From contig CAWKAR010000039.1 of NCBI GenBank assembly GCA_963847625.1, positions 1 to 64,000 on the forward strand: a DNA stretch of 64,000 nt, in the 5' to 3' direction. The notes below the pieces were generated by a model. That model saw nothing but the letters and a program-made list of their open reading frames with translations. It did not search any database and was not told the DNA's origin. The DNA is from a candidate division FCPU426 bacterium (lineage in GTDB: Bacteria > Oederibacteriota > Muellerivitia > Muellerivitales > Muellerivitaceae). Made by a program: the position numbers and the translations under genes. Positions 1 through 64,000 of the stretch are shown one piece after another (position 1 is the stretch's first letter; each line of letters starts with the position of its first letter).

Positions 1-58
1 GAGATAAAAAATCCGGCTTATAATAACACTGGATTCAGGTCGATTAAACGGCTGGGGA

Positions 59-586
59 ATGGTTATGAGTATTCTGGACCGCATCGAAGTCATTACCGGG
101 GACATCACGACGCTTAAAGTGGACGCCATCGTGAACGCGGCCAACGAGTCGCTCCTGGGCGGGGGAGGGGTGGACGGCGCCATCCACCGGGGGGCCGGGC
201 GCGAACTGGCGGCAGAATGCAGGACCCTCGGTGGATGCAAGACCGGCCAATGCAAAATTACGAAAGGCTACCGGCTTCCGGCCAAATGGGTGATCCACGC
301 CGTGGGACCCATCTGGCGGGACGGCGACAAGGGGGAGGATGAATTGCTCGCCTCCTGTTACCGGAACTCCCTGGAACTCGCGTCGCGAACAGGACTGAAA
401 ACCATCGCCTTTCCCTCCATCAGCACTGGCTCCTACGGTTTTCCCGTTAAACGTGCCGCCAAAATCGCTTTCTCGCAAATCCAAACTTTTCTTTCCAAAA
501 ACGGACTGGTGGAAAAAGTGACAATCGTTTGTTTTGACCCGGAAACCTATAAAACCTACTGTAAAGCCTTGGAGTCTTTGGCGTAA
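59..586 (+). CDS. ymdB: Macro-domain O-acetyl-ADP-ribose deacetylase (YmdB-like)
   Basis: [29 protein letters not shown] and [13 protein letters not shown] motifs. The start may be the ATG at 65. Confidence 0.92.
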
Positions 587-670
587 TATATAGAAGGTTC
601 AGGGGATGGGTTTCCTTCTTGGATCATCCAAGGCTTTCGGAATCCCATTTACTGGACAGGGGGGGTTCAT

Positions 671-1171
671 ATGGGTTTCAGACTGGTGAGTCCGTCTTTC
701 AAGGACGGGGACATGATGGACTCGAGATTCACCTGCGACGGCGACAACGTTTCGCCCACCTTGCGCTGGGCCGAGGTCCCCGAGGGAACCATAAGCCTGG
801 CTTTTCTATGCGATGATCCCGACGCCCCCGGCGGAACCTTTAACCACTGGATCCTTTACAACGTTCCCCCGATTCCCGCCGAGTTGCGAGAAGGCGTTCC
901 CGCCTTGAAGACCCTTCCTAACAATGTTTACCAAGGTGTTAATAGCTTCGGCTCCATGGGATACGGCGGGCCTTGTCCCCCCAGCGGGACCCACCGGTAC
1001 ATCTTCACAGTATTCGCCCTCAGCAAGTTATTGGACCTGGATCCCGGCGCTTCCAAGAGACAGGTTGAAAACGCCATTCAAAACCGTATCTTAGGGAAAG
1101 CCCAGTTGATGGGTAAATACAGCCGGCCCACCGTCCGGCCGGACGGTAAAAAAATCCTCAACCTGGACTAA
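671..1171 (+). CDS. YbhB/YbcL (PEBP/Raf-kinase-inhibitor-like) protein, cytoplasmic
   Basis: DDPDAP, HWILYN and GYGGPCPP..HRY motifs; no signal peptide. Confidence 0.92.
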   Translation: MGFRLVSPSFKDGDMMDSRFTCDGDNVSPTLRWAEVPEGTISLAFLCDDPDAPGGTFNHWILYNVPPIPAELREGVPALKTLPNNVYQGVNSFGSMGYGGPCPPSGTHRYIFTVFALSKLLDLDPGASKRQVENAIQNRILGKAQLMGKYSRPTVRPDGKKILNLD

Positions 1172-1205
1172 CCTCCTTTAAAGAGAGCACCCCATCCAAA
1201 CGCCA

Positions 1206-1955
1206 TTGAGTTTCCGCAAGAATAGACCAGCACTTCTAGCCCTCCTTTTACTTTCCGCCGGGCCCCTTTCGGCCGCCCGGTGGCCCCAGCCTGTGGGTTA
1301 TGTGAACGACTTCGCCAAAGTGGTTTCCTCCGACAAGTCCCAGGCCATCGAATCCCTCCTGACTGAATTGGAACAAAAGACAGGGGTCCAAGTGGCGGTC
1401 GTCACGGTGCCTTCCTTGGAAGGGAGCGACATCGACGGGGCCGCGTCGGATTTATTCAAGACCTGGGGGATTGGGCACCGGAAAAAAGACGATGGCGTTT
1501 TGGTTTTGATTTCCATCCAGGACCGGCGGGACCGGATTGAAGTGGGATACGGCCTGGAGGGCGTCCTGACCGACGGGCAAACGGGAGTCATCCGCCGTGA
1601 GGGCATGGAGCCTTATTTCAAACAAGGGAATTATGGGCAAGGTTTATGGAATGCAGCCGCGGCCATCGCCGGGATCATCACCCAAAACGCGGGAGTGTCT
1701 TTGTCCGGGCAGTCCGCGGTCCAGGAGAATTACAGTGAAGAACCGAGATCCCGGGGTATCGGCGGGACCCTTATTATTTTCATCATTCTTTTTATCATCC
1801 TATCCATTCTTAATCGCAGGGGTAGAAGCGGTTACTTGGGCGGCGGGTTTTATGGCGGGGGATGGGGCGGGGGTGGCGGTTTCGGGGGCGGCGGCGGGTT
1901 TGGAGGTTTTGGGGGAGGAATGTCCGGCGGGGGCGGTTCCAGCGGTGGTTGGTAG
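1206..1955 (+). CDS. TPM-domain (YgcG-like) membrane protein
   Basis: Signal peptide, VNDFA, WGIG..KDDGVL, IEVGYGLEG, a TM helix and a Gly-rich GGFGGGMSGGGG C-terminus; TTG start. Confidence 0.9.
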   Translation: MSFRKNRPALLALLLLSAGPLSAARWPQPVGYVNDFAKVVSSDKSQAIESLLTELEQKTGVQVAVVTVPSLEGSDIDGAASDLFKTWGIGHRKKDDGVLVLISIQDRRDRIEVGYGLEGVLTDGQTGVIRREGMEPYFKQGNYGQGLWNAAAAIAGIITQNAGVSLSGQSAVQENYSEEPRSRGIGGTLIIFIILFIILSILNRRGRSGYLGGGFYGGGWGGGGGFGGGGGFGGFGGGMSGGGGSSGGW

Positions 1956-1996
1956 GAGAAACAGCCGAGTTGTCAATGCTAGTAAAGGAAAAAGAT

Positions 1997-2698
1997 ATGG
2001 GTAAATGGACGACGGAAAAATTAACGGAAGAGTTGAAGGCCCTTCTGGGGGAGAAATTGGTTTCGGTGGTCCTGTACGGTTCGGCGGCGGCGGGGGACCA
2101 CGCGGGCCAAAAATCCGACATCAACGTGCTGGTGGTGACCCATTCCTTGAAGAGGGAGGACATCCTGGCTCTTTCGAAGGCGGTAGTCCCCTGGGTGAGA
2201 CAGAAAAATCCCCCACCCCTTTTCCTGACCCAGGAGCATTTGAAGGATTTCGTAGATGTTTTTCCGTTGGAAATCCTCGACATGCAAAGCAACCACCAGC
2301 TTCTTTACGGGCAGGACCCCCTTTCCACCCTGACGATTTCCAACGACCATCTTCGCGTGGAATTGGAGCACGAACTTCAGGCCAAGCTTCTTCAACTAAA
2401 AACCCGGTATATCCTGACGGAGGGAAAAGCCCGGGAACTCTGGCACCTCATGGTGACATCCCTTTCCACTTTCCTTATTTTGTTCAAGAATTCCCTCTGG
2501 CTTTACGACGAAAAACCACCTTTAAAAAAGATCGACGCTCTGCGTAAATTAAGGGAGCGTTTCGATTTTGAGACGGAGGCCTTCGAGACCATCGACCGGG
2601 TGAAGAGGGGGGCCCCCATCAAGGGTTTGGACGCAGTCAAGATATTCGACGAATATTTGGACGCAATCGAGTCGTTGGTCGATAGAATAAACCAATAA
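1997..2698 (+). CDS. Pol-beta-superfamily nucleotidyltransferase-domain protein
   Basis: LYGSAAAGD...SDINVLVV (GS and DxN motif). The ATG at 1997 follows a purine-rich RBS; the ORF-track extension to 1862 overlaps the upstream gene. Confidence 0.8.
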   Translation: MGKWTTEKLTEELKALLGEKLVSVVLYGSAAAGDHAGQKSDINVLVVTHSLKREDILALSKAVVPWVRQKNPPPLFLTQEHLKDFVDVFPLEILDMQSNHQLLYGQDPLSTLTISNDHLRVELEHELQAKLLQLKTRYILTEGKARELWHLMVTSLSTFLILFKNSLWLYDEKPPLKKIDALRKLRERFDFETEAFETIDRVKRGAPIKGLDAVKIFDEYLDAIESLVDRINQ

Positions 2699-2753
2699 CC
2701 GGGGAGAAAAGACCGGGAATCGAATGCCGCAAAAAAGTTTTATGGAGGGAAGA

Positions 2754-3335
2754 ATGAAGGGAACCAAATTATTACGCCCGATCAGCCTCATGGCTGCGGC
2801 CGTCTTTTTGCTCGCGGGTTTTACGGCGCTTTCAGCGGCGGCCAAGAAAAAATCCACCCTGCGCATGGAAAGCCCGAATTTCAACAAAGGCCAGGTTCTC
2901 CCGGATAAATACACCTGCGCCGGCGCCAATATCTCCCCCGCGATCCATTGGAAGGGCGCCCCCCCGAAAACCAAGACGTTCGCGCTCCTATGCGAAGACC
3001 CCGACGCCCCGATGCAGACCTGGGTCCATTGGGTGATCTTCAATATACCGGTGTCCATCAATGCCCCGAATTTCACTTATGAACTCGCTGAGGGTTACCC
3101 CCGCACGGAAACCCAGGGTAACGGCATTATCCAGGGCACCAACGACTTCAAGAAAATCGGCTACGACGGGCCCTGCCCCCCGGCGGGCGGACCCCACCGG
3201 TATTATTTTGAGCTTTACGCCCTGGATTGCAGCCTGCACTTGGGCGCCGGAGCCCTGAAGTCCCAGGTCATGGGCGCGATGAAGGGGCACATCCTGGAAA
3301 AAACGCAAATCATGGGGACGTTCCGGAAAAAATAA
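2754..3335 (+). CDS. YbhB/YbcL (PEBP) protein with signal peptide
   Basis: EDPDAP, HWVIFN, GYDGPCPP..HRY; hydrophobic N-terminus; GGAGG RBS before 2754. Confidence 0.9.
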   Translation: MKGTKLLRPISLMAAAVFLLAGFTALSAAAKKKSTLRMESPNFNKGQVLPDKYTCAGANISPAIHWKGAPPKTKTFALLCEDPDAPMQTWVHWVIFNIPVSINAPNFTYELAEGYPRTETQGNGIIQGTNDFKKIGYDGPCPPAGGPHRYYFELYALDCSLHLGAGALKSQVMGAMKGHILEKTQIMGTFRKK

Positions 3336-3390
3336 TCTATTTAGGTTCAGGGTTTAATTCCGCTTCGGATAAAAAAAGAGGAGGTTCAAG

Positions 3391-3954
3391 GTGACTTCGA
3401 AAATCTGGTTATGGGCATTGTTTGGTTTCATCGTCCTGTTCGGTTTGATGCTGGTGGGGTCCTACAACGGTTTGGTGTCAGCCAACGTCGGGGTAGACGC
3501 CCAGTGGGCACAGGTGGAAAACGTCCTGCAAAGGCGCTACGACCTCATTCCCAACCTGGTGAACACGGTCAAGGGCTACGCCAAGCACGAGAGGGAAGTG
3601 CTGGAGGAAGTCACCCGCCTGCGCAGCCAATGGGGCGAGGCCAAGAACCCATCGGATAAGGTCAGGGCCTCAAACGACCTGGAAGGGGCGCTCAGCCGGC
3701 TGATGGTGGTGGTGGAAAAATACCCGGACTTGAAGGCCAACCAGGGGTTTCTCCAGCTTCAGGACGAACTGGCGGGCACGGAAAACCGCATCGCGGTGGA
3801 GCGCATGCGCTACAACGAGGCGGTGCAGACCTACAACCTGAAGGTCCAGAGTTTTCCATCCAACCTGATCGCTTCCATCTTCAACTTCAAGCCTAAGGAC
3901 GCTTATTTCAAGGCCAAGGAAGCCGCAAAGGAGCCGCCTAAAGTTGAGTTTTAA
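3391..3954 (+). CDS. lemA: LemA family protein
   Basis: N-terminal TM, QRRYDLIPNLV, KYPDLKAN, ELAGTENRIAVER and FPSN; GGAGG RBS; GTG start. Confidence 0.95.
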   Translation: MTSKIWLWALFGFIVLFGLMLVGSYNGLVSANVGVDAQWAQVENVLQRRYDLIPNLVNTVKGYAKHEREVLEEVTRLRSQWGEAKNPSDKVRASNDLEGALSRLMVVVEKYPDLKANQGFLQLQDELAGTENRIAVERMRYNEAVQTYNLKVQSFPSNLIASIFNFKPKDAYFKAKEAAKEPPKVEF

Positions 3955-4251
3955 CGGGCGGAACACCAAGGCCATCAAGAGAACTCTATCCTCATAACCG
4001 GATCTGCGGCCTTTTACCTCTATACGGCCCCCCGGGGACCGGGTCTGAATGATTTTGCTGAAACCGGTTTCTTCCTTTTTTAACGTCCGTATTAAATCCG
4101 GCCCTCGAAAATAGCCTATAAATAAGGCTTTTTACCGTGATTAAAGTTCAAAAATATTTTCGAATTATTTGAAATAAAATAGAGTTTAGCCGTCTATATA
4201 TTGAACCCCCACCGAGAAGCGGTCGGTTGGAAAAGGACATTGGTAAAAACC

Positions 4252-5748
4252 ATGCGGCTTTCTCAAAAAACCTTTTTTAGCTTTTTAACCCTTTTATGGC
4301 TCATCGCGTTCCTCGCGCCCCGGGCTTGGAGCCAGATCATATCGACCTTTGCGGGCTTCTATAACCCCACTACCTGCGCATATTCAGGCGACGGGGGACC
4401 CGCCACTATGGCGCAACTTTGCTGCCCCGATGTCATCGCCTTTGACTCCCATTGGAACCTATATATCGGCGACTGCGGAAACGGGGTGGTCCGCAGGGTG
4501 GATGCCGTCACCGGCATTATGACTACCTACGCCGGTAATATCACCTTGGGGGGTACCTTCACCGGCGACGGCGGACCCGCGACCTTGGCCGGACTCGATT
4601 ATCCCGACGGGATGGCGTTTGATTCCCAGGACAACCTCTATTTCGCCGATTATTACAACAATAGGGTCCGAAAAGTTTCCGCCGCCACCGGCATCATTAC
4701 TACCGTGGTGGGCAGCGGATCTCCCTACGGCGGAGGCTACTCGGGCGACGGCGGACCCGCGGTGAATGCACAAATGAATATGCCCATCGCCATCAAGTTT
4801 GACAGCCAAGGCAACCTGTATATCGCCGATACCAACAATTACGTCATCCGCAGGGTGGATGCCATCACGGGCATTATCACCACGGTCGCGGGAAATTTCA
4901 CCTTGGGGGGAACCTACACGGGCGACGGCGGACCCGCCACCTTGGCTTCCTTTGTCTATCCACAATCGTTGGCTTTTGACAACGCGGGCAACCTCTTGAT
5001 TTCCGACGGTGGCAGCAGCGTCGTGCGAAGGGTGGACGCAAAAACCGGCATCATCACGACGATCATTGGAAACGGCACCGCGGGGTACTCAGGGGACGGC
5101 GGGCCGGCCCTGTCGGCAAGCCTGGATTTCGATAACGGCAGTCTCGCCGTGGATTCCGCTGGAAACATCTATATCACCGACGACTGGAACAACGTCGCCC
5201 GGAAAGTGGACGCCGCCACGGGCATCATTACGACTATCGCGGGCGAGGGCCCCCCGGTTCCCGCCGGGTACTCGGGCGACGGCGGGCCGGCCACCTCCGC
5301 GCAGATTTACCACACGGAAGACTTTGAGTTCGACGGCCAGGGCAACATGTATATTGTCGATTATGGCAACTGCCTCATCAGGAAGGTTACCGCCGTCGCT
5401 GTCATTAACACTCCCACCCCGACCGTCACCCCGACCGTGACCCCCACCCCGACGCCCCAACCGCCCGACATTTTCTATGTTTCCAAAAACACCCTCCACC
5501 CCGCCCAAGAATCCGTTTCCATCTATGTGCAATACCCGCATCCCGGCTATTACAGCCTGCGTATCTACAACTCGGCGGGCGAACATATTAAAACCTTGTT
5601 CGACTCTACCCTTGTAACCAACATGGCCATGTCCTTCTTCTGGGACGGGAAAAACAAGTATCAGGACACCTGCTCCAGCGGGGTCTACCTTATCTACCTC
5701 ACCGAACCTTTTGACCGCAAAATCAAACGCCTCTTAGTGGTACGTTAA
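4252..5748 (+). CDS. Secreted NHL-repeat beta-propeller protein with Thr/Pro linker and C-terminal FlgD-Ig/T9SS-like domain
   Basis: Signal peptide, repeated (Y/F)(S/T)GDGGPA...AFD..GNLYI units, TPTPTVTPT linker, and IYNSAGEHIKTL...WDGKN...SGVYL...KRLLVVR tail. Confidence 0.88.
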   Translation: MRLSQKTFFSFLTLLWLIAFLAPRAWSQIISTFAGFYNPTTCAYSGDGGPATMAQLCCPDVIAFDSHWNLYIGDCGNGVVRRVDAVTGIMTTYAGNITLGGTFTGDGGPATLAGLDYPDGMAFDSQDNLYFADYYNNRVRKVSAATGIITTVVGSGSPYGGGYSGDGGPAVNAQMNMPIAIKFDSQGNLYIADTNNYVIRRVDAITGIITTVAGNFTLGGTYTGDGGPATLASFVYPQSLAFDNAGNLLISDGGSSVVRRVDAKTGIITTIIGNGTAGYSGDGGPALSASLDFDNGSLAVDSAGNIYITDDWNNVARKVDAATGIITTIAGEGPPVPAGYSGDGGPATSAQIYHTEDFEFDGQGNMYIVDYGNCLIRKVTAVAVINTPTPTVTPTVTPTPTPQPPDIFYVSKNTLHPAQESVSIYVQYPHPGYYSLRIYNSAGEHIKTLFDSTLVTNMAMSFFWDGKNKYQDTCSSGVYLIYLTEPFDRKIKRLLVVR

Positions 5749-5807
5749 AAAATTCGTTTTCCTTGCAGTCAATCTGTATCCAACCCATCATGTAAACGGC
5801 TCATAAA

Positions 5808-7283
5808 ATGAATCCTATTGGCCATACCCTATTTTTTCCGCGAAGCGGATGCTTGGCGTTATTGTTTTTTGGGGCGGCGTCTTATTGCATGGGCCAGGGT
5901 CTGGAGGGCGGTTGGCAGGGCACCCTGGACGCGGGAGTGGTCCGGTTCCGGGTGGCTTTGGTGATCCAAAAGAACGCCCAGGGGCAATACCAGGGATCGT
6001 TCAACAATATCGATGACGGCATATACGGCGAACAGTTGTTACAGGTCACATCGAAAGGAAGGGCCTTCCACGGGAAGCTCGCCACAGGAGAGATTTTGGA
6101 CCTGGGCCTGGATTTTTCCGGCGGCCGCTTGGAGGGAACTTACCGGCAGGCCAAAGGTTCCTTCCAGAAGCCGGGGAAAATTTCTCGCTTAACCTTAAGA
6201 CGCGGAATGGATTTCTTGTCACCGCGCCTGGGAGCGGATGGAAAGCCCGTGGATCGCTACAAGTACCAAGTGCCCCGAGACACCCGGGACGGCTGGGAAC
6301 CGGGCAATTTAAGGGACTTTGGCGCGGATGTAAAACCCATCGAAACCGGCCTTCAAAAGATCCTGGATGGCACCTTCCCGCATATCCATAGCCTGACCCT
6401 GGTTCACCGCGGCAAACTCGTTTTGGACGAGTATTTCTACGGCTATGGACCCGAGGATCTCCACCCGGCCCAATCCGCCACCAAGTCGGTTTTTTCCCTG
6501 CTTTTCGGCATGGCCGTGGAACGGGGTTGGCTTAAGCCGGAAGAGAGACTCTATGATTTTTTCCCCGGATACCGGGAAAAGCCGGGGTGGGACAAGGCCA
6601 AGGATGGCATCACCTTGCGGATGCTGCTCACCATGACTTCGGGCTTGGGCTGTGACGACTGGAGGGATTCCAAAAGTTGTTCCTGGGCCATGGTGGATTC
6701 GCCTGATTGGCCCGGCTTTGCCCTTTCCCTGCCACTTTCCCGCGAACCGGGGAAACAATTCGCTTATTGCGGGGCCTGCTTGACTCCCCTTTCGTCCTTG
6801 CTGGCCCTGAAAAGCGGCTTGAGTGTCCCGGATTTCGCCCGAAAATACCTTTGGGAACCTCTTCAGGTCCGCGAGGCCTCTTGGGTGAAAGGCCCCGGGG
6901 ATGTCACACCGGTTTCTTTTGGGTTGGCCCTTAAGCCCCGCGACCTGGCCAAAATCGGATATTTGGTTTTGAATCAGGGGAAGTGGAACAACCGGCAGGT
7001 CGTTCCGGGAAAATGGATTCGGGAAGCCACCACCACCCATGTTTCCAAGGATCGGACCAACGGCAAGGCTAGTTATGGTTACCTTTGGTGGCAAAGCCGA
7101 ATCCGGGCAAAGGGTAAAAACCTTCGGATGGTTTACGCCTGGGGCGTAGGAGGGCAATATCTCTGGGTGGTGCCAGACCTGGACCTGGTTTGCGTGGCCA
7201 CGGGAGGGAACTACAAAAGTGGTAGCTTGGGGGCGAATGCCCTGAAGCTGTTCCAGGACAATATCCTGGAGGCGTTTAAATAA
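5808..7283 (+). CDS. Beta-lactamase-family (class C-like) serine hydrolase
   Basis: SxxK motif (QSATKS), LLTMTSGL, PGKQFAY, YGYLWW and AWGVGGQ; signal peptide plus an extra N-terminal beta domain. Confidence 0.88.
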   Translation: MNPIGHTLFFPRSGCLALLFFGAASYCMGQGLEGGWQGTLDAGVVRFRVALVIQKNAQGQYQGSFNNIDDGIYGEQLLQVTSKGRAFHGKLATGEILDLGLDFSGGRLEGTYRQAKGSFQKPGKISRLTLRRGMDFLSPRLGADGKPVDRYKYQVPRDTRDGWEPGNLRDFGADVKPIETGLQKILDGTFPHIHSLTLVHRGKLVLDEYFYGYGPEDLHPAQSATKSVFSLLFGMAVERGWLKPEERLYDFFPGYREKPGWDKAKDGITLRMLLTMTSGLGCDDWRDSKSCSWAMVDSPDWPGFALSLPLSREPGKQFAYCGACLTPLSSLLALKSGLSVPDFARKYLWEPLQVREASWVKGPGDVTPVSFGLALKPRDLAKIGYLVLNQGKWNNRQVVPGKWIREATTTHVSKDRTNGKASYGYLWWQSRIRAKGKNLRMVYAWGVGGQYLWVVPDLDLVCVATGGNYKSGSLGANALKLFQDNILEAFK

Positions 7284-7290
7284 GAGCCTG

Positions 7291-7349
7291 CCCCGGGTGG
7301 TTTGACACCCTGCGCCTCGCTGCGGTGCGAGGAGCTTATCCCAGGCCCT
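7291..7349. repeat. Dispersed intergenic palindromic repeat, copy 1
   Basis: 50/59 identical to 12851-12909; internal hairpin CCTCGC-TGCGGT-GCGAGG. Confidence 0.8.
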
Positions 7350-7432
7350 AACGCCCGCCGGCCGCTTCAGGGTGTTACATTCCAGGCTTTTTTGTGGTAA
7401 CTTTTACAAGAGCTTTATATAAAGGAGGAGTT

Positions 7433-8947
7433 ATGAACTTGAAACCCCGCTTTTGGACGCTTCTTTTGTTACCCCTTTTCGCGCCAGGCCTGCTGATAGC
7501 GGACGCTCCTTTCCCACAGCCTGCGGTATCCCTGGACGCCGGTACGAGCCCCCGGGGGATCGGAACGGGGGATGTTTTCGGCAAGGGTACCCTTGATTTG
7601 GTCGTGGCAAATTTCGGGTCGCCCACTTTCATCGGCCAATCCACCCCCGCCTCCCTGCTGGCCGCCCAAAACTCGTCGCTCCAGGTTTTCGCCCCCTCCC
7701 CCGGCGGTTTAAGGCTGGCCGCGACCGTTCCCACGGCTTCCAGCCCCAGGGGCCTGTCGTTCCTGAGGCCCAAGGGCGGGGACCGGGCCTATATCCTGGT
7801 CACCTGTTACGACGCCAACCTGCTCCAGGTTTTCGGGTGGCAGGGCGGGAAGTTCGTGAAAGTCGACGAGGCCCCCACCTTGAAAATGCCGGTCGGGATT
7901 GCGGCCGGAACCACCCGGCGGGGCGGCGCGCCTTTCGTGGCGGTGGCGGACTACGGCGCGGACAGCCTGTCCCTCTACCCGGTGAAAAACGGCAAGCTGG
8001 GGCCCAGGACCGACATCCCCATGCCGGGGGGCCCGATCCAAGTGGCGGTCGGGGACTTGAACGGGGACGGTTTCAACGAGGTCGCGGTGGCCTGCATGAA
8101 CGTGAACAAGATCGAGATATTGACCGTGGCTTCGGACGATCCCTCCGCCTACACCCACTTGGAGACCCTCGCCCTTCCGGATGGAAGTTCGCCCTCGGAT
8201 CTGAGACTGGCCGACTTGAACCGTGATGGAAAAACCGACCTGGTGGCGGCCGATTTCTCAGCCAACAGGGTCCTGACTTATCTCCAGAAGCCCGACGGCA
8301 CGCTCTCGGCCCAGGCCCCCTTGACCACGAGCGGAAGCCATCCCAACGGCCTCACGGTGGCGGACCTGGGTGGAACGCAGGGCCCGGCCATCCTCGTCGC
8401 CAACCGGGACTCGGACACCCTGGATATCTTCCAAGCGTCCGGGCAACAATACCAACTCGCCCGCACCCTCAAGGTGGCGGATGATTCCGGGAGCGGCTTC
8501 GGGCCGGTGGAAGTGGCGGTTTTGGACGGGGAAGGACAGGACGGAAAAATAATCGTCACCAGCCATATGAGGTCCAATACCCTGAAGGTCCTGGCCGTGG
8601 GAGGGTGCCCTGAATCCACCCCCACACCTTCCATCGGGGCCCCTGCTGGCGGCTATTCGTTCTCGCAAGATACCACCTACTGCTACCCCAACCCGGCCCA
8701 TGGCGGGGATGTCAAGATCAGGTTCGACCTGCCGGCGCCTGGCGCTGTTTCGGTCCGGGTTTTCAACTTGGTTGGGGAAAGGGTTTGGAGCCGGGACTTG
8801 GGGGCATCCCAAACCCAGGCCGGGACCAACACCTTGGATTGGAATTTGTCCAACCAAGCGGGGCAGAACCTGGCCAGCGGAACCTACCTGTGCAGCGTGA
8901 CCGCCGGGGACCGGACGGTGACAAGGAAACTGGCGGTGATCCGTTAA
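7433..8947 (+). CDS. Secreted FG-GAP/VCBS-repeat protein with C-terminal T9SS-type-A-like domain
   Basis: AGGAGG RBS; GDLNGDG and ADLNRDGKTDLV repeats; YPNP...VFNLVGERV...LASGTY...RKLAVIR tail. Confidence 0.88.
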   Translation: MNLKPRFWTLLLLPLFAPGLLIADAPFPQPAVSLDAGTSPRGIGTGDVFGKGTLDLVVANFGSPTFIGQSTPASLLAAQNSSLQVFAPSPGGLRLAATVPTASSPRGLSFLRPKGGDRAYILVTCYDANLLQVFGWQGGKFVKVDEAPTLKMPVGIAAGTTRRGGAPFVAVADYGADSLSLYPVKNGKLGPRTDIPMPGGPIQVAVGDLNGDGFNEVAVACMNVNKIEILTVASDDPSAYTHLETLALPDGSSPSDLRLADLNRDGKTDLVAADFSANRVLTYLQKPDGTLSAQAPLTTSGSHPNGLTVADLGGTQGPAILVANRDSDTLDIFQASGQQYQLARTLKVADDSGSGFGPVEVAVLDGEGQDGKIIVTSHMRSNTLKVLAVGGCPESTPTPSIGAPAGGYSFSQDTTYCYPNPAHGGDVKIRFDLPAPGAVSVRVFNLVGERVWSRDLGASQTQAGTNTLDWNLSNQAGQNLASGTYLCSVTAGDRTVTRKLAVIR

Positions 8948-9228
8948 GGTTTCTTCCGGCTAAACTCACCCGGCCATAGGGACCCTTTCAGCCCGTCTCC
9001 CATTTTTCAAAATTGGTGTGTTTGGCGGGCCTGAGGGCTCTGGTCATCTTCCGATTTTATTCCCATGGAAATGATGTTATTCAACCTGGGGAATAATGCC
9101 CTGACGATTTCAATATCCTGGGGGAGGGCACTGGTGGTTTCACTAGCCTAATCGGGACCGCCCATTCCTATACCGCGTGGGAGCATACTAAAAGGAGTGT
9201 TGTGGGGGAGGCTGGAAATAACTTCTTT

Positions 9229-11049
9229 TTAGAACGAGAAGGTGAGGTTTAAACCGCCTTCGATGCCGCTGAAATCCAGGGTTAAAGGCTTGACCGGATC
9301 GGCCGAGGGCATATTCAGGGAGCCCGACACGCCCACGGCGCCACTCTTGGTATCCACCAGCAGTTTGCTTCCATTGTTCAGGAAGTCGGTGGCGCTCAGG
9401 TAACGGTACCCGACATAGGGGCCCAAAGCCATTCCCTGGGTCAGGCTGAAATCCGCGCCCAGGATGGCCTGGCCATTGACGGCCATGGTGTTGTAGGTGC
9501 CGCCGCTCTTGGAATCCGTATGCAAGAGCGTTATTCCCGTGGGGTCATAATTTGCCTTAGTGAACGTCATGTTGATGGGCGAAATGCCGCCGCCCACGCC
9601 CAGGTAGCCTTTCACGCTCTTACCCCCCAAGAGGAGTTTCACGCCCAAATCCGCCGTGATGATGGTGGTATTGAAGGTGTACTTCCAGGTATCCGGGACG
9701 TAGAAAACAGGATAATTCGGGTTATATTCCAAAGACGTGTAATTCATATTGCCCACGGGGAAATAACCGACAGCCAAATTGACCTCGAAATTGTCGCCTA
9801 TTTGGATAAAAGGCTCGATTTCCGGCAGGCCCACGACGTTTGGAATGACGCCTGTTAAAGAAACGCTTTTGCCGGCCTTCGCGTTATCCTTGATCGCGGT
9901 CGGGTCAGACAGAATGTATTCCGCTCCGCCAAGAAGATGGAAACCGAAGGTGGTTTTTCCGCCTTTACCGGCGCCACCCGCCGCGGCAGGGCCTTGGGCG
10001 TATTTCGCCAATTGGCTGTCCACCCATTGCTGGTCGGCAGGCTGAAGAATGGCCCTGTTTTGGTCAGCGAAAGCCTTGACGGAAGCGTCGGGGTGCTTCA
10101 GGTTGGCCACCGCGAAACAAAGGGCCGCGTCCCTCGTGTCGCGGGACATGTAATAAGCGTAGCCGGCGTAATAATAAGGGCGGTAATCGCCCGGGTTCTG
10201 CTGGGCGGCCTGCAGGAAATAGGGAATGGAAGCCGCGTATTGTTTCTGCTGGAACAAGGCCGCGCCCTGCCTCAAGGGATCGGCCGCCGCAACGCCCGCC
10301 ACGGCAGGTCCTTGGGCGTATTTCGCCGATTGGCTGTCCACCCATTGCTGGCCGGCAGGCTGAAGAGTGGCCTTGATCCGGTCGGCGAAAGACTTGACGG
10401 AAGCGTCGGGGTGCTTCAGGTTGGCCACCGCGAAGCAAAGGGCCGCGTCCCTCGCGTCGCGGGACAGGTAATAAGCGTAACCGGAATAATAATAAGGGCG
10501 GTAATCGTTCGGGTTTTGCTGGGCGGCCTGCATGAAATAACGAATGGCGGCCGCGTATTGTTTCTGCTTGAACAAAGCCGCGCCCTGGTTCAGGGGATCG
10601 GCCGTTTGCAAGACCGTCCCAGGAGCCGTTCCTGGGGTGTTGGCGCTTCCGGCTGGAGCGGCTCCGGCGGCGGCGGAAGCCCCGGTGGTTGAGGCGACGG
10701 CCGTAGCGTTGGACAAATTCGCTTTCAAGCTTTGGACAAATTGGCCCAATTGGGGATTATTGGGTTGAAGGCTCAACGCCTTTTGGAAGCAGGTCAAAGC
10801 ATCCGCCTTGCGGCCGGTGAAGTAATAACAGTCCCCTAAACCCTGGTAAGCGGCGGCGGAGGTCGGATCCAATTTAATGGCGGAATAATAATACTGGCCG
10901 GCCTGGGTATAATTCTGGGTGGCATATAGCTGGTTCGCCGTGGCGATATCTTCCGCGGGCGTGGCTAACTGGGCATGTAAGGCATAGGGAACTTCAAGAC
11001 TCACCGACATCCCTAAAATCAAACAAAAATATTTTCCGATGCCGCGCAT
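9229..11049 (-). CDS. TPR-repeat protein with C-terminal outer-membrane beta-barrel
   Basis: Signal peptide; TPR motifs (AYQGLGDCYY, YYYSGYAYY); amphipathic beta strands ending in LNLTFSF. Confidence 0.8.
   Translation of the reverse strand: MRGIGKYFCLILGMSVSLEVPYALHAQLATPAEDIATANQLYATQNYTQAGQYYYSAIKLDPTSAAAYQGLGDCYYFTGRKADALTCFQKALSLQPNNPQLGQFVQSLKANLSNATAVASTTGASAAAGAAPAGSANTPGTAPGTVLQTADPLNQGAALFKQKQYAAAIRYFMQAAQQNPNDYRPYYYSGYAYYLSRDARDAALCFAVANLKHPDASVKSFADRIKATLQPAGQQWVDSQSAKYAQGPAVAGVAAADPLRQGAALFQQKQYAASIPYFLQAAQQNPGDYRPYYYAGYAYYMSRDTRDAALCFAVANLKHPDASVKAFADQNRAILQPADQQWVDSQLAKYAQGPAAAGGAGKGGKTTFGFHLLGGAEYILSDPTAIKDNAKAGKSVSLTGVIPNVVGLPEIEPFIQIGDNFEVNLAVGYFPVGNMNYTSLEYNPNYPVFYVPDTWKYTFNTTIITADLGVKLLLGGKSVKGYLGVGGGISPINMTFTKANYDPTGITLLHTDSKSGGTYNTMAVNGQAILGADFSLTQGMALGPYVGYRYLSATDFLNNGSKLLVDTKSGAVGVSGSLNMPSADPVKPLTLDFSGIEGGLNLTFSF
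9983..10604 (-). repeat. Intragenic tandem duplication with 318-bp (106-aa) period
   Basis: GGGATCGGCCG at 10276 and 10594; two near-identical DPL.QGAALF...AKYAQGP protein units. Confidence 0.9.
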
Positions 11050-11322
11050 TTACCCCTCCGAAATTTGGGTGATGGAATTTTTAAAACGGTTTTTTTAAAT
11101 TAACCCGGGACATTATATACCGGGATTTCCCGGATGACCTTGCCCAACTAAACCGCAGGATAAATCATTGCGCCTTATACTACCCCCTTATTTTCTAAAC
11201 GATACTGGTTTTTTTGGCCTTAAAAGGCGGGGATTCTGCGTCAGTTTCTTCAAGCCGAAATTGCACAAAGACCGGAGTCCGGCCGGCTTCCATTTTCCAA
11301 GCCGGTTTATTTTCGGAGCCTA

Positions 11323-11778
11323 TTACTCAAATCCATAAAACGAATATGGAATTTGTTTGGAGTCCTGGACGGTGCTATTCACGAATACGTTTCCCAAAAG
11401 GCTGTCATACAACCAGCCTGTATTAGGCCCCGTTGGGACTGAAGACATGGTCGTCATGGATACGATTGCGCTCGAGGGGCTTGTCGACCCCGCCACGAAG
11501 GCTCCTGTCACCTTCACGGAAGCAATATTGTCCAAATATTTGCTGAAAGAATAACCAACGGAAGTCTGCAATGTGGTAGGCCATCTTCCTTCAACGTCGC
11601 CGTAATAAACCGTTGACGCCGCCTTCAGATTTCCCAAATTACCTTTTGTCGACCCTTCGCGGGCTTTTTCCAGCATCTGCGCGAAACGAGGGACGGCGAT
11701 AGCCGCCAAGATACCGATGATCGCGACAACGATCATCAGTTCAATCAAAGTAAACCCTTTAACTTTCAAACGTATCAT
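11323..11778 (-). CDS. Type IV pilin-like protein (prepilin N-methylation motif), paralog A
   Basis: KG|FTLIELMIVVAIIGILAAIA cleavage motif. Confidence 0.92.
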   Translation of the reverse strand: MIRLKVKGFTLIELMIVVAIIGILAAIAVPRFAQMLEKAREGSTKGNLGNLKAASTVYYGDVEGRWPTTLQTSVGYSFSKYLDNIASVKVTGAFVAGSTSPSSAIVSMTTMSSVPTGPNTGWLYDSLLGNVFVNSTVQDSKQIPYSFYGFE

Positions 11779-12140
11779 TTCAACCCCCGCTTAAGTTCAA
11801 TTAATTTGACCCGATTAAATTGGACTTATTAACTCCCCCAAAAACCTTATATTATTTTTTGCCCTTTCCGCACATAGTACTTGACGATGGTTTTTAAAAA
11901 AACCTCGCAAGGTGCCGCTTTTTTCCGCTTAGTTTTATTTTTCCCTCAGTATTTAAACGTTAATATATGAATAATTGATGGATGATATGTAACTAAAGCA
12001 TTCATTTCTTTTAATTCAGTATATCACTTCCCCGATAATTCTTCCCAATTCCTGGTTTTTTGCCTTGAAAACCGGGGGGTTCAGCTTTCACAAGTTGCTT
12101 GGAGGAGTTTTTCATCTTCTCATAATATGAATGGGGGACA

Positions 12141-12175
12141 AAAAGAAAAGTGGGCCCAAAAGGCCCGCTTTTCTT
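12141..12175 (-). terminator. Intrinsic terminator after 12199-12615
   Basis: Minus strand reads AAGAAAAGCGGGCC-TTTTG-GGCCCACTTTTCTTTT: a GC stem followed by a U tract. Confidence 0.75.
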
Positions 12176-12198
12176 AGCCTATTCTTCCTGGTTGATTT

Positions 12199-12615
12199 TT
12201 ATTTTGCGCCGGGAGTGGCCGGAGCGGCGGTTCCCGTCTTATCTTTGATGGCCTTGGAATTTTCGCCCAATTCCTTGTTCAACTTATTGAATTGGTCCTC
12301 GGTCAATTCCCTTTTACCGTTGGTTTTGAGGTCGCTTTGTATTTTTTCACGCAGGGTGTTGATCTTTGCGTGAATGGCCTTGGCCTCGTCCTTGGTCAAC
12401 TTCTTATCCTTGACCCCTACCATAACCCGCTCGTTTTGCGACTCTATCCTGGCCCTGATTTTATCGAGCAAGGGATGGTTTACTTTCACCCTGGCCTTCA
12501 TCGGGGCGGCTTTTGCGGCGGAAGCCGCGGGAGTGGAAGTGTTAGTCTGGGATAATGCGATACCTGCGGCACCGACAAACAAAAGAGCGTACGACAACGA
12601 CAAGACTTTTTTCAT
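12199..12615 (-). CDS. Small secreted Lys-rich helical protein of unknown function
   Basis: GGAGG RBS, signal peptide, KLTKDEAK...NGKRELTEDQ; paralogous to 20848-21183. Confidence 0.8.
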   Translation of the reverse strand: MKKVLSLSYALLFVGAAGIALSQTNTSTPAASAAKAAPMKARVKVNHPLLDKIRARIESQNERVMVGVKDKKLTKDEAKAIHAKINTLREKIQSDLKTNGKRELTEDQFNKLNKELGENSKAIKDKTGTAAPATPGAK

Positions 12616-12850
12616 TTACTTATCCTCCATAAAGATTATGAATCTCAACTTATATTAGACGCTTGGACAGGGGTAAAAGTTCAGGCGTTTTGTGTTCAAT
12701 GGACCGGATCCCTTCCCGGTCCTAGTGGCGATTTACTCGGACCCACCAGGGGAAGGGAAATGACCTTTCCCATACTTTAAACCCCCATGACTGTCTTAAG
12801 GTGAATCGGTGCGGAGTGCTATGCCGTTGGAGTTGCTAACTGCCAACCTA

Positions 12851-12909
12851 CCCTGAGCGGTTCGACACCCTGCTCCTCGCTGCGGTGCGAGGAACTCACC
12901 CCAAGCCCT
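12851..12909. repeat. Dispersed intergenic palindromic repeat, copy 2
   Basis: 50/59 identical to 7291-7349. Confidence 0.8.
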
Positions 12910-13074
12910 GTAGAGGGATCATGCCTGGCCTCTTTTAAATTTATCCCTTTCTTTCACCGATTAGGTCTATAGTTAAGAAAGACCTATTCGACGCGAACCC
13001 TCCGATACCGCAGAGTCCCCCCCGCCGGTTAAGTCGCGGAAGAATTCCAACTTTTTTCATATGAGGTGCCTTTG

Positions 13075-14703
13075 ATGGAAAACCAAGCCCCCCATTGTTT
13101 ATTGATCTATCCCAAATTCACCGCCCAGTCCTTCTGGAATTACAAGGAAGCCTGTGAGTTGATGGGGGCCAAGTACCCCACCGCCCCCCTGGGCCTGATC
13201 ACGGTGGCCGCCATGTTTCCCCCTTCTTGGCGGGCCAAATTGATTGACTTGAACGTGGAGAAACTCAAAGCCCGGGATGTGGCTTGGGCGGACATGGTCT
13301 TCATCAGCGGCATGATCTTCCAACAGCCGGACCACCTCCGATTGATCGACTATTTCAAATCCCTCAAAAAGAAAGTCATTGTGGGCGGCCCCGATCCCAC
13401 CTCCAGCCCCCACGTTTACGACCGGGCCGACCACTTGGTCCTGGGGGAGGCGGAGGTTACTTTTCCGGAGTTCTTGGATGATTTCAAGGGGGGCACGGCC
13501 AAGCACCTTTATGAGGCGGGGGAGAGGAAGGCCGATATGACCCGAAGCCCCACCCCGAGGTTTGAACTGTTGAAATTCAAGAAATACCTCCACGTGGCCA
13601 TCCAATGGAACCGGGGGTGCCCCTTCATGTGCGAGTTCTGCGACATCATCGAACTTTTCGGCCGGGTGCCCCGGGGCAAAAGCCCCGGACAGGTGCTTTT
13701 GGAGCTTCAAAAGATCCACGACCTGGGTTACCGGGGGCATGTGGAGATCGTGGACGATAATTTCATCGGAAACAAGAAAGCCGTCAAGGAACTGCTGCCG
13801 TCCATCGTCCAATGGCAGAAGGAACACCGCCATCCCTTCGACCTTTCCACCGAGGCCTCCCTGAACCTTTCCGACGATTCTCCCCTCATGGACCTGATGA
13901 AGGAAGCGGGTTTCAGCTGGGTCTTCACGGGAATCGAGACGCCTAACGAGGAGACGCTCAAGGCCACCCAGAAGGGCCAGAACACCCGCCGGTCCATCGC
14001 GGAGAGCGTCCAGCGGATCAACCAGCACGGGATGGTCGTGCACGCGGGTTATATCGTGGGTTTCGACGACGAGAAGGGAAGCGTGGCCCAGGCCCTATTG
14101 GACAATATCGAGGACACCAATATCCCCGTGAGCATGGTGGGCCTTTTATACGCCCTGCCCAACACCCAGTTGACCCGCCGCCTGCGGCAGGAAGGCCGTT
14201 TGGACGACTCCTTCGAGGTTCCCGCCGCCAACGCCACCTGCCAATGCACGACAGGCCTTAATTTCACCACCCTGAGGCCGAAGTTCGAGATCTTGAAGGA
14301 TTTCCGCAGGATCATCAAGGAAACATTCTCGGCCAGGAAATATTTCGGACGTATCCAACGCATGTCCCTGAAATTGAATTGTTCCAACATGCGGTTCCGC
14401 ACCCCCTTGGGCAAAAAAATAAAGGAAATGAGGGCCTTGTTCAACCTTTCCTTCAAGCTGGGGTTCAACCCGGTAGCATCGTACCATTACGTGAAGGTCA
14501 TCGCCTCAACCCTCTTCAGGAATCCCAGGGCGTTGAACAGCGCCATTTCCCTGATGGCCCTTTATCTTCATTTTGGCAAGTTCCGGAACGTGGTATTGGC
14601 CCGGCTCGACGCGGATATTTCCCGGTTAAAGGCCGAAGCGGAGAAAGCGGGCCGCAAAGCCGGGGCCATGCTTCAGCCCCGTCCCCCCATCACGGCCCCA
14701 TAA
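13075..14703 (+). CDS. B12-binding radical SAM protein (DUF4070-type C-terminus)
   Basis: PLGLITVAA B12-binding region, RGCPFMCEFC CxxxCxxC motif, DDNFIGN and GIETP. The start may be the GTG at 13066. Confidence 0.92.
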   Translation: MENQAPHCLLIYPKFTAQSFWNYKEACELMGAKYPTAPLGLITVAAMFPPSWRAKLIDLNVEKLKARDVAWADMVFISGMIFQQPDHLRLIDYFKSLKKKVIVGGPDPTSSPHVYDRADHLVLGEAEVTFPEFLDDFKGGTAKHLYEAGERKADMTRSPTPRFELLKFKKYLHVAIQWNRGCPFMCEFCDIIELFGRVPRGKSPGQVLLELQKIHDLGYRGHVEIVDDNFIGNKKAVKELLPSIVQWQKEHRHPFDLSTEASLNLSDDSPLMDLMKEAGFSWVFTGIETPNEETLKATQKGQNTRRSIAESVQRINQHGMVVHAGYIVGFDDEKGSVAQALLDNIEDTNIPVSMVGLLYALPNTQLTRRLRQEGRLDDSFEVPAANATCQCTTGLNFTTLRPKFEILKDFRRIIKETFSARKYFGRIQRMSLKLNCSNMRFRTPLGKKIKEMRALFNLSFKLGFNPVASYHYVKVIASTLFRNPRALNSAISLMALYLHFGKFRNVVLARLDADISRLKAEAEKAGRKAGAMLQPRPPITAP

Positions 14704-14746
14704 GACATTCGGGGCCGCTCGCAGGTATCTGTTTTTGGAGGTGCTC

Positions 14747-15073
14747 ATGTCTGAAATCCCAGCTCCCTATGGGAATAAAGAAAAAAAGAAATCCGACATC
14801 GAGCGGATCGCCGCTTTCATGACCCGCTTTTTAGAGGTTGGAATACTTGGGACGTTTCCTTACCCGGAAGATCTTCAAAAAATCTACCAAGACCTGGACA
14901 ACCCGGGAAAAAACGAATGGTACGAACATACTTTTAGCGCCGTTTTTCGTGACGCGTGCCAATCCGTCATAGGATTATTGGGAAGGGTATTGAAACCCGT
15001 GGAGATCAACCTCATCAAACGAAGAATCGTGAATTATTTCAAACAAGCGGGAATTGAATACAACAAGAAATGA
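14747..15073 (+). CDS. Hypothetical protein
   Basis: GGAGG RBS before the ATG at 14747; no recognisable motif. Confidence 0.6.
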   Translation: MSEIPAPYGNKEKKKSDIERIAAFMTRFLEVGILGTFPYPEDLQKIYQDLDNPGKNEWYEHTFSAVFRDACQSVIGLLGRVLKPVEINLIKRRIVNYFKQAGIEYNKK

Positions 15074-15141
15074 TGTGTGAATCCTGGAAAAATACAGCCT
15101 TTTGGGACACATGAATGGTTCCTGGATTTTCCCGGCCGGCC

Positions 15142-16725
15142 TTATTTCAATTTCAAGATATAGGTTAACGGCACCCCTTCGCGCTGGACGGTATGGATGA
15201 TTTTGGACCTGTCGAAATCCTTTCTAGTGTTATCCAGAACCTCGCCCCGGGTCAGCACCAGCCAATAATCCGCCTCCTCCAATTTGTAATCCCCCCCATA
15301 ACCATGCATATTGCCGGTAAAGTAGTACAAGGAGGCCTGGGGGTTACCGGTGACCTTGATTTTATATTTCCGGTTCATGTCCTTGATTTCGTGGGCTATC
15401 AACCACTCGGTGGCTTCCTTCAAACTCGCGCCCCAATAATCAGTCTCGAACTTTCCCTCCGCCCCCTTCAGGCCCCCGATCAGCTCGTTGAAATAGATGT
15501 ATTCATAGGGATGCAGCCGGACCATGTCGGCGGCGATAGAAACCATGTTCAGGCCCAGGAATACGGCAACCGCGCTTTTCATAAGGAAGGGGTGTTTTCC
15601 CTTGAAAAATTCCCGGATCGTCATCCAGGCGATGAGGGTCAGGACCGGCATGATGAAAAGATATTGGCGGTCGCCGTCGTAAATAACGGGGTGCAATAAC
15701 AAGTACAAAACCAGGTTGAGGGCCAGGGCGCCCAGGAAAAGGGCGTAAAGCGGGTCCCATTGCTTCTTCTTCCCATGCCTGAGGATCCAAAATGAAAAAA
15801 TGGAAAAAACGAGCGAGAAAACCGGCATGGTCAAAAAAAGCCAGACCGACACGTAGTACCAGGGCCGCCCGGAAGGGAATACGCCATGGCCCATGAAGAG
15901 CGTAAAACCGCTCCAATCGAAATGACGGCCCCACTTGAGGATATTCGGAAAATGGCGGAAATAATCCGCGCCGAGGTAGGGCCAGAGCAGAGCCATTAAA
16001 ACCTGGGATACGGCGAAGACGAGGAAGAGGAACCCGGCTTCCCGGAACAGGAATGGTTTCAACGGCTCCTTCTTTTTCCCGGAAGGCGCCGTCCCACGGA
16101 TGAAAAGGTCGAACCCCAGCAGAACCACGAAAAGGGTGAAGCCCACCACCCTCTCGCAAGTGGTGACCCCGAACAGGGTTCCCAGCAGGAGAACCACGGG
16201 CCAACCGTTCTTATGCCTTGTCCGGGTCAGGTAGATACAGCCCAGGCTAATGAAATAGGAGAAGGCAAAGGGGATGTCGGTGGGATTGGCCGGGATATGG
16301 CCGGAAAAGCAGGGGGTCAGGACCAGGGCGTATAGGCCCCCTAAGGCCCAAAAAACCCCGCCGATGTGCGTTTTCAAAAGCTTGAAGCAAAACGCGAAAA
16401 AGACCGAGGCCAAGAGAAGGTTCAGGAAGTGAATGTGTTCGAGGTTGATGTTTGGGTCCCTGGACAATATCAGGGCTTCCACGCTGTTGAACAGGAAATC
16501 ATGCCCCGCCTCGCAGGGTTGGAGGACATCGTCGTTGGGATTACGGGGCAACGTGAACCAATAATGCAGGAGTTTGCCCCCTCCCCCGAAACCCGAATGC
16601 TCATCGGCCGTGATCCCGTATTGCCGGTAGGTCGAAAAAGTGAATAGGAGGTAGGGAAGCAGGAAAAATACGAGGAAAGAGGCCCAAGGGAGTTGAGGAA
16701 GTTTAAAAGGAAATATTTTTTTCAT
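15142..16725 (-). CDS. GT-C fold glycosyltransferase (ArnT/PMT-like)
   Basis: GITADE loop after the first TM, many TM helices, NPTDIP, RPWYY and HPYEYIYFN...ETDYWG. Confidence 0.82.
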   Translation of the reverse strand: MKKIFPFKLPQLPWASFLVFFLLPYLLFTFSTYRQYGITADEHSGFGGGGKLLHYWFTLPRNPNDDVLQPCEAGHDFLFNSVEALILSRDPNINLEHIHFLNLLLASVFFAFCFKLLKTHIGGVFWALGGLYALVLTPCFSGHIPANPTDIPFAFSYFISLGCIYLTRTRHKNGWPVVLLLGTLFGVTTCERVVGFTLFVVLLGFDLFIRGTAPSGKKKEPLKPFLFREAGFLFLVFAVSQVLMALLWPYLGADYFRHFPNILKWGRHFDWSGFTLFMGHGVFPSGRPWYYVSVWLFLTMPVFSLVFSIFSFWILRHGKKKQWDPLYALFLGALALNLVLYLLLHPVIYDGDRQYLFIMPVLTLIAWMTIREFFKGKHPFLMKSAVAVFLGLNMVSIAADMVRLHPYEYIYFNELIGGLKGAEGKFETDYWGASLKEATEWLIAHEIKDMNRKYKIKVTGNPQASLYYFTGNMHGYGGDYKLEEADYWLVLTRGEVLDNTRKDFDRSKIIHTVQREGVPLTYILKLK

Positions 16726-16989
16726 GTGCCTATGCGCAAGTGAGCCGCCCAAGATGACGGGGAAACCCCCGAATCATCCCAAGATTTAAGGACTATCTTA
16801 GCGCTTTTTCCGGAGGAAGCTGAAATGCAAAATCCGCGGTCACATTTAACACTTAAAAATTTTAATTAGAATTTCCCGACCGTTTTGCGAAGGATATTGA
16901 AAACTCTTCCGGCGATTTAAATCCAATTCCCCACAGGTTTCCCTCTTGACGAACTTGGCGGTTCCAGCCCCCTTGGCTATAATTCATTG

Positions 16990-18690
16990 ATGGATTCCGC
17001 ACGGAAAACCCTCCTTTATGGCTTCCTGCTTTGCGCCGCGGCTTTCAGCCTGCAGGTCATCCCGCGCTGGTGGGGCGATTCCATCATCATGGACGAGGAA
17101 TGGAACCTGACCGCTTCGTATTATTATTGGACGCGGGGCGACGTCATGACGGGCGGGGGCACCACGGCCCCGGGCGCCCTTTGCGCGGTCCCTCTCCTGT
17201 TCATGGACCTCAAACTCAACCCCTCCATCGGCCAGGACTGGCGCCCGCGGGCTTTGAGCCTTCTTTTCATGGACAATCTCAGCCATTTGGAAGCCATCAC
17301 CCTCTGGAGCCGGAGCGTGGACTGGCTGATCGGGCTTTTGATCGGGTTCTTGCTCTACCGGGCCGTCCGGGACGGCCCCCTGGCCCTGGGCCTTTCGGCC
17401 CTGGTTCTTTGGGCCTTCGAGCCGACCCTGCTGGCCTTCAGCGGGACGGCTAAAACCGACGTCTCCGTGGTCTTTTGGTTCTTCCTCTGCGTGCTTTATT
17501 TCAAAAAAATCCAGCAACAGGAAAAAATCCTGCCTTTCGCCCTGGCGGGCTGCTTGGCGGGCCTGGCCGCCTCGACCCGTTACAACGGCCTTCTGGTCCT
17601 GCCGGTCCTGCTGGCGATGGAGATTTTTCATGGCCTTGGTTCCGGCGGGGGTTTCAAGGCCTTCAAGCGCCGTTTCCCCCTTTGGCTTTCGGGCCTGGTG
17701 GGATTTCTCGCGGTCGTTTGCTTGCTTTATCTTCCCGGAACCTTCGTCTCCCGCAAACACTATTGGCCGATTACCGTCTTTATCCTGAACATGTCCGGCT
17801 ATACGGGCCAACGGCCGGAAATCTCCAACCAATTCGTCTGCTTCGCGAACCATACCTGGCAGAACGGCACCTACCTCCTCTTCCCCTTCCATTTCTTTTT
17901 CAAGAACACCCTCCCTTTTTTCCTCCTTCTCACGGCGGGAGCCCTGTTGGGCCTGGTGAAAAAAGGGTTCCTCGCCCCCTGGGTCTGGGTTCCGCCCGCG
18001 GTTTACCTGGGCCTTTTCTGGCTTTTCGACAAGGGCATGAACATCCGGCACGGGCTTCCGGCGTATCCTTTCCTGATTCTCATCGCGGCCCGGGCCTTCC
18101 AATGGCTATGGGCCCAATGCGGGGGTTCTTTCCGGACCTTGCTGAGGGCCGCGCTCGTCTGCCTGCTTTTGTGGCACGTCGTGGGCGTGATCCGCAACTT
18201 TCCCCACCATATCGCCTACGCCAATGAACTCATCGGCATCAAGGATAAACCCAACCTCCTGTACACCTTCAATTGGAATCTGGGGCAGGACATGAAGCGT
18301 TTGGCCTTGACGGCCCGGGACCGGGGCTGGAAAAGGGCGAAGCTGATGACCGCGCAGAGGACGGACCCCTTTTTTTACGGGATGCTCTGGGAGCCCTGGA
18401 CCGAGAAAGACCTCACCCAACCCCAACCCGGAATGGTGTATGTGATGGACCCTTCCATCCTCTTTGACCACCCCGTTTACAGGGACCTCTTCCTCGCGCA
18501 TTGCCCCTGGCTGAGTCAAACGCCCATCACCGGAATCCTGGGCGGCACCCTGTATTATTTTGAAACCCCGGGCATCCTGGACCCCGCCTACAAGGATGAT
18601 TCCATGGCGGTCAACACCTTCCCTTATTACACCAACGGCGTCCCTCCTTATGTAAGCCATTCCCCCCCCGATACCTGGATCGCCCGCTGA
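16990..18690 (+). CDS. GT-C fold glycosyltransferase (ArnT/PMT-like)
   Basis: DSIIMDE loop, EPTLLA...KTD, multiple TMs, IRH, YANE and WNLGQD. Confidence 0.82.
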   Translation: MDSARKTLLYGFLLCAAAFSLQVIPRWWGDSIIMDEEWNLTASYYYWTRGDVMTGGGTTAPGALCAVPLLFMDLKLNPSIGQDWRPRALSLLFMDNLSHLEAITLWSRSVDWLIGLLIGFLLYRAVRDGPLALGLSALVLWAFEPTLLAFSGTAKTDVSVVFWFFLCVLYFKKIQQQEKILPFALAGCLAGLAASTRYNGLLVLPVLLAMEIFHGLGSGGGFKAFKRRFPLWLSGLVGFLAVVCLLYLPGTFVSRKHYWPITVFILNMSGYTGQRPEISNQFVCFANHTWQNGTYLLFPFHFFFKNTLPFFLLLTAGALLGLVKKGFLAPWVWVPPAVYLGLFWLFDKGMNIRHGLPAYPFLILIAARAFQWLWAQCGGSFRTLLRAALVCLLLWHVVGVIRNFPHHIAYANELIGIKDKPNLLYTFNWNLGQDMKRLALTARDRGWKRAKLMTAQRTDPFFYGMLWEPWTEKDLTQPQPGMVYVMDPSILFDHPVYRDLFLAHCPWLSQTPITGILGGTLYYFETPGILDPAYKDDSMAVNTFPYYTNGVPPYVSHSPPDTWIAR

Positions 18691-18782
18691 AAGCGCGTGG
18701 CTAAGGCTGGATAACCAGTCGACGTCATCGGCAAACCCGGTAGACGGAACTCGTCTACCGGTAGAAAAGCCGATTATTGGTG

Positions 18783-18880
18783 ATTGTGCCAAACCGATTG
18801 TGCCATTGTGCCACTCGATTGTGCCAATTGTGCCACCCGGTGTTTACCGGTTTGGCACAATCGCTCCGAAGTGGCACAAT
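18783..18880. repeat. Cluster of seven ATTGTGCCA 9-mers (5 direct, 2 inverted)
   Basis: Direct copies at 18783, 18797, 18805, 18818 and 18827; inverted TGGCACAAT at 18853 and 18872. Confidence 0.9.
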
Positions 18881-18896
18881 CCGGCTCCGGGAACAT

Positions 18897-19330
18897 GGGG
18901 ATAAACTGCCCACATTCCTGGTGTCATTTTCCGACAAGGGAGGATAACCCGCCCACAAACCCAGTGTCATCTACCGGCAGGGGAGGATAACCCGCCCACA
19001 AACCCAGTACACAGGGCCGCGAACCCAGTACGCAGGAGGATAAACCGCCCACATTCCCAGTACACAAGGCCGCGAACCCAGTACGCAGGAGGATAAACCG
19101 CCCACAAACCCAGTACACAAGGCCGCGAACCCAATACGCAGGAGGATAAACCGCCCACATTCCCAGTACACAAGGCCGCGAACCCAGTGCAGGGGAGGAT
19201 AAACTGCCCACATTCCTAATGTCATATGCCGGTAAGAGAGGATAAACTGCCCACATTCCCGGGAACATCCGTCGGAATGGGAGATAAACTGCCCACATTC
19301 CCGTCGGCATTCCGGGAAACCTGGTGTCAT
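18897..19330. repeat. Non-coding tandem array of nine GATAA(A/C)C(T/C)GCCCACA(TT/AA)CC cores
   Basis: GATA at 18900, 18943, 18986, 19039, 19092, 19145, 19198, 19241 and 19283; periods 43, 43, 53, 53, 53, 53, 43, 42. Confidence 0.92.
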
Positions 19331-19395
19331 TTCCTAGATTTTCTGCACTTACGCCTTACCGCCCTTACCGGGTTCCCTTGTTCCCGAATTTCCTG

Positions 19396-19465
19396 GTTCC
19401 AGGCCGGTTCCAGAGTTCCAGGGTTCTCAAGTTCCAGTGGTTCCAGGCCAGTTCCAGAGTTCCCG
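19396..19465. repeat. GTTCCAG heptamer cluster
   Basis: Exact copies at 19396, 19407, 19415, 19431, 19440 and 19451, plus variants. Confidence 0.85.
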
Positions 19466-19607
19466 GCCAACTTGCGGTGAGTGGTTCGAGAGCCTCACCA
19501 TAGCCGACCAACGGCACTGCTATACGCTGTGCCGATCATCCTTAAAAACATATTGAGATCGGTACGATACCGGCCTCCTTATAAGCTTAATTAATGGCTG
19601 GCATGCG

Positions 19608-19847
19608 GTGCGTGTAGCTCGAATCCGTTTCGATGATGAAGAATTGGTTTTGAGGCTATTGGACCATGTCCAGCGGAACGGCCAAGCCAAAACCGGCGGG
19701 TTGGTTGATGCCTTGGGCAGTCCAAGGCGAACCGTGATCCGTAACCTGAACAAGTTAATCGCGGATGGGCGGTTGGTCCGGGAAGGCCATGGCGCCGGCG
19801 TGGTTTACCGGCTCAACAACAACCTGAAAGAAGATAGGTTCAATTAA
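19608..19847 (+). CDS. Small stand-alone winged helix-turn-helix protein
   Basis: LLDHVQRNG..KTGGLVDALGSPRRTVIRNLNKLIADGRLVREGHGAGVVYRL fits the DeoR/Fic-C-terminal-type wHTH pattern; the GTG start is uncertain. Confidence 0.72.
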   Translation: MRVARIRFDDEELVLRLLDHVQRNGQAKTGGLVDALGSPRRTVIRNLNKLIADGRLVREGHGAGVVYRLNNNLKEDRFN

Positions 19848-19870
19848 CAATCCAACTGGGTCCGAATTAC

Positions 19871-19932
19871 TTAAAATGTTGTCTGTCAGCCAGGCCCCAT
19901 AAATTTAAAATGTTGAATGTTGGCCAGACCCC
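19871..19932. repeat. Two 28-bp direct repeats ending GCCAG(G/A)CCCC, resembling the RAYT terminal repeat
   Basis: 19871-19898 and 19905-19932 are 23/28 identical; the last 12 nt of the second copy match 23902-23913 at 10/12. Confidence 0.7.
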
Positions 19933-20156
19933 TTTTTCTTGCTGTTTTTACCCATGCATCTGGACATTGTGGGATTGTTGTTGGTGCCGAACAAACTGCT
20001 TCGGGTGATTCAACTGTGCCTGGTGCGCCAGGTGAAATTACAATCAGTAATTTTGGTTTTCGTTCACTAGCTGAAATAAATAGTATTCATCAATACGGAT
20101 GGAAAGCGAGAGCCGTAGTAAGAAGATTCACAAGTGAAACTGGTTATACTTACTAG
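19933..20156 (+). pseudogene. 5'-truncated polymorphic-toxin C-terminal fragment (NlpC/P60/CHAP-like His motif)
   Basis: SGHCGIVVG motif, AT-rich sequence, begins abruptly after the repeat, and is followed by an ankyrin gene. Confidence 0.5.
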
Positions 20157-20178
20157 GATTGTTTTTTAAGGAGAAGTT

Positions 20179-20801
20179 GTGAAAAAGAGGCGCATTAATA
20201 TTTTAATAATACTAGTTTTGGCTATGTTGTTATTAATTGTTCCAAGAACTCAATGGGGCTCGAACTTTTTATGTTATGCAGCATCTTACGGAGACGAGAA
20301 GCTAGTCAAGGCTTTATTGCTTTTGGGAGGAGATCCAAATAAAGGTGATTTGAATGGAGAAACGGCGCTTTGAATTCTAATGAGAAAAACAATCCCGTGT
20401 TTTGTATTGAACAAGGGTTAACAGCCGATTTGTACATTGATTTACTTTTAAAACATGGTGTTGATATTAATAGACCGACACCAGGTGGCTATACGCCTTT
20501 GATGAAGTTTGCTGAACATGGCAATTTGCCTATTGTTGTTAAGCTAGTAAAAAATGGCGCAAATGTGAATGCCGTCAGTCTAGAGGGGCACACTGCATTG
20601 GGAGAAGCTGTTTATTATGGGAATAGCACAGAAGTTGTAGAGTTTTTGATTAATTCTGGGGCTGATTGTAAGGTGCGGTATAAAGGGAAAAGTTTGTTGG
20701 AAATAGCGAAAACAGGACTAAAAGAATACGAAGAGGTTAATAATGCTATGGTAGTTGAAAGATATACTCGAATTAAGAAAGCCTTGGAAAGTTGCAAATA
20801 A
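20179..20801 (+). pseudogene. Ankyrin-repeat protein with N-terminal hydrophobic segment, frameshifted near 20369 (candidate immunity protein)
   Basis: GETAL in the first frame continues as GYTPLMKFAEHGN...GANVN...GHTAL in the next frame; removing one base in GCGCTTTGAAT joins them. Confidence 0.75.
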
Positions 20802-20847
20802 AATCGGAATACGGTGTTTGCTAATGCGAAATCTTAGTAATAAAAAA

Positions 20848-21183
20848 ATGATACATTCAATATTCATTTTAACCTTGGTCATGGCCCAAGGGGTGGTCTT
20901 TGGCGCGGCACAGCCTACACCTGTCAACGTACACGTTCAGCGTTCCCCTATGGACAAGGTTGTCATCCGTCTACGTCAACAGAACATCCAAATTCAACGA
21001 GATTTGAGAGCGGGTAAGCTGACCAAGGACCAAGCCAAGAGCCTCAAGACCCAGGTGGAGACCATCCGAAAACAACAGATAACTTTTTTGAAGCAAAACG
21101 GCACCAAGACCCTGACTGATGCCCAGGTGGCGCAGTTGAACGGGCAGTTGAACGCCCTTTCGAAGTCGATACCTATTAGGTGA
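20848..21183 (+). CDS. Small secreted helical protein, paralog of 12199-12615
   Basis: KLTKDQAK...NGTKTLTDAQ aligns with KLTKDEAK...NGKRELTEDQ; the start is uncertain (20824 or 20848). Confidence 0.7.
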   Translation: MIHSIFILTLVMAQGVVFGAAQPTPVNVHVQRSPMDKVVIRLRQQNIQIQRDLRAGKLTKDQAKSLKTQVETIRKQQITFLKQNGTKTLTDAQVAQLNGQLNALSKSIPIR

Positions 21184-21214
21184 CAAACAGTTTATTTTAA
21201 AAAAGGAGGCAGTT

Positions 21215-21379
21215 ATGAAGCGTTTAATTTTAGTCGCAGTGGCGGCATCCATCACGATGGGGATAAGCCTGGCCCAGGCGGCAACGTCCGCGCCGACGTC
21301 GGTAAAGGCTCCCAAGGCGGTGATGGCACCCAAAGCGGTAATGACACCTAACCCCGCTTTGAAAAACGTAAACATATAA
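21215..21379 (+). pseudogene. 3'-truncated secreted protein (54 aa), probably the same family as its upstream neighbour
   Basis: AAGGAGG RBS; MKRLILVAVAASITMGISLAQA signal peptide; Ala/Pro/Lys linker; TAA falls exactly at the IS left end. Not in the ORF track. Confidence 0.6.
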
Positions 21380-21491
21380 GATAGCATGTATGGGCCAGCA
21401 ACCTACGTAGTAGCTTTGATCAATAGTAGCTGATCAAAATAACGCGGGTTGCTCCTGGTAAGGAGCCTATCCGCATACGGAGGGCTGACCC

Positions 21492-22598
21492 ATGGGAAAT
21501 AATAGCACGGTGGTAGGGCTGGATGTTCATAAGGAAACGATCACGATTGCAGTTTTAAGGCCCGACAAGGATCGTCCTGATCCCTCGGTTACGGTTGAAA
21601 ATCAGCCATCAATCATTGAAAAGAAAGTACGGGAACTTAATCGCCGCCATGCCCCACTGGAATTCGTTTATGAGGCTGGGCCTGGGGGATTTGCTTTGTA
21701 TAGGCAGATTACCCAATTGGGACACCCTTGTGCGGTGATTGCGCCCGCATGGATGCCGATGAAACCTGGGGACCGAGTCAAGACGGACCGAAAGGACGCA
21801 GAAAAGCTGTCTTGGTATTGGCGCATGAGGGATTTGAAAGAAGTCCGGGTACCCACGCCCGAAGAAGAATCCGTGAGGGATTTGCTGCGTGTCCGGGAAG
21901 ATGTTCTCGCAAACCAGTTGAGAGCCCGTCATCGGTTATTGAAATTCCTGCTTAGGCAAGGCCGGATTTATCGGGGTGGCAAACACTGGACCCAAGCCCA
22001 TAGGGAATGGTTGAGACACCAGAAGTTTGAGCTGCCAAATCTCGTAAAGACCTATGAAGCGAATTACCGAATTTTGGCTGAGATTGACGTGCACTTGGCT
22101 GATTTGAATTGTGAAGTTGAATTGCTGGCACAAGACGAGAAATATCGAATTGCTGTCAGCTATTTGAAATGCCTGAAAGGCGTTAACACACTCACGGCCA
22201 TGACTTTATTAGCAGAAAGCGGAGATTTCAGGCGGTTTAAAAACGCCCGCAGTTATATGCGATATACGGGAATGGTCAGTTGGGAAGACAGCACCGGAAG
22301 CCATGTTTACCGGGGCGGGATTGTCAAATCCGGAAATGCCCATTTGAGGCGAGTGCTAGTCCAAGGGGCATGGACCTATCAGCTACGAAGCCTTGGGAGT
22401 CCAACACTCGCTAAACGGAGAAAAGGTTGTCCCCCGGAAGTTATACATTTAGCACGAAAAGCTGATGAACGTTTGCATTTGAAGTTTCGGCGGATGGTAA
22501 GCCGAAACAAACGGTCTCAGGTGGCGGTAGTGGCCATCGCACGGGAATTGGCTGGCTTTATCTGGGCGATTGGACAGATGATCCCATCCGATCAGTAA
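21492..22598 (+). CDS. IS110-family DEDD recombinase/transposase
   Basis: VGLDVHK, YEAGP and KTDRKDA in the RuvC-like domain; Y(T)GMVSWEDSTG serine loop; KSGNAHLRRVL; VAVVAIARELAGFIWA. Confidence 0.96.
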   Translation: MGNNSTVVGLDVHKETITIAVLRPDKDRPDPSVTVENQPSIIEKKVRELNRRHAPLEFVYEAGPGGFALYRQITQLGHPCAVIAPAWMPMKPGDRVKTDRKDAEKLSWYWRMRDLKEVRVPTPEEESVRDLLRVREDVLANQLRARHRLLKFLLRQGRIYRGGKHWTQAHREWLRHQKFELPNLVKTYEANYRILAEIDVHLADLNCEVELLAQDEKYRIAVSYLKCLKGVNTLTAMTLLAESGDFRRFKNARSYMRYTGMVSWEDSTGSHVYRGGIVKSGNAHLRRVLVQGAWTYQLRSLGSPTLAKRRKGCPPEVIHLARKADERLHLKFRRMVSRNKRSQVAVVAIARELAGFIWAIGQMIPSDQ

Positions 22599-22626
22599 TA
22601 GATCCGATGAGAAGAAAAAGAAGGAC

Positions 22627-22828
22627 GAGCTCTGATTTCAGGAGCGTGGCGCGGCACGGAGAACCCTCGACGACCCCTTGTGCAATGAAGTCTTATTTCA
22701 TGACGCACGGACAAAGATCGAGGCAGCTCCCGACGACAGGTCATCATGCGTCCCTGCCCTTTGGGGTAATACGCGAATATCAGTTTGATCAACCGTCGGA
22801 AATGGCTACGCTCTTGGAATCAGGGCTC
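22627..22828 (+). ncRNA. Putative bridge RNA / seekRNA of the IS1111-group element
   Basis: A 24-bp closing stem (22627-22650 with 22805-22828; 20 WC + 4 G-U) encloses two stem-loops with internal loops; GACCCCTT matches the target and ATATCAG matches the donor junction. Confidence 0.8.
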
Positions 22829-22918
22829 TGTCGTGCTGGTCCGTGAAAAGACCAACACCCTAGAATCTGAAGGTTGACTGGCCCATACATATCAGGGGTC
22901 AGGCCTGAAAATAGAAAA

Positions 22919-22947
22919 TTGACGAAATGGTATAGGATGTTTATTCT
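22919..22947 (+). promoter_or_regulatory. Putative sigma70 promoter of the RAYT gene, likely leaderless
   Basis: TTGACG-N17-TATTCT; the ATG starts 7 nt after the -10 box and there is no SD. Confidence 0.6.
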
Positions 22948-22953
22948 TTACGC

Positions 22954-23889
22954 ATGAGAAAACCAAGGGTTCATTATCAAGGCGGTTTGTACCATGTGAT
23001 CGCGCGTGGAAACCAAAGACAAAAAGTATTCCTCGGCAAAGAGGATTATTTCAAGTATTTGAAATTAATGGATGATTATTTAGAACAACACGGAATAACA
23101 ATATATGCCTATTGTTTGATGCCCAATCACGTACATGTGTTAGTCGAACAATCCACCGACCAGCCATTGTCCCGTTATATGCAAAGGCTCCAAAGTGCTT
23201 ACACCAGTTACTTCAACCGTAAACATAAGAAAGTAGGGCATTTATTCCAGGGCCGTTATAAAGCCATTTTGGTGGATAAAGATACATACTTGTTGGAGTT
23301 GATCCGGTATATCCACTTAAATCCCATGCGGGCGAAACTTGAGGAAAAGGTAGGTGTTTATCCCTGGACTGGACATGCGCAATACCTGGGTATGGTCAGG
23401 GGAAATGCAGTGAGAATTGACACGGGAAAGATATTGCCCATGTTTGGAAAGATCGGTAAAAAAGCTATTAAGGCCTATCGGCGTTTCGTATTGGAAGGTG
23501 TTGGCCAGGGGCATCAGGAGGAATTCTACGACCTCAGGAGGGGCCACATATTGGGGGGAGAGGATTTCGAAATCCAGGTGCATGAAAAGATCCTCAACCA
23601 AAAGGTGGAGCCGAGCTTAAAGATAAAAGCATCGATGGACCGTATATGGGAAAAGATCAAGGAAAGGGAAGGGGTAAAGGATGATCCAATAGGGTGGAAA
23701 AGAAGCCGTTGCATGGGAGAGGCGGCCTATTTGGGGGTGGAAGGATGCGGGCAAACCCAAAAGGAAGTGGCGAAATTTTTCGATGTAGATCCGACCACGA
23801 TTAACAAATCGTTGAAACGTTTGAAGAGAGTGTGGAAAGAGAACCCGCGGGAGGCGAAAGAATTTCAGCATTGGGCAAAGACGTTATAA
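22954..23889 (+). CDS. REP-associated tyrosine transposase-like HUH endonuclease (Y1) with C-terminal HTH
   Basis: YHVIARGN, YCLMPNHVH (HUH), GHLFQGRYK, RYIHLNP (catalytic Tyr), YPWT; C-terminal QKEVAKFFDVDPTTI HTH. Confidence 0.93.
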   Translation: MRKPRVHYQGGLYHVIARGNQRQKVFLGKEDYFKYLKLMDDYLEQHGITIYAYCLMPNHVHVLVEQSTDQPLSRYMQRLQSAYTSYFNRKHKKVGHLFQGRYKAILVDKDTYLLELIRYIHLNPMRAKLEEKVGVYPWTGHAQYLGMVRGNAVRIDTGKILPMFGKIGKKAIKAYRRFVLEGVGQGHQEEFYDLRRGHILGGEDFEIQVHEKILNQKVEPSLKIKASMDRIWEKIKEREGVKDDPIGWKRSRCMGEAAYLGVEGCGQTQKEVAKFFDVDPTTINKSLKRLKRVWKENPREAKEFQHWAKTL

Positions 23890-23950
23890 TTTTCTTTTTT
23901 CAGGCCTGACCCCCGATTTTTACCCTGGATGCCTTACAATGGGCGCCGCC

Positions 23951-25180
23951 ATGAAACAAGAACAGAAAAACTACCTGCTGGGCATCCTCCACGAGGGGTT
24001 GTGGGGAACGGGCTATGGGTTTTTCATGCCCACCACTATCCTGTCCATGGCCCTGGTGGCCTTGGGGCAGTCGGCCTTCGTGGTGGGGCTGTTGAACGCG
24101 TTTTTTTTCGCCGGGATTTACCTTCCCCAGGCTTTTTCCGCCCTGGGCCTGCCACCCCGTTTCACGAACCCCAAACCCCTGGCTTGGCTTCACGTGCCGG
24201 CCATCACGGGACCCTTGGTCGCAAGTTTGGGATTTTTCCTGGTGCCCCAAGGCCTGACTACCGTAAGGCTTTTATTTCTTTTTTCCGGTTTTACCTTGTT
24301 CGCGGTTGGCGTCGGGGTTGTCGTGCCCCATTGGGTGGCTTTCATCGGACGGAGCATTGCCGTCAACAGGAGGGGGCGGTATTTCGGCACCAGCTTTTTC
24401 GCCTCGGGCCTATGCAGTACCGTCTCCGGATGGCTGGCCGGCCGCTGGGCCGTCCAGGGGAGGCTCCAATGGGGCTATGCGCTAAGTTTCCTTTGCGCCG
24501 TGCCCCTGCTGGCCGCCAGCGTTTTGGTTTTAACCCGCATGAAGCCCCTCCTCCCCAAACCGGAACCCCCGCCCGCCCAGGCGCTGCGAAATAGTTTCCG
24601 TCTCATTAAAAACAAGCTGGCGGAGAGCGCGCCGTTCCGCGCCGGTATCTCGCTGGTGGTGCTGTTGATCATCACCGCCTCCTCAGGCTCCCTCTTTATC
24701 GTCTACCTGCAGAAAGTCGTTCTGGTAGATGCATCCTGGCTCCCATTTTTCACCCCGGCCATGACCTTGGGCGGCATGGCAGGAGCCTATCTATTGGGCC
24801 ATGTGGCGGACCATAGGGGCATCCGCGGCGCCTACACCCTGGCCTTTTTAAACGGCCTATTGGCGCTGGCGCTGGTTTTCTTTTTCAGGAACCCCATTCT
24901 CAACAGCTTGGCTTTCGCCTGCCTGGGATGCCTGATCTCATCTTTCTCGGTCGTCAATTCGGTGATGATCCTGAAACTGGCGGGGCGGAAGGAAAGCAGC
25001 ATCCAGATGGGATTTTTCAACACCCTGATGGGTCCCTGGAATTTCATCGCGCCATTATTTTCGGGCTGGCTGGCGGGCTATTTTGGGTATGGTTGGGCTT
25101 TTTCGCTGTCCGCGGCCTGCGTCCTTTCGGGTTTCGGGATTCTCGCCTTCCACCGGTCGTGGGAAACGAAGGCACGGTAG
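23951..25180 (+). CDS. MFS transporter
   Basis: About 12 hydrophobic segments; RRGRYFG and GHVADHRGIR (MFS motif A-like). Confidence 0.85.
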   Translation: MKQEQKNYLLGILHEGLWGTGYGFFMPTTILSMALVALGQSAFVVGLLNAFFFAGIYLPQAFSALGLPPRFTNPKPLAWLHVPAITGPLVASLGFFLVPQGLTTVRLLFLFSGFTLFAVGVGVVVPHWVAFIGRSIAVNRRGRYFGTSFFASGLCSTVSGWLAGRWAVQGRLQWGYALSFLCAVPLLAASVLVLTRMKPLLPKPEPPPAQALRNSFRLIKNKLAESAPFRAGISLVVLLIITASSGSLFIVYLQKVVLVDASWLPFFTPAMTLGGMAGAYLLGHVADHRGIRGAYTLAFLNGLLALALVFFFRNPILNSLAFACLGCLISSFSVVNSVMILKLAGRKESSIQMGFFNTLMGPWNFIAPLFSGWLAGYFGYGWAFSLSAACVLSGFGILAFHRSWETKAR

Positions 25181-25229
25181 AATTTTAGGGAAATACCCAT
25201 ATAAACTATTAATTTCAAGAGGAGGTTTC

Positions 25230-25856
25230 ATGGGGCTGGGCGGAATCATTCTTCTCATCCTGATCGCGGCCGTCGTTGGCTATATCCTCGTGACTGAAAT
25301 ACCCTGGCGGAAAAAGGGAACGCCCCCACCCCAAGGGTCCGAGGAGATGCCGAAGGTTTCGGCGGTCTTAGTCCCGGCCCCGGAGGGAATGGTGGAAGCC
25401 CTGACCCCTTCCTGGCAGAGGGAAGTCACGGAAAAATTAAAAGAGGAAGGTTTCATCCTGGTGGGGGACTACTCCTACCCGGCCCTCCATTTCTTCTGGA
25501 CCCGGACCCTGATCTCCCCGGACAAAAAATCCGTTTTGCTTCTGGTCAATTGGGTGGAAGGCAAGGAAGGCGGGAAGGTGGTCATCCCCAACCTGGAAAT
25601 TTATTCCTTCACCGCAAATTCCTTTCTCCTGACCGCCTGTTCCCAGGATGGCGCCGCCCGCCTCCTGACCGGAGCCAACCGCCCCCCGGAAAAGTACTTA
25701 TCCCTCCACCTCAAGGCTGTCTTCGCCGAAAGCTCGATTCGCCCCATTATGCAAGAACACCAGAAACGCCTGGAAGAATGGGAGGCTGGGGGCCATCCGG
25801 CGCGCGAACTCAACCGAAACAACGTTTTGCCCAGTCTCTCGAAGGCGTTTTCCTGA
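25230..25856 (+). CDS. Hypothetical membrane-anchored protein
   Basis: AGGAGG RBS before the ATG at 25230; N-terminal TM helix. Confidence 0.7.
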   Translation: MGLGGIILLILIAAVVGYILVTEIPWRKKGTPPPQGSEEMPKVSAVLVPAPEGMVEALTPSWQREVTEKLKEEGFILVGDYSYPALHFFWTRTLISPDKKSVLLLVNWVEGKEGGKVVIPNLEIYSFTANSFLLTACSQDGAARLLTGANRPPEKYLSLHLKAVFAESSIRPIMQEHQKRLEEWEAGGHPARELNRNNVLPSLSKAFS

Positions 25857-25907
25857 ACGGGACTAGAAAAATTTACCTAGTCAAAAAGCGTTAAGCAAAA
25901 CCAAGTA

Positions 25908-26090
25908 CTTAGCCACGGATTCAGGGGATGTGCCGATTCACCCCTAAAGCAGTTAAGGAATTCGGTACTATACCGAACTTTCATTGAAAGCTTTAATGAG
26001 GTTCGGCATGCATTTAGATTGGGCTAAGAAAAAAGGCTTTAAATATTAGTGTTTGTTAAATCCCATGAATCCCATGCATCCGTGGCTAGA
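25908..26090. repeat. ~102-bp inverted-repeat miniature element (copy 1) carrying an 80-bp nested palindromic insertion
   Basis: Ends TAGCCACGGATTCAGGGGAT and ATCCCATGCATCCGTGGCTA; after removing 25931-26010 it aligns with the reverse complement of 50154-50255. Confidence 0.85.
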
Positions 26091-26163
26091 TTTATTTTGG
26101 ACAGATATGATTTATGGTATCTTTTAGGGCGCTCGCTTGGAACCCCAGATAAGGAAGAAGACG

Positions 26164-26664
26164 ATGGCCCAGAAGACGGGTTGGCTTGAAAAATACGGCA
26201 AGGGAATGATCCAGTCGATGGTGGAAGTGAAATACCAACGCGTGAAACCCAAGAAAACCCCCCGGAAAAAAGCCTGGAAATCCGGCGGCTCCGAACTGCC
26301 CAATGCGGAGTTGTATTACGTCCTCAACAAGAACGCCTCCTACGGGGACCTTTTCCTGACAGGGGACAGCATTTTTGCCAAGAACGAAATCATTGAGCTG
26401 GAGATGTTCGCGGCGCGGCACCGCACCCACTTTCGGGTCCTGGCGAAAATCAGGAAGGTCGAGTCTTTCATCGAATTGAAACGGGTCCTTTTCCGGGGGG
26501 AAGTCCATTTCGCGGCCATCAACAAGAAGGACTTCGAAAGGCTCCAGGCCCTTGAGGCCAAGAGGCTCGAGGAGGAGTCCCGGATGTCCCAACGATTCAA
26601 GGCTTCGGGGGGAACTCCCACCCAAAACACCGGGTCCATCAAGCTGACCTTCAAAAAGGGCTAG
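26164..26664 (+). CDS. Degenerate PilZ-like domain protein
   Basis: NASYGD at the position of (D/N)xSxxG, IELEM...FRVLAKIRKV...GEVHF strand pattern; no RxxxR. Confidence 0.55.
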   Translation: MAQKTGWLEKYGKGMIQSMVEVKYQRVKPKKTPRKKAWKSGGSELPNAELYYVLNKNASYGDLFLTGDSIFAKNEIIELEMFAARHRTHFRVLAKIRKVESFIELKRVLFRGEVHFAAINKKDFERLQALEAKRLEEESRMSQRFKASGGTPTQNTGSIKLTFKKG

Positions 26665-26777
26665 TCACACCCAACAAAATCGCGAAACGGTTCTTCTTTT
26701 TTTCCTGCCTTTATTGATTTTTCCGGAAAAACATCAAAGTTGAATGAAGTCTTGATTTAAGTATACTGGCGTATGCC

Positions 26778-28043
26778 ATGAAACGCATTATCGCCCATGT
26801 GGATATGGACTCCTTTTTCGTGTCCTGCGAGAGGCTGGTGGACCCGTCCTTGAACGGAAAAGCCGTCATCGTGGGGGGGAATAAAGGGGAAAGGGGGGTC
26901 GTGTCCTCGGCCTCTTACGAGGCCCGCAAATTCGGCATCAAGTCCGGCATGCCGCTGCTGACCGCCGGGAAACTCTGCCCCCAGGCCGTGTTCGTGCCGG
27001 GGCGGCACAAGCTCTATTCCAAGTATTCCAGGAAGGTTTACGCTCTTCTTAAGCGCGTCGCGCCGGTGGTGGAATACGCCTCCATCGACGAGTTCTACCT
27101 CGACTTCACGGGTTGCGAGGCGCTCTACGGCAACGATTTGGAGGCCATGGCCCGGAAAGTGAAGGATAGCGTTCTTTCGAGAACGGGCCTCCAATGCACG
27201 GTGGCCTTCGCCGGCAACAAGTACGTGGCCAAGATCGCGGGAAAGACCGTCAAGCCCACCTCGGGTTCCAAGACGGGGACCATCGTGGTGCAGGAAGGGG
27301 AGGAACAGAAATTCCTCGGCGCGCTTTCCATCGAAAGGCTCCACGGCGCGGGGGAAAAAACCCTGCCCCGGCTCAAGGAAATGAGGATCGAGAAGATCGG
27401 AGACATCCTGTCCATCCCCTTGGACCGGCTGGAAAAAGCCTTCGGGCCCTCGGCTGGGGAATGGCTTTACAACGCCGCCCGGGGCATCGACGACTCGGAA
27501 GTGGAGACCTACCACATCGCCAAGAGCGTGGGGAACGAGACCACCTTCGATAAGGATACGGCCGACCCGGAAACCATCCGTCAAACGCTGGCCCGGCTCT
27601 CCGAAAAGAGCTGTTACCGCCTCAGGCGCCTGGGCAAGAAGGCCCGCACCGTGACCCTGAAACTGCGTTACGACGACTTCCAAACCCTCACCCGCGCCAG
27701 GAGCATCCCCGCCACCGACGACGATGCCGCCGTCATGGAGGCGGCCTACGGCCTTTTCCGGGAATCCAACGTCCGGAAGAGGAAAATTCGTCTCCTGGGT
27801 GTGACCCTTTCCAAACTGGAAAAGGACGGCGGAAAAGAGGATTGGCTGTTTCCCGAGATGAGCGACTTGAAAAAAGACGCGCTCTTCAAGAGCGTGGATT
27901 CCATCAAAAGGAAATATGGCTTCCACAAATTGGAGAAGGCGGCTTCGATGGAAAGGAGTGAAAAGGAGAAGGGCAGAAAAGCCCGTCAAGGCCGGAACGA
28001 GCAGGACGGGCCGTCGAGCTTTGAAAAACCCAAGACAAGGTAG
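26778..28043 (+). CDS. dinB: DNA polymerase IV (Y family)
   Basis: HVDMDSFF, ASYEARKFGI, ASIDEFYLD, KSVGNETTF, VTLKLR and IRLLGV. Confidence 0.96.
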   Translation: MKRIIAHVDMDSFFVSCERLVDPSLNGKAVIVGGNKGERGVVSSASYEARKFGIKSGMPLLTAGKLCPQAVFVPGRHKLYSKYSRKVYALLKRVAPVVEYASIDEFYLDFTGCEALYGNDLEAMARKVKDSVLSRTGLQCTVAFAGNKYVAKIAGKTVKPTSGSKTGTIVVQEGEEQKFLGALSIERLHGAGEKTLPRLKEMRIEKIGDILSIPLDRLEKAFGPSAGEWLYNAARGIDDSEVETYHIAKSVGNETTFDKDTADPETIRQTLARLSEKSCYRLRRLGKKARTVTLKLRYDDFQTLTRARSIPATDDDAAVMEAAYGLFRESNVRKRKIRLLGVTLSKLEKDGGKEDWLFPEMSDLKKDALFKSVDSIKRKYGFHKLEKAASMERSEKEKGRKARQGRNEQDGPSSFEKPKTR

Positions 28044-28106
28044 TTTGAAAAACGAAGAACCGGAAGATAAAAAAATCAATACAAGTCATCCAGATCGGGT
28101 GGGTGA

Positions 28107-28775
28107 TTACCGGATTTCGGACGTCACGGCGGGCTTCACTTTTGCCGCCACTTTTACAGGGACGGTCTTTTCCTTCAACTTTTCGGCGTCCGCCAGGAAT
28201 TGGCGTTTCATGATTTCCTTATGGAGGGATTGAAGCAGGTCCTTCACGTTCCCCTGGACGACGGCGTTGGCAATAAAAGCCGGGGCGGAGAAGTTCTGCT
28301 TGGCGTCCAGGGTGTAGATGACCTCCAAGCCGTGGCCCGAGGTGGCCGGAACGATGCTCCAATTCCCCTGGTAATAACTGAAGTCCTTGTGGCTGTTGTC
28401 GGTAAAGAAAATGGATTGAAGCGGAGTTTCATGGACATCCAGGAGCAGATGGACCCGCTTGGAGAAGAAAAGGAAGCCGCCTTCGCCTTCCTGGCGGAGG
28501 ACAAGGTTGCCCCTGGCACCGCCCTCGACTTTGCTGACCTTCATGCTGTGGACGAATTGGGGGATATGGCCGTAATCCGTCAACGCATCCCAGACGGTTT
28601 GACTGTCCGCGTCGACGAAAAACGAAGCTTCCACCTTGTAATGCCCCCAACTCTCGTAAAAAGCCATGGATACATCATCGGCAGAAAAGCCTACGCCGCG
28701 GGAGAGTACCGCGGCGCAGGCTGCCGCCAATAAAGCCCTGAGGAGAAGTTTACCGCTGATTAATTTTTTCCTCAT
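28107..28775 (-). CDS. SRPBCC/polyketide-cyclase-like protein with signal peptide
   Basis: VWDALTDYGHIPQFV and DFSYYQGNW motifs. Confidence 0.8.
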   Translation of the reverse strand: MRKKLISGKLLLRALLAAACAAVLSRGVGFSADDVSMAFYESWGHYKVEASFFVDADSQTVWDALTDYGHIPQFVHSMKVSKVEGGARGNLVLRQEGEGGFLFFSKRVHLLLDVHETPLQSIFFTDNSHKDFSYYQGNWSIVPATSGHGLEVIYTLDAKQNFSAPAFIANAVVQGNVKDLLQSLHKEIMKRQFLADAEKLKEKTVPVKVAAKVKPAVTSEIR

Positions 28776-28789
28776 GGGCGTCCCCTCTG

Positions 28790-30214
28790 TTAAAACTGGA
28801 ACTGGAACATAATTCGGCCGACCGGTACCAAGTTGATCCGAAAATCGGAGCCATTGACCCCGGAATTGGCCGAGCCCGGCATTTCCGCGATGAGGTAGGT
28901 TCCGTCGTCGCTTTTAACCGCCGGGGTGTCGATCATGAACATGGTCTCCGCCACCAGCTTCGCGTCGTTGTTCATGTGCCAGGTGATGGAAGGGAAGGTG
29001 ACCTCATAGATCGGACTGCTATCCATGAAGATCGGGGCGAAGAGTGTTGCGGCCGCAGACCCATTCGGATGACGCGTCACATAGCTTCCCTGCATTCCCA
29101 CATCCGGGATCACCATGGCGAAACGGCCCGCCAACTCCCAGGGCTTATCGCCAATGGAAGCGATCAATTCGCCCCCGCCGATGTTCAGGGCATATTGCTG
29201 GTTGGGGGTGGAAGGCTTGCCCAAGATGGTGGTGGGTGATTCATAGTTCATCTTCGGGGGAACGGTCATGTTGTAATGCCCGATCATAGCCTGCCCCTGC
29301 AAGGTGAAAGTGGTGTTCCCCAGGGGAGTGCGGTATTGGAAATCCCCCCCTGCCTGGTAGTAGGCGGCGCTCACGGGCGCAACCCCGGCCCCCGAAAGGA
29401 AGGGATTGAACACCGAGGAAATCAGCACGTTGCCGTACTCGCTGTTGGCGTTGAAGGTGGACAGGTATCCGCCGCCCAATCCCAAGTCCTCGCTATGGCC
29501 CGCGTTGCTGTCGGCGGCATAGTATCCCGTGGCATGGATGGCGAATTGGCCCTTATCCGGTTTGGTGAAACCCGTCTGCTGGGGATGGAAAGGATCGTCC
29601 TCGATCCCGCTGTTGTACCCGATGCGAAGGAACATGGGCGTGGGCAGGAACAAATTCTCCGGCAGGTAGCGCTGGATCACGTCCGGCCCCCCTTGAACCA
29701 ACCCGGCCTGGCCGTCCAGGCCTCCCAGGTGGCCGTAAAGGGAAAGGCCCGTGTCATATCCCTGGTTGAAGAAGAGGTTGAAGATGGGGGACTTTTCCGT
29801 GAAAAGCAGGTTGCCCTCGTAGTCGGCGCTTTCCAGGTTTCCCGGCACCTTGAACTGCCCGACCTTCACGGTCACCAAGTCGGGAATCAGGGGGATATCA
29901 GCGCTGGCATCCAGCAGGTTCAACTGGTTGTTGCTGCTGTTGATGGCTTCCCCGCCGAAGGCCACTTCGAAGTTCCACTTGTAACCCTGGTAGTTTCCGC
30001 TGGTGAAGAGGCGGTCCTCCTCATCCCAAAGGAACACCCGGACGTGGTCCCTCACCGGGTCGACCGTCACCAATTCCAGGTCGCCCGTCAACTGGAGCCG
30101 GCCCCCGAACGACAAGTCCAGGTCGTCGTTCTTGAAGATCTCGGCCGCTCTCAGGCTGGGCACGAAACCCAGAAGAAAGGCGGCTGCCATCGAGACTTTC
30201 TGAAAATTTTTCAT
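28790..30214 (-). CDS. Outer-membrane porin-like beta-barrel (OprO/P-like)
   Basis: Signal peptide, GGRLQ, LLDA, KVGQFKVP, terminal FQFQF. Confidence 0.75.
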   Translation of the reverse strand: MKNFQKVSMAAAFLLGFVPSLRAAEIFKNDDLDLSFGGRLQLTGDLELVTVDPVRDHVRVFLWDEEDRLFTSGNYQGYKWNFEVAFGGEAINSSNNQLNLLDASADIPLIPDLVTVKVGQFKVPGNLESADYEGNLLFTEKSPIFNLFFNQGYDTGLSLYGHLGGLDGQAGLVQGGPDVIQRYLPENLFLPTPMFLRIGYNSGIEDDPFHPQQTGFTKPDKGQFAIHATGYYAADSNAGHSEDLGLGGGYLSTFNANSEYGNVLISSVFNPFLSGAGVAPVSAAYYQAGGDFQYRTPLGNTTFTLQGQAMIGHYNMTVPPKMNYESPTTILGKPSTPNQQYALNIGGGELIASIGDKPWELAGRFAMVIPDVGMQGSYVTRHPNGSAAATLFAPIFMDSSPIYEVTFPSITWHMNNDAKLVAETMFMIDTPAVKSDDGTYLIAEMPGSANSGVNGSDFRINLVPVGRIMFQFQF

Positions 30215-30370
30215 ATCCTACTCCTCCCATTTATTGGTACTGCCCTTCGGCCCCTCCGGCCTCCCCGGCTCCCCCGGGGCTCCCCTGTTTTCCCGACTTT
30301 AAAGACCGGCTAAATTCCCTTCCTTAAACCGGGCCCCTCAGGGAGAAACCCGGATCTTCACCCCCCTTTT

Positions 30371-31129
30371 CTATTCCTTCGCCGATGGCGCGAAGATAAC
30401 GTCGTAGTGGATCTCGATTTCGTCCATGCAAACAATGGAAGCGATCAGTAAGTTGATTTTCGGGGGGGTGATTTTGTAATCGGTCATCTTCAACTTTTGG
30501 AAACCCTTCAGGCGGACCTGGTTCCCGGTTACCTGCGCGTCCGCCTTCAGGGTGATGGGTTGGTCCGCGCCGGCGACGGTCAAGACCCCCTTGGCCGTCA
30601 TGACGTAAGAATCCGCGTCCTTGCCTTCGGCCAAGGTCTCGCTTTTCAGGACGAATTTAATGACGGGGTTGTCGGAGGCCAAAAGGCTCTTGTAGGCGTT
30701 CTTATCCAGGCCGTCTTCCTTCGACTTGAGGAAGGTCACCGGCACGTCCAGTTCCATGGATTTCACTTCCCCCGCCTTTAACGCTTTGAGGAGCCCGCCT
30801 TCGGCCTTCAAGGACGCAGAGGACGCTTCCAACAGAGCTGAACCCTGAAGGGACTTGGCGCCCATTTCGTATTTATGGAGGGTGGAATCGCCCGCCAGGT
30901 AGAGAACACTTCCCGGCTGGAGGGTTAAAAGGGTGGCCCCCGTTGGGACGGTAATTTCCAGGACCTGGCCCACGATCGTCGCGGGGCGTTCGGTAAAGGG
31001 AAGTGTGTTTTTAGAAAGCAACTGGTTTCCAAGGGAATTCCCGGAGGAAGAAGCCGATGGTTCCGCCCAAATAAATCCGGCGGAGCCGATGGCCAAAGCC
31101 AAGGTGAAGGCCGCTAATTTCTTTTTCAT
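30371..31129 (-). CDS. YceI-family periplasmic lipid/polyisoprenoid-binding protein
   Basis: GDSTLH, LKSKEDGLDKNAYKSL...PVIKF, GVLTVAG and LKMTDYKITPP. Confidence 0.88.
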   Translation of the reverse strand: MKKKLAAFTLALAIGSAGFIWAEPSASSSGNSLGNQLLSKNTLPFTERPATIVGQVLEITVPTGATLLTLQPGSVLYLAGDSTLHKYEMGAKSLQGSALLEASSASLKAEGGLLKALKAGEVKSMELDVPVTFLKSKEDGLDKNAYKSLLASDNPVIKFVLKSETLAEGKDADSYVMTAKGVLTVAGADQPITLKADAQVTGNQVRLKGFQKLKMTDYKITPPKINLLIASIVCMDEIEIHYDVIFAPSAKE

Positions 31130-31221
31130 AAATCTCTCCTTTGAAGGCCGGCCTTAAAAAATTGTCCTGAGCCCGTTCATATTCCCGTAACCCTCTTGTA
31201 ATTGAATAATAGGAAGATTTC

Positions 31222-31237
31222 TGTGACTTGAGTCACG
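31222..31237. promoter_or_regulatory. CRP/FNR-family-like operator upstream of the yceI-porin-SRPBCC operon
   Basis: TGTGA-cttgag-TCACG. Confidence 0.5.
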
Positions 31238-31665
31238 GAGCCGTGATTTTGAGGTTTACCTTATTAGTGTTAGTAACCAACAGTAACTGATTAAAAAGGG
31301 AGTGAAATTTCGGGTAAATATTGGGAAAAGGGATCGCTCCCAGGATTTTGCTGAGAAAAATGAACCTTTGGTTTCTGAAAGGTAACTCAATAATGCGATG
31401 GGCCGCCAAGGGCCGGTCAAGATCAAGTTCCAGAAACGAGGCAGACCGCCCGGATTCTCACCCCCTTGGAGGGGGATGGGGATGGGTTCTTCTATGGGGA
31501 ACTACCAGGGCCAAATAGAAAAAGGCCCATGGCTCCTGATGCAGGGCCAAGGTCAAGAACCCCGAATCAAAATATGACAAAGAATCGGGCAATTGGATTA
31601 TGATTTATCGTTATCGGATTTGCGGTTGCTTGCCGGAAAAACTTCCAAAAGAACCGGAGGGTTAA

Positions 31666-32295
31666 ATGGTTAAAGAAATATCACCGCTTGATCCCAGCCC
31701 CCCTTTTTCGAGGTTCATTTTGTGGGAAATCCTGGGGGTCGTCGGATTTTTCCACATCCTCCAATACGCGCCGGCGAACGAAGTCACCCCCCTCTATTTC
31801 CTGGCCAATGCCGTGGCTTTCGTATGCCTTTATCCAGTCCTATACTTCTACAACCAGTTGAAAATTCCATTGGTGCTGAAATTCCTTATCTCCCCCCTGA
31901 GCATTGCCTTGCGGGCGGTTTTGCTGGTCTCCTGCTACCTGTGGGTGGCCTATGTCCTTTACGTGACCGGCTTCGCCCTGGGGTTCGCCTCCTGTTTCCT
32001 CGTTTTCAAGAATGATTTCATGTTCCTGGGGCCCTTTTTCGTCCTGGATTACTTCTTCCTGGTCGAGCACCTTTGGGGAGTGGGCAAGGATAACATCACC
32101 TTTTGGCGGTCCATGGGCATGATTTCCGACGCCGTGAGCGGCGTGGTGGGCGGTTATTGGCTGGGCCGCACCCTCAACACCAAATGGGGCATGTTTTTCG
32201 GAAGCGAAGAAACCCGGTGCTTGATTTGGCTGGTCTTCATCCTCCTGGGCATCGCCATGGTGATTTGGTTCAGCAATAAGACCAGAAAGGCTTGA
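31666..32295 (+). CDS. Hypothetical multi-pass membrane protein
   Basis: GGAGG RBS; about 6-7 hydrophobic segments; similar to the next gene. Confidence 0.75.
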   Translation: MVKEISPLDPSPPFSRFILWEILGVVGFFHILQYAPANEVTPLYFLANAVAFVCLYPVLYFYNQLKIPLVLKFLISPLSIALRAVLLVSCYLWVAYVLYVTGFALGFASCFLVFKNDFMFLGPFFVLDYFFLVEHLWGVGKDNITFWRSMGMISDAVSGVVGGYWLGRTLNTKWGMFFGSEETRCLIWLVFILLGIAMVIWFSNKTRKA

Positions 32296-32368
32296 ACTGA
32301 GCGAGCCGTTATACAAGGATGGGTCCTGCGGGGTCCCTATAAACATATTCCGTGATCGGAGGTTGCGC

Positions 32369-32980
32369 ATGGCCGGCAAAAATTCAAAAACCAACCGGCC
32401 GGTCCTTCGGTTTCTTCTTTTCGAGGGGCTGGCGCTGGCGGGTTTTATCCATTTCCACTACCATCCCATCGCGGACGCCCTCTGGGAAAAGAACTTCTAT
32501 TACGGGGACTTGTTTTGGCTGGCGGGATATCCGCTTCTCTATATTTATCGTTGGATAGTCGGGGGCGGATGCCTGGGCACCATCCTTTTGCCCTTGGGTT
32601 TTGTCCTCAATTGGGGCCTGGGCGTTTCCGCCTACCTCTGGGCCGCCTATGGCCTGCTCATTGCCGGAAGCCCCTATTATTACGCCTTGATTCACCATGA
32701 GATCATCCTGGGAGTCCTGTTCGCCTTCCTTTATTTCCCCGTCCTCCAGCCCATCCTGGGCGTCAGCCGAAGGGTCCATACCTTGGGCGAGCTGTTTTGG
32801 ATCCTTTTTTATTCCGGCTTGGGCGGGTTCCTTTGCTTTCTCCTGGGGCGGTTCGTGAACGAAAAATTCGGTACGTCCATCGGGAGCAATAACACGAGAT
32901 TTTTAATCTGGCTGGGCCTGATCCTGCTGGGGGGCGCGATCGGGGCGATGGTTGCCCAACGCCGGGACAAGGGGGACTAA
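32369..32980 (+). CDS. Hypothetical multi-pass membrane protein, tandem paralog of 31666-32295
   Basis: RFLLFE/RFILWE, SAYLWAAY/SCYLWVAY, LGR..N.K.G and TR.LIWL are shared by the two proteins. Confidence 0.75.
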   Translation: MAGKNSKTNRPVLRFLLFEGLALAGFIHFHYHPIADALWEKNFYYGDLFWLAGYPLLYIYRWIVGGGCLGTILLPLGFVLNWGLGVSAYLWAAYGLLIAGSPYYYALIHHEIILGVLFAFLYFPVLQPILGVSRRVHTLGELFWILFYSGLGGFLCFLLGRFVNEKFGTSIGSNNTRFLIWLGLILLGGAIGAMVAQRRDKGD

Positions 32981-33000
32981 TCACTTCTGGCAACCCTATG

Positions 33001-33136
33001 GGTTATCTTTAACACATTTCCCATGAAGGAGTGCGGCGGCGGCAACGTTTCCGAGGCCTCTCGCCGCGCCGGGTTGGCCCAAAGGCATTTCCAACTTATC
33101 CTGAAAAAATAGAAGTTGAATCCCTCCAAGTTTTAA
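33001..33136 (+). pseudogene. Remnant of a Fis-type HTH (C-terminus of a sigma54-type activator)
   Basis: Frame from 33023 reads MKECGGGNVSEASRRAGLAQRHFQLILKK*KLNPSKF*, with an internal stop. Confidence 0.5.
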
Positions 33137-33519
33137 AAAATTAGACCCTCTTTTCCTGTATCCATTAGGTTCCACATGGTATGTTTTTAATGCAGCCTTT
33201 CCCGTCAAAATGCCTTTAATTCCCTGAAATCCGCTTTTTTTCTTGGCACCATCCATGCTTTAACCCCTATAGGATTTGGAACATTTTTATGAGGGGAATG
33301 AATGAGACGCTATCTTTTGATCGCCTTTTTATGCTTGGCGGTTTTTTGCGCGTAATGGGATGCAACCAACGGTTACTTGGGTGGGTCCTCATCGAATAAC
33401 GTGATTGTCCGGAGAGTTTCCAAACCTAATCCGTGGGATGCCTTGAAGCCCAAAAAAATAGATATGAAAAGTGCGATGGCCGAGAAAAAATTGATTTTAG
33501 GAAAATCATTAACAGCGAA

Positions 33520-33991
33520 CTTTTCGAGAGAAAAGGTTTTACTCGAGAAACTTCTTTTGGGCGCCGGATATGAAAGGACCGAGAAGCCGTTTCAATACCA
33601 GAAAAAAGTGAGGGGAATACCAGTTTTCGTTGATCTTCTTGCCGGTGAATATTCAGGCACGGGCAAAAGGCATCGGCATCAAAAAATACAAGGATTGAAA
33701 GCCCGTAAGGCGCGCGGTTGCGATTTGGCGTTTGAAAGCCCAGTTGAAATTACAATGGATGGCACCCTTCCTTCGGGAAGCCAGGATAGGGTTATGATCC
33801 GAGTGGCTTCCATTGTGAGTTTTATCGTTATGAAAGGCATGGCTTTGGCCGGTCGTTTCAAACCCAAGGATGCCTATGACATCTATTTTTGCGTGCTTTA
33901 TTATCCGGGCGGGTTCAAGGGTCTTGCCGCCGAGTTTAAAGGTCATGCCGATAACCTATTGGTCAAAGAAGGTTTGGAAAAAATCCGTAAT
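33520..33991 (+). pseudogene. Truncated AbiEii-like nucleotidyltransferase-family gene, cut by IS1380
   Basis: VDLLAGEY...ARKARGCDLAF...MKGMAL..R.KPKDAYDIY; no recognisable N-terminal GG/DxD region; the ORF runs into the IS inverted repeat. Confidence 0.6.
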
Positions 33992-35695
33992 CCGGAATTT
34001 CCCAGATGACCTTCTCTGAAAACATTGCCGGGTAATTTGTTTCTCATTATATTCCCCCCCCCCGCTTCTTCCACCCGTATCCGGAATTTTCTGGCCCAAG
34101 GCCAGCGAAATGAGCCCAAAAAAGGGTTTCTGTGCCCCAAAAAAGTTGAAAATGACCTTCCAGAAAGCCAATTCTCGTTGTGAACGCACACCTATCCCAC
34201 GATGGTTGATCCGGTTGAAGCCATGAAGTGTTCCTGCGGTTATCGCAGTACTGGCGCTCGCGGCCTTACCATCGCCAGTAGCCTTATCCGTCCAAGGATT
34301 TCAGCAAACAGGCGTTGGGTAACCATCACCTCCGCCATCTGGAAAACCACGTACCGCGAATGGCGGATAACGTTAGCTCCGATTTTGATAAGTTTTTCTC
34401 GCAACGTCGTCAGCGACCAATGCTTCACCAGTTCTGGCAGGGCTAGACGGCGAAGGAAGTTGCCCAAGTTGTAAGCCAGTGCAAATAGTTGCAACCTTAC
34501 TTGGTTGTCCGCGAAGTCGTGGCAGCTTAGTCTTGTCCACTTCATCGCGTACTTTCCCTCCTTGATCCATTGCTCAGCCGTACCTCTTCCGTTGTAGAAC
34601 TTCACCACCTGGGGTGCCGGTCGTCGCATGTTCGTCACGATGAAACCCACCCTCGGGAAAAGTTCGCCGTTGTGATGCTCAATCTTCGCCACCACGCGGC
34701 GGGGTTTGTCCCAGCTGACGGCTTGGTATTGGAAGCTGTGATACCGGACAACCGGCTTGTGGGAAGGGCGGCCCACGGGACGGGTCAAAAATGGCTCAAT
34801 TTCTCTTTGTAGCACGCCATTGGCGGGTTGGCGGATCGCATAAAGGTATCCTTCGTCTTCTAGGTACTCGTATAGTTCCTGACGGGCGAAGGCCGCGTCA
34901 CCCCGGAAAAAACGGCTGATGGAAAGACCCCGATAACGGACAACCACTGGTTCAAGAACCGACCGCCACTCGTGGGCGCTGGCCACATTGCCGTTGCGCA
35001 ACATTGCCCGTTCCAAATCGCCAAACTGGTTGAAACAAAACAGGGGATGGTAACAGGTACAGCCGAAGTAACCGTTGTACAAGGAACCTTCTTGGTCCCC
35101 GTAGGTTTCACTCACGGAGCTGTCCATGTCGAGAATAATCTGCTGGATGGGCTTTTTTTCATGGACACCATCAATCCATTGGCCAGATAGGTCAATCAGA
35201 CCGGTCTGGTTCTTCGACTGGGTGAGAACTTCCGTCTCGAAACGTCCCATCTGGCTGGTGGAGGCAGCTTGTTTTTCCTTGGCCCGTCCTCCGATCACAT
35301 GCCGCATCGCCGGATCAACACTCAATCGTTCTGCGTCGTTGGTGTCCTCGTAACCGGCTAGGCGGCTGTAGATTGATTGCCGCAAAAGCGCCGTCATCGT
35401 ATGTTGCGTATTCTTGCCGGTTCGCCGATCCCTCAGAAGGTTTTCCGTTCTGTCAGTCAAACCAAAGGCTTCATCGAGTTCACGATAGGGAATCAACCCG
35501 CCATCGGAAGTGACCTTCGCGCCATGGAACTCCAGCTTGAGACCAGGATCAAAAACCACCCGAAGAGCGTCTTTTCCCCTTTCACCCATTGCATTCCCCC
35601 CTCTCGTGGTCCCCAAAGTGAAGAAAAACCTTTGTTTGTATGGCCAAACGACGCCTTATTATACTCGAAAGGTAATTTCATCTGGGAAATCCGGG
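33992..35695 (-). mobile_element. IS1380-family element
   Basis: 18-bp IRs CCGGAATTTCCCAGATGA (33992-34009) and TCATCTGGGAAATCCGGG (35678-35695), 16/18; no flanking direct repeat. Confidence 0.9.
34240..35589 (-). CDS. IS1380-family DDE transposase
   Basis: TSDGGL, GYEDTND, LDMDSS, YHPL, FRGDAAF, FYNGRGTAEQWIKEGK and N.VRLQL.ALAYNL. Confidence 0.95.
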   Translation of the reverse strand: MGERGKDALRVVFDPGLKLEFHGAKVTSDGGLIPYRELDEAFGLTDRTENLLRDRRTGKNTQHTMTALLRQSIYSRLAGYEDTNDAERLSVDPAMRHVIGGRAKEKQAASTSQMGRFETEVLTQSKNQTGLIDLSGQWIDGVHEKKPIQQIILDMDSSVSETYGDQEGSLYNGYFGCTCYHPLFCFNQFGDLERAMLRNGNVASAHEWRSVLEPVVVRYRGLSISRFFRGDAAFARQELYEYLEDEGYLYAIRQPANGVLQREIEPFLTRPVGRPSHKPVVRYHSFQYQAVSWDKPRRVVAKIEHHNGELFPRVGFIVTNMRRPAPQVVKFYNGRGTAEQWIKEGKYAMKWTRLSCHDFADNQVRLQLFALAYNLGNFLRRLALPELVKHWSLTTLREKLIKIGANVIRHSRYVVFQMAEVMVTQRLFAEILGRIRLLAMVRPRAPVLR

Positions 35696-35940
35696 TTTAC
35701 CAGTGATTGTCCCCGACGGATCGATAGAGATCGATTACCTTAAACGAGAGAATTTGATCTTATGGAAATCAACACGACGGGTTATTATATAAAAAAGGGT
35801 TTATTGGCAGATTGTCAAAAGGGGCCGAAGGGAAACAAACGCCTTTAAACTGCGAAAGCTGGACAAGCGGTCCTGGAAAAGTATTTTCGATCTGTAAAAG
35901 GCAGAATGAACGACTTTTAATTCAACTTAGGAGGTTGAAG

Positions 35941-36396
35941 ATGTCTCGCTTGAAAACAAAAGGGTTTACTTTGATTGAATTGATGATCGTTGTCGCGATT
36001 ATCGGAATCTTGGCGGCTATCGCCATCCCGCGTTTCGCGCAGATGCTGGAAAAGTCTCGCGAGGGATCAACGAAAGGTAACTTGGGAAGTCTGAAGTCTG
36101 CGGCTTCGATCTATTACGGCGATGCCCAGGGAGTTTGGCCGACGACTTTACAGACTTTCAAAGTGTACTCTTTCAGCAAATACTTGGACAATATTTCACC
36201 TGTGAAGGTGACGGGATCTTTTGTGGTAGGAGCGGTGAGCCCCGCGGGAGCCTTAGTGACCATGACGACAATGGTTTCTGTACCAACTGGTGCTTCACAA
36301 GGCTGGTTGTATGACAGTACCATGGGAAATGTTTTCGTGAATAGCACTGTGCAAGACTCGAAGCAAATCCCATATTCGTTTTACGGGTTTGAATAA
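35941..36396 (+). CDS. Type IV pilin-like protein, paralog B
   Basis: AGGAGG RBS; KG|FTLIELMIVVAIIGILAAIA; about 120/151 aa identical to 11323-11778. Confidence 0.93.
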   Translation: MSRLKTKGFTLIELMIVVAIIGILAAIAIPRFAQMLEKSREGSTKGNLGSLKSAASIYYGDAQGVWPTTLQTFKVYSFSKYLDNISPVKVTGSFVVGAVSPAGALVTMTTMVSVPTGASQGWLYDSTMGNVFVNSTVQDSKQIPYSFYGFE

Positions 36397-36424
36397 AAAA
36401 GTTTAAAAAATTAACCTGACGCGC

Positions 36425-36454
36425 AAGGGCGGCAAATTTTGCCGCCCTTTTTTT
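36425..36454 (+). terminator. Intrinsic terminator after pilin B
   Basis: AAGGGCGGCAAATTTTGCCGCCCTTTTTTT: GC-rich stem plus T tract. Confidence 0.88.
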
Positions 36455-36651
36455 ATGGATTCCGGTTATATCCTCCTCCGGAGATTGGTTGCACGTATTA
36501 ATCTGGAAAATCTTAACATCCCCAACAGTTTAATAGAGGGCCGGCATTTACCTGTGCCGCTGAAATAATTTGGTTTTCTTTTTGGAACGATGCGCGAATA
36601 ATAAGGGACTCTATATCGTGTTGTTTATCCCGATTATGAAGGACATTTTTC

Positions 36652-38883
36652 TTGCTGACCCCGGAGCAGATCCAACCCGCCTCCACCGCCGTGCGCGATC
36701 TCAGGGTCGCCCTTTCCAACTTTTTCCTTTATTCCGCCGACAACAACATGGTCCAGCAGTCGCTGGAGCGTTTCTTGCAATCCCTGGAGAATTTGTTCCT
36801 TGCCCTCCCCAGCCTTTCCCTGGGGGAGACCGAAGGCCGCTTGGTGGTGGAGGGGACAGCCTTGAACGAAAAGACCACCGGTTCCACCAATATGATCAAG
36901 GACCTGTTCCTGACCCACAAGATCAACAGCGTAACCCTTTACCGGGGGCTCACAGCCGATGAAATGAAGACTTTTTTCAACCTTCTGAAACCCCGGGGCC
37001 TTGCGGATGGGGTTTCGTTTTTTAAAGCCCTCAAGGACAGCCGCCCGGAGCATATACAGGTCAACGAAAAGGTTTTCGTCGCCATTCGGGAAGGGGAAAA
37101 GGTCGTGCCGGTGGGTGAGGAATTGGAAGGGGAGGAAAACATGCAGGAGGCGCTGGAAGCCCTCCAGTATTTCCTCCAGATCTTCGCCCGGGTACGGCCG
37201 GAGAACAATAAAAAAGAAGTGGCCAAGAAAATGATCGACAACATGGGCGGTTGGCTTCTGCAGGAAGGGATTTATCCGACACCCGACACCCCGGGAAAAG
37301 GAGGGCCTTCTGGAAGCGGCACGGGAGGCGAGGGCGGAATAGGAGGGGCGGCCTGGGGGGAAATCGTCCGGGGTTTTGGGGCGTTGAGAAAAAGCCTCGC
37401 AACCGCGAACGAACCCGTTGACTTGAAAAATGTTCAATTCAACATGGACGATTTGTTGCGGCGGTTGGTCCTTTTGGGCGAAAACCAGGGTTTCAAGCTG
37501 GGCGGGGAATCGGCAGCGGAAAAGGCTAACATCCAAGGCACCGACGACCGCCTGACGCTTTTCGAGATCGACCCCGTCCTAAGCGCGGTGGATAGCGGGG
37601 ATTTGTCCATCCTGACCGACCGCCAAAAGGAATCCGAAGTGGACAGCCGTATTTCCCGTCTCCAGGAGGAAAAGGAGGTGGAAAGGTTCGGGAAGGTTTG
37701 GGACAGCCTATGGAAAAGCATCCTGTCAGGGGATGGGAACGCCCAGGGCGTCTCACTTCGGCACTTAAGCCGCCTTCAATGGCTGAAGATCCCCCGCCCG
37801 GACCAACTGGCGGGGTTTAGGAATCTGCGAGACTATCTCACCGGACCATCCGCTCCCGAGGCTTACCCCATCGGACTCACTTTGCTTCAGAACTGGCTCC
37901 CGGAGGAGATCCACCATCCCGACTGGGGGGAACTGCTACAAACCGTGTCGGCCTTAAAAAAAAATTCGGAGAAAAAACCCCCGCTTTTCGAGGGGCAAGA
38001 CCAGCTGGCTCAAGCCACCCTGGATATGATTTTCGGGCCAACCCAATTGCAGGAGCTTTTCTCCATGAACCCGGAAAAGGAGGAAGATAAGGTGGCTTTC
38101 GCGAAGTTTTTCATCGCGCTCCATTCCCTCTCCGGCCCTTTCCTGATCCAAATGATCCAGCAGGCACCTGTGGCGTCCCCTGATTGGAAGAAGGCGGTGG
38201 ATTTGCTCAACCGCATGGAAACCACGGGAGTGCCGGTTTACGAACAATGGCTCAAGGAGAATCAAAGCTCGGTCAAACTGGACCATTTCCTGGAAATCTT
38301 CAAGAAAGTGCCTCCTCCCGCGTCGATGCCGGAGTTTATAACGGCGAATTGGAGCGCCTTTGCGCCGGAAGCCCGGCTCAAGATTATGGAAATGATCCAG
38401 TTTTGGGAAAAACCGGAGTACCGGCCGCTTTTGATCAACCTTTTGGAAAGCCCTGAAGGAGAACATGCCATTCCAGCCATGAGGATATTGGCCAAGTTGG
38501 GGTTGGAAGGGGATTCCCGAACCCTTATCGCAACCGCGAAGAAATTTCCCGTTGAGTCAAAAGGACGGGAGAACTTTTTGATCGAAACTTGCCAAACCCT
38601 GGGGGAATTGCAGGATCCTTACGCCATCAATTACCTGGCGGAATGGGCGGATAGTTATAAGTTCCTGGAAGTTAAAAAGGAAAGGGGCATGGCCCTGCGG
38701 ATTGCCGCTGTCCAGGCTTTGGGGCATTTCCGCTCCCGCTATGTGGAGAAATTCCTGATTAAATTGAGTAAGGAAGCGGAAAAGGAGTTGAAACCCGAGG
38801 TTTCCCTCGCCTTGAAGTCTGTCCAGGGAAAATTAAACGTCAATTTTAGCCAGGAAGAGAACCCAGAGGGGCCGGGATTTTGA
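36652..38883 (+). CDS. HEAT-repeat-containing hypothetical protein
   Basis: Alpha-helical; C-terminal HEAT-like units (TCQTLGELQDPYAI, LRIAAVQALGHF); TTG start after AAGGA. Confidence 0.7.
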   Translation: MLTPEQIQPASTAVRDLRVALSNFFLYSADNNMVQQSLERFLQSLENLFLALPSLSLGETEGRLVVEGTALNEKTTGSTNMIKDLFLTHKINSVTLYRGLTADEMKTFFNLLKPRGLADGVSFFKALKDSRPEHIQVNEKVFVAIREGEKVVPVGEELEGEENMQEALEALQYFLQIFARVRPENNKKEVAKKMIDNMGGWLLQEGIYPTPDTPGKGGPSGSGTGGEGGIGGAAWGEIVRGFGALRKSLATANEPVDLKNVQFNMDDLLRRLVLLGENQGFKLGGESAAEKANIQGTDDRLTLFEIDPVLSAVDSGDLSILTDRQKESEVDSRISRLQEEKEVERFGKVWDSLWKSILSGDGNAQGVSLRHLSRLQWLKIPRPDQLAGFRNLRDYLTGPSAPEAYPIGLTLLQNWLPEEIHHPDWGELLQTVSALKKNSEKKPPLFEGQDQLAQATLDMIFGPTQLQELFSMNPEKEEDKVAFAKFFIALHSLSGPFLIQMIQQAPVASPDWKKAVDLLNRMETTGVPVYEQWLKENQSSVKLDHFLEIFKKVPPPASMPEFITANWSAFAPEARLKIMEMIQFWEKPEYRPLLINLLESPEGEHAIPAMRILAKLGLEGDSRTLIATAKKFPVESKGRENFLIETCQTLGELQDPYAINYLAEWADSYKFLEVKKERGMALRIAAVQALGHFRSRYVEKFLIKLSKEAEKELKPEVSLALKSVQGKLNVNFSQEENPEGPGF

Positions 38884-39111
38884 TACGTTCAATGGCGCCA
38901 AACACCGCCCGTTTAAGACGGGGTTCACTGCAGGAACACCCATTTTCGGTCGATGAATGTCATAAATTTCAAACTTCCTTCTTTATATAACACCTTTATA
39001 TGGGATTAGGCGGATATTTATTGAATTTTCCGCCCCCTTTAAACACTTTTAATTTGAGGTGGTATCCCTTAAATTAGAAACAGTATTCACCTTAAAAAGG
39101 AAGGGGTTCAG

Positions 39112-40077
39112 GTGATTCATAAAAAAAGCCTTTTGATCCTAGGGTTAAGCGCTTGTCTTTTGGCCGGCTCCCCTCACCGGGCGGCTGCGCAACTGGCGGA
39201 TTTCCAAAATCAAATTCTAGCGGACTATCAAACCATCACGAACTTCGTGAACGGACAAATGTCCAAAAGCATCTGTTTTTTTTCCACCCTCGGCTGGCAA
39301 AATGCGCCAACGGTATTTGATTTCCTGGGGAATCCGAGGGTCCAAGCTGGGTTTGGGATGGGTGTCGACGCGATTAATATCTCGAATATCAACAATCTTC
39401 AATTAAAAGCCCTGGTGGGATCCTCCAACGTTAACATGCCCTCGGTGCTTCCGGCGCCTTTTCCGATGGTCACCCTGCGCACTGCCATTATCCCCGGGCT
39501 GGATGTGGGGGCGAAACTCCTGCACATGCCCCCGATCAACGTTCCGTCCATGGGATTTTCCGGCCAGTACACGGGATGGGGATTGGACATGCGTTACCGC
39601 TTCCTGGACCGTTTTCCCCTGCCCGTGATCGCGGTGGGAGCCAGCTGGGACACCCTTTACGGAAGCACGACGATCGCCACGAGCGTCCTACAAAGTTCCG
39701 TCTATTATGATCCCGGCGCCAATAATGCCTCCATTACCGGCAATACGAACTATGACTTCGATTGGAACGTCAAGAGTTTCGGCGCGCGGCTCATGGTCGG
39801 CGAAAACTGCGGGGAATTTTTTCCCTACGTGTCGGTGGGGTTTCAAAGAAACTCGGGTTGGATCCGCTCATCCGTGATCGGCCATGTGACGGCGACAGTC
39901 AATTCAACTACAGGCAGTCCCATTTCCCTCGATATCCAGAATGCAGGCCAACCGGTGGTTTTGGAACCAAAATTCGTCCTTGGTTTTATGATCGGCGATG
40001 GCTTCAGTTGGAATGTGGTGGGGGAGTCCAACGGGTCCGATATCGCGGGTAGCACCGGTTTTGGGATACAGTTTTAA
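39112..40077 (+). CDS. Putative outer-membrane beta-barrel protein
   Basis: Signal peptide (AAA|Q), amphipathic strands, terminal GFGIQF. Confidence 0.6.
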   Translation: MIHKKSLLILGLSACLLAGSPHRAAAQLADFQNQILADYQTITNFVNGQMSKSICFFSTLGWQNAPTVFDFLGNPRVQAGFGMGVDAINISNINNLQLKALVGSSNVNMPSVLPAPFPMVTLRTAIIPGLDVGAKLLHMPPINVPSMGFSGQYTGWGLDMRYRFLDRFPLPVIAVGASWDTLYGSTTIATSVLQSSVYYDPGANNASITGNTNYDFDWNVKSFGARLMVGENCGEFFPYVSVGFQRNSGWIRSSVIGHVTATVNSTTGSPISLDIQNAGQPVVLEPKFVLGFMIGDGFSWNVVGESNGSDIAGSTGFGIQF

Positions 40078-40177
40078 AAGGGTTCAATCCTCCAAAACTC
40101 AGGGCTATTTGCTTGCCCATGATCCGCCTGCAAAAGACCCGTCAATCTGAAACAAAAGGTTCGTTAATAAAATCATT

Positions 40178-40387
40178 ATGAGCGAAACCCGGAAACCCAA
40201 CAGGATTTCTTTCGTTGACCCGAAGGAATGCACGGGATGTGAATCCTGCGTGGCCATGGCCCCCGGTGTTTTCCGAATGATGCCGGACGGCTTGTCCGAG
40301 GTCTTTGATTCCCAAGGGGATACTGAAGAAAAAATCCAGGAAGCCATGGACTGCTGTCCGGTTTCCTGCATCCATTGGAAGCAGTAA
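40178..40387 (+). CDS. Single-cluster ferredoxin
   Basis: CTGCESC...CPVSCI. Confidence 0.9.
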   Translation: MSETRKPNRISFVDPKECTGCESCVAMAPGVFRMMPDGLSEVFDSQGDTEEKIQEAMDCCPVSCIHWKQ

Positions 40388-40458
40388 GGACAGTTCCCGG
40401 CCGGCGGTCAAGCCACAGGCCTTTACTGGAACCTGACTCTGTGTGTTTTGGAGTTGAA

Positions 40459-40917
40459 ATGGGCATTCTCACGGGTTGGATGGAAAAAAGGCAGTTCGAG
40501 CGCATCGACGCCGCCATCAAGGTCACTTATACCATGATCCCCAAAAGCGAACTGGTCAAGATCCTGGCCAACCCTTCCTACCGGGAATCAACCGCCGACC
40601 ACTTGCCCGAGCTTTCCAAAAAGTCGGTTACCTTGCACGCCGTCACCCGGGACATTTCCTTGGGCGGGATGTCCCTCGTGGGGCCGGAGTCTTTTCCGCC
40701 CGATACCGCCCTGGAGATCAAGCTTTACCTCCCGGACAGGCCCGTTCCCCTGACTCTCTTGGCCGAGGTGGTCCGGGCGGACGCCGGAATGGTCGGAACA
40801 TCGGGTTCCACCTTCCGGGCCGGGATCAAGATTCTCGCCATCAACCGCCAGGACGTGGTACGGCTGGATAAGTTCCTCTTGGCAGAAAGAATCCGCTTAC
40901 AAGATGGAAAAAAATAA
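40459..40917 (+). CDS. PilZ-domain c-di-GMP-binding protein
   Basis: EKRQFER (RxxxR) and DISLGG motifs. Confidence 0.88.
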   Translation: MGILTGWMEKRQFERIDAAIKVTYTMIPKSELVKILANPSYRESTADHLPELSKKSVTLHAVTRDISLGGMSLVGPESFPPDTALEIKLYLPDRPVPLTLLAEVVRADAGMVGTSGSTFRAGIKILAINRQDVVRLDKFLLAERIRLQDGKK

Positions 40918-41773
40918 CCTGAAAATCATCTCGACCCCTAACATCGGTTACGATTCCCCGGGCCACCCCGAGCATCCCGGCCGGGTGGTGCGGAGCCTGG
41001 CTCACTTGAAGAACATCCTGCCTTCCACCCTGTTCCAGGAACCCCAACCGGCGCCCCTGGAAGCCATCCAGGCCGTCCACGGGGAGGGTGTGGTTACCCA
41101 GGTTCAAAACGAGGATTTCATCGATATGGATACGCCCGGTGGCCCGGGAGTGTTCACCTCGAGCCTTCTTTCCGCCGGGGCGGCCCTCGCGGCGTCCAAG
41201 GAAGCGCTCCAGGGGGTGAAAATTTTCTCCCTGATGCGTCCGCCGGGGCACCACGCCACCCCCGACCGGTCCATGGGGTTCTGCTATTTCAACTCCATGG
41301 CGGTTTCGCTCCAGGCGTTAATAAAGGAAGGGAAGGCCCGGAAAGCGGCGGTGCTGGACCTGGACGTCCACCATGGAAACGGCACCCAGGACTTTTGCTT
41401 CGGGAAACCGGGGCTTCTTTTCGTTTCGCTCCACCAATTTCCGGCCTATCCCGGCACGGGACAAAAATCCCTGGACAATTGCCGGAACTATCCTCTGCCG
41501 CCGGGAACCCGGGAAGGCACCTATTTCCCAGCGATGGAAAAGGCCATGGGGGAAATACGGGCCTTCCAACCCGACCTGATCGGGGTTTCCATGGGTTTCG
41601 ACACCTATGAGAAGGATCCCCTGGCCCAGTTCGGATTAACGAAAGAGGATTACCGCACCATAGGAAAATTGTTGGGGGACTTCAATATTCCCACCTTCGC
41701 CCTGCTGGAGGGTGGATACCATGACGACCTGCCATATTTAATAGAGGAATTCCTCCAAGGTTGGGCGGGATAA
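40904..41773 (+). CDS. Histone-deacetylase-family (acetylpolyamine amidohydrolase-like) protein
   Basis: HPEHP.R, RPPGHHA, GFCYFN, DLDVHHGNGTQ, GFD and LEGGY. Confidence 0.94.
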   Translation: MEKNNLKIISTPNIGYDSPGHPEHPGRVVRSLAHLKNILPSTLFQEPQPAPLEAIQAVHGEGVVTQVQNEDFIDMDTPGGPGVFTSSLLSAGAALAASKEALQGVKIFSLMRPPGHHATPDRSMGFCYFNSMAVSLQALIKEGKARKAAVLDLDVHHGNGTQDFCFGKPGLLFVSLHQFPAYPGTGQKSLDNCRNYPLPPGTREGTYFPAMEKAMGEIRAFQPDLIGVSMGFDTYEKDPLAQFGLTKEDYRTIGKLLGDFNIPTFALLEGGYHDDLPYLIEEFLQGWAG

Positions 41774-41829
41774 AAACCCGTTGAGTCTTTCCAAAATAAA
41801 CAAATAAAAGCTTTTGAGAGGCCTTTTCC

Positions 41830-42627
41830 ATTTCCCCCATCATCACCCTTTTAACCGATTTCGGCGTTAAAGACCCTTTCGTGGGAACCATGAAAGGCGT
41901 CATCCTCGGAATATGTCCGCAAGCCCAGCTCGTCGACCTCACGCATGAAATTCCCTCCCAAACCATCCTGCCGGGGGCATTTCTTTTAAAGTCGGTCCTG
42001 GAATATTTCCCCAGGGGAACCGTTCACTTAGCGGTGGTGGACCCGGGGGTGGGCGGTTCCCGCAAGGCCATCGCGGTGAAATCCCGGGGGTGTTATTTCG
42101 TCGGGCCGGATAACGGCCTGATCCCCGCGGCGTTGGAGGAATGGGGGGTCGAGGAAGTTGTCGAATTGACCGGGAAAAAGTACCAACTTTCCAAACCCAG
42201 TTCCACCTTCCACGGCCGGGACCTATTTGCGCCGGTGGCGGCGCATTTGGCGAAGGGAGTGCCTTTTTCAAAGCTGGGAAAAAAGTTGACCCGATGGATT
42301 GTGGGTGAAATCCCGAAGCCCCGGAAAACCCCCCAAGGGTGGGAAGGGGAGGTGCTATGGGTCGATCATTTCGGAAATCTGGTCACGAACCTGAACGACA
42401 AACACCTGCAAGCGATCAAGTCCCGAAAGACGGGCCCGGCTTCGCCCTTCCGCTTGAAAATGGGCAAGACGGTCCTATTGAACTTGGCGACACGTTATTC
42501 GCAGGTCAAGAGGGGAACCTTAATCGCATTGATGGGCTCCTCGGGCAACTTGGAGATTTCCGTAAACCGGGGTAACGCCTCCCGGAAACTCAGTGTCGGA
42601 ATCGGCACCCCGGTTGTCCTGTGTTGA
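41830..42627 (+). CDS. SAM-dependent halogenase / SAM hydroxide adenosyltransferase (DUF62) family protein
   Basis: IITLLTDFG, VVDPGVG, GPDNG, STFHGRDLFAPVAA and DHFGN; the conserved N-terminus lies upstream of the track's GTG at 41881, implying an ATT start at 41830. Confidence 0.88.
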   Translation: MSPIITLLTDFGVKDPFVGTMKGVILGICPQAQLVDLTHEIPSQTILPGAFLLKSVLEYFPRGTVHLAVVDPGVGGSRKAIAVKSRGCYFVGPDNGLIPAALEEWGVEEVVELTGKKYQLSKPSSTFHGRDLFAPVAAHLAKGVPFSKLGKKLTRWIVGEIPKPRKTPQGWEGEVLWVDHFGNLVTNLNDKHLQAIKSRKTGPASPFRLKMGKTVLLNLATRYSQVKRGTLIALMGSSGNLEISVNRGNASRKLSVGIGTPVVLC

Positions 42628-42833
42628 ATAGTTGTCCTACCCGGGGAGCAGGAGTGGACAAAGAAAAATGGATAATGTTTGGCTGATTCTTTTGGCATGA
42701 GTTGGTGAAAACCGCCGCCGGCCGACTTGATAATCGGATGGGGTATTATTTTTTACTCATTACCTTTCATCTGTTTTGAGCATCATGGAAACGGGGTCGG
42801 GCATAATTTATAACTTTCGACTTGGAGATAACC

Positions 42834-43367
42834 ATGGGCCAACCAAAGACTTTTGAAAACTATCCCTGCCGGACAATGATTATCCCCAATTTTGTTTCAG
42901 TTTTAATCTACGCAATTGGTGCGTATGTTATTTATCGAATAGGAATTATTTGGGCAATACTGTATCTGCTTTATGTTCTTGGGTTGGAAATTCGTTTGAT
43001 GAAAAATATTTGTGTGGATTGTTATTACTACGGAAAATTTTGCACCTTTGGTAAAGGGAAATTGAGCGCAATATTTTTTAACAAGGGAAGCTCAAAGGCA
43101 TTTTCCGAGCGCAAAATCGCCTGGAAAGACATGATTCCGGATTTTCTTGTTTCGTTAATTCCGGCAGTTGTAGGGATCGTGTTATTGATAATGGATTTTA
43201 GCTGGCTCATCTTATCTTTAATAATCCTACTGGCCGTTCTTGCTTCAGTAGGAAATGGACTTGTTCGACGCTTTTTAGCCTGTAAATTCTGCAAACAGAG
43301 AGAAATCGGTTGCCCCCCCGAACAATTATTTAATAAAGCAAAAAGTATAAAAAAGAATCGGATTTAA
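42834..43367 (+). CDS. AT-rich hypothetical membrane protein with Cys clusters
   Basis: GGAG RBS; CVDCYYYGKFC and CKFCKQREIGCP; 4 TM segments. Confidence 0.7.
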   Translation: MGQPKTFENYPCRTMIIPNFVSVLIYAIGAYVIYRIGIIWAILYLLYVLGLEIRLMKNICVDCYYYGKFCTFGKGKLSAIFFNKGSSKAFSERKIAWKDMIPDFLVSLIPAVVGIVLLIMDFSWLILSLIILLAVLASVGNGLVRRFLACKFCKQREIGCPPEQLFNKAKSIKKNRI

Positions 43368-43513
43368 TGATTTAAGGGGTTCCCAAATCCGAATGAGAAA
43401 TTGGGCTTAAACTAGATTCGATTTGGTTCGAATCTTGGGGTGAGGTAAGTGATCTTGTCCTTGATGGGGAGCCATTCATATAGGTCCGCAAACCGTTGAA
43501 ACCGGGGAGCCGG

Positions 43514-44332
43514 CTAGGTTTTTTTGAAATGTTTTAAAGTCCAGTTATTTTCGTCTTTGCTGCCCCGCAAGAGTTTGAAAATCTCCCGATGAATCTTCCC
43601 GTTGCTGGCGATGGCGTTTTGGCCCAGCAGGTTGAAAGGCTTGCCGGAAATATCCGTCACCTTACCCCCGGCTTCGGTGATCATCAGAACTCCCGCCGCC
43701 ATATCCCAGGCTTGGATGCCCCTTTCCCAGAAACCGTCGAACCGTCCGGCAGCCACATAGCAAAGGTTCAGTGAAGCCGAACCATCCCGCCGGACCCCCT
43801 GGGCCTTTAAGACGAACTTCCGGAAGTTGTCCAGGTTGTAATGGGTTTCCCGCACGGCGTAGGCGAAACCGGTCGCGAGAAGGCTTTGGGCCACCCGGGG
43901 GGTCCGCGAAACCCTGAGCCGTTTGCCGTTTAAAAAAGCGCCTTTCCCTTTCTCGGCGGTGAAGCATTCCCCCAGCATCGGGTCGTAAACCGCGCCGACC
44001 AAGGGGTTCATGTTTTTAAGCAAAGCCACCGAACAACAAAAGAAAGGGTAGCCGTGGGCGTAATTGGTGGTTCCGTCCAGGGGGTCCACCAGCCAGGTGT
44101 ATTCGGACGGGCCTTCCACCCGGCCTGTTTCCTCCCCCCAGAAGTTATGGGAAGGAAATTTTTTTTGGAGGAACGAGAGGACTTTTTTCTCGCAGAGCCG
44201 GTCCACCTCCGTGACCAGGTTCAGGTAATTCTTGGACTTATATTGGATGTTGATCGACCGGCCATAATATTGTTTCTGGATTTTTCCAGCGATTTTAGCG
44301 GCTTTAACAGCTGTATTTAAAAAATGTGGCAT
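43514..44332 (-). CDS. suhB: Inositol monophosphatase family protein
   Basis: LVTEVD, GEE, WLVDPLDGTTNYAHG, GSASLNLCYVAAG and WDMAAG. Confidence 0.94.
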   Translation of the reverse strand: MPHFLNTAVKAAKIAGKIQKQYYGRSINIQYKSKNYLNLVTEVDRLCEKKVLSFLQKKFPSHNFWGEETGRVEGPSEYTWLVDPLDGTTNYAHGYPFFCCSVALLKNMNPLVGAVYDPMLGECFTAEKGKGAFLNGKRLRVSRTPRVAQSLLATGFAYAVRETHYNLDNFRKFVLKAQGVRRDGSASLNLCYVAAGRFDGFWERGIQAWDMAAGVLMITEAGGKVTDISGKPFNLLGQNAIASNGKIHREIFKLLRGSKDENNWTLKHFKKT

Positions 44333-44630
44333 TTTTCCTCAATCTCGTAACTTTTAATAATTGATAAATTGATGACGCTAAACCCAACTCCGATAGGGCA
44401 AGGTATCGAAAGGTTGATTATATGTAATTACAATAATTCGATGATCAATTACGCTAAAATAGTTTTTCTTTTTTCCCCATAAGTGTTTTTTTAATGGCAT
44501 AAAAATTCCAAAAAGGATTAAATTTCATTTGTTATTCATCATTATCCATAAAAAGTGGTAAGTTTGATGTTGTGGGTTTTCGTTTTCCTTCCAACCATTA
44601 TCACCCCAAAAAAGCCTTGGAGGTTGTTTT

Positions 44631-47600
44631 ATGAAAGAAGCCCAGACCCGAATCCCCGGAGCCAAATCTTTTTTAGCCGGATTAGGCATTTTCATATGGT
44701 GTCTTTGCGTGTTCATGAGACCTTGTCCCGCCTCGGCTTCCTGCCTTCCCGTCACCGTAACGGTCGCCAACAACCAGGGGGACAACAGTTCCGGGTCCCT
44801 GGGGGACGCCATCAACCAGGTCAATGCCAACGGCTCATGCGGTGGTGTGATCAACCTTTCGGGGATTTCGGGGCAAACCATCAGCTTGAGCGCGGGCCTT
44901 CCCACCCTGGCTGAAGGTGTGACGATTTTGAACAGCGGCACCCCGGTGATGATCAACGCCGTCAACGGCTCGAATACCTACCAGGTTTTCAACGTCACTA
45001 GTGTTCCAGCGAATATCACCGGGGTGCAAGTGAACGACGGAAGTTTAATCGGCACGGGCAACGTATCGGCTTCCAACGGGACACTTCAATTCAATGGTTC
45101 CTCGAATTCAGGCAATCCAGTTACAGTTTCCTCGAGCAGTTTGACCGTTTCCAACTCAACCCTGGGCCTTAACGGCGGGTCGGGCACACCGAACGGCGGC
45201 GCCGGCGGCGCGGCGAATTTAAATGTGTCCGGGAACACGTCGGTGGATCCCAGCACCGTGACAATCACGGGCGGGAACGGGACCGATAACAACAGCGGCG
45301 ATGGAGGTGCGGGCGGTGCGGCTACCGCGACCATCGGTTCCTTGAACCTGGCGGGGGATCTGGGCGGTCCTTCCACTTATCAAGTCACCGGCGGCAACGG
45401 CGGTAATGCTACCGGAGGGATTGGAAACGGCGGCGCGGGCGGCGACGGAATTTTTACTTCTTCCGGAGCGGTGTCGATTGATTCCAGCGACTTCAGTGCG
45501 GGCGGGGGCGGGGGAGGTTCCAGCTTTACCAGCATCGGCGGGAACGGCGGAAACGCGAACGTTTCCATCGGGACTGATTTAAATATAACGGCATCCAAAA
45601 ATTTGTCCATGTTTGCCGTGGTAGGTGGTTTGGGTGGAGTGAATAACGGTACCGGAATTGGCGGGAACGGTGGTACGGCTTCCCTGCCGGCCGGCGGAGC
45701 GGTGTCGGTTGATTCCAGTATTGTCGGCGCGGTCGGCGGAAGCGCGGTTTCTGGTAACGGGTCCGCGGGCACGACGGAGGGTTCGGGCGGGAACGCCTCG
45801 GCTTCCCTGGGAAGCTTGACGGTGACTTCCGATAATTACAACCTGAATGGCATTGGAACCCCCTCCGAGTTTTTAGTCATGGGCGGAGCGGGTGGAAACG
45901 AAAATGACTTAGGGAGTGGCGGAACCGGCGGATCGGCGGACTTGTCCACTTCTAACGCCGTGTCGGTGGACTCCAGCTCGGTGAGCGTGGGTGGGGGGGT
46001 AGGGGGTGCTAGTTATGGAGGCAACGGTGGAAACGGCGGGAACGCCTCGGTTTCCATAGGTTCCGATTTGATCGAAACAGCAAGCAACGTTTCCTCCGGC
46101 CTTAACGTGACCGGCGGGAATTCCGGAAACAACATTTGGAATTATGGCCATGGCACGAGCGGCACGGCTGGTTCGGCGGCCTTATCGGTCTCGGGCGCGG
46201 TGTCCGTGGATTCCAGCTCCGTGAGCGTCACGGGGGGCAACGCGGGTTATGGTTACGGATTAGGGGGCACGACCGGGGGTGCGGGTGGAAACGCCTCGGC
46301 CTCTTTGGGAAGCTTGAAGATAACCTCCGATAATTACAACCTGAATGGGATTGGAAACACTTCCAACTTTAACGTGTCGGGGGGGACGGGTGGAACCGAT
46401 TATTACCAAGGCGCCGGGGGGGACGGGGGTTCGGCGGCATTGTCGGTCGCTGGCGCGGTGTCGGTTGATTCAAGCGATGTCAACGTGGACGGGGGAAAGG
46501 GTGGTTATAGTTATTACGCCAACGGTGGAAACGGGGGAGACGCTACCGTTTTCGTCGGGTCCAATTTGACCGTAACGGGGGTAAACAATACCTCCAACTT
46601 CACAGTGGTGGGTGGGGCGAGTGCCGGCAATTACCAGGGAAACAGCGGGGTGGGCGGAGACGCGGCCTTGTCGGTCGTGGACGCGGTATCGGTGGATTCC
46701 AGCAATGTCAGCGTGGGTGGCGGTACGGGCATGATTTCCGCTTACGGCAATGGGGATAACGGCGGCAATGTGTCAGTTTCCATTGGGTCTAACCTGAGTG
46801 TGAACAACTCCTCCAACTTGAACGTGACCGGTGGAAGCGCGGAAATCGACTATCCTTGGATTAACAATGGATCCACGGGAGCGGGTGGTTCGGGCGGTTC
46901 GGCGGCCCTGTCGGCCGTGGGGGCTGTGCCGGTGGATTCCAGCGGCGTCACCGTGGCCGGTGGAACGGGAGCTGATAGCTACGGAGGCAACGGAGGAAAC
47001 GGGGGGAGTGCCTCGGTTTCCATAGGTTCCGGTTTGACCGTAACAGCAAGCAACGATTCCTCCAGCCTGTATGTGGCCGGTGGAAACGGCGGAAACAACT
47101 ATGATTGGTATGGTGTTGGAACCGGCGGCACGGGAGGTTCATCGAGTTTGTCTGTCGCTGGCGCGGTATCAGTGGATTCCAGTGACGTCAATGTGGCGGG
47201 TGGCTACACGGGCTATGGTTATGGATCAGGCTCAAGCGTGACCGAAGGGGCGGGCGGGAACGCCTCGGCTTCCCTGGGTGGTTTGACGCTAACTTCCGAT
47301 AATTACAACCAGAATGGCACCGGAACCACTTCAAACTTTACCGTGGTGGGTAGGGCGGGTGGGGACGATTATGGCAATGGCAACGGCGGGAACGGCGGTT
47401 CGGCCTCCTTATCCGTGTCTGATGCGGTGTCGGTGGATTCCAGTTCGGTAAGCGTGGCCGGCGGGACAGGCGGTTATAGCGCGGGCGCTAATGGTGGAAA
47501 CGGTGGAAATGCCAGCGTGTCCATCGGAACAAGTTTGACCCTGATGAATGCCTCCAACTTGGTTTTGAGCGGTGGAGCGGGCGGAAACAATAATACGGGC

Positions 47601-49997
47601 GGTAACGGCGGCAATGGCGGTGATGCTTCGCTGACGGCCTCGGGTTTAACCCTGGGAGCGGGAACCATCTTCAGTATGACTGGAGGAGCGGGAGGAAGCG
47701 GAGATAGTAACGATGGGTCCATGGGGAACGCTAACGCCGTGGTCGGCACTCTGAATGGGGCGGGTTATATCACCATGGGCGGTTCAACTGCGAATCTTCA
47801 GGTTAAACAAGGTTATTTCAGCGGTGTGATCGCGGGGAATGAAAGCCTAGACGTGACGGGGGGCGGGGCACTGACCCTGACGGGCTCCAACACCTATTCA
47901 GGCGGCACGACGATGGATTCAGGCACCTTGAACCTGGGGAACAACAACGCCCTGGGCACGGGGAACCTCACCCTGGAAGACGGCACGACCTTGCAGGCCG
48001 GGGTGAATAACCTGGCTGTCACGAATGCCGTATCCCTCAGTGGAACCGATACTTACGATTCCAATAGCGATAATTCGTCCCTGTCGGGGGTCATTAGCGG
48101 CACCGGTTCCTTGACGAAAATCAACGCGGGAGCTTTGACCCTGGCCAGCGCCAACACTTACAGCGGGGGGACGACGGTGGTTTCAGGCGCCTTGAACCTG
48201 GGGAACAACAACGCACTGGGCACGGGGAACCTGGCGCTGGAAAACGGCGCGACCTTGCAGGCCGGGGTGAATAACTTGGCGGTCACGAATGGGGTGTCCC
48301 TCAACGGGGCCGATACCTTGGATAAAAACGGTTATGATTCATCCCTTTCGGGCGTCCTCAGCGGTACGGGAAGCCTGGATGTGATAGGAGGCGGGACAGT
48401 CACTCTTGCGGGATCCAATACTTACTCGGGCGGCACAAACCTTAATGGGGGTACTTTGGTAGTGGCCAATAGTAATGCCTTGGGCACAGGCTCTGTAGTG
48501 AACGGCGGTATCTTGAGCATCAACGGCCCCATGACGGTTAATATCGGGGGCAATTACACCCAATCCTCCTCGGGAATTCTGCAATTGGGGATGGGGGGAA
48601 CAGCAGCGGGAACCTGGGATGTGTTGAATGTTTCAGGCGCGGCCAGCCTGAATGGGACCCTGTGGCTGGTTTCGGACAACGGGTTCCACTTGCATATACA
48701 TGGGACCGAGGACTTCGAAATCCTGTCGGCAGGAAGCGTGGGCGCAACGTTCACCACGTTTTCCGATATGATTACGGGCGATTCGGTTTCGTTGGTTTAC
48801 CAGTCGAAGGATGTGCTCTTGAAGGTGACCGGCCCGAGCTTCCAGTCCTTGGGTGGGACGCCCAACGAAGCCGCTGTCGGCGGCGTGTTGGATTACCTGA
48901 ACGCCCATTCGCCCGACCAGTCCTTGATCCATTATTTGAATACCCAATCCGATGCCGCGTTGCTGGGGATTTACGACAAAATCTCGCCGGCGGACTTGAC
49001 GCCACTGTACCGGATCAGTTTCAGCTCCGCCCAGGTTGAGGCGGGAATGGTGGAACAAAGGCTTGACCAGTTGTTCGGCAATTCCGGGGATGGTTCCAAG
49101 AATATTTCCTGGAACGGGGAAGAGCTCCTGTTCGCGGGCAGGCACTCGGCCAGGAGAGAAGCGAATATGGCCAAGGACCTCCAACCCGAGCACTGGGGAG
49201 TCTTTGCCGACGGAATCGGCGACTTCGGAACCGTCTCAGCCGACTCGAACGCCCCGGGGTACCAATATTCCACCGGCGGAATGGTCGCCGGGATGGATTA
49301 CCGGTTCTCGAAGGATTTGGTGGGAGGGTTGATGCTGGGTTACACCCAGTCGGGCAGCAGCCAATCCACCGGAACGGTGAACGTGACGGGCGGGCAATTG
49401 GGCCTCTACGGCGGGTGGAAACAAGGCCCGCTTCACGTGGAAGCGCTGGCCGCGGGAGGGATCAACAGTTACACCACCCAACGCGACTCCTTGGGAGGCA
49501 CGGCGTCGGGAAGCACACAGGGCCAACAACTTTCTGGCCAGATCGGCGCCGGATACGATTTGACCGTTGGGAATGCGAAGGTGGTGCCTTTCGTATCGGG
49601 CCAGTACACCCGAGTGGATGTCAACGGCTTCAACGAATTCGGCTCCCAGACGCCGTTGAATTACGCGGCGCAGGGGGAAGGGTGCTTGACCAGCGACCTG
49701 GGAGCGGGGGTAAGCCGCGACTGGTTCGCGGGAAACGTCGTTTTGGCGCCTAGCGTGAGCGCGGCCTGGGAGCATGTGTTCCAGGGCAACTTGGACAGCC
49801 TGGACGCGACCCTGGGAAGCGGCGGGAGCTTCACCGTGGACGGCCCGGCGACGGGGACCGACGCGTTGGTCTTGGCCGCAGGGTTGGACGCGCAATTCAC
49901 CAAAGGGTTCAAGGCCTATGTCTCGTGCCAAGGCAGGGTGGGATTGACGAACTTCTCCGGGCAAAACTTGACAGGCGGCGTGAACTTCGGGTTTTAA
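44631..49997 (+). CDS. Type Va autotransporter with Gly/Asn/Ser-rich repetitive passenger
   Basis: Signal peptide; about 10 AVSVDSS..GG.GG units; three LTL.G.NTYSGGT passenger-associated repeats; C-terminal barrel ending GGVNFGF. Confidence 0.93.
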   Translation: MKEAQTRIPGAKSFLAGLGIFIWCLCVFMRPCPASASCLPVTVTVANNQGDNSSGSLGDAINQVNANGSCGGVINLSGISGQTISLSAGLPTLAEGVTILNSGTPVMINAVNGSNTYQVFNVTSVPANITGVQVNDGSLIGTGNVSASNGTLQFNGSSNSGNPVTVSSSSLTVSNSTLGLNGGSGTPNGGAGGAANLNVSGNTSVDPSTVTITGGNGTDNNSGDGGAGGAATATIGSLNLAGDLGGPSTYQVTGGNGGNATGGIGNGGAGGDGIFTSSGAVSIDSSDFSAGGGGGGSSFTSIGGNGGNANVSIGTDLNITASKNLSMFAVVGGLGGVNNGTGIGGNGGTASLPAGGAVSVDSSIVGAVGGSAVSGNGSAGTTEGSGGNASASLGSLTVTSDNYNLNGIGTPSEFLVMGGAGGNENDLGSGGTGGSADLSTSNAVSVDSSSVSVGGGVGGASYGGNGGNGGNASVSIGSDLIETASNVSSGLNVTGGNSGNNIWNYGHGTSGTAGSAALSVSGAVSVDSSSVSVTGGNAGYGYGLGGTTGGAGGNASASLGSLKITSDNYNLNGIGNTSNFNVSGGTGGTDYYQGAGGDGGSAALSVAGAVSVDSSDVNVDGGKGGYSYYANGGNGGDATVFVGSNLTVTGVNNTSNFTVVGGASAGNYQGNSGVGGDAALSVVDAVSVDSSNVSVGGGTGMISAYGNGDNGGNVSVSIGSNLSVNNSSNLNVTGGSAEIDYPWINNGSTGAGGSGGSAALSAVGAVPVDSSGVTVAGGTGADSYGGNGGNGGSASVSIGSGLTVTASNDSSSLYVAGGNGGNNYDWYGVGTGGTGGSSSLSVAGAVSVDSSDVNVAGGYTGYGYGSGSSVTEGAGGNASASLGGLTLTSDNYNQNGTGTTSNFTVVGRAGGDDYGNGNGGNGGSASLSVSDAVSVDSSSVSVAGGTGGYSAGANGGNGGNASVSIGTSLTLMNASNLVLSGGAGGNNNTGGNGGNGGDASLTASGLTLGAGTIFSMTGGAGGSGDSNDGSMGNANAVVGTLNGAGYITMGGSTANLQVKQGYFSGVIAGNESLDVTGGGALTLTGSNTYSGGTTMDSGTLNLGNNNALGTGNLTLEDGTTLQAGVNNLAVTNAVSLSGTDTYDSNSDNSSLSGVISGTGSLTKINAGALTLASANTYSGGTTVVSGALNLGNNNALGTGNLALENGATLQAGVNNLAVTNGVSLNGADTLDKNGYDSSLSGVLSGTGSLDVIGGGTVTLAGSNTYSGGTNLNGGTLVVANSNALGTGSVVNGGILSINGPMTVNIGGNYTQSSSGILQLGMGGTAAGTWDVLNVSGAASLNGTLWLVSDNGFHLHIHGTEDFEILSAGSVGATFTTFSDMITGDSVSLVYQSKDVLLKVTGPSFQSLGGTPNEAAVGGVLDYLNAHSPDQSLIHYLNTQSDAALLGIYDKISPADLTPLYRISFSSAQVEAGMVEQRLDQLFGNSGDGSKNISWNGEELLFAGRHSARREANMAKDLQPEHWGVFADGIGDFGTVSADSNAPGYQYSTGGMVAGMDYRFSKDLVGGLMLGYTQSGSSQSTGTVNVTGGQLGLYGGWKQGPLHVEALAAGGINSYTTQRDSLGGTASGSTQGQQLSGQIGAGYDLTVGNAKVVPFVSGQYTRVDVNGFNEFGSQTPLNYAAQGEGCLTSDLGAGVSRDWFAGNVVLAPSVSAAWEHVFQGNLDSLDATLGSGGSFTVDGPATGTDALVLAAGLDAQFTKGFKAYVSCQGRVGLTNFSGQNLTGGVNFGF

Positions 49998-50021
49998 GAA
50001 GAAAAATTTAGCTTTAAAAAC

Positions 50022-50081
50022 AAGGGGCCTCGCCCTGAAGAGACCGACGGGTCTATTTCAGGGCTTGGCCCTTATTTTTTT
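50022..50081 (+). terminator. Probable intrinsic terminator after the autotransporter
   Basis: Imperfect long stem (GGGCC/GGCCC, GCCCTGAA/TTCAGGGC) followed by a T tract. Confidence 0.65.
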
Positions 50082-50153
50082 GATACCTGAATTTTCGCCT
50101 AATCGACACCCCCGGTATTCCCCAAGAATACCCCCCCACTAACCAAAATAATA

Positions 50154-50255
50154 TCTAGCCACGGATGCATGGGATTCATGAGATTTTAAAAACACAAATA
50201 ATTAAAGCCTTTTTCTTAGGCCTATCTGAGTGCATCCCCTGAATCCGTGGTTAAG
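50154..50255. repeat. ~102-bp inverted-repeat miniature element, copy 2 (uninterrupted)
   Basis: Reverse-complement homolog of 25908-26090 without the nested insertion. Confidence 0.85.
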
Positions 50256-50284
50256 AGTCGGTTTTTTGGAAAACGGAGGCCGTT

Positions 50285-50394
50285 AACCCGGTGAACGCTG
50301 CTGGCACCCAGTACGCGGGGCCGGGAACCCAGTATAGGGTGCCGTAAACCCGGTATTTGGAGAGATAACCCAGTAAACGGAGACGGTAACCCAG
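50285..50394. repeat. Six (A/C)ACCC(A/G)G motifs with 20-21-bp period
   Basis: Starts at 50285, 50305, 50326, 50347, 50367 and 50388; 50307-50334 is 25/28 identical to 19003-19030. Confidence 0.85.
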
Positions 50395-50470
50395 ATAGCA
50401 TGAATGGGCCAGCGACCTTCGTAGTAGGCTTTGATCAATAGCAGCTGATCAAAATAACGCGGGTTGCTCC
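50393..50470 (+). mobile_element. Isolated left end of a sister IS1111-group element
   Basis: Matches 21379-21455 with 4 substitutions and 1 indel; the match begins exactly at AGATAGC. Confidence 0.9.
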
Positions 50471-50471
50471 G

Positions 50472-50780
50472 TCCTCCACACCCCTTCCGTCCTGCTCTGA
50501 GTTCTCCATCTCGAAGAACGTGTTTTTCCCGTCAAACGGGGCGGTATCGATTTATGTTTCCTATTGCCAGTACCCGGGTGCCTTTTCCTTAGGAATCTAT
50601 AATTCGGCCGGGGAACACATCAAAACCCTGGATGAGCGGTATTTAGAAGCCCCGATTGCCGCTTCTTACCTTTGGGACGGGAAGAACAAATTTGGGGACC
50701 CCTGCGCGAGCGGAGTATATCTCATTTCCTTGATGGAACCCTATGATCACAAGTTGAAAAGGGTCATCCTCATCAAGTAA
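50472..50780 (+). pseudogene. Orphan C-terminal FlgD-Ig/T9SS-like domain of a decapitated secreted protein
   Basis: SSTPLPSCSEFSISKNVF...IYNSAGEHIKTL...WDGKNK...SGVYLI...KRVILIK, paralogous to the tail of 4252-5748; no RBS or signal peptide. Confidence 0.8.
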
Positions 50781-51180
50781 CTGGTTTCAAATTATTTTGT
50801 TTCACCCGATCCCACCCCCTAAAAACAAAGTTAGGAAGTTAGCCCCAACTGTTTTTTGACAGTTGGGACAACCAAGTCTCGCCATTCGACGCCGGATATT
50901 TTTAACTTTTGATCCGGCACATCTAAACCATGCCTCTCGACTTGTAGCTTCGAGGCAAGAGCTTGTAGGCTCATGGCAGGTACAGTTAGAAATTAACTGC
51001 AAAACACCAATTTAAGTGGCATCCCATTTGGGTAGGTGCATTTATTCCTCCTTCATGTATATAATGAGCAAGGTTTTACTTTGGCCGGGTGAAAAACCAA
51101 GTCTTTTATCCGCCATAGATAGGTTGCCTATCCGAACGAATCCTATGGAAACTTTTAGATGGCATTTTTACGGGTCGGCA

Positions 51181-51224
51181 TGAAAGCGCTTGAAAGCTTG
51201 AAACCGGAATGAAAACCGCTTTCG
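51181..51224. promoter_or_regulatory. LacI-family operator-like sites upstream of the LacI gene
   Basis: TGAAAGCGCTTGAA and TGAAAACCGCTTTCG, palindrome-like with central CG. Confidence 0.5.
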
Positions 51225-51258
51225 TGGAAAAATTTTCCTTTTAGGAACAAGGAGTCTT

Positions 51259-52287
51259 ATGTCCACCAATACCATTTATGAAGTCGCCCAAAAGGCGGGC
51301 GTTTCCATTTCCACTGTTTCACGGGTCTTGAACAAAAATCCGAATGTCCTGGAAGAGACCCGAAGAAAGGTTTTGAAAGCCATCGAGGAACTCCACTTCA
51401 GGCCCAACCCCATTGCGCGCGGCTTGGTGATCAAGCAGACGAACCTGATCGAGGTTTTCTTTTCCTGGCCGGGCTACCGGTTCAACCTGGAAAGCGCCTG
51501 GTACGTGGAACTCCTCAACGGCGTCAACCAAGTTGTCCAGGAAAACCAGTTCGGCCTTTTGATCAACACCATCGCGGGGGTTTTCGACCCGCAAGAGGTC
51601 TATAAGCGGGTTTTCAATAACGTCGTGGATGGGATCCTCATGGTTTCGCCTTATCTGGAGGAAAAGGATTTGGTTGAGATCCTGAGCGATCGGGTGCCCA
51701 TCGTGCTCGTCGGTTACCGGACCTCGGACCCGAAACTGGATTTCGTGGACAGCGACAATGTCCAGGCTGTAGGCCAGGTGGTCGACCACCTGGCGGGATT
51801 AAAGCACAAGAAAATCGCCATCATCACGGGGCAGGTGGATAACTCGCGCAACGCCACAGACCGCTTGGAAGGTTTCCGCTCCGCCATGGATAAACACGGA
51901 TTCAAGATCCCGCCGGAATACATCGTGGGCGGGGATTTTCTTTTGGAATCCGGCGAGGAAGCCATGAAAAAACTTTTGGCGCTCCGCGACAGGCCGACGG
52001 CGGTCTTCGCGTCCAACGATCTCATGGCATTGGGGGCCATCAAGGCTCTGGAAAAAGCCAAATTGAAAGTGGGGAAGGATATCGCCTTGGTTGGCTTTGA
52101 TGATATTCCCGAGGCTTCCACCCCGCCCCATTCCCTCACCACCATTCATCAGGATTACCGGTCTATCAGCGTGGAAGCCACCCGAATCCTGTTGCAGAAG
52201 ATCCGGGAACCGGAACAATGGAAGACACGCCAATTGCTGGTCCCGGCCCAACTGGTGGTACGGCAATCCTGCGGATCAAAGAAATAA
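51259..52287 (+). CDS. LacI-family transcriptional regulator
   Basis: TIYEVAQKAGVSISTVSRVLN HTH, PNPIARGL hinge, PTAVFASND, GFDD and LVVRQS. Confidence 0.96.
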   Translation: MSTNTIYEVAQKAGVSISTVSRVLNKNPNVLEETRRKVLKAIEELHFRPNPIARGLVIKQTNLIEVFFSWPGYRFNLESAWYVELLNGVNQVVQENQFGLLINTIAGVFDPQEVYKRVFNNVVDGILMVSPYLEEKDLVEILSDRVPIVLVGYRTSDPKLDFVDSDNVQAVGQVVDHLAGLKHKKIAIITGQVDNSRNATDRLEGFRSAMDKHGFKIPPEYIVGGDFLLESGEEAMKKLLALRDRPTAVFASNDLMALGAIKALEKAKLKVGKDIALVGFDDIPEASTPPHSLTTIHQDYRSISVEATRILLQKIREPEQWKTRQLLVPAQLVVRQSCGSKK

Positions 52288-52544
52288 CCCGATGTCAATG
52301 TCCGAAAGGGACGAGTACCAGGAATATTTTAACCTTTGTGATGAGGAATATAGATCCATTCGATTCTGGAGGCATGTTTCCATTTATCGTCAATTCCCGT
52401 TAAATTCGGCGCAAATTCCAAGTAATTATATTTAGTTTAACAAGGCCCATGTGCCAACTAGGGACGTTGCAGGACCCGCGCAGGGCTGATACAATGCCTC
52501 CGCTTCATCTGGATGGTCTTATTTCTTTTAATTTAGGAAACCAA

Positions 52545-53198
52545 ATGCGAGCATTTCTTTGGATTCTCGGAATTCTTTTTTTATTGGCCTTGGGATACGC
52601 CCTCGTCACTGGATTGGGATTGGGGGGAGTTTTCAAGCACCATAAAAACTTGGCGAAGAGTTTTGTGATCACGGATTTCGAATATCCCGCCGACGATTTC
52701 GACTGGATGACCGGGGGTTACGTTAAAATCGAACCGTCAAAGGAAAACCAGACTCACGGCAAACTTTGCGCGAAGGCCACTTTCTTCCTGGAAAATCAGT
52801 TTTTCCCAACGCCCACGCCGGGCGCCGACTGGCGGCCCCAAATGGCGCTGGACACCAATTCGGTCACCCAACTGAAGGTTTACGAGTGGCAGGAATATGC
52901 CGACCTGAAACTGGATGTCTTTAATCCGCAAGATCATCCGGTCACCTACCATATGGAAGTGGCGGATTCCCACGCTTATGTTTTTTCCGACATCTCTGGG
53001 CCGCTGACCCCGAAAAAAGTCACCAACATCGATGTCCCCTTGGACCAGTTGATCCAAGCCCGGCTGGATTTAAGCAATATCCGGTCCATCAAGTTTTGGG
53101 TGGATATGGCGGGGGCCACAGAACCCATCGTGGTTTACCTGGACTACCTGCGCCTGGAGGGCGACGCAACCGCGCCCAAGCCAGCCGTTAAACATTAA
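52545..53198 (+). CDS. Membrane-anchored carbohydrate-binding-module-like protein
   Basis: N-terminal TM; TDFE start, EWQEYADLKLDVFNP, LDLSNIRSIKF and YLDYLRLE jelly-roll pattern. Confidence 0.6.
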   Translation: MRAFLWILGILFLLALGYALVTGLGLGGVFKHHKNLAKSFVITDFEYPADDFDWMTGGYVKIEPSKENQTHGKLCAKATFFLENQFFPTPTPGADWRPQMALDTNSVTQLKVYEWQEYADLKLDVFNPQDHPVTYHMEVADSHAYVFSDISGPLTPKKVTNIDVPLDQLIQARLDLSNIRSIKFWVDMAGATEPIVVYLDYLRLEGDATAPKPAVKH

Positions 53199-53824
53199 TC
53201 AAAAATCCAGTTCTGATTAATTCAATGTTTCAATTCTTAGCAAGTTATTTTGCCCTGAAATCCAATCGAATCTCTTGATTATAAGGGTTTCTGGTTTAAC
53301 CTTCCTAAGATATAAGTTCTAATCAATCCTTAACCTGCGATTAGATTTGTCCTTAATTTTTATTCCTGAAAAGAAGCAATTGCGAATCAATTTTTTCTTC
53401 GTGGACGTATATCGGCTTGGAAAAGTTCATTTAAGAAACAACAAGGTTAATGCCGTCAACGACTAATGATCGGTTTTGAAACTGATGGTTGCCTGCTACC
53501 AGAATATATCTAATCAGACTGTACGTCCTAGAGACATTACTTTTCAGCCATTTTACGGACAGGACGATCTGAAAAGAAGATTTGTCAATCTGGAAGGAAA
53601 CGGGAAATATCCCAAATCAGTTAGTCGAATTGAAAACGGAAAGTATAATTAAGCTATGAATAGCCTGCCGTCATGCCCGAAAAAGTTTATTCGAAAAGTT
53701 TCATGAAAAATTTTCTCCATATTTCGTTAAGGTAATAAGCCATGGAAGTCTTTTTGAAGAATTTATTAATTCGTGAGATCTGATTTATAAAATAAAAAAG
53801 AGATTACGAAAATAAAAGAGTCTT

Positions 53825-54994
53825 ATGAATCAGATGCATTCAGGCCGAATTGAGGTTTTGGATTCCTTGCGCGGCGTTGCAGCTATGCAGGTGGTATTCA
53901 ATCATTTTTTGATCGTGTTTCCTCTTTTTTTTGAAGCGACCCTCCACCTAGCGTCAAATCAACCTTTGATGGCGAAGTTGATGGTTTATACGCCGCTCCA
54001 TATCCTATGGGCGGGGCATGAGGCTGTTATCTTCTTTTTCACTTTGAGCGGATTTGTTTTGTCCTTACCTTATGTGAATAGGAATCCACTTTTTTACCGA
54101 CCCTACCTGATTAGGAGATTTTGCCGAATTTATATTCCTTTTTTCACTCTTATTTCTCTCTCCCTTATTTTATATAAGAGGGGTCTAGGTTTTTTTGCGA
54201 TTCCAGGTGTCAGCTGTTGGACTAACAGTTTTTTTTCTAAAACCATCACTTGGCGGGAAATGCTGAAAATCTATACCGGGTTCGACGATATCTACACCTA
54301 TAACTTGGCTCCCACTGTTTGGAGTCTAAACCACGAGATGCGCATCTCAATTGTTTTTCCCTTCTTGGCTAACATGGTGGTGAAATTAAATTGGAGAGAA
54401 AATTTGGGAATGGGTTTTTTGTTAGCAGCTCTAGGAGGGGGATTGATCAATGAGAAAATATTATCCGCTGGAGAATTGAATAGAACATTTTTCTACACCT
54501 CTTTTTTTATCTTTGGGGCCCTTCTGGCGAAACATCGGGATTGGGTTTTAGGGGCCATTGGGAAATACAATGGCGGCCTAAGAACATTGTTCTTAGCCTC
54601 TGCTTTAATCTTGTATAACATTCGCTGGTCGGGATTGGTGGAAGAAAAATCATCTTTTTCCCCTGTTGGTCATGAAGTTTTCTGCGATTTGTCAGTAGGA
54701 CTGGCGTCACTTTATTTCATCGGTGCGTCTTTGGGATGGAAGCTAAATAAAAAGAATTTTGTTCAAGGAACCTTTTTGTGGATTGGGAAAATTTCCTTCA
54801 GCCTTTATTTGATCCATCCGTTGATATTATTCATGAGTATTTATTATTTTAGGCATTTCTTGCCAATAATCATTAGCGACTTCCTGGGTTTGTCCTTTGC
54901 AATATTTGTGGCTTGGCTTTTCTATCGTTGGATAGAATGTCCTTCCACACAATTGGGTAAAAAACTTTCCAAACATTCCATTTTCACGGGCTAG
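53825..54994 (+). CDS. Acyltransferase family 3 (OafA-like), AT-rich
   Basis: LDSLRGVAA..VVFNH, FFTLSGFVL, RRFCRIY, WSLNHE and GKISFSLYLIH. Confidence 0.92.
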   Translation: MNQMHSGRIEVLDSLRGVAAMQVVFNHFLIVFPLFFEATLHLASNQPLMAKLMVYTPLHILWAGHEAVIFFFTLSGFVLSLPYVNRNPLFYRPYLIRRFCRIYIPFFTLISLSLILYKRGLGFFAIPGVSCWTNSFFSKTITWREMLKIYTGFDDIYTYNLAPTVWSLNHEMRISIVFPFLANMVVKLNWRENLGMGFLLAALGGGLINEKILSAGELNRTFFYTSFFIFGALLAKHRDWVLGAIGKYNGGLRTLFLASALILYNIRWSGLVEEKSSFSPVGHEVFCDLSVGLASLYFIGASLGWKLNKKNFVQGTFLWIGKISFSLYLIHPLILFMSIYYFRHFLPIIISDFLGLSFAIFVAWLFYRWIECPSTQLGKKLSKHSIFTG

Positions 54995-55030
54995 AAAGAA
55001 ATTCCTAAAACTAAAACCCAATTCATTTAT

Positions 55031-55171
55031 GGGAACCTCTAAAAATTCATTTAAGCCCTCGCCCCTTGAGGGAGAGGGTAGGGTGAGGGGTAAAAAACCT
55101 CGCTATTTCCACCCTCATCCCATCCTTCTCCCCTCTAGGGAGAAGGGGAACGGCAATTTATAGAGGTACCC
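55031..55171. mobile_element. 141-bp MITE-like element enclosing two REP-like hairpins
   Basis: IRs GGGAACCTCTAAAAATT and AATTTATAGAGGTACCC (15/17); internal CCCTCGCCC..GGGAGAGGG and CCTTCTCCC..GGGAGAAGG hairpins. Confidence 0.65.
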
Positions 55172-55788
55172 TTATTCAGAAGCAGTTGAAATGCTTAAGG
55201 AGGTGAGTGTTCTTTGAATATTCTTGAAAATCTGGATTGTAATGATGATAGATGTTTGCCGGCGGGAGAGGCGCAGAAATATTCGCGAGAGAATCTATTG
55301 GCATCATGCCCTGGTGGTGTGGCCCATTTCCCAGGCCGAACGCATTTCTTTGTGCCATTCTGGACTCACTGTCTCCAGTGATGAACAAGATATGACTCTA
55401 TGACCGGGTTCCTTTTTAAAACAAGTTTTAGAGCATTCGAGTAACCCGATTTTAAAAATAAGGCTAGCATTTATCCTATCTTTCAGACTATGGACAGACC
55501 AAATCATTGTTCCATATGCACAATTAGTTGTGGGTAGCACCCCTAGGTATGCAGTTTGTAGCTTAAAAGGGGTATGGACCCCTGAATAGGTAGAGCATTA
55601 ACCCCAAAACCCCGGTTGCCCTGCCTGAAATAACGGTTAAAATAATTTTGTGCAATAGGACGGGAACCCAGTTGCAAGAAAATTAAACAAATAACATAGG
55701 TTTCGATAAATATTTTTACGGAAGATTTACCCGTTTAACCCAGCTTTTATTGATACAGGAATCTGAAAGGTTGACCCGAAAAACTTGA

Positions 55789-58700
55789 ATGGAAACCAAA
55801 TTCGTTAAACCCGTACGCTACGGCGACATCATCGAAATCGACATCCACTCCCTCGCCTTCGGGGGGGATTCAGTAGGCCGTTACCGTGATTTTGCCATAT
55901 TTGTCCCGGGTGGGCTCCCTGGCGAGAGGTTGGCCGTAAAGATCACCCGGGTCAAGGACCATTTCGCTACGGGTGAGATTGTCAACTTCCTCAAGCGTTC
56001 CCCGGACCGCATTGTCCCAGGTTGTCCCGTATTCGAGGAATGCGGTGGGTGTCAATGGCAGCACCTACACTATTCCCGACAGCTTCAAGCCAAGCGCCAG
56101 TTCGTCGTGGATGCTTTTCAAAGAATCGGGCATCTTTCCAATGTAGTGGTACAGCCCAGTCTGCCTTCGCCCAATCCATACGCTTACCGCAACAAAGCCC
56201 TGCCGGTTCTTTCGATGCGGGAGGGTCATTATGTTTCCGGGATCTACGAACCCCGTTCCCACCACTTAGTGCCCTACCAGACATGCCCCATTCAGGGAGA
56301 CGCCGTCAATGACCTGATCCAAAAAGTCCTGAATAAGATCGATCGTTCCGGTTTGACGCCCTACCAGGAAAAAAAACACATAGGTTTTTTAAGGCATTTG
56401 GCTGTCCGTCAGGGATTGAAAACGGGCGAGATGATCTTGTCCTTTATCACCCGCGCAGAGGTGCCTGAGGAACGGCTTCAAAAACCCGCCTTGGTACTGG
56501 AATCCCTGGACCATGTCCTGCCACGTCTTGCGGCGGAGCTTATGGAGGAGATTCCCGGCCTGGTCGGCGTCCTACAAAACATCAATCCTTCCCGCACCAA
56601 CGCTGTATTCGGCTCCACCACGCGTCTCCTCGTGGGGCGGGACCACTATTTCGAGGTTATCGATGACCTCCGGCTGAGAGTCTCTCTGATGTCCTTCCTG
56701 CAGGTCAACACTCTTCAGGCGGATATTCTTCACACCGTCGTCAGGGAGGCATTGGGAGAACCGGCTCACAAGAAAAAATGGGGGATCCTGCTGGATCTTT
56801 TCTCCGGCCTCGGCACCCTGGCCTTGGCTGTTTCCCAAAAGGTTGATTATGTGGTGGGCATCGAGGAATCAGCCCCCGCCGTGGAAGACGCCAAATTCAA
56901 CGCGACGTTGAACCAACGGGACAACATCGATTTTCTGGAAGGCGACGTGGGCCGTGTTCTCATGGGTCTCAAGGAAAAAGGATTAACGCAACTGGACGCT
57001 GCGATCATGGACCCTCCCCGCAAAGGAATCCTGCCGGAAGTCCTGGCACGGTTGACGGCTTTCCACCCGGAAAGATTGGTTTATGTATCCTGTGACCCTT
57101 CCACGCTGGCTCGGGATCTTTCCCTTTTAACTAAGCACGGCTACTCGGCTGATTGGGCCCAGCCTATCGACATGTTTCCCCAGACCTATCACGTTGAAAC
57201 GGTGGTGAGACTTACCCGGCAAAAACCTCTCTCCCTTGAGACTATGACCGGCCTTTCGGAACAAGCGCTGGAACCTTTCCGTCTTCCCAAAACGGAACCT
57301 GTAGCCCTCAATATAAAGGGTTCCTTCGAGGCGCTCTGGAAGGGGTTGGCCCTGGTATTTCAATCCATGGTGGAACTTCTTGCCAAAGGAAAGGTTAAAG
57401 TTCGTCTGTTCTTATCGGTTATGCCCTTAGGATTTAAAAAAGTTTTAAGTGCTGCTAACTTTATTTACCTCCATTCCCTTAAAACGATCCTTTGGGTATT
57501 AAAAATAATCCCAATCACATTCCGATTATTCGCTGGTTTGTTTTGGCACATGAAAAACTCGTACAATAAATTAGTTTCGGAGAAAAAACTCACCCAGGAC
57601 TACGATGACTTTTCCCCGACTCCAACCGAAATCGCGAGGATGGAAGAAACCATTACAAAACCGACCCCGATTCTTTCAGAATGGGTTGAAACTCCATTCC
57701 GGGAAGAGTGGGAAGAAGAAACCGCGTTACAACCGCCAGAGGGCCCAGAGGAACCTCTTTCATCTATTCCGGCTTCCGGGGTGGTTTTATCGTCCTCTTC
57801 CATCCAAGAATTAGAGAAAAATGAAATTTCAGAGGGAGAGCTTTCCTCCGTTCCAGAGACCGGACAGGAACCGCTCCCGGAATGGCCTACTCCGCCACCT
57901 TTTCCTAAGCCTCTGACGGCACCGCTCTGGGAAAAATGGAAATGGCTTTATAGATCCTTTTTTAAGAGGTCCTTATTCCGTTGGACGGTTTTAGCGGTTC
58001 TTTTTTTAGGTATCGGCGCTTATTGGGCCAAAGCAACCCTTTCACCCTCCCGGCCCAAAAATTGGCTCCAGGCTCCCACTGTTTCCCAGATGATCCCGGA
58101 CGCAATCGCCGTCATGCCCACCCGAACCTTCCTTCGCTACGAAATGGTGCCCTTTGAGGTGAGGGTGAACCCGAAGAACCAGGCTTATTTCTCGGATATA
58201 CACGCCTCCGTGGAGATTTTCTGTGACGGTGAACCTGTCAATATGGTAGACGGCAGGTCCAAGTTGTATTTAAAAAAAGACCAGGCTGGAAAGAAACTCC
58301 TGGGTAATTGGCCGATTCCTTATAATCCCAAGGCTGGCACTTATATTGCCGAGATAGCCATTACTTCGCCCCAGTGGCAAACCCCCCATACCTTCGAATC
58401 CGCCTTCACCATCGCGCCATTGAAACCGCATGGGCTTTATCCGGGTTATGCCGCCCTTACCATGGAGGGGGGGAAGCAATTAGTCAACGGGGCGATTCCT
58501 CCCCTGGACGGGAACGGATCTTCCAATACCTCCAATGCCATCGACTGGGCGAAATTTATCGGTGCCAATCTGTTCTGCGATTTAATGGGGCAGACTTCCA
58601 TTTGGGACCACCTCGTCAAGGCGGATTTTCCATTCAACCGGCTTGAAATTGAAACAGGCCACCGATACGCCCGCGCCGCACACGCCAAAGGGTTGAAGTT

Positions 58701-59934
58701 CGCCAGTTACATGACCACCTTCAAGGTGGAAGGCGACGCCTGGCAACAGGCCCCTTACGAATTCTCGCTTGGATACGACCCAGACAGTGATGAGGTGATC
58801 CAGACCCGCTTCATTTCGCTTGAGGACAAAAAGCGCCGCCAGGATGTCATCGATTTTTTAAGAAAAATGGACCAGGAACCCCTTGTCGATATCATCGGGA
58901 TGGATTACGTAAGGACCGGTTTCGCGGGTTATGAAATGGTGGATGAGTTCGTCAAGGATTTGAACGTGCCGGGGCCGATGGATTTTTGGACCATGTCCAA
59001 GCAGGACCGCATCCATTGGCTGGCACGCACCGTGGAATTGAAGGAAAACCCGCAAGTGGTGGCTCTTTTCGAGTGGTGGAGGGCCCACAAGGTGGCGTTA
59101 ACCCTGAAAGGCATTCTTGATGAGGCGAAGGTTTCCAAACCCGTCTTCACCTTCACCCTCGGTTGGGAAATGGGACATCAACACGGCCAAGATCCCGCCA
59201 TGTTCATCGACGCAGGCGTGGCTTTTAACCACATCATGCTTTATGAAGGAACCCGGGAGCACATTGAGGTCATGAAACGGCATTGGCCCGTTTATTTATC
59301 CCGGGAAAACGGGATGTACGCCATGGGAGAAATGGTTGACTTCAACTGGGTCCAGAGGACCACCGATCCTCCGGCACCGTTGGAACTTTTTAACCGGCAA
59401 AATGAGACTTTCCAAAATTGGTTTCCCGAAAATGCTTCCCTGGGCATGTTTTGGCACGACCTTTACCGATTGATTTGGGGAATCCGCGGCCCTTACACCA
59501 GCATGGAATGGGCCATATCAGGCGGAAAAGCTTTCTCCGCCTTGCAACACACCGAGGGGCTTTCACCCATCGACGTAACATTGACCGCCCCGCGGGAAGC
59601 TCCCGTTGGAGTGCCGGTTCCCTTGAGTGTGGAAATTCGTAACCATTCCCCGGAAGATTTGAAAGGGGTGATACTCCACCAACTGGATGCTTCCAAGAAT
59701 TACCTGGACGAGTTGGCCACCCTGGGGCCTTTTGACCTTCCAGCTGGAAATATGGTGAAGGTGAAGAGCCTTTTCCTGAATATGCCCAAGGAAATCCATC
59801 CCGAGAGAGACAACCGTTACATGGCGGCGGTTATGGTGGAAAGACAGGGAGAACCGCTGAGGGTTTTCGATTTCGCCTATATAAAAGGGTTGCCGTTGGG
59901 AACTGTTGTTCGGAAGTTGGACACGCCCCAGTGA
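55789..59934 (+). CDS. rlmD: RlmD/TrmA-family RNA (uracil-5)-methyltransferase fused to a TM helix and a glycoside-hydrolase-like domain
   Basis: TRAM domain, CPVFEECGGC, SFLQVN, DPPRKG, YVSCDPSTLARD and DMFPQTYHVE in the first ~480 aa; one continuous 1381-aa ORF. Confidence 0.85.
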   Translation: METKFVKPVRYGDIIEIDIHSLAFGGDSVGRYRDFAIFVPGGLPGERLAVKITRVKDHFATGEIVNFLKRSPDRIVPGCPVFEECGGCQWQHLHYSRQLQAKRQFVVDAFQRIGHLSNVVVQPSLPSPNPYAYRNKALPVLSMREGHYVSGIYEPRSHHLVPYQTCPIQGDAVNDLIQKVLNKIDRSGLTPYQEKKHIGFLRHLAVRQGLKTGEMILSFITRAEVPEERLQKPALVLESLDHVLPRLAAELMEEIPGLVGVLQNINPSRTNAVFGSTTRLLVGRDHYFEVIDDLRLRVSLMSFLQVNTLQADILHTVVREALGEPAHKKKWGILLDLFSGLGTLALAVSQKVDYVVGIEESAPAVEDAKFNATLNQRDNIDFLEGDVGRVLMGLKEKGLTQLDAAIMDPPRKGILPEVLARLTAFHPERLVYVSCDPSTLARDLSLLTKHGYSADWAQPIDMFPQTYHVETVVRLTRQKPLSLETMTGLSEQALEPFRLPKTEPVALNIKGSFEALWKGLALVFQSMVELLAKGKVKVRLFLSVMPLGFKKVLSAANFIYLHSLKTILWVLKIIPITFRLFAGLFWHMKNSYNKLVSEKKLTQDYDDFSPTPTEIARMEETITKPTPILSEWVETPFREEWEEETALQPPEGPEEPLSSIPASGVVLSSSSIQELEKNEISEGELSSVPETGQEPLPEWPTPPPFPKPLTAPLWEKWKWLYRSFFKRSLFRWTVLAVLFLGIGAYWAKATLSPSRPKNWLQAPTVSQMIPDAIAVMPTRTFLRYEMVPFEVRVNPKNQAYFSDIHASVEIFCDGEPVNMVDGRSKLYLKKDQAGKKLLGNWPIPYNPKAGTYIAEIAITSPQWQTPHTFESAFTIAPLKPHGLYPGYAALTMEGGKQLVNGAIPPLDGNGSSNTSNAIDWAKFIGANLFCDLMGQTSIWDHLVKADFPFNRLEIETGHRYARAAHAKGLKFASYMTTFKVEGDAWQQAPYEFSLGYDPDSDEVIQTRFISLEDKKRRQDVIDFLRKMDQEPLVDIIGMDYVRTGFAGYEMVDEFVKDLNVPGPMDFWTMSKQDRIHWLARTVELKENPQVVALFEWWRAHKVALTLKGILDEAKVSKPVFTFTLGWEMGHQHGQDPAMFIDAGVAFNHIMLYEGTREHIEVMKRHWPVYLSRENGMYAMGEMVDFNWVQRTTDPPAPLELFNRQNETFQNWFPENASLGMFWHDLYRLIWGIRGPYTSMEWAISGGKAFSALQHTEGLSPIDVTLTAPREAPVGVPVPLSVEIRNHSPEDLKGVILHQLDASKNYLDELATLGPFDLPAGNMVKVKSLFLNMPKEIHPERDNRYMAAVMVERQGEPLRVFDFAYIKGLPLGTVVRKLDTPQ

Positions 59935-60300
59935 AATGTAATTTTGAAAAATAGGGACATCAGAATAGTTTTAGAGCATCTTAAATTGTTTAATCAATTG
60001 CCTTGTTCGATATTTCCTTGTTATGTCAAATCTGGAGTTTTAAGGATGTTTCCGAAGGCCCGATTTGACGCATTTCACGGCGGTTCGGAGTTATTTTTCC
60101 AATCAATCAGTATAAATGGAAAAGTAAAATTCAATGCCGGGCTTGTTTAACGGTAATAAACCCAATGAAAAGGGTTTTAAATAAAAGGTTCCCGGAATAT
60201 GCGTTCTTTTGAATTTTCTTAAAAAAAGATTCCAGCTTTTCCAAGCTTTTTAGTAAAATACCGGCGTTTTCCCTCACCATTCTTTTCACGAAGGGTGTTT

Positions 60301-61068
60301 ATGGCCTCCTCCAAATTTCTAGCCGCCTGTGGAATCTTGGGGTTTATTCTTTTGGCCGGATGCGGGGCAGTTTTTGTAAATGAAGGCTCAAAGAACGCTT
60401 CCTTGGCCCACGGCTTGGCCAATCCCGAAAAAAACACAATAAAAGTAAACGTCACTAAAGATGCTTCTGTCATTTCTAATTTCGACGACGGCTCCAATAA
60501 TGGGAACCCTAAACTTTTCGGCGACGGTTCGGGAACATGGGCTACCATGACCTGGGCCGGAAACGCGGTCAACAGCAATTTCGTGGTAAAAGGGGGTGCC
60601 AACGGCACCAAGATGGCCGCCCATGTGTTCGGCAGTCTGACCGACAAGGGTGATGCTTCCTACCCCGAATTTGACCTGCAATTCAATTTCAAGGGAAAAG
60701 ACTTGTATGACGCCAGTAATTTCGCGGGTATTAAGTTTTATTACAAATGTCCCGCGGCCGACCAAGCCCTCAAACGCCGTTTCAATATTGCCACCGCGCC
60801 CACCCTTCCTATGTCTGACGGTGGAACCTGTGAGTCGGCTTGTTACAACCATTACGGCGCCAATTTGAAGCCCATTTCAGACTGGACGGCGTTGTCCTAT
60901 AATTTCAGCGATTTAACCAGGTTACCGGGTTGGGGCTCGCCAGTGGCGCCTCCCGAGTTGACTGAACACTTGAAGGAATTCATCTATATTAAGTGGGGTC
61001 ATTCCGCGGACAACGCGGCTGGGACTTATACCATCGACTATTGGGTGGATGAGGTGGAGTTTTTCTGA
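60301..61068 (-). other. No minus-strand feature supported; see the plus-strand lipoprotein at the same coordinates
   Basis: The minus-strand ORFs here are shadows of the plus-strand gene. Confidence 0.05.
60301..61068 (+). CDS. Lipoprotein with CBM11/CIA30-like carbohydrate-binding domain
   Basis: Lipobox LAGC; ISNFDD, YDASNFAGIKFY, WT...FSDL and YWVDEVEF. Confidence 0.75.
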   Translation: MASSKFLAACGILGFILLAGCGAVFVNEGSKNASLAHGLANPEKNTIKVNVTKDASVISNFDDGSNNGNPKLFGDGSGTWATMTWAGNAVNSNFVVKGGANGTKMAAHVFGSLTDKGDASYPEFDLQFNFKGKDLYDASNFAGIKFYYKCPAADQALKRRFNIATAPTLPMSDGGTCESACYNHYGANLKPISDWTALSYNFSDLTRLPGWGSPVAPPELTEHLKEFIYIKWGHSADNAAGTYTIDYWVDEVEFF

Positions 61069-61116
61069 TTGTTGTTTCTATAAGTTTTTGCCCTAGTTTG
61101 ACTTTAGGAGTTTTTT

Positions 61117-64000
61117 TTGAAATTTAGCTTTAAAATTTTTATAACGTCCTTTTTCTTAAGCCTTTTTTCTTTGGCCACCGGAGCGGGTTTCCTTTTGGCT
61201 GATCCAATGGAAAACGTGGGACCCGACCAGAGTCTTTACCAAAGGGTGAAGAAGCTAGCGGATTTAGGCCTGTTAGACCCCCAGGACCAAGCGGTCCTGG
61301 ATCAGGGGAAAATAGTCACCCGCCTTGAGTTGGCTTTCTATACCGAGAAAGCCGCCGCCAGGATTGAGGCGCCTCAATTGGCATTGCCGAGTCCTACTCC
61401 TGAAGTTGTCGCACCGGCTCCGACGGAAGCGCCATTGCAAATGCCTCCTATTATTTCTGCTCCAGAATTGCCTGCTCCAGCACAACCGGCAACGGCGTTA
61501 CCCTTGCCTGAAAACACCCCTGTTTCCGCTCAGCCGGCTTTAGAACTTCCAGCCCCGTCATTGCCCCCGCCGGAAAATACACCAGTTCCACCTTCGGTAT
61601 TACCGGCACCCTTGCCTGAAAACACCCCGGTCTCCGCACAGCCGGCTTTAGAGCTTCCAGCACCAGCATTGCCCCCGCCGGAAAATACCCCGGCTCCGCC
61701 TCCGGCTTTACCGGCACCAGCGCCACCTTTGCCCGAAAACACTCCTGTCCCCGCCCCACCGGCTTTAGAGCTTCCAGCTCCTTCATTGCCCCCGCCGGGA
61801 AATACCCCGGTTCCGCCTCCGGCTTTACCCGAGCCGGCATTACCTTTGCCGGAAAGCACTCCGGTTCCAGCTCTTCCAACACCTTCAACTCCTTCTCCCG
61901 TTGTTACTCCTGTTACCACGCCCATAGTCACTTCTGTTCCCACACCGGCTCCCATACTCCCGGAAGCCACCGGTGCCTTGAGAAATGAAATCCAAGATCT
62001 GCTGAAACAACTTCACGCGGAGGCGGTTTTTCTTCGCTCGCGTTTAAGTCTAGATGATCCCCGCATTAAAGCCCAGGAAGACGAGTTGGATAATCTCAAA
62101 AAAGTACAAGATGAAGTGGATACCACCTGGAAAAAGGCCGACAAGTCGGCGGGCATCCCCAATTTCAACACCAACATCAATACCCGATTCGAAAACATCA
62201 ATGTTTCCGGAAGCCTTGCCACCGAGAGTGTCTCAAAGGCCTTGGAAGAAATCTGGTGCGGGATGTACTCGGACCTGGGGGGCAAAGGGGCTCTCTCCCT
62301 TGGGGTGGGCGGGATCTTGCCTTATGACAACGCCTCTGCCAACTATGACTTGTGGGGTGTGTACGGCACAGGACCCGTATCCCTTTATATCGGCAACCCC
62401 AGCTGCACTTTGGACCTGTATGGAGACTTGGGCAAGTGGGACACCACCTTTGCGGTTGAAGCCTACCAACCCGACACTACTTACGGCGATTTCAGCCGAG
62501 GTTACGCCAATAATTCTCTTAAAAGGTTCGAGAATCCTTGGAACATTAAGAGCTTCAACGACGATAAGAACGCAAAGAACTGGGACGATTTCATGAGTAA
62601 CATCAGCTACGTTCCAAGCTATTCCCCGACGGCCGGCAATGTGCAATCCACCAGCGACCGGGTTATTGATGGTATTTATGCGGTAGGGAAAAATGTGCCT
62701 TGGCTAGCCCCGGGAGGACGCATGTGGTTTCTGGCGGGCCGGATGGGTGAAACCACAACCCAAAGCCTTCGCTGGGAGGAGGGCGCCAAAATCGACCAGC
62801 CTTGGGCCCACAATCTTATTCGGACCGCTATTTCCACCGAGTGGGTGAACGACAATTTCGGCGTAAGCAACCTGCCCATGACACCCCAGCTAGATATGAA
62901 GGATTACTCGGCCGACATCCATTTGAACCTGACCCCCGTCTTATTCGATATCGAAGGCGGGTTTTCGCAATTCTACACCGGCAGCGTTTATCCCGGTCCT
63001 TCCTATATTCAATCGGGCCTTCTTCAGCCTGATTCCGATGTCATTCAGGCGGGCGCGGGCCAAGCCTCCCTGGCTTTTTATCCTCTCACTTTTTACTACT
63101 TTGCTATCAGCGAGAATTACGCAGACTTCATGAGCAAAGTCACCATGAGCGGGTTCAATTTCTTCCATCACGGGCTTTATTTCAATCCCAGCGATTTCCA
63201 AGATGTTTATGGCGCCATTGGGGAAGTAGATAACCTTCAATCCGACCGGTACGGTTGGAGGGCCAACTTGGGATGGGACGGCCGGGAACAGGATTGGATG
63301 AAGAACTGGCCTAGTTTCCTGGATACCTTTATCATCAACTTTGACTTGTCCGAAAAGAAAGAATATGTCGCCGAGCAGGGGCAAGAGGGTTGTTTCATGG
63401 TGGAACCCACCCAAATGCTAAGCTTTTACTATCCGGACGATGAGGGTTTGTGGGGTTTGGACCTGTGGGGAAATTACGCCCCCAACGTGAATCCTTTAAG
63501 ACAGACTTACATCAACAATATTGAACAGCAACGCAACGATGGGGACATCGTCAACGACGACGTGCGGTACCAGTTTAGGATGACCAGCGAGAGGCTTCCC
63601 CTAATTATGCCTATGTATGTTCAAAGTGTAGTGGTGAGCGGTGGCATCCCCGTTACAACCTATAGTCTAAATCCTGTAACAAATGGACAACCGCCTGCGA
63701 CTAATAACGGGCATAATATATATGCCAATATCACCGATCTTAAAACGTACGACTACATAACCTTATCCGCCAAGCTAAAAATGGACAAGTGGTTCGGCTT
63801 GAAGACTCCCATGGACGGATTCTTCTTCGTGACCGACAACAAAGTTTCGGGTGTTGCCTCCAACGCCACCACGGTCCTTCCCACCAGCACTACTATCAAC
63901 AACATAACACCCACCATCACCGTTAACATCCCCAATCTTTTTGAACAGTTGGTCTACGATGGATCCATCATGATTAACGCGGTCAAGAATGTGGATTTGA
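61117..64000 (+). CDS. Large SLH-like / Pro-rich / coiled-coil / beta-barrel outer-membrane protein (partial, runs off the window)
   Basis: AGGAG RBS and TTG start; signal peptide; VGPDQSLYQRVKKLADLGLL...VTRLELAFY (SLH-like); LP.PENTPV repeats; LRNEIQDLLKQL coiled coil; frame open wherever I checked up to 64000. Missing from the ORF track because it has no stop. Confidence 0.8.
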   Translation, partial: MKFSFKIFITSFFLSLFSLATGAGFLLADPMENVGPDQSLYQRVKKLADLGLLDPQDQAVLDQGKIVTRLELAFYTEKAAARIEAPQLALPSPTPEVVAPAPTEAPLQMPPIISAPELPAPAQPATALPLPENTPVSAQPALELPAPSLPPPENTPVPPSVLPAPLPENTPVSAQPALELPAPALPPPENTPAPPPALPAPAPPLPENTPVPAPPALELPAPSLPPPGNTPVPPPALPEPALPLPESTPVPALPTPSTPSPVVTPVTTPIVTSVPTPAPILPEATGALRNEIQDLLKQLHAEAVFLRSRLSLDDPRIKAQEDELDNLKKVQDEVDTTWKKADKSAGIPNFNTNINTRFENINVSGSLATESVSKALEEIWCGMYSDLGGKGALSLGVGGILPYDNASANYDLWGVYGTGPVSLYIGNPSCTLDLYGDLGKWDTTFAVEAYQPDTTYGDFSRGYANNSLKRFENPWNIKSFNDDKNAKNWDDFMSNISYVPSYSPTAGNVQSTSDRVIDGIYAVGKNVPWLAPGGRMWFLAGRMGETTTQSLRWEEGAKIDQPWAHNLIRTAISTEWVNDNFGVSNLPMTPQLDMKDYSADIHLNLTPVLFDIEGGFSQFYTGSVYPGPSYIQSGLLQPDSDVIQAGAGQASLAFYPLTFYYFAISENYADFMSKVTMSGFNFFHHGLYFNPSDFQDVYGAIGEVDNLQSDRYGWRANLGWDGREQDWMKNWPSFLDTFIINFDLSEKKEYVAEQGQEGCFMVEPTQMLSFYYPDDEGLWGLDLWGNYAPNVNPLRQTYINNIEQQRNDGDIVNDDVRYQFRMTSERLPLIMPMYVQSVVVSGGIPVTTYSLNPVTNGQPPATNNGHNIYANITDLKTYDYITLSAKLKMDKWFGLKTPMDGFFFVTDNKVSGVASNATTVLPTSTTINNITPTITVNIPNLFEQLVYDGSIMINAVKNVDL
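61495..61875 (+). repeat. Pro-rich coding tandem repeats ((L/P)P.PENTP(V/A))
   Basis: About seven GAAAA(C/T)AC(C/T)CC-type units; larger ~110-120-bp duplications. Confidence 0.85.

What the first reader, a model, noticed from the sequence alone, without database searches (positions are those of the whole stretch)
22627..22828. Bridge/seek RNA apparently programmed against the RAYT terminal repeat
Seen: a 24-bp closing stem whose four non-WC pairs are all G-U on the + strand. Domain 1 (CCTCGA 22665-70 with TCGAGG 22718-23; inner GTGC/GCAC) exposes GACCCCTT (22672-79), the exact reverse complement of AAGGGGTC spanning the reconstructed empty site. Domain 2 (CGACG/CGTCG) contains ATATCAG (22777-83), identical to the donor end plus core. 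Known: IS110/IS1111 recombinases use such target and donor guides and often target repeats of other elements. Inference: this element parasitises GGGGTC-tipped RAYT repeats and is a candidate new programmable recombinase. Caveat: the opposite loop strand (GGACAAAGA) matches the left flank only at AAG.
Basis: partly seen in the sequence, partly recalled or inferred. Interest (0 to 1): 0.8.

Follow-up and report, generated by a model that had tools for sequence, protein, structure and literature searches.

The report
RNA-guided IS1111-type element targeting TIRtron repeats
A small jumping gene carries a guide RNA that spells the tip of another mobile element's terminal repeat, and all its copies in this genome sit at such repeats; the mechanism is already known, and only this choice of landing site seems undescribed.

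Summary
Positions 22627-22828 encode the predicted bridge/seek RNA of an intact IS1111-group element (about 21379-22893, ISSso6/ISEc45/ISCARN28 subgroup).

The genome holds 9 near-identical copies. All 9 right junctions are GGGGTCAG-type repeats: 7 exact, 2 with one change. The 'unmatched' loop strand GACAAAG is the second target guide. Left flanks match it at 3.8/5 on average against 1.9/5 at empty repeats; the window copy is the worst match, 1/5.

Guides covary with targets across 9 clusters of relatives (0/20000 permutations). A 92%-identical sister element has changed both guides and its target.

The target is a TIRYT/TIRtron repeat (GGGGWSAS), not a REP. Only 3 of 9 copies flank a Y1 gene, and insertion leaves the GGGGTCAG tip intact, so 'parasitises' is not shown. 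No RNA, circle or activity data were found.

This is a new member of a known kind. The scan noted a similar case on other DNA (e1-7670569). Unexplained: 9/9 sites carry AG just past the guided bases.

The parts
21379..21385 (+). Left terminal extension, 7 bp, beginning with the AG core
   Evidence: Identity among copies begins here; 7 bp left / 3 bp right is the IS1111 rule (PMC11187229, passage)
21386..21398 (+). Left subterminal inverted repeat (13 bp perfect)
21382..21387 (+). Predicted -10 box (TAGCAT) of the promoter formed on circularisation, 17 bp from the -35 box
   Evidence: inference, circle not observed
21492..22598 (+). IS110-family recombinase, 368 aa; D11, E61, D99, D102; T268 aligns with IS621 S241 (S-T-G motif)
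   Evidence: NF033542 at 204.6 bits, cut-off 140; PF01548 and PF02371; alignment to IS621 and ISCro4; residue numbers
22627..22828 (+). Predicted bridge/seek RNA: closing stem, target-binding domain, donor-binding domain
   Evidence: no Rfam match at E<=1; identical in all 9 copies
22672..22679 (+). 5' target guide, complementary to the top strand: last flank base, AG core and GGGTC
22710..22716 (+). 3' target guide, identical to the top-strand left flank plus core (GACAA-AG)
22717..22718 (+). Handshake-like dinucleotide (AT) equal to the first two bases of the left end after the core
   Evidence: 1.68/2 against 1.07, 7 of 20000 permutations
22743..22745 (+). Short, weak left donor guide (ATC)
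   Evidence: 2.11/4 against 1.49 across clusters (71 of 20000); 2/4 in this element
22777..22783 (+). Right donor guide plus core, identical to 22889-95
   Evidence: nearly invariant in the family, so covariation is uninformative
22874..22879 (+). Predicted -35 box (TTGACT) of the junction promoter
   Evidence: inference
22878..22893 (+). Right subterminal inverted repeat (22878-90) and 3-bp extension (22891-93)
22894..22895 (+). Second AG core: last flank base plus first G of the repeat
22895..22920 (+). Occupied terminal inverted repeat of the TIRYT element, left intact
22954..23889 (+). Y1/HUH transposase, RAYT-like, TIRYT type, 311 aa
   Evidence: PF01797; NF047646 at 78.8 bits, just under cut-off 80; GGGGTCAG repeats on both sides
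23888..23913 (-). Sister terminal repeat, empty; preceded by G, so it offers no AG core

Best explanation
This is the right-end bridge/seek RNA of a recently mobile IS1111-group element of the ISSso6/ISEc45/ISCARN28 subgroup. Inferred by analogy with tested systems: the element excises as a circle, the end junction makes a promoter (TTGACT-17-TAGCAT), and recombinase and RNA are expressed. Shown from sequence: one loop reads both target strands around an AG core (CT on the other strand, as in IS621), with GACCC-CT for the right half and GACAA-AG for the left half. The other loop matches the element's own end junction, and a handshake-like dinucleotide matches the donor side. The address is the junction between the A-rich outer flank and the GGGGTCAG tip of TIRYT/TIRtron repeats. 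The element therefore lands just outside a dispersed non-coding repeat family and restores the repeat's tip.
For: 9 near-identical copies with 0-2 substitutions, none in the RNA. Right flanks: 7 GGGTCAG, 1 GGGTTAG, 1 GGATCAG. Left flanks average 3.78/5 against the 3' guide, versus 1.38 at all AG sites and 1.88 at 33 empty AGGGGTCAG sites (0 of 20000 draws each). Covariation over 31 loci in 9 clusters: left target 3.02/5 versus 1.60, right target 3.83/5 versus 1.53 (0 of 20000 each); handshake versus donor 7 of 20000, versus target 10793 of 20000. The copy in G001 (92% aa) has both guides changed and sits at CC-AG-TATT, while G001 has 20 uninterrupted AAAGGGGTCAG sites. Six copies of a 53% relative in G045 carry other guides and all sit at AG-TTGT in another repeat. 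The guide order (top-strand match first) and the 7/3-bp extensions are those reported for IS1111.
Against: No expression, RNP, circle or activity data: no joint was seen in contigs of 4 runs, which cover the element only in pieces. The window copy matches the left guide at 1/5. Several relatives fit poorly (L023, L084, L091). The left donor guide is weak and the right one uninformative. The covariation test used 31 of 114 loci after automatic filters, and kin are not fully independent. Pairing of left and right flanks could be scrambled by assembly. Guide pairing alone does not explain why many equally good non-repeat sites are empty.
Confidence: 0.92

Rival explanations
1. Guide pairing is real but not sufficient. 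A second determinant (recombinase contact with the AG at +6/+7, DNA structure of the repeat, or bound TIRYT protein) steers the element to the repeats.
For: 9 of 9 sites have AG at +6/+7, where the RNA offers A,C with no Watson-Crick pairing. Background among comparable empty sites is 4-37% (10 of 27 in the most favourable non-coding set). Poorly matched repeat sites are used (window 1/5 left; C19 and C55 4/5 right), while most of the 35 one-mismatch empty sites are not repeats. The G001 site also has AG just past its 4 matched bases (n=1).
Against: Purifying selection against insertions in genes and tRNAs could give part of this; the coding mask was crude (ORFs of 150 aa or more). Close metagenome relatives show AG at 2 of 4 sites (L027, L028 yes; L030, L031 no). 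More distant relatives pair these positions with their guides or show no AG rule.
Confidence: 0.25
2. The element does not target the repeats; it was carried about as a passenger of the repeat or TIRtron, or the copies are an assembly artefact.
For: All copies adjoin the same repeat family. One 127-nt left-end fragment lies directly before a full copy on C24, which looks like an assembly seam.
Against: The repeats behind the copies differ beyond the first 8-11 bases, and left flanks are unrelated beyond the guided bases. Copies fall into three sequence variants. Independent metagenome contigs at 89-90% aa also sit at GGGTC or GGGCT. Changed guides go with changed targets.
Confidence: 0.03
3. 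Targeting is by the protein alone and the structured stretch is a terminator or other regulatory RNA with chance matches.
For: The long stem follows the stop codon; the single matches are short (70 and 541 of 5000 shuffles).
Against: Guide-target covariation, a 92%-identical protein at a different target with changed guides, and four inner helices kept in 18-20 of 20 homologues.
Confidence: 0.02

Closest known systems
[quoted passage not shown]
   Same: Recombinase 36% identical to ISSso6 and 37% to ISEc45 over about full length; both fall among this element's relatives in the tree, apart from IS5075 (midpoint root). The ISSso6 downstream region aligns with this RNA. ISCARN28 is 44% identical to ISSso6 in the published matrix.
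   Different: Different guides and target. I did not compare ISCARN28 directly. No paper naming ISSso6 or ISEc45 together with bridge RNA or seekRNA came up, so I saw no bench test of this subgroup.
ISEc11, ISKpn4, ISPa11 seekRNAs (IS1111 family; PMC11187229)
   Same: Downstream non-coding region, subterminal repeats with 7/3-bp extensions, top-strand match 5' of bottom-strand match, S(t)G motif, natural reprogramming between relatives.
   Different: The published matrix puts ISSso6 at about 20-25% identity to these core IS1111 elements; this protein is 368 aa against their 330-350 aa range. Here a donor-matching loop and a handshake-like signal are visible too.
IS621 and ISCro4 bridge recombinases (PMC11208160, PMC11208158; PDB 8wt6, 9t56)
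   Same: DEDD plus Tnp domains, two-loop RNA, CT core when read on the other strand, handshake position matching the donor.
   Different: RNA lies after the gene, not before it; long subterminal repeats; weak left donor guide; Thr at the catalytic Ser position; distant homology only (E 1e-10 and 6e-7).
IS4321 / IS5075 (target Tn21-family terminal inverted repeats; Partridge and Hall 2003, seen only as a reference title)
   Same: IS1111-group elements aimed at another element's GGGG-tipped terminal repeat; IS5075 also has S-T-G.
   Different: 26% identity. The IS5075 copy examined splits the repeat internally, whereas this element inserts at the tip and restores it.
TIRtrons / TIRYT (PMC3733652; TnpA-Y1 subclass 2.1 in 10.1101/279083): the target element
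   Same: Y1 transposase flanked by long inverted repeats with GGGGWSAS, plus dispersed solo repeats.
   Different: The passages read do not mention an IS110/IS1111 element that targets these repeats.

Membership tests
IS110 family | DEDD RuvC-like domain plus Tnp domain | tested here: met
   NF033542 above cut-off; PF01548 and PF02371; D11, E61, D99, D102 align with IS621 D11, E60, D102, D105
IS110 family | Catalytic S(t)G motif in the Tnp loop | tested here: met
   S267-T268-G269; TG is an accepted IS1111 variant; among 94 homologues 60 SSG, 8 STG, 2 TSG, 24 not matched by the pattern
IS110 family | Specific target with a short core and no other duplication | tested here: met
   AG at both junctions of the 7 copies with both flanks; empty A-AG-GGGTCAG sites exist
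IS110 family | Circular intermediate with junction promoter | tested here: inconclusive
   Promoter predicted with 17-bp spacing; no joint in contigs of 4 runs that cover the element in pieces
IS1111 group | Subterminal inverted repeats of 11-13 bp with 7-bp left and 3-bp right extensions | tested here: met
   13-bp perfect repeats, 7/3 extensions (rule)
IS1111 group | Long non-coding region downstream of the gene; top-strand match before bottom-strand match | tested here: met
   295 nt right end against 113 nt left end; 22672-79 precedes 22710-16
IS1111 group | Transposase related over full length to core IS1111 elements | tested here: inconclusive
   26% to IS5075 over 305 aa; 36-37% to ISSso6 and ISEc45, which PMC11187229 lists as IS1111 although about 20-25% to core members. 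A divergent subgroup.
Bridge/seek RNA | Target guides covary with both target halves | tested here: met
Bridge/seek RNA | Donor guides match and covary with the end junction | tested here: inconclusive
   7-nt right donor match, almost invariant (4458 of 20000); left donor signal weak (71 of 20000)
Bridge/seek RNA | RNA is expressed, binds the recombinase and is needed for recombination | not testable with these tools
   No RNA holder listed
TIRYT / TIRtron (target) | Y1 HUH transposase flanked by long inverted repeats with GGGGWSAS | tested here: met
REPtron (RAYT with GTAG REP hairpins) | Flanking REP hairpins tagged with GTAG | tested here: not met
   The flanks are long inverted repeats, not hairpins; NF047646 score just under cut-off

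The most novel reading that the evidence does not exclude
Target choice has two layers. The RNA reads 12 bases, but a second determinant not encoded in the guide (recombinase contact at +6/+7, repeat structure, or the TIRYT protein itself) licenses insertion at TIRtron ends. The IS could then also bracket and move TIRYT genes, as the two inverted copies around one such gene on contig C24 hint. This recombinase may use threonine as its nucleophile.
Probability: 0.15. Interest if true: 0.65.

Novelty: new member of a known kind. Interest (0 to 1): 0.38.

Why it matters
It is a clean natural test case of bridge-RNA logic in a divergent IS1111 subgroup for which I found no bench data. There are nine insertions from one guide, a 92%-identical sister with both guides rewritten, and a handshake signal in a right-end RNA. 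It adds TIRtron repeats to the known list of landing sites (REPs, Tn21 ends). As a tool it would be one more orthologue with a CT/AG core. It would matter more if the unguided AG preference is mechanistic, since that would be a PAM-like rule or a helper-protein dependence.

Tried and rejected
Rfam: no match at E<=1 in 21300-24000.

Sequencing runs: no RNA holder listed. Contigs of 4 DNA runs showed no joint and no piece spanning the locus. Neither bears for or against expression or circles.

The first automatic end-finder missed the genome's own copies and was replaced. The second still mis-called some ends or stems. Of 39 rows with loops, 8 were dropped by rule before the statistics (L009, L034, L035, L054, L058, L059, L080, L106: no AG core called at both junctions, or too little flank).

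Donor-loop handshake against target or donor: no signal (6053 and 8729 of 20000). Strand preference by folding energy across homologues: 11 of 20, not discriminating.

The Thr at the catalytic position was considered as a novelty and rejected as such, because TG is a described IS1111 variant and IS5075 has it.

The idea that the window's left flank is a rearranged remnant was not needed: related TIRYT genes have similar TA-rich upstream flanks. No empty version of this exact locus was obtained.

The look-up of earlier findings by protein sequence gave nothing. ISCARN28 and ISPye17 were not compared directly. Supplementary Table 5 of PMC11208160 was not seen (file cut; one PDF unreadable), nor one PDF of PMC11187229; either could list this subgroup's targets. 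No covariance model, structure prediction or complex prediction was made.

Full report
Observation. The + strand folds far better than shuffles (z -6.07) and the - strand barely does (z -1.78). The two short matches are individually modest: 70 and 541 of 5000 shuffles reproduce one of them, and 8 reproduce both. Rfam has no match.

The element. The RNA lies in the right end of an intact IS110-family element. The ORF at 21492-22598 passes NF033542 and has both Pfam domains. Its D11, E61, D99 and D102 align with the IS621 catalytic residues, and T268 aligns with S241. Perfect 13-bp subterminal repeats lie 7 bp inside the left end and 3 bp inside the right end, the IS1111 rule (PMC11187229, passage). 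Joining the ends would place TTGACT and TAGCAT 17 bp apart; this promoter is an inference. The nearest named elements found are ISSso6 (36%) and ISEc45 (37%); IS5075 is at 26%. PMC11187229 lists ISSso6 and ISEc45 as IS1111 family, and its matrix places ISCARN28 at 44% to ISSso6 (source data). ISCARN28 is one of six elements whose bridge RNA was predicted in PMC11208160 (legend). The subgroup's RNA is therefore already predicted in print.

Copies in the genome. There are 9 full or nearly full copies and 2 short left-end fragments. They differ by 0-2 substitutions, all in the gene. Right of the AG core, 7 of 9 read GGGTCAG, one GGGTTAG and one GGATCAG. The 9 left ends with flank (7 full copies and the 2 fragments, which probably belong to the two copies at contig ends) score 5, 5, 5, 4, 4, 4, 3, 3 and 1 out of 5 against GACAA. 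The mean is 3.78, against 1.38 for all AG sites and 1.88 for the 33 empty AGGGGTCAG sites (0 of 20000 draws each). The order of the matches (top strand first) is that of IS1111 seekRNAs (PMC11187229 section 9). Read on the other strand, the core is CT, as in IS621.

Covariation. Of 114 loci (106 from the genome), 94 held a full gene, 51 gave both ends, 39 gave both loops and 31 passed the core and flank filter, in 9 clusters at 70% identity. Left target against 3' guide scored 3.02/5 versus 1.60 under permutation, and right target against 5' guide 3.83/5 versus 1.53 (0 of 20000 each). The two bases after the 3' guide match the donor left end (1.68/2 versus 1.07; 7 of 20000) and not the target, as described for handshake guides (PMC11208158 and PMC13626964, passages). 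The left donor guide signal is weak (71 of 20000) and the right one uninformative. L023, L084 and L091 fit poorly.

Natural reprogramming. Two cases fetched later were not in that test. G001, of the same genus, has one copy at 92% aa in which both guides and the adjoining stem have changed, and it sits at CC-AG-TATT. The right half matches 4 bases; the left half matches 2 of 5 in register. That genome has 20 uninterrupted AAAGGGGTCAG sites. The tree places G001 as sister to the window element, with a GGGTC-guided metagenome copy outside (92/85, unstarred), so the change probably arose in the G001 line. G045 has 6 copies of a 53% relative with other guides, all at AG-TTGT in another repeat. Four inner helices are kept in 18-20 of 20 homologues; the closing stem varies in sequence, and its pairs are kept in only part of the rows in an unguided alignment.

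The target. The neighbouring gene is a Y1 transposase between inverted repeats that start GGGGTCAG. This fits TIRtron/TIRYT with the GGGGWSAS motif (PMC3733652 and 10.1101/279083, passages). The genome has three such genes. Three of 9 copies adjoin one: the window copy and both ends of the gene on C24. The other 6 sit at repeats with no Y1 gene beside them; four are clear members of the dispersed family, and C19 and C55 look by eye like degenerate members. In related genomes one repeat subtype is preceded by A-rich, often ACAAA, flanks at both ends. The guide thus reads the flank-to-tip junction and fits that subtype best; the window repeat is of another subtype. The core is the last flank base plus the first G, so the GGGGTCAG tip is restored after insertion. 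The IS5075 copy examined splits its target repeat internally. The window's sister repeat is preceded by G, has no core and is empty.

Unexplained. All 9 sites have AG at +6/+7, which the RNA does not encode. Among comparable empty sites this holds for 4-37%, depending on the set, and most of the 35 one-mismatch empty sites are not repeats. Selection against insertion in genes may explain part of this; a protein- or structure-based determinant is not excluded. Close metagenome relatives show AG at 2 of 4 sites.

What was not shown. Expression, RNP formation, circles and activity. No RNA run was listed and contigs of four DNA runs showed no joint; this is no evidence either way.

Novelty. RNA-guided targeting, right-end RNAs, repeat and terminal-repeat targets and natural reprogramming are all described (PMC11208160: passages, section 12, parts of supplements; PMC11187229: abstract, sections 6, 9, 13, passages, source data). 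Searches for RAYT/IS110/terminal inverted repeat, TIRYT/TIRtron/GGGGWSAS, bridge recombinase/IS1111/natural target/repeat, ISSso6/ISEc45 with bridge RNA or seekRNA and IS110 with tyrosine transposase listed no paper on an IS110/IS1111 element aimed at TIRtron repeats. I judged this from listings and the passages named; the library lacks most subscription papers, and some supplements were unseen. The scan itself noted a similar case in another genome (e1-7670569, unchecked).

Verdict. Real and well supported by sequence evidence; a new member of a known kind; interest 0.38.

Noticed in passing
window 50393-50470: Isolated left-end relic of a sibling element (94% over 78 nt); its flank ends AACCC-AG, closer to the G001-type guide than to this element's.
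   Followed up: partly
G000 C24 98684-102730: A TIRYT gene with one IS copy at each terminal repeat, in inverted orientation; a composite-like arrangement. A 127-nt left-end fragment just before it may be an assembly seam.
   Followed up: partly
G000 C3 32913-33992 and C13 3913-4992: A second element of the same subgroup (50% aa, 2 copies) with other guides that match its own sites.
   Followed up: yes
G000 C21 17608-18675, C30, C14: A third, distant IS110-family element (29% aa, 3 copies) with GAATT-type sequence at both junctions; the C21 copy lies about 200 bp from a TIR-family repeat.
   Followed up: no
L109 (G006 C85 32724-32901): Truncated RNA of this family with a changed 5' guide, ending next to a GAACAAAGGGGTCAG repeat near a TIRYT gene with one stop codon.
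   Followed up: partly
L031: A 13-bp tandem duplication of the right junction in a metagenome copy whose 3' guide and left flank both have A for C.
   Followed up: no
window 19000-19303: Tandem 53-bp and 42-bp repeats; about 630 bp further on, an empty degenerate TIR-family repeat on the - strand at 19932.
   Followed up: no
window 21215-21379: A 54-aa ORF with a signal-peptide-like start (judged by eye) whose stop codon supplies the A of the left core; possibly truncated.
   Followed up: no
G000 C45 38858 and C60 10709: tRNA-like sequences (recognised from memory, not scanned) match the guide with one mismatch and are empty.
   Followed up: no
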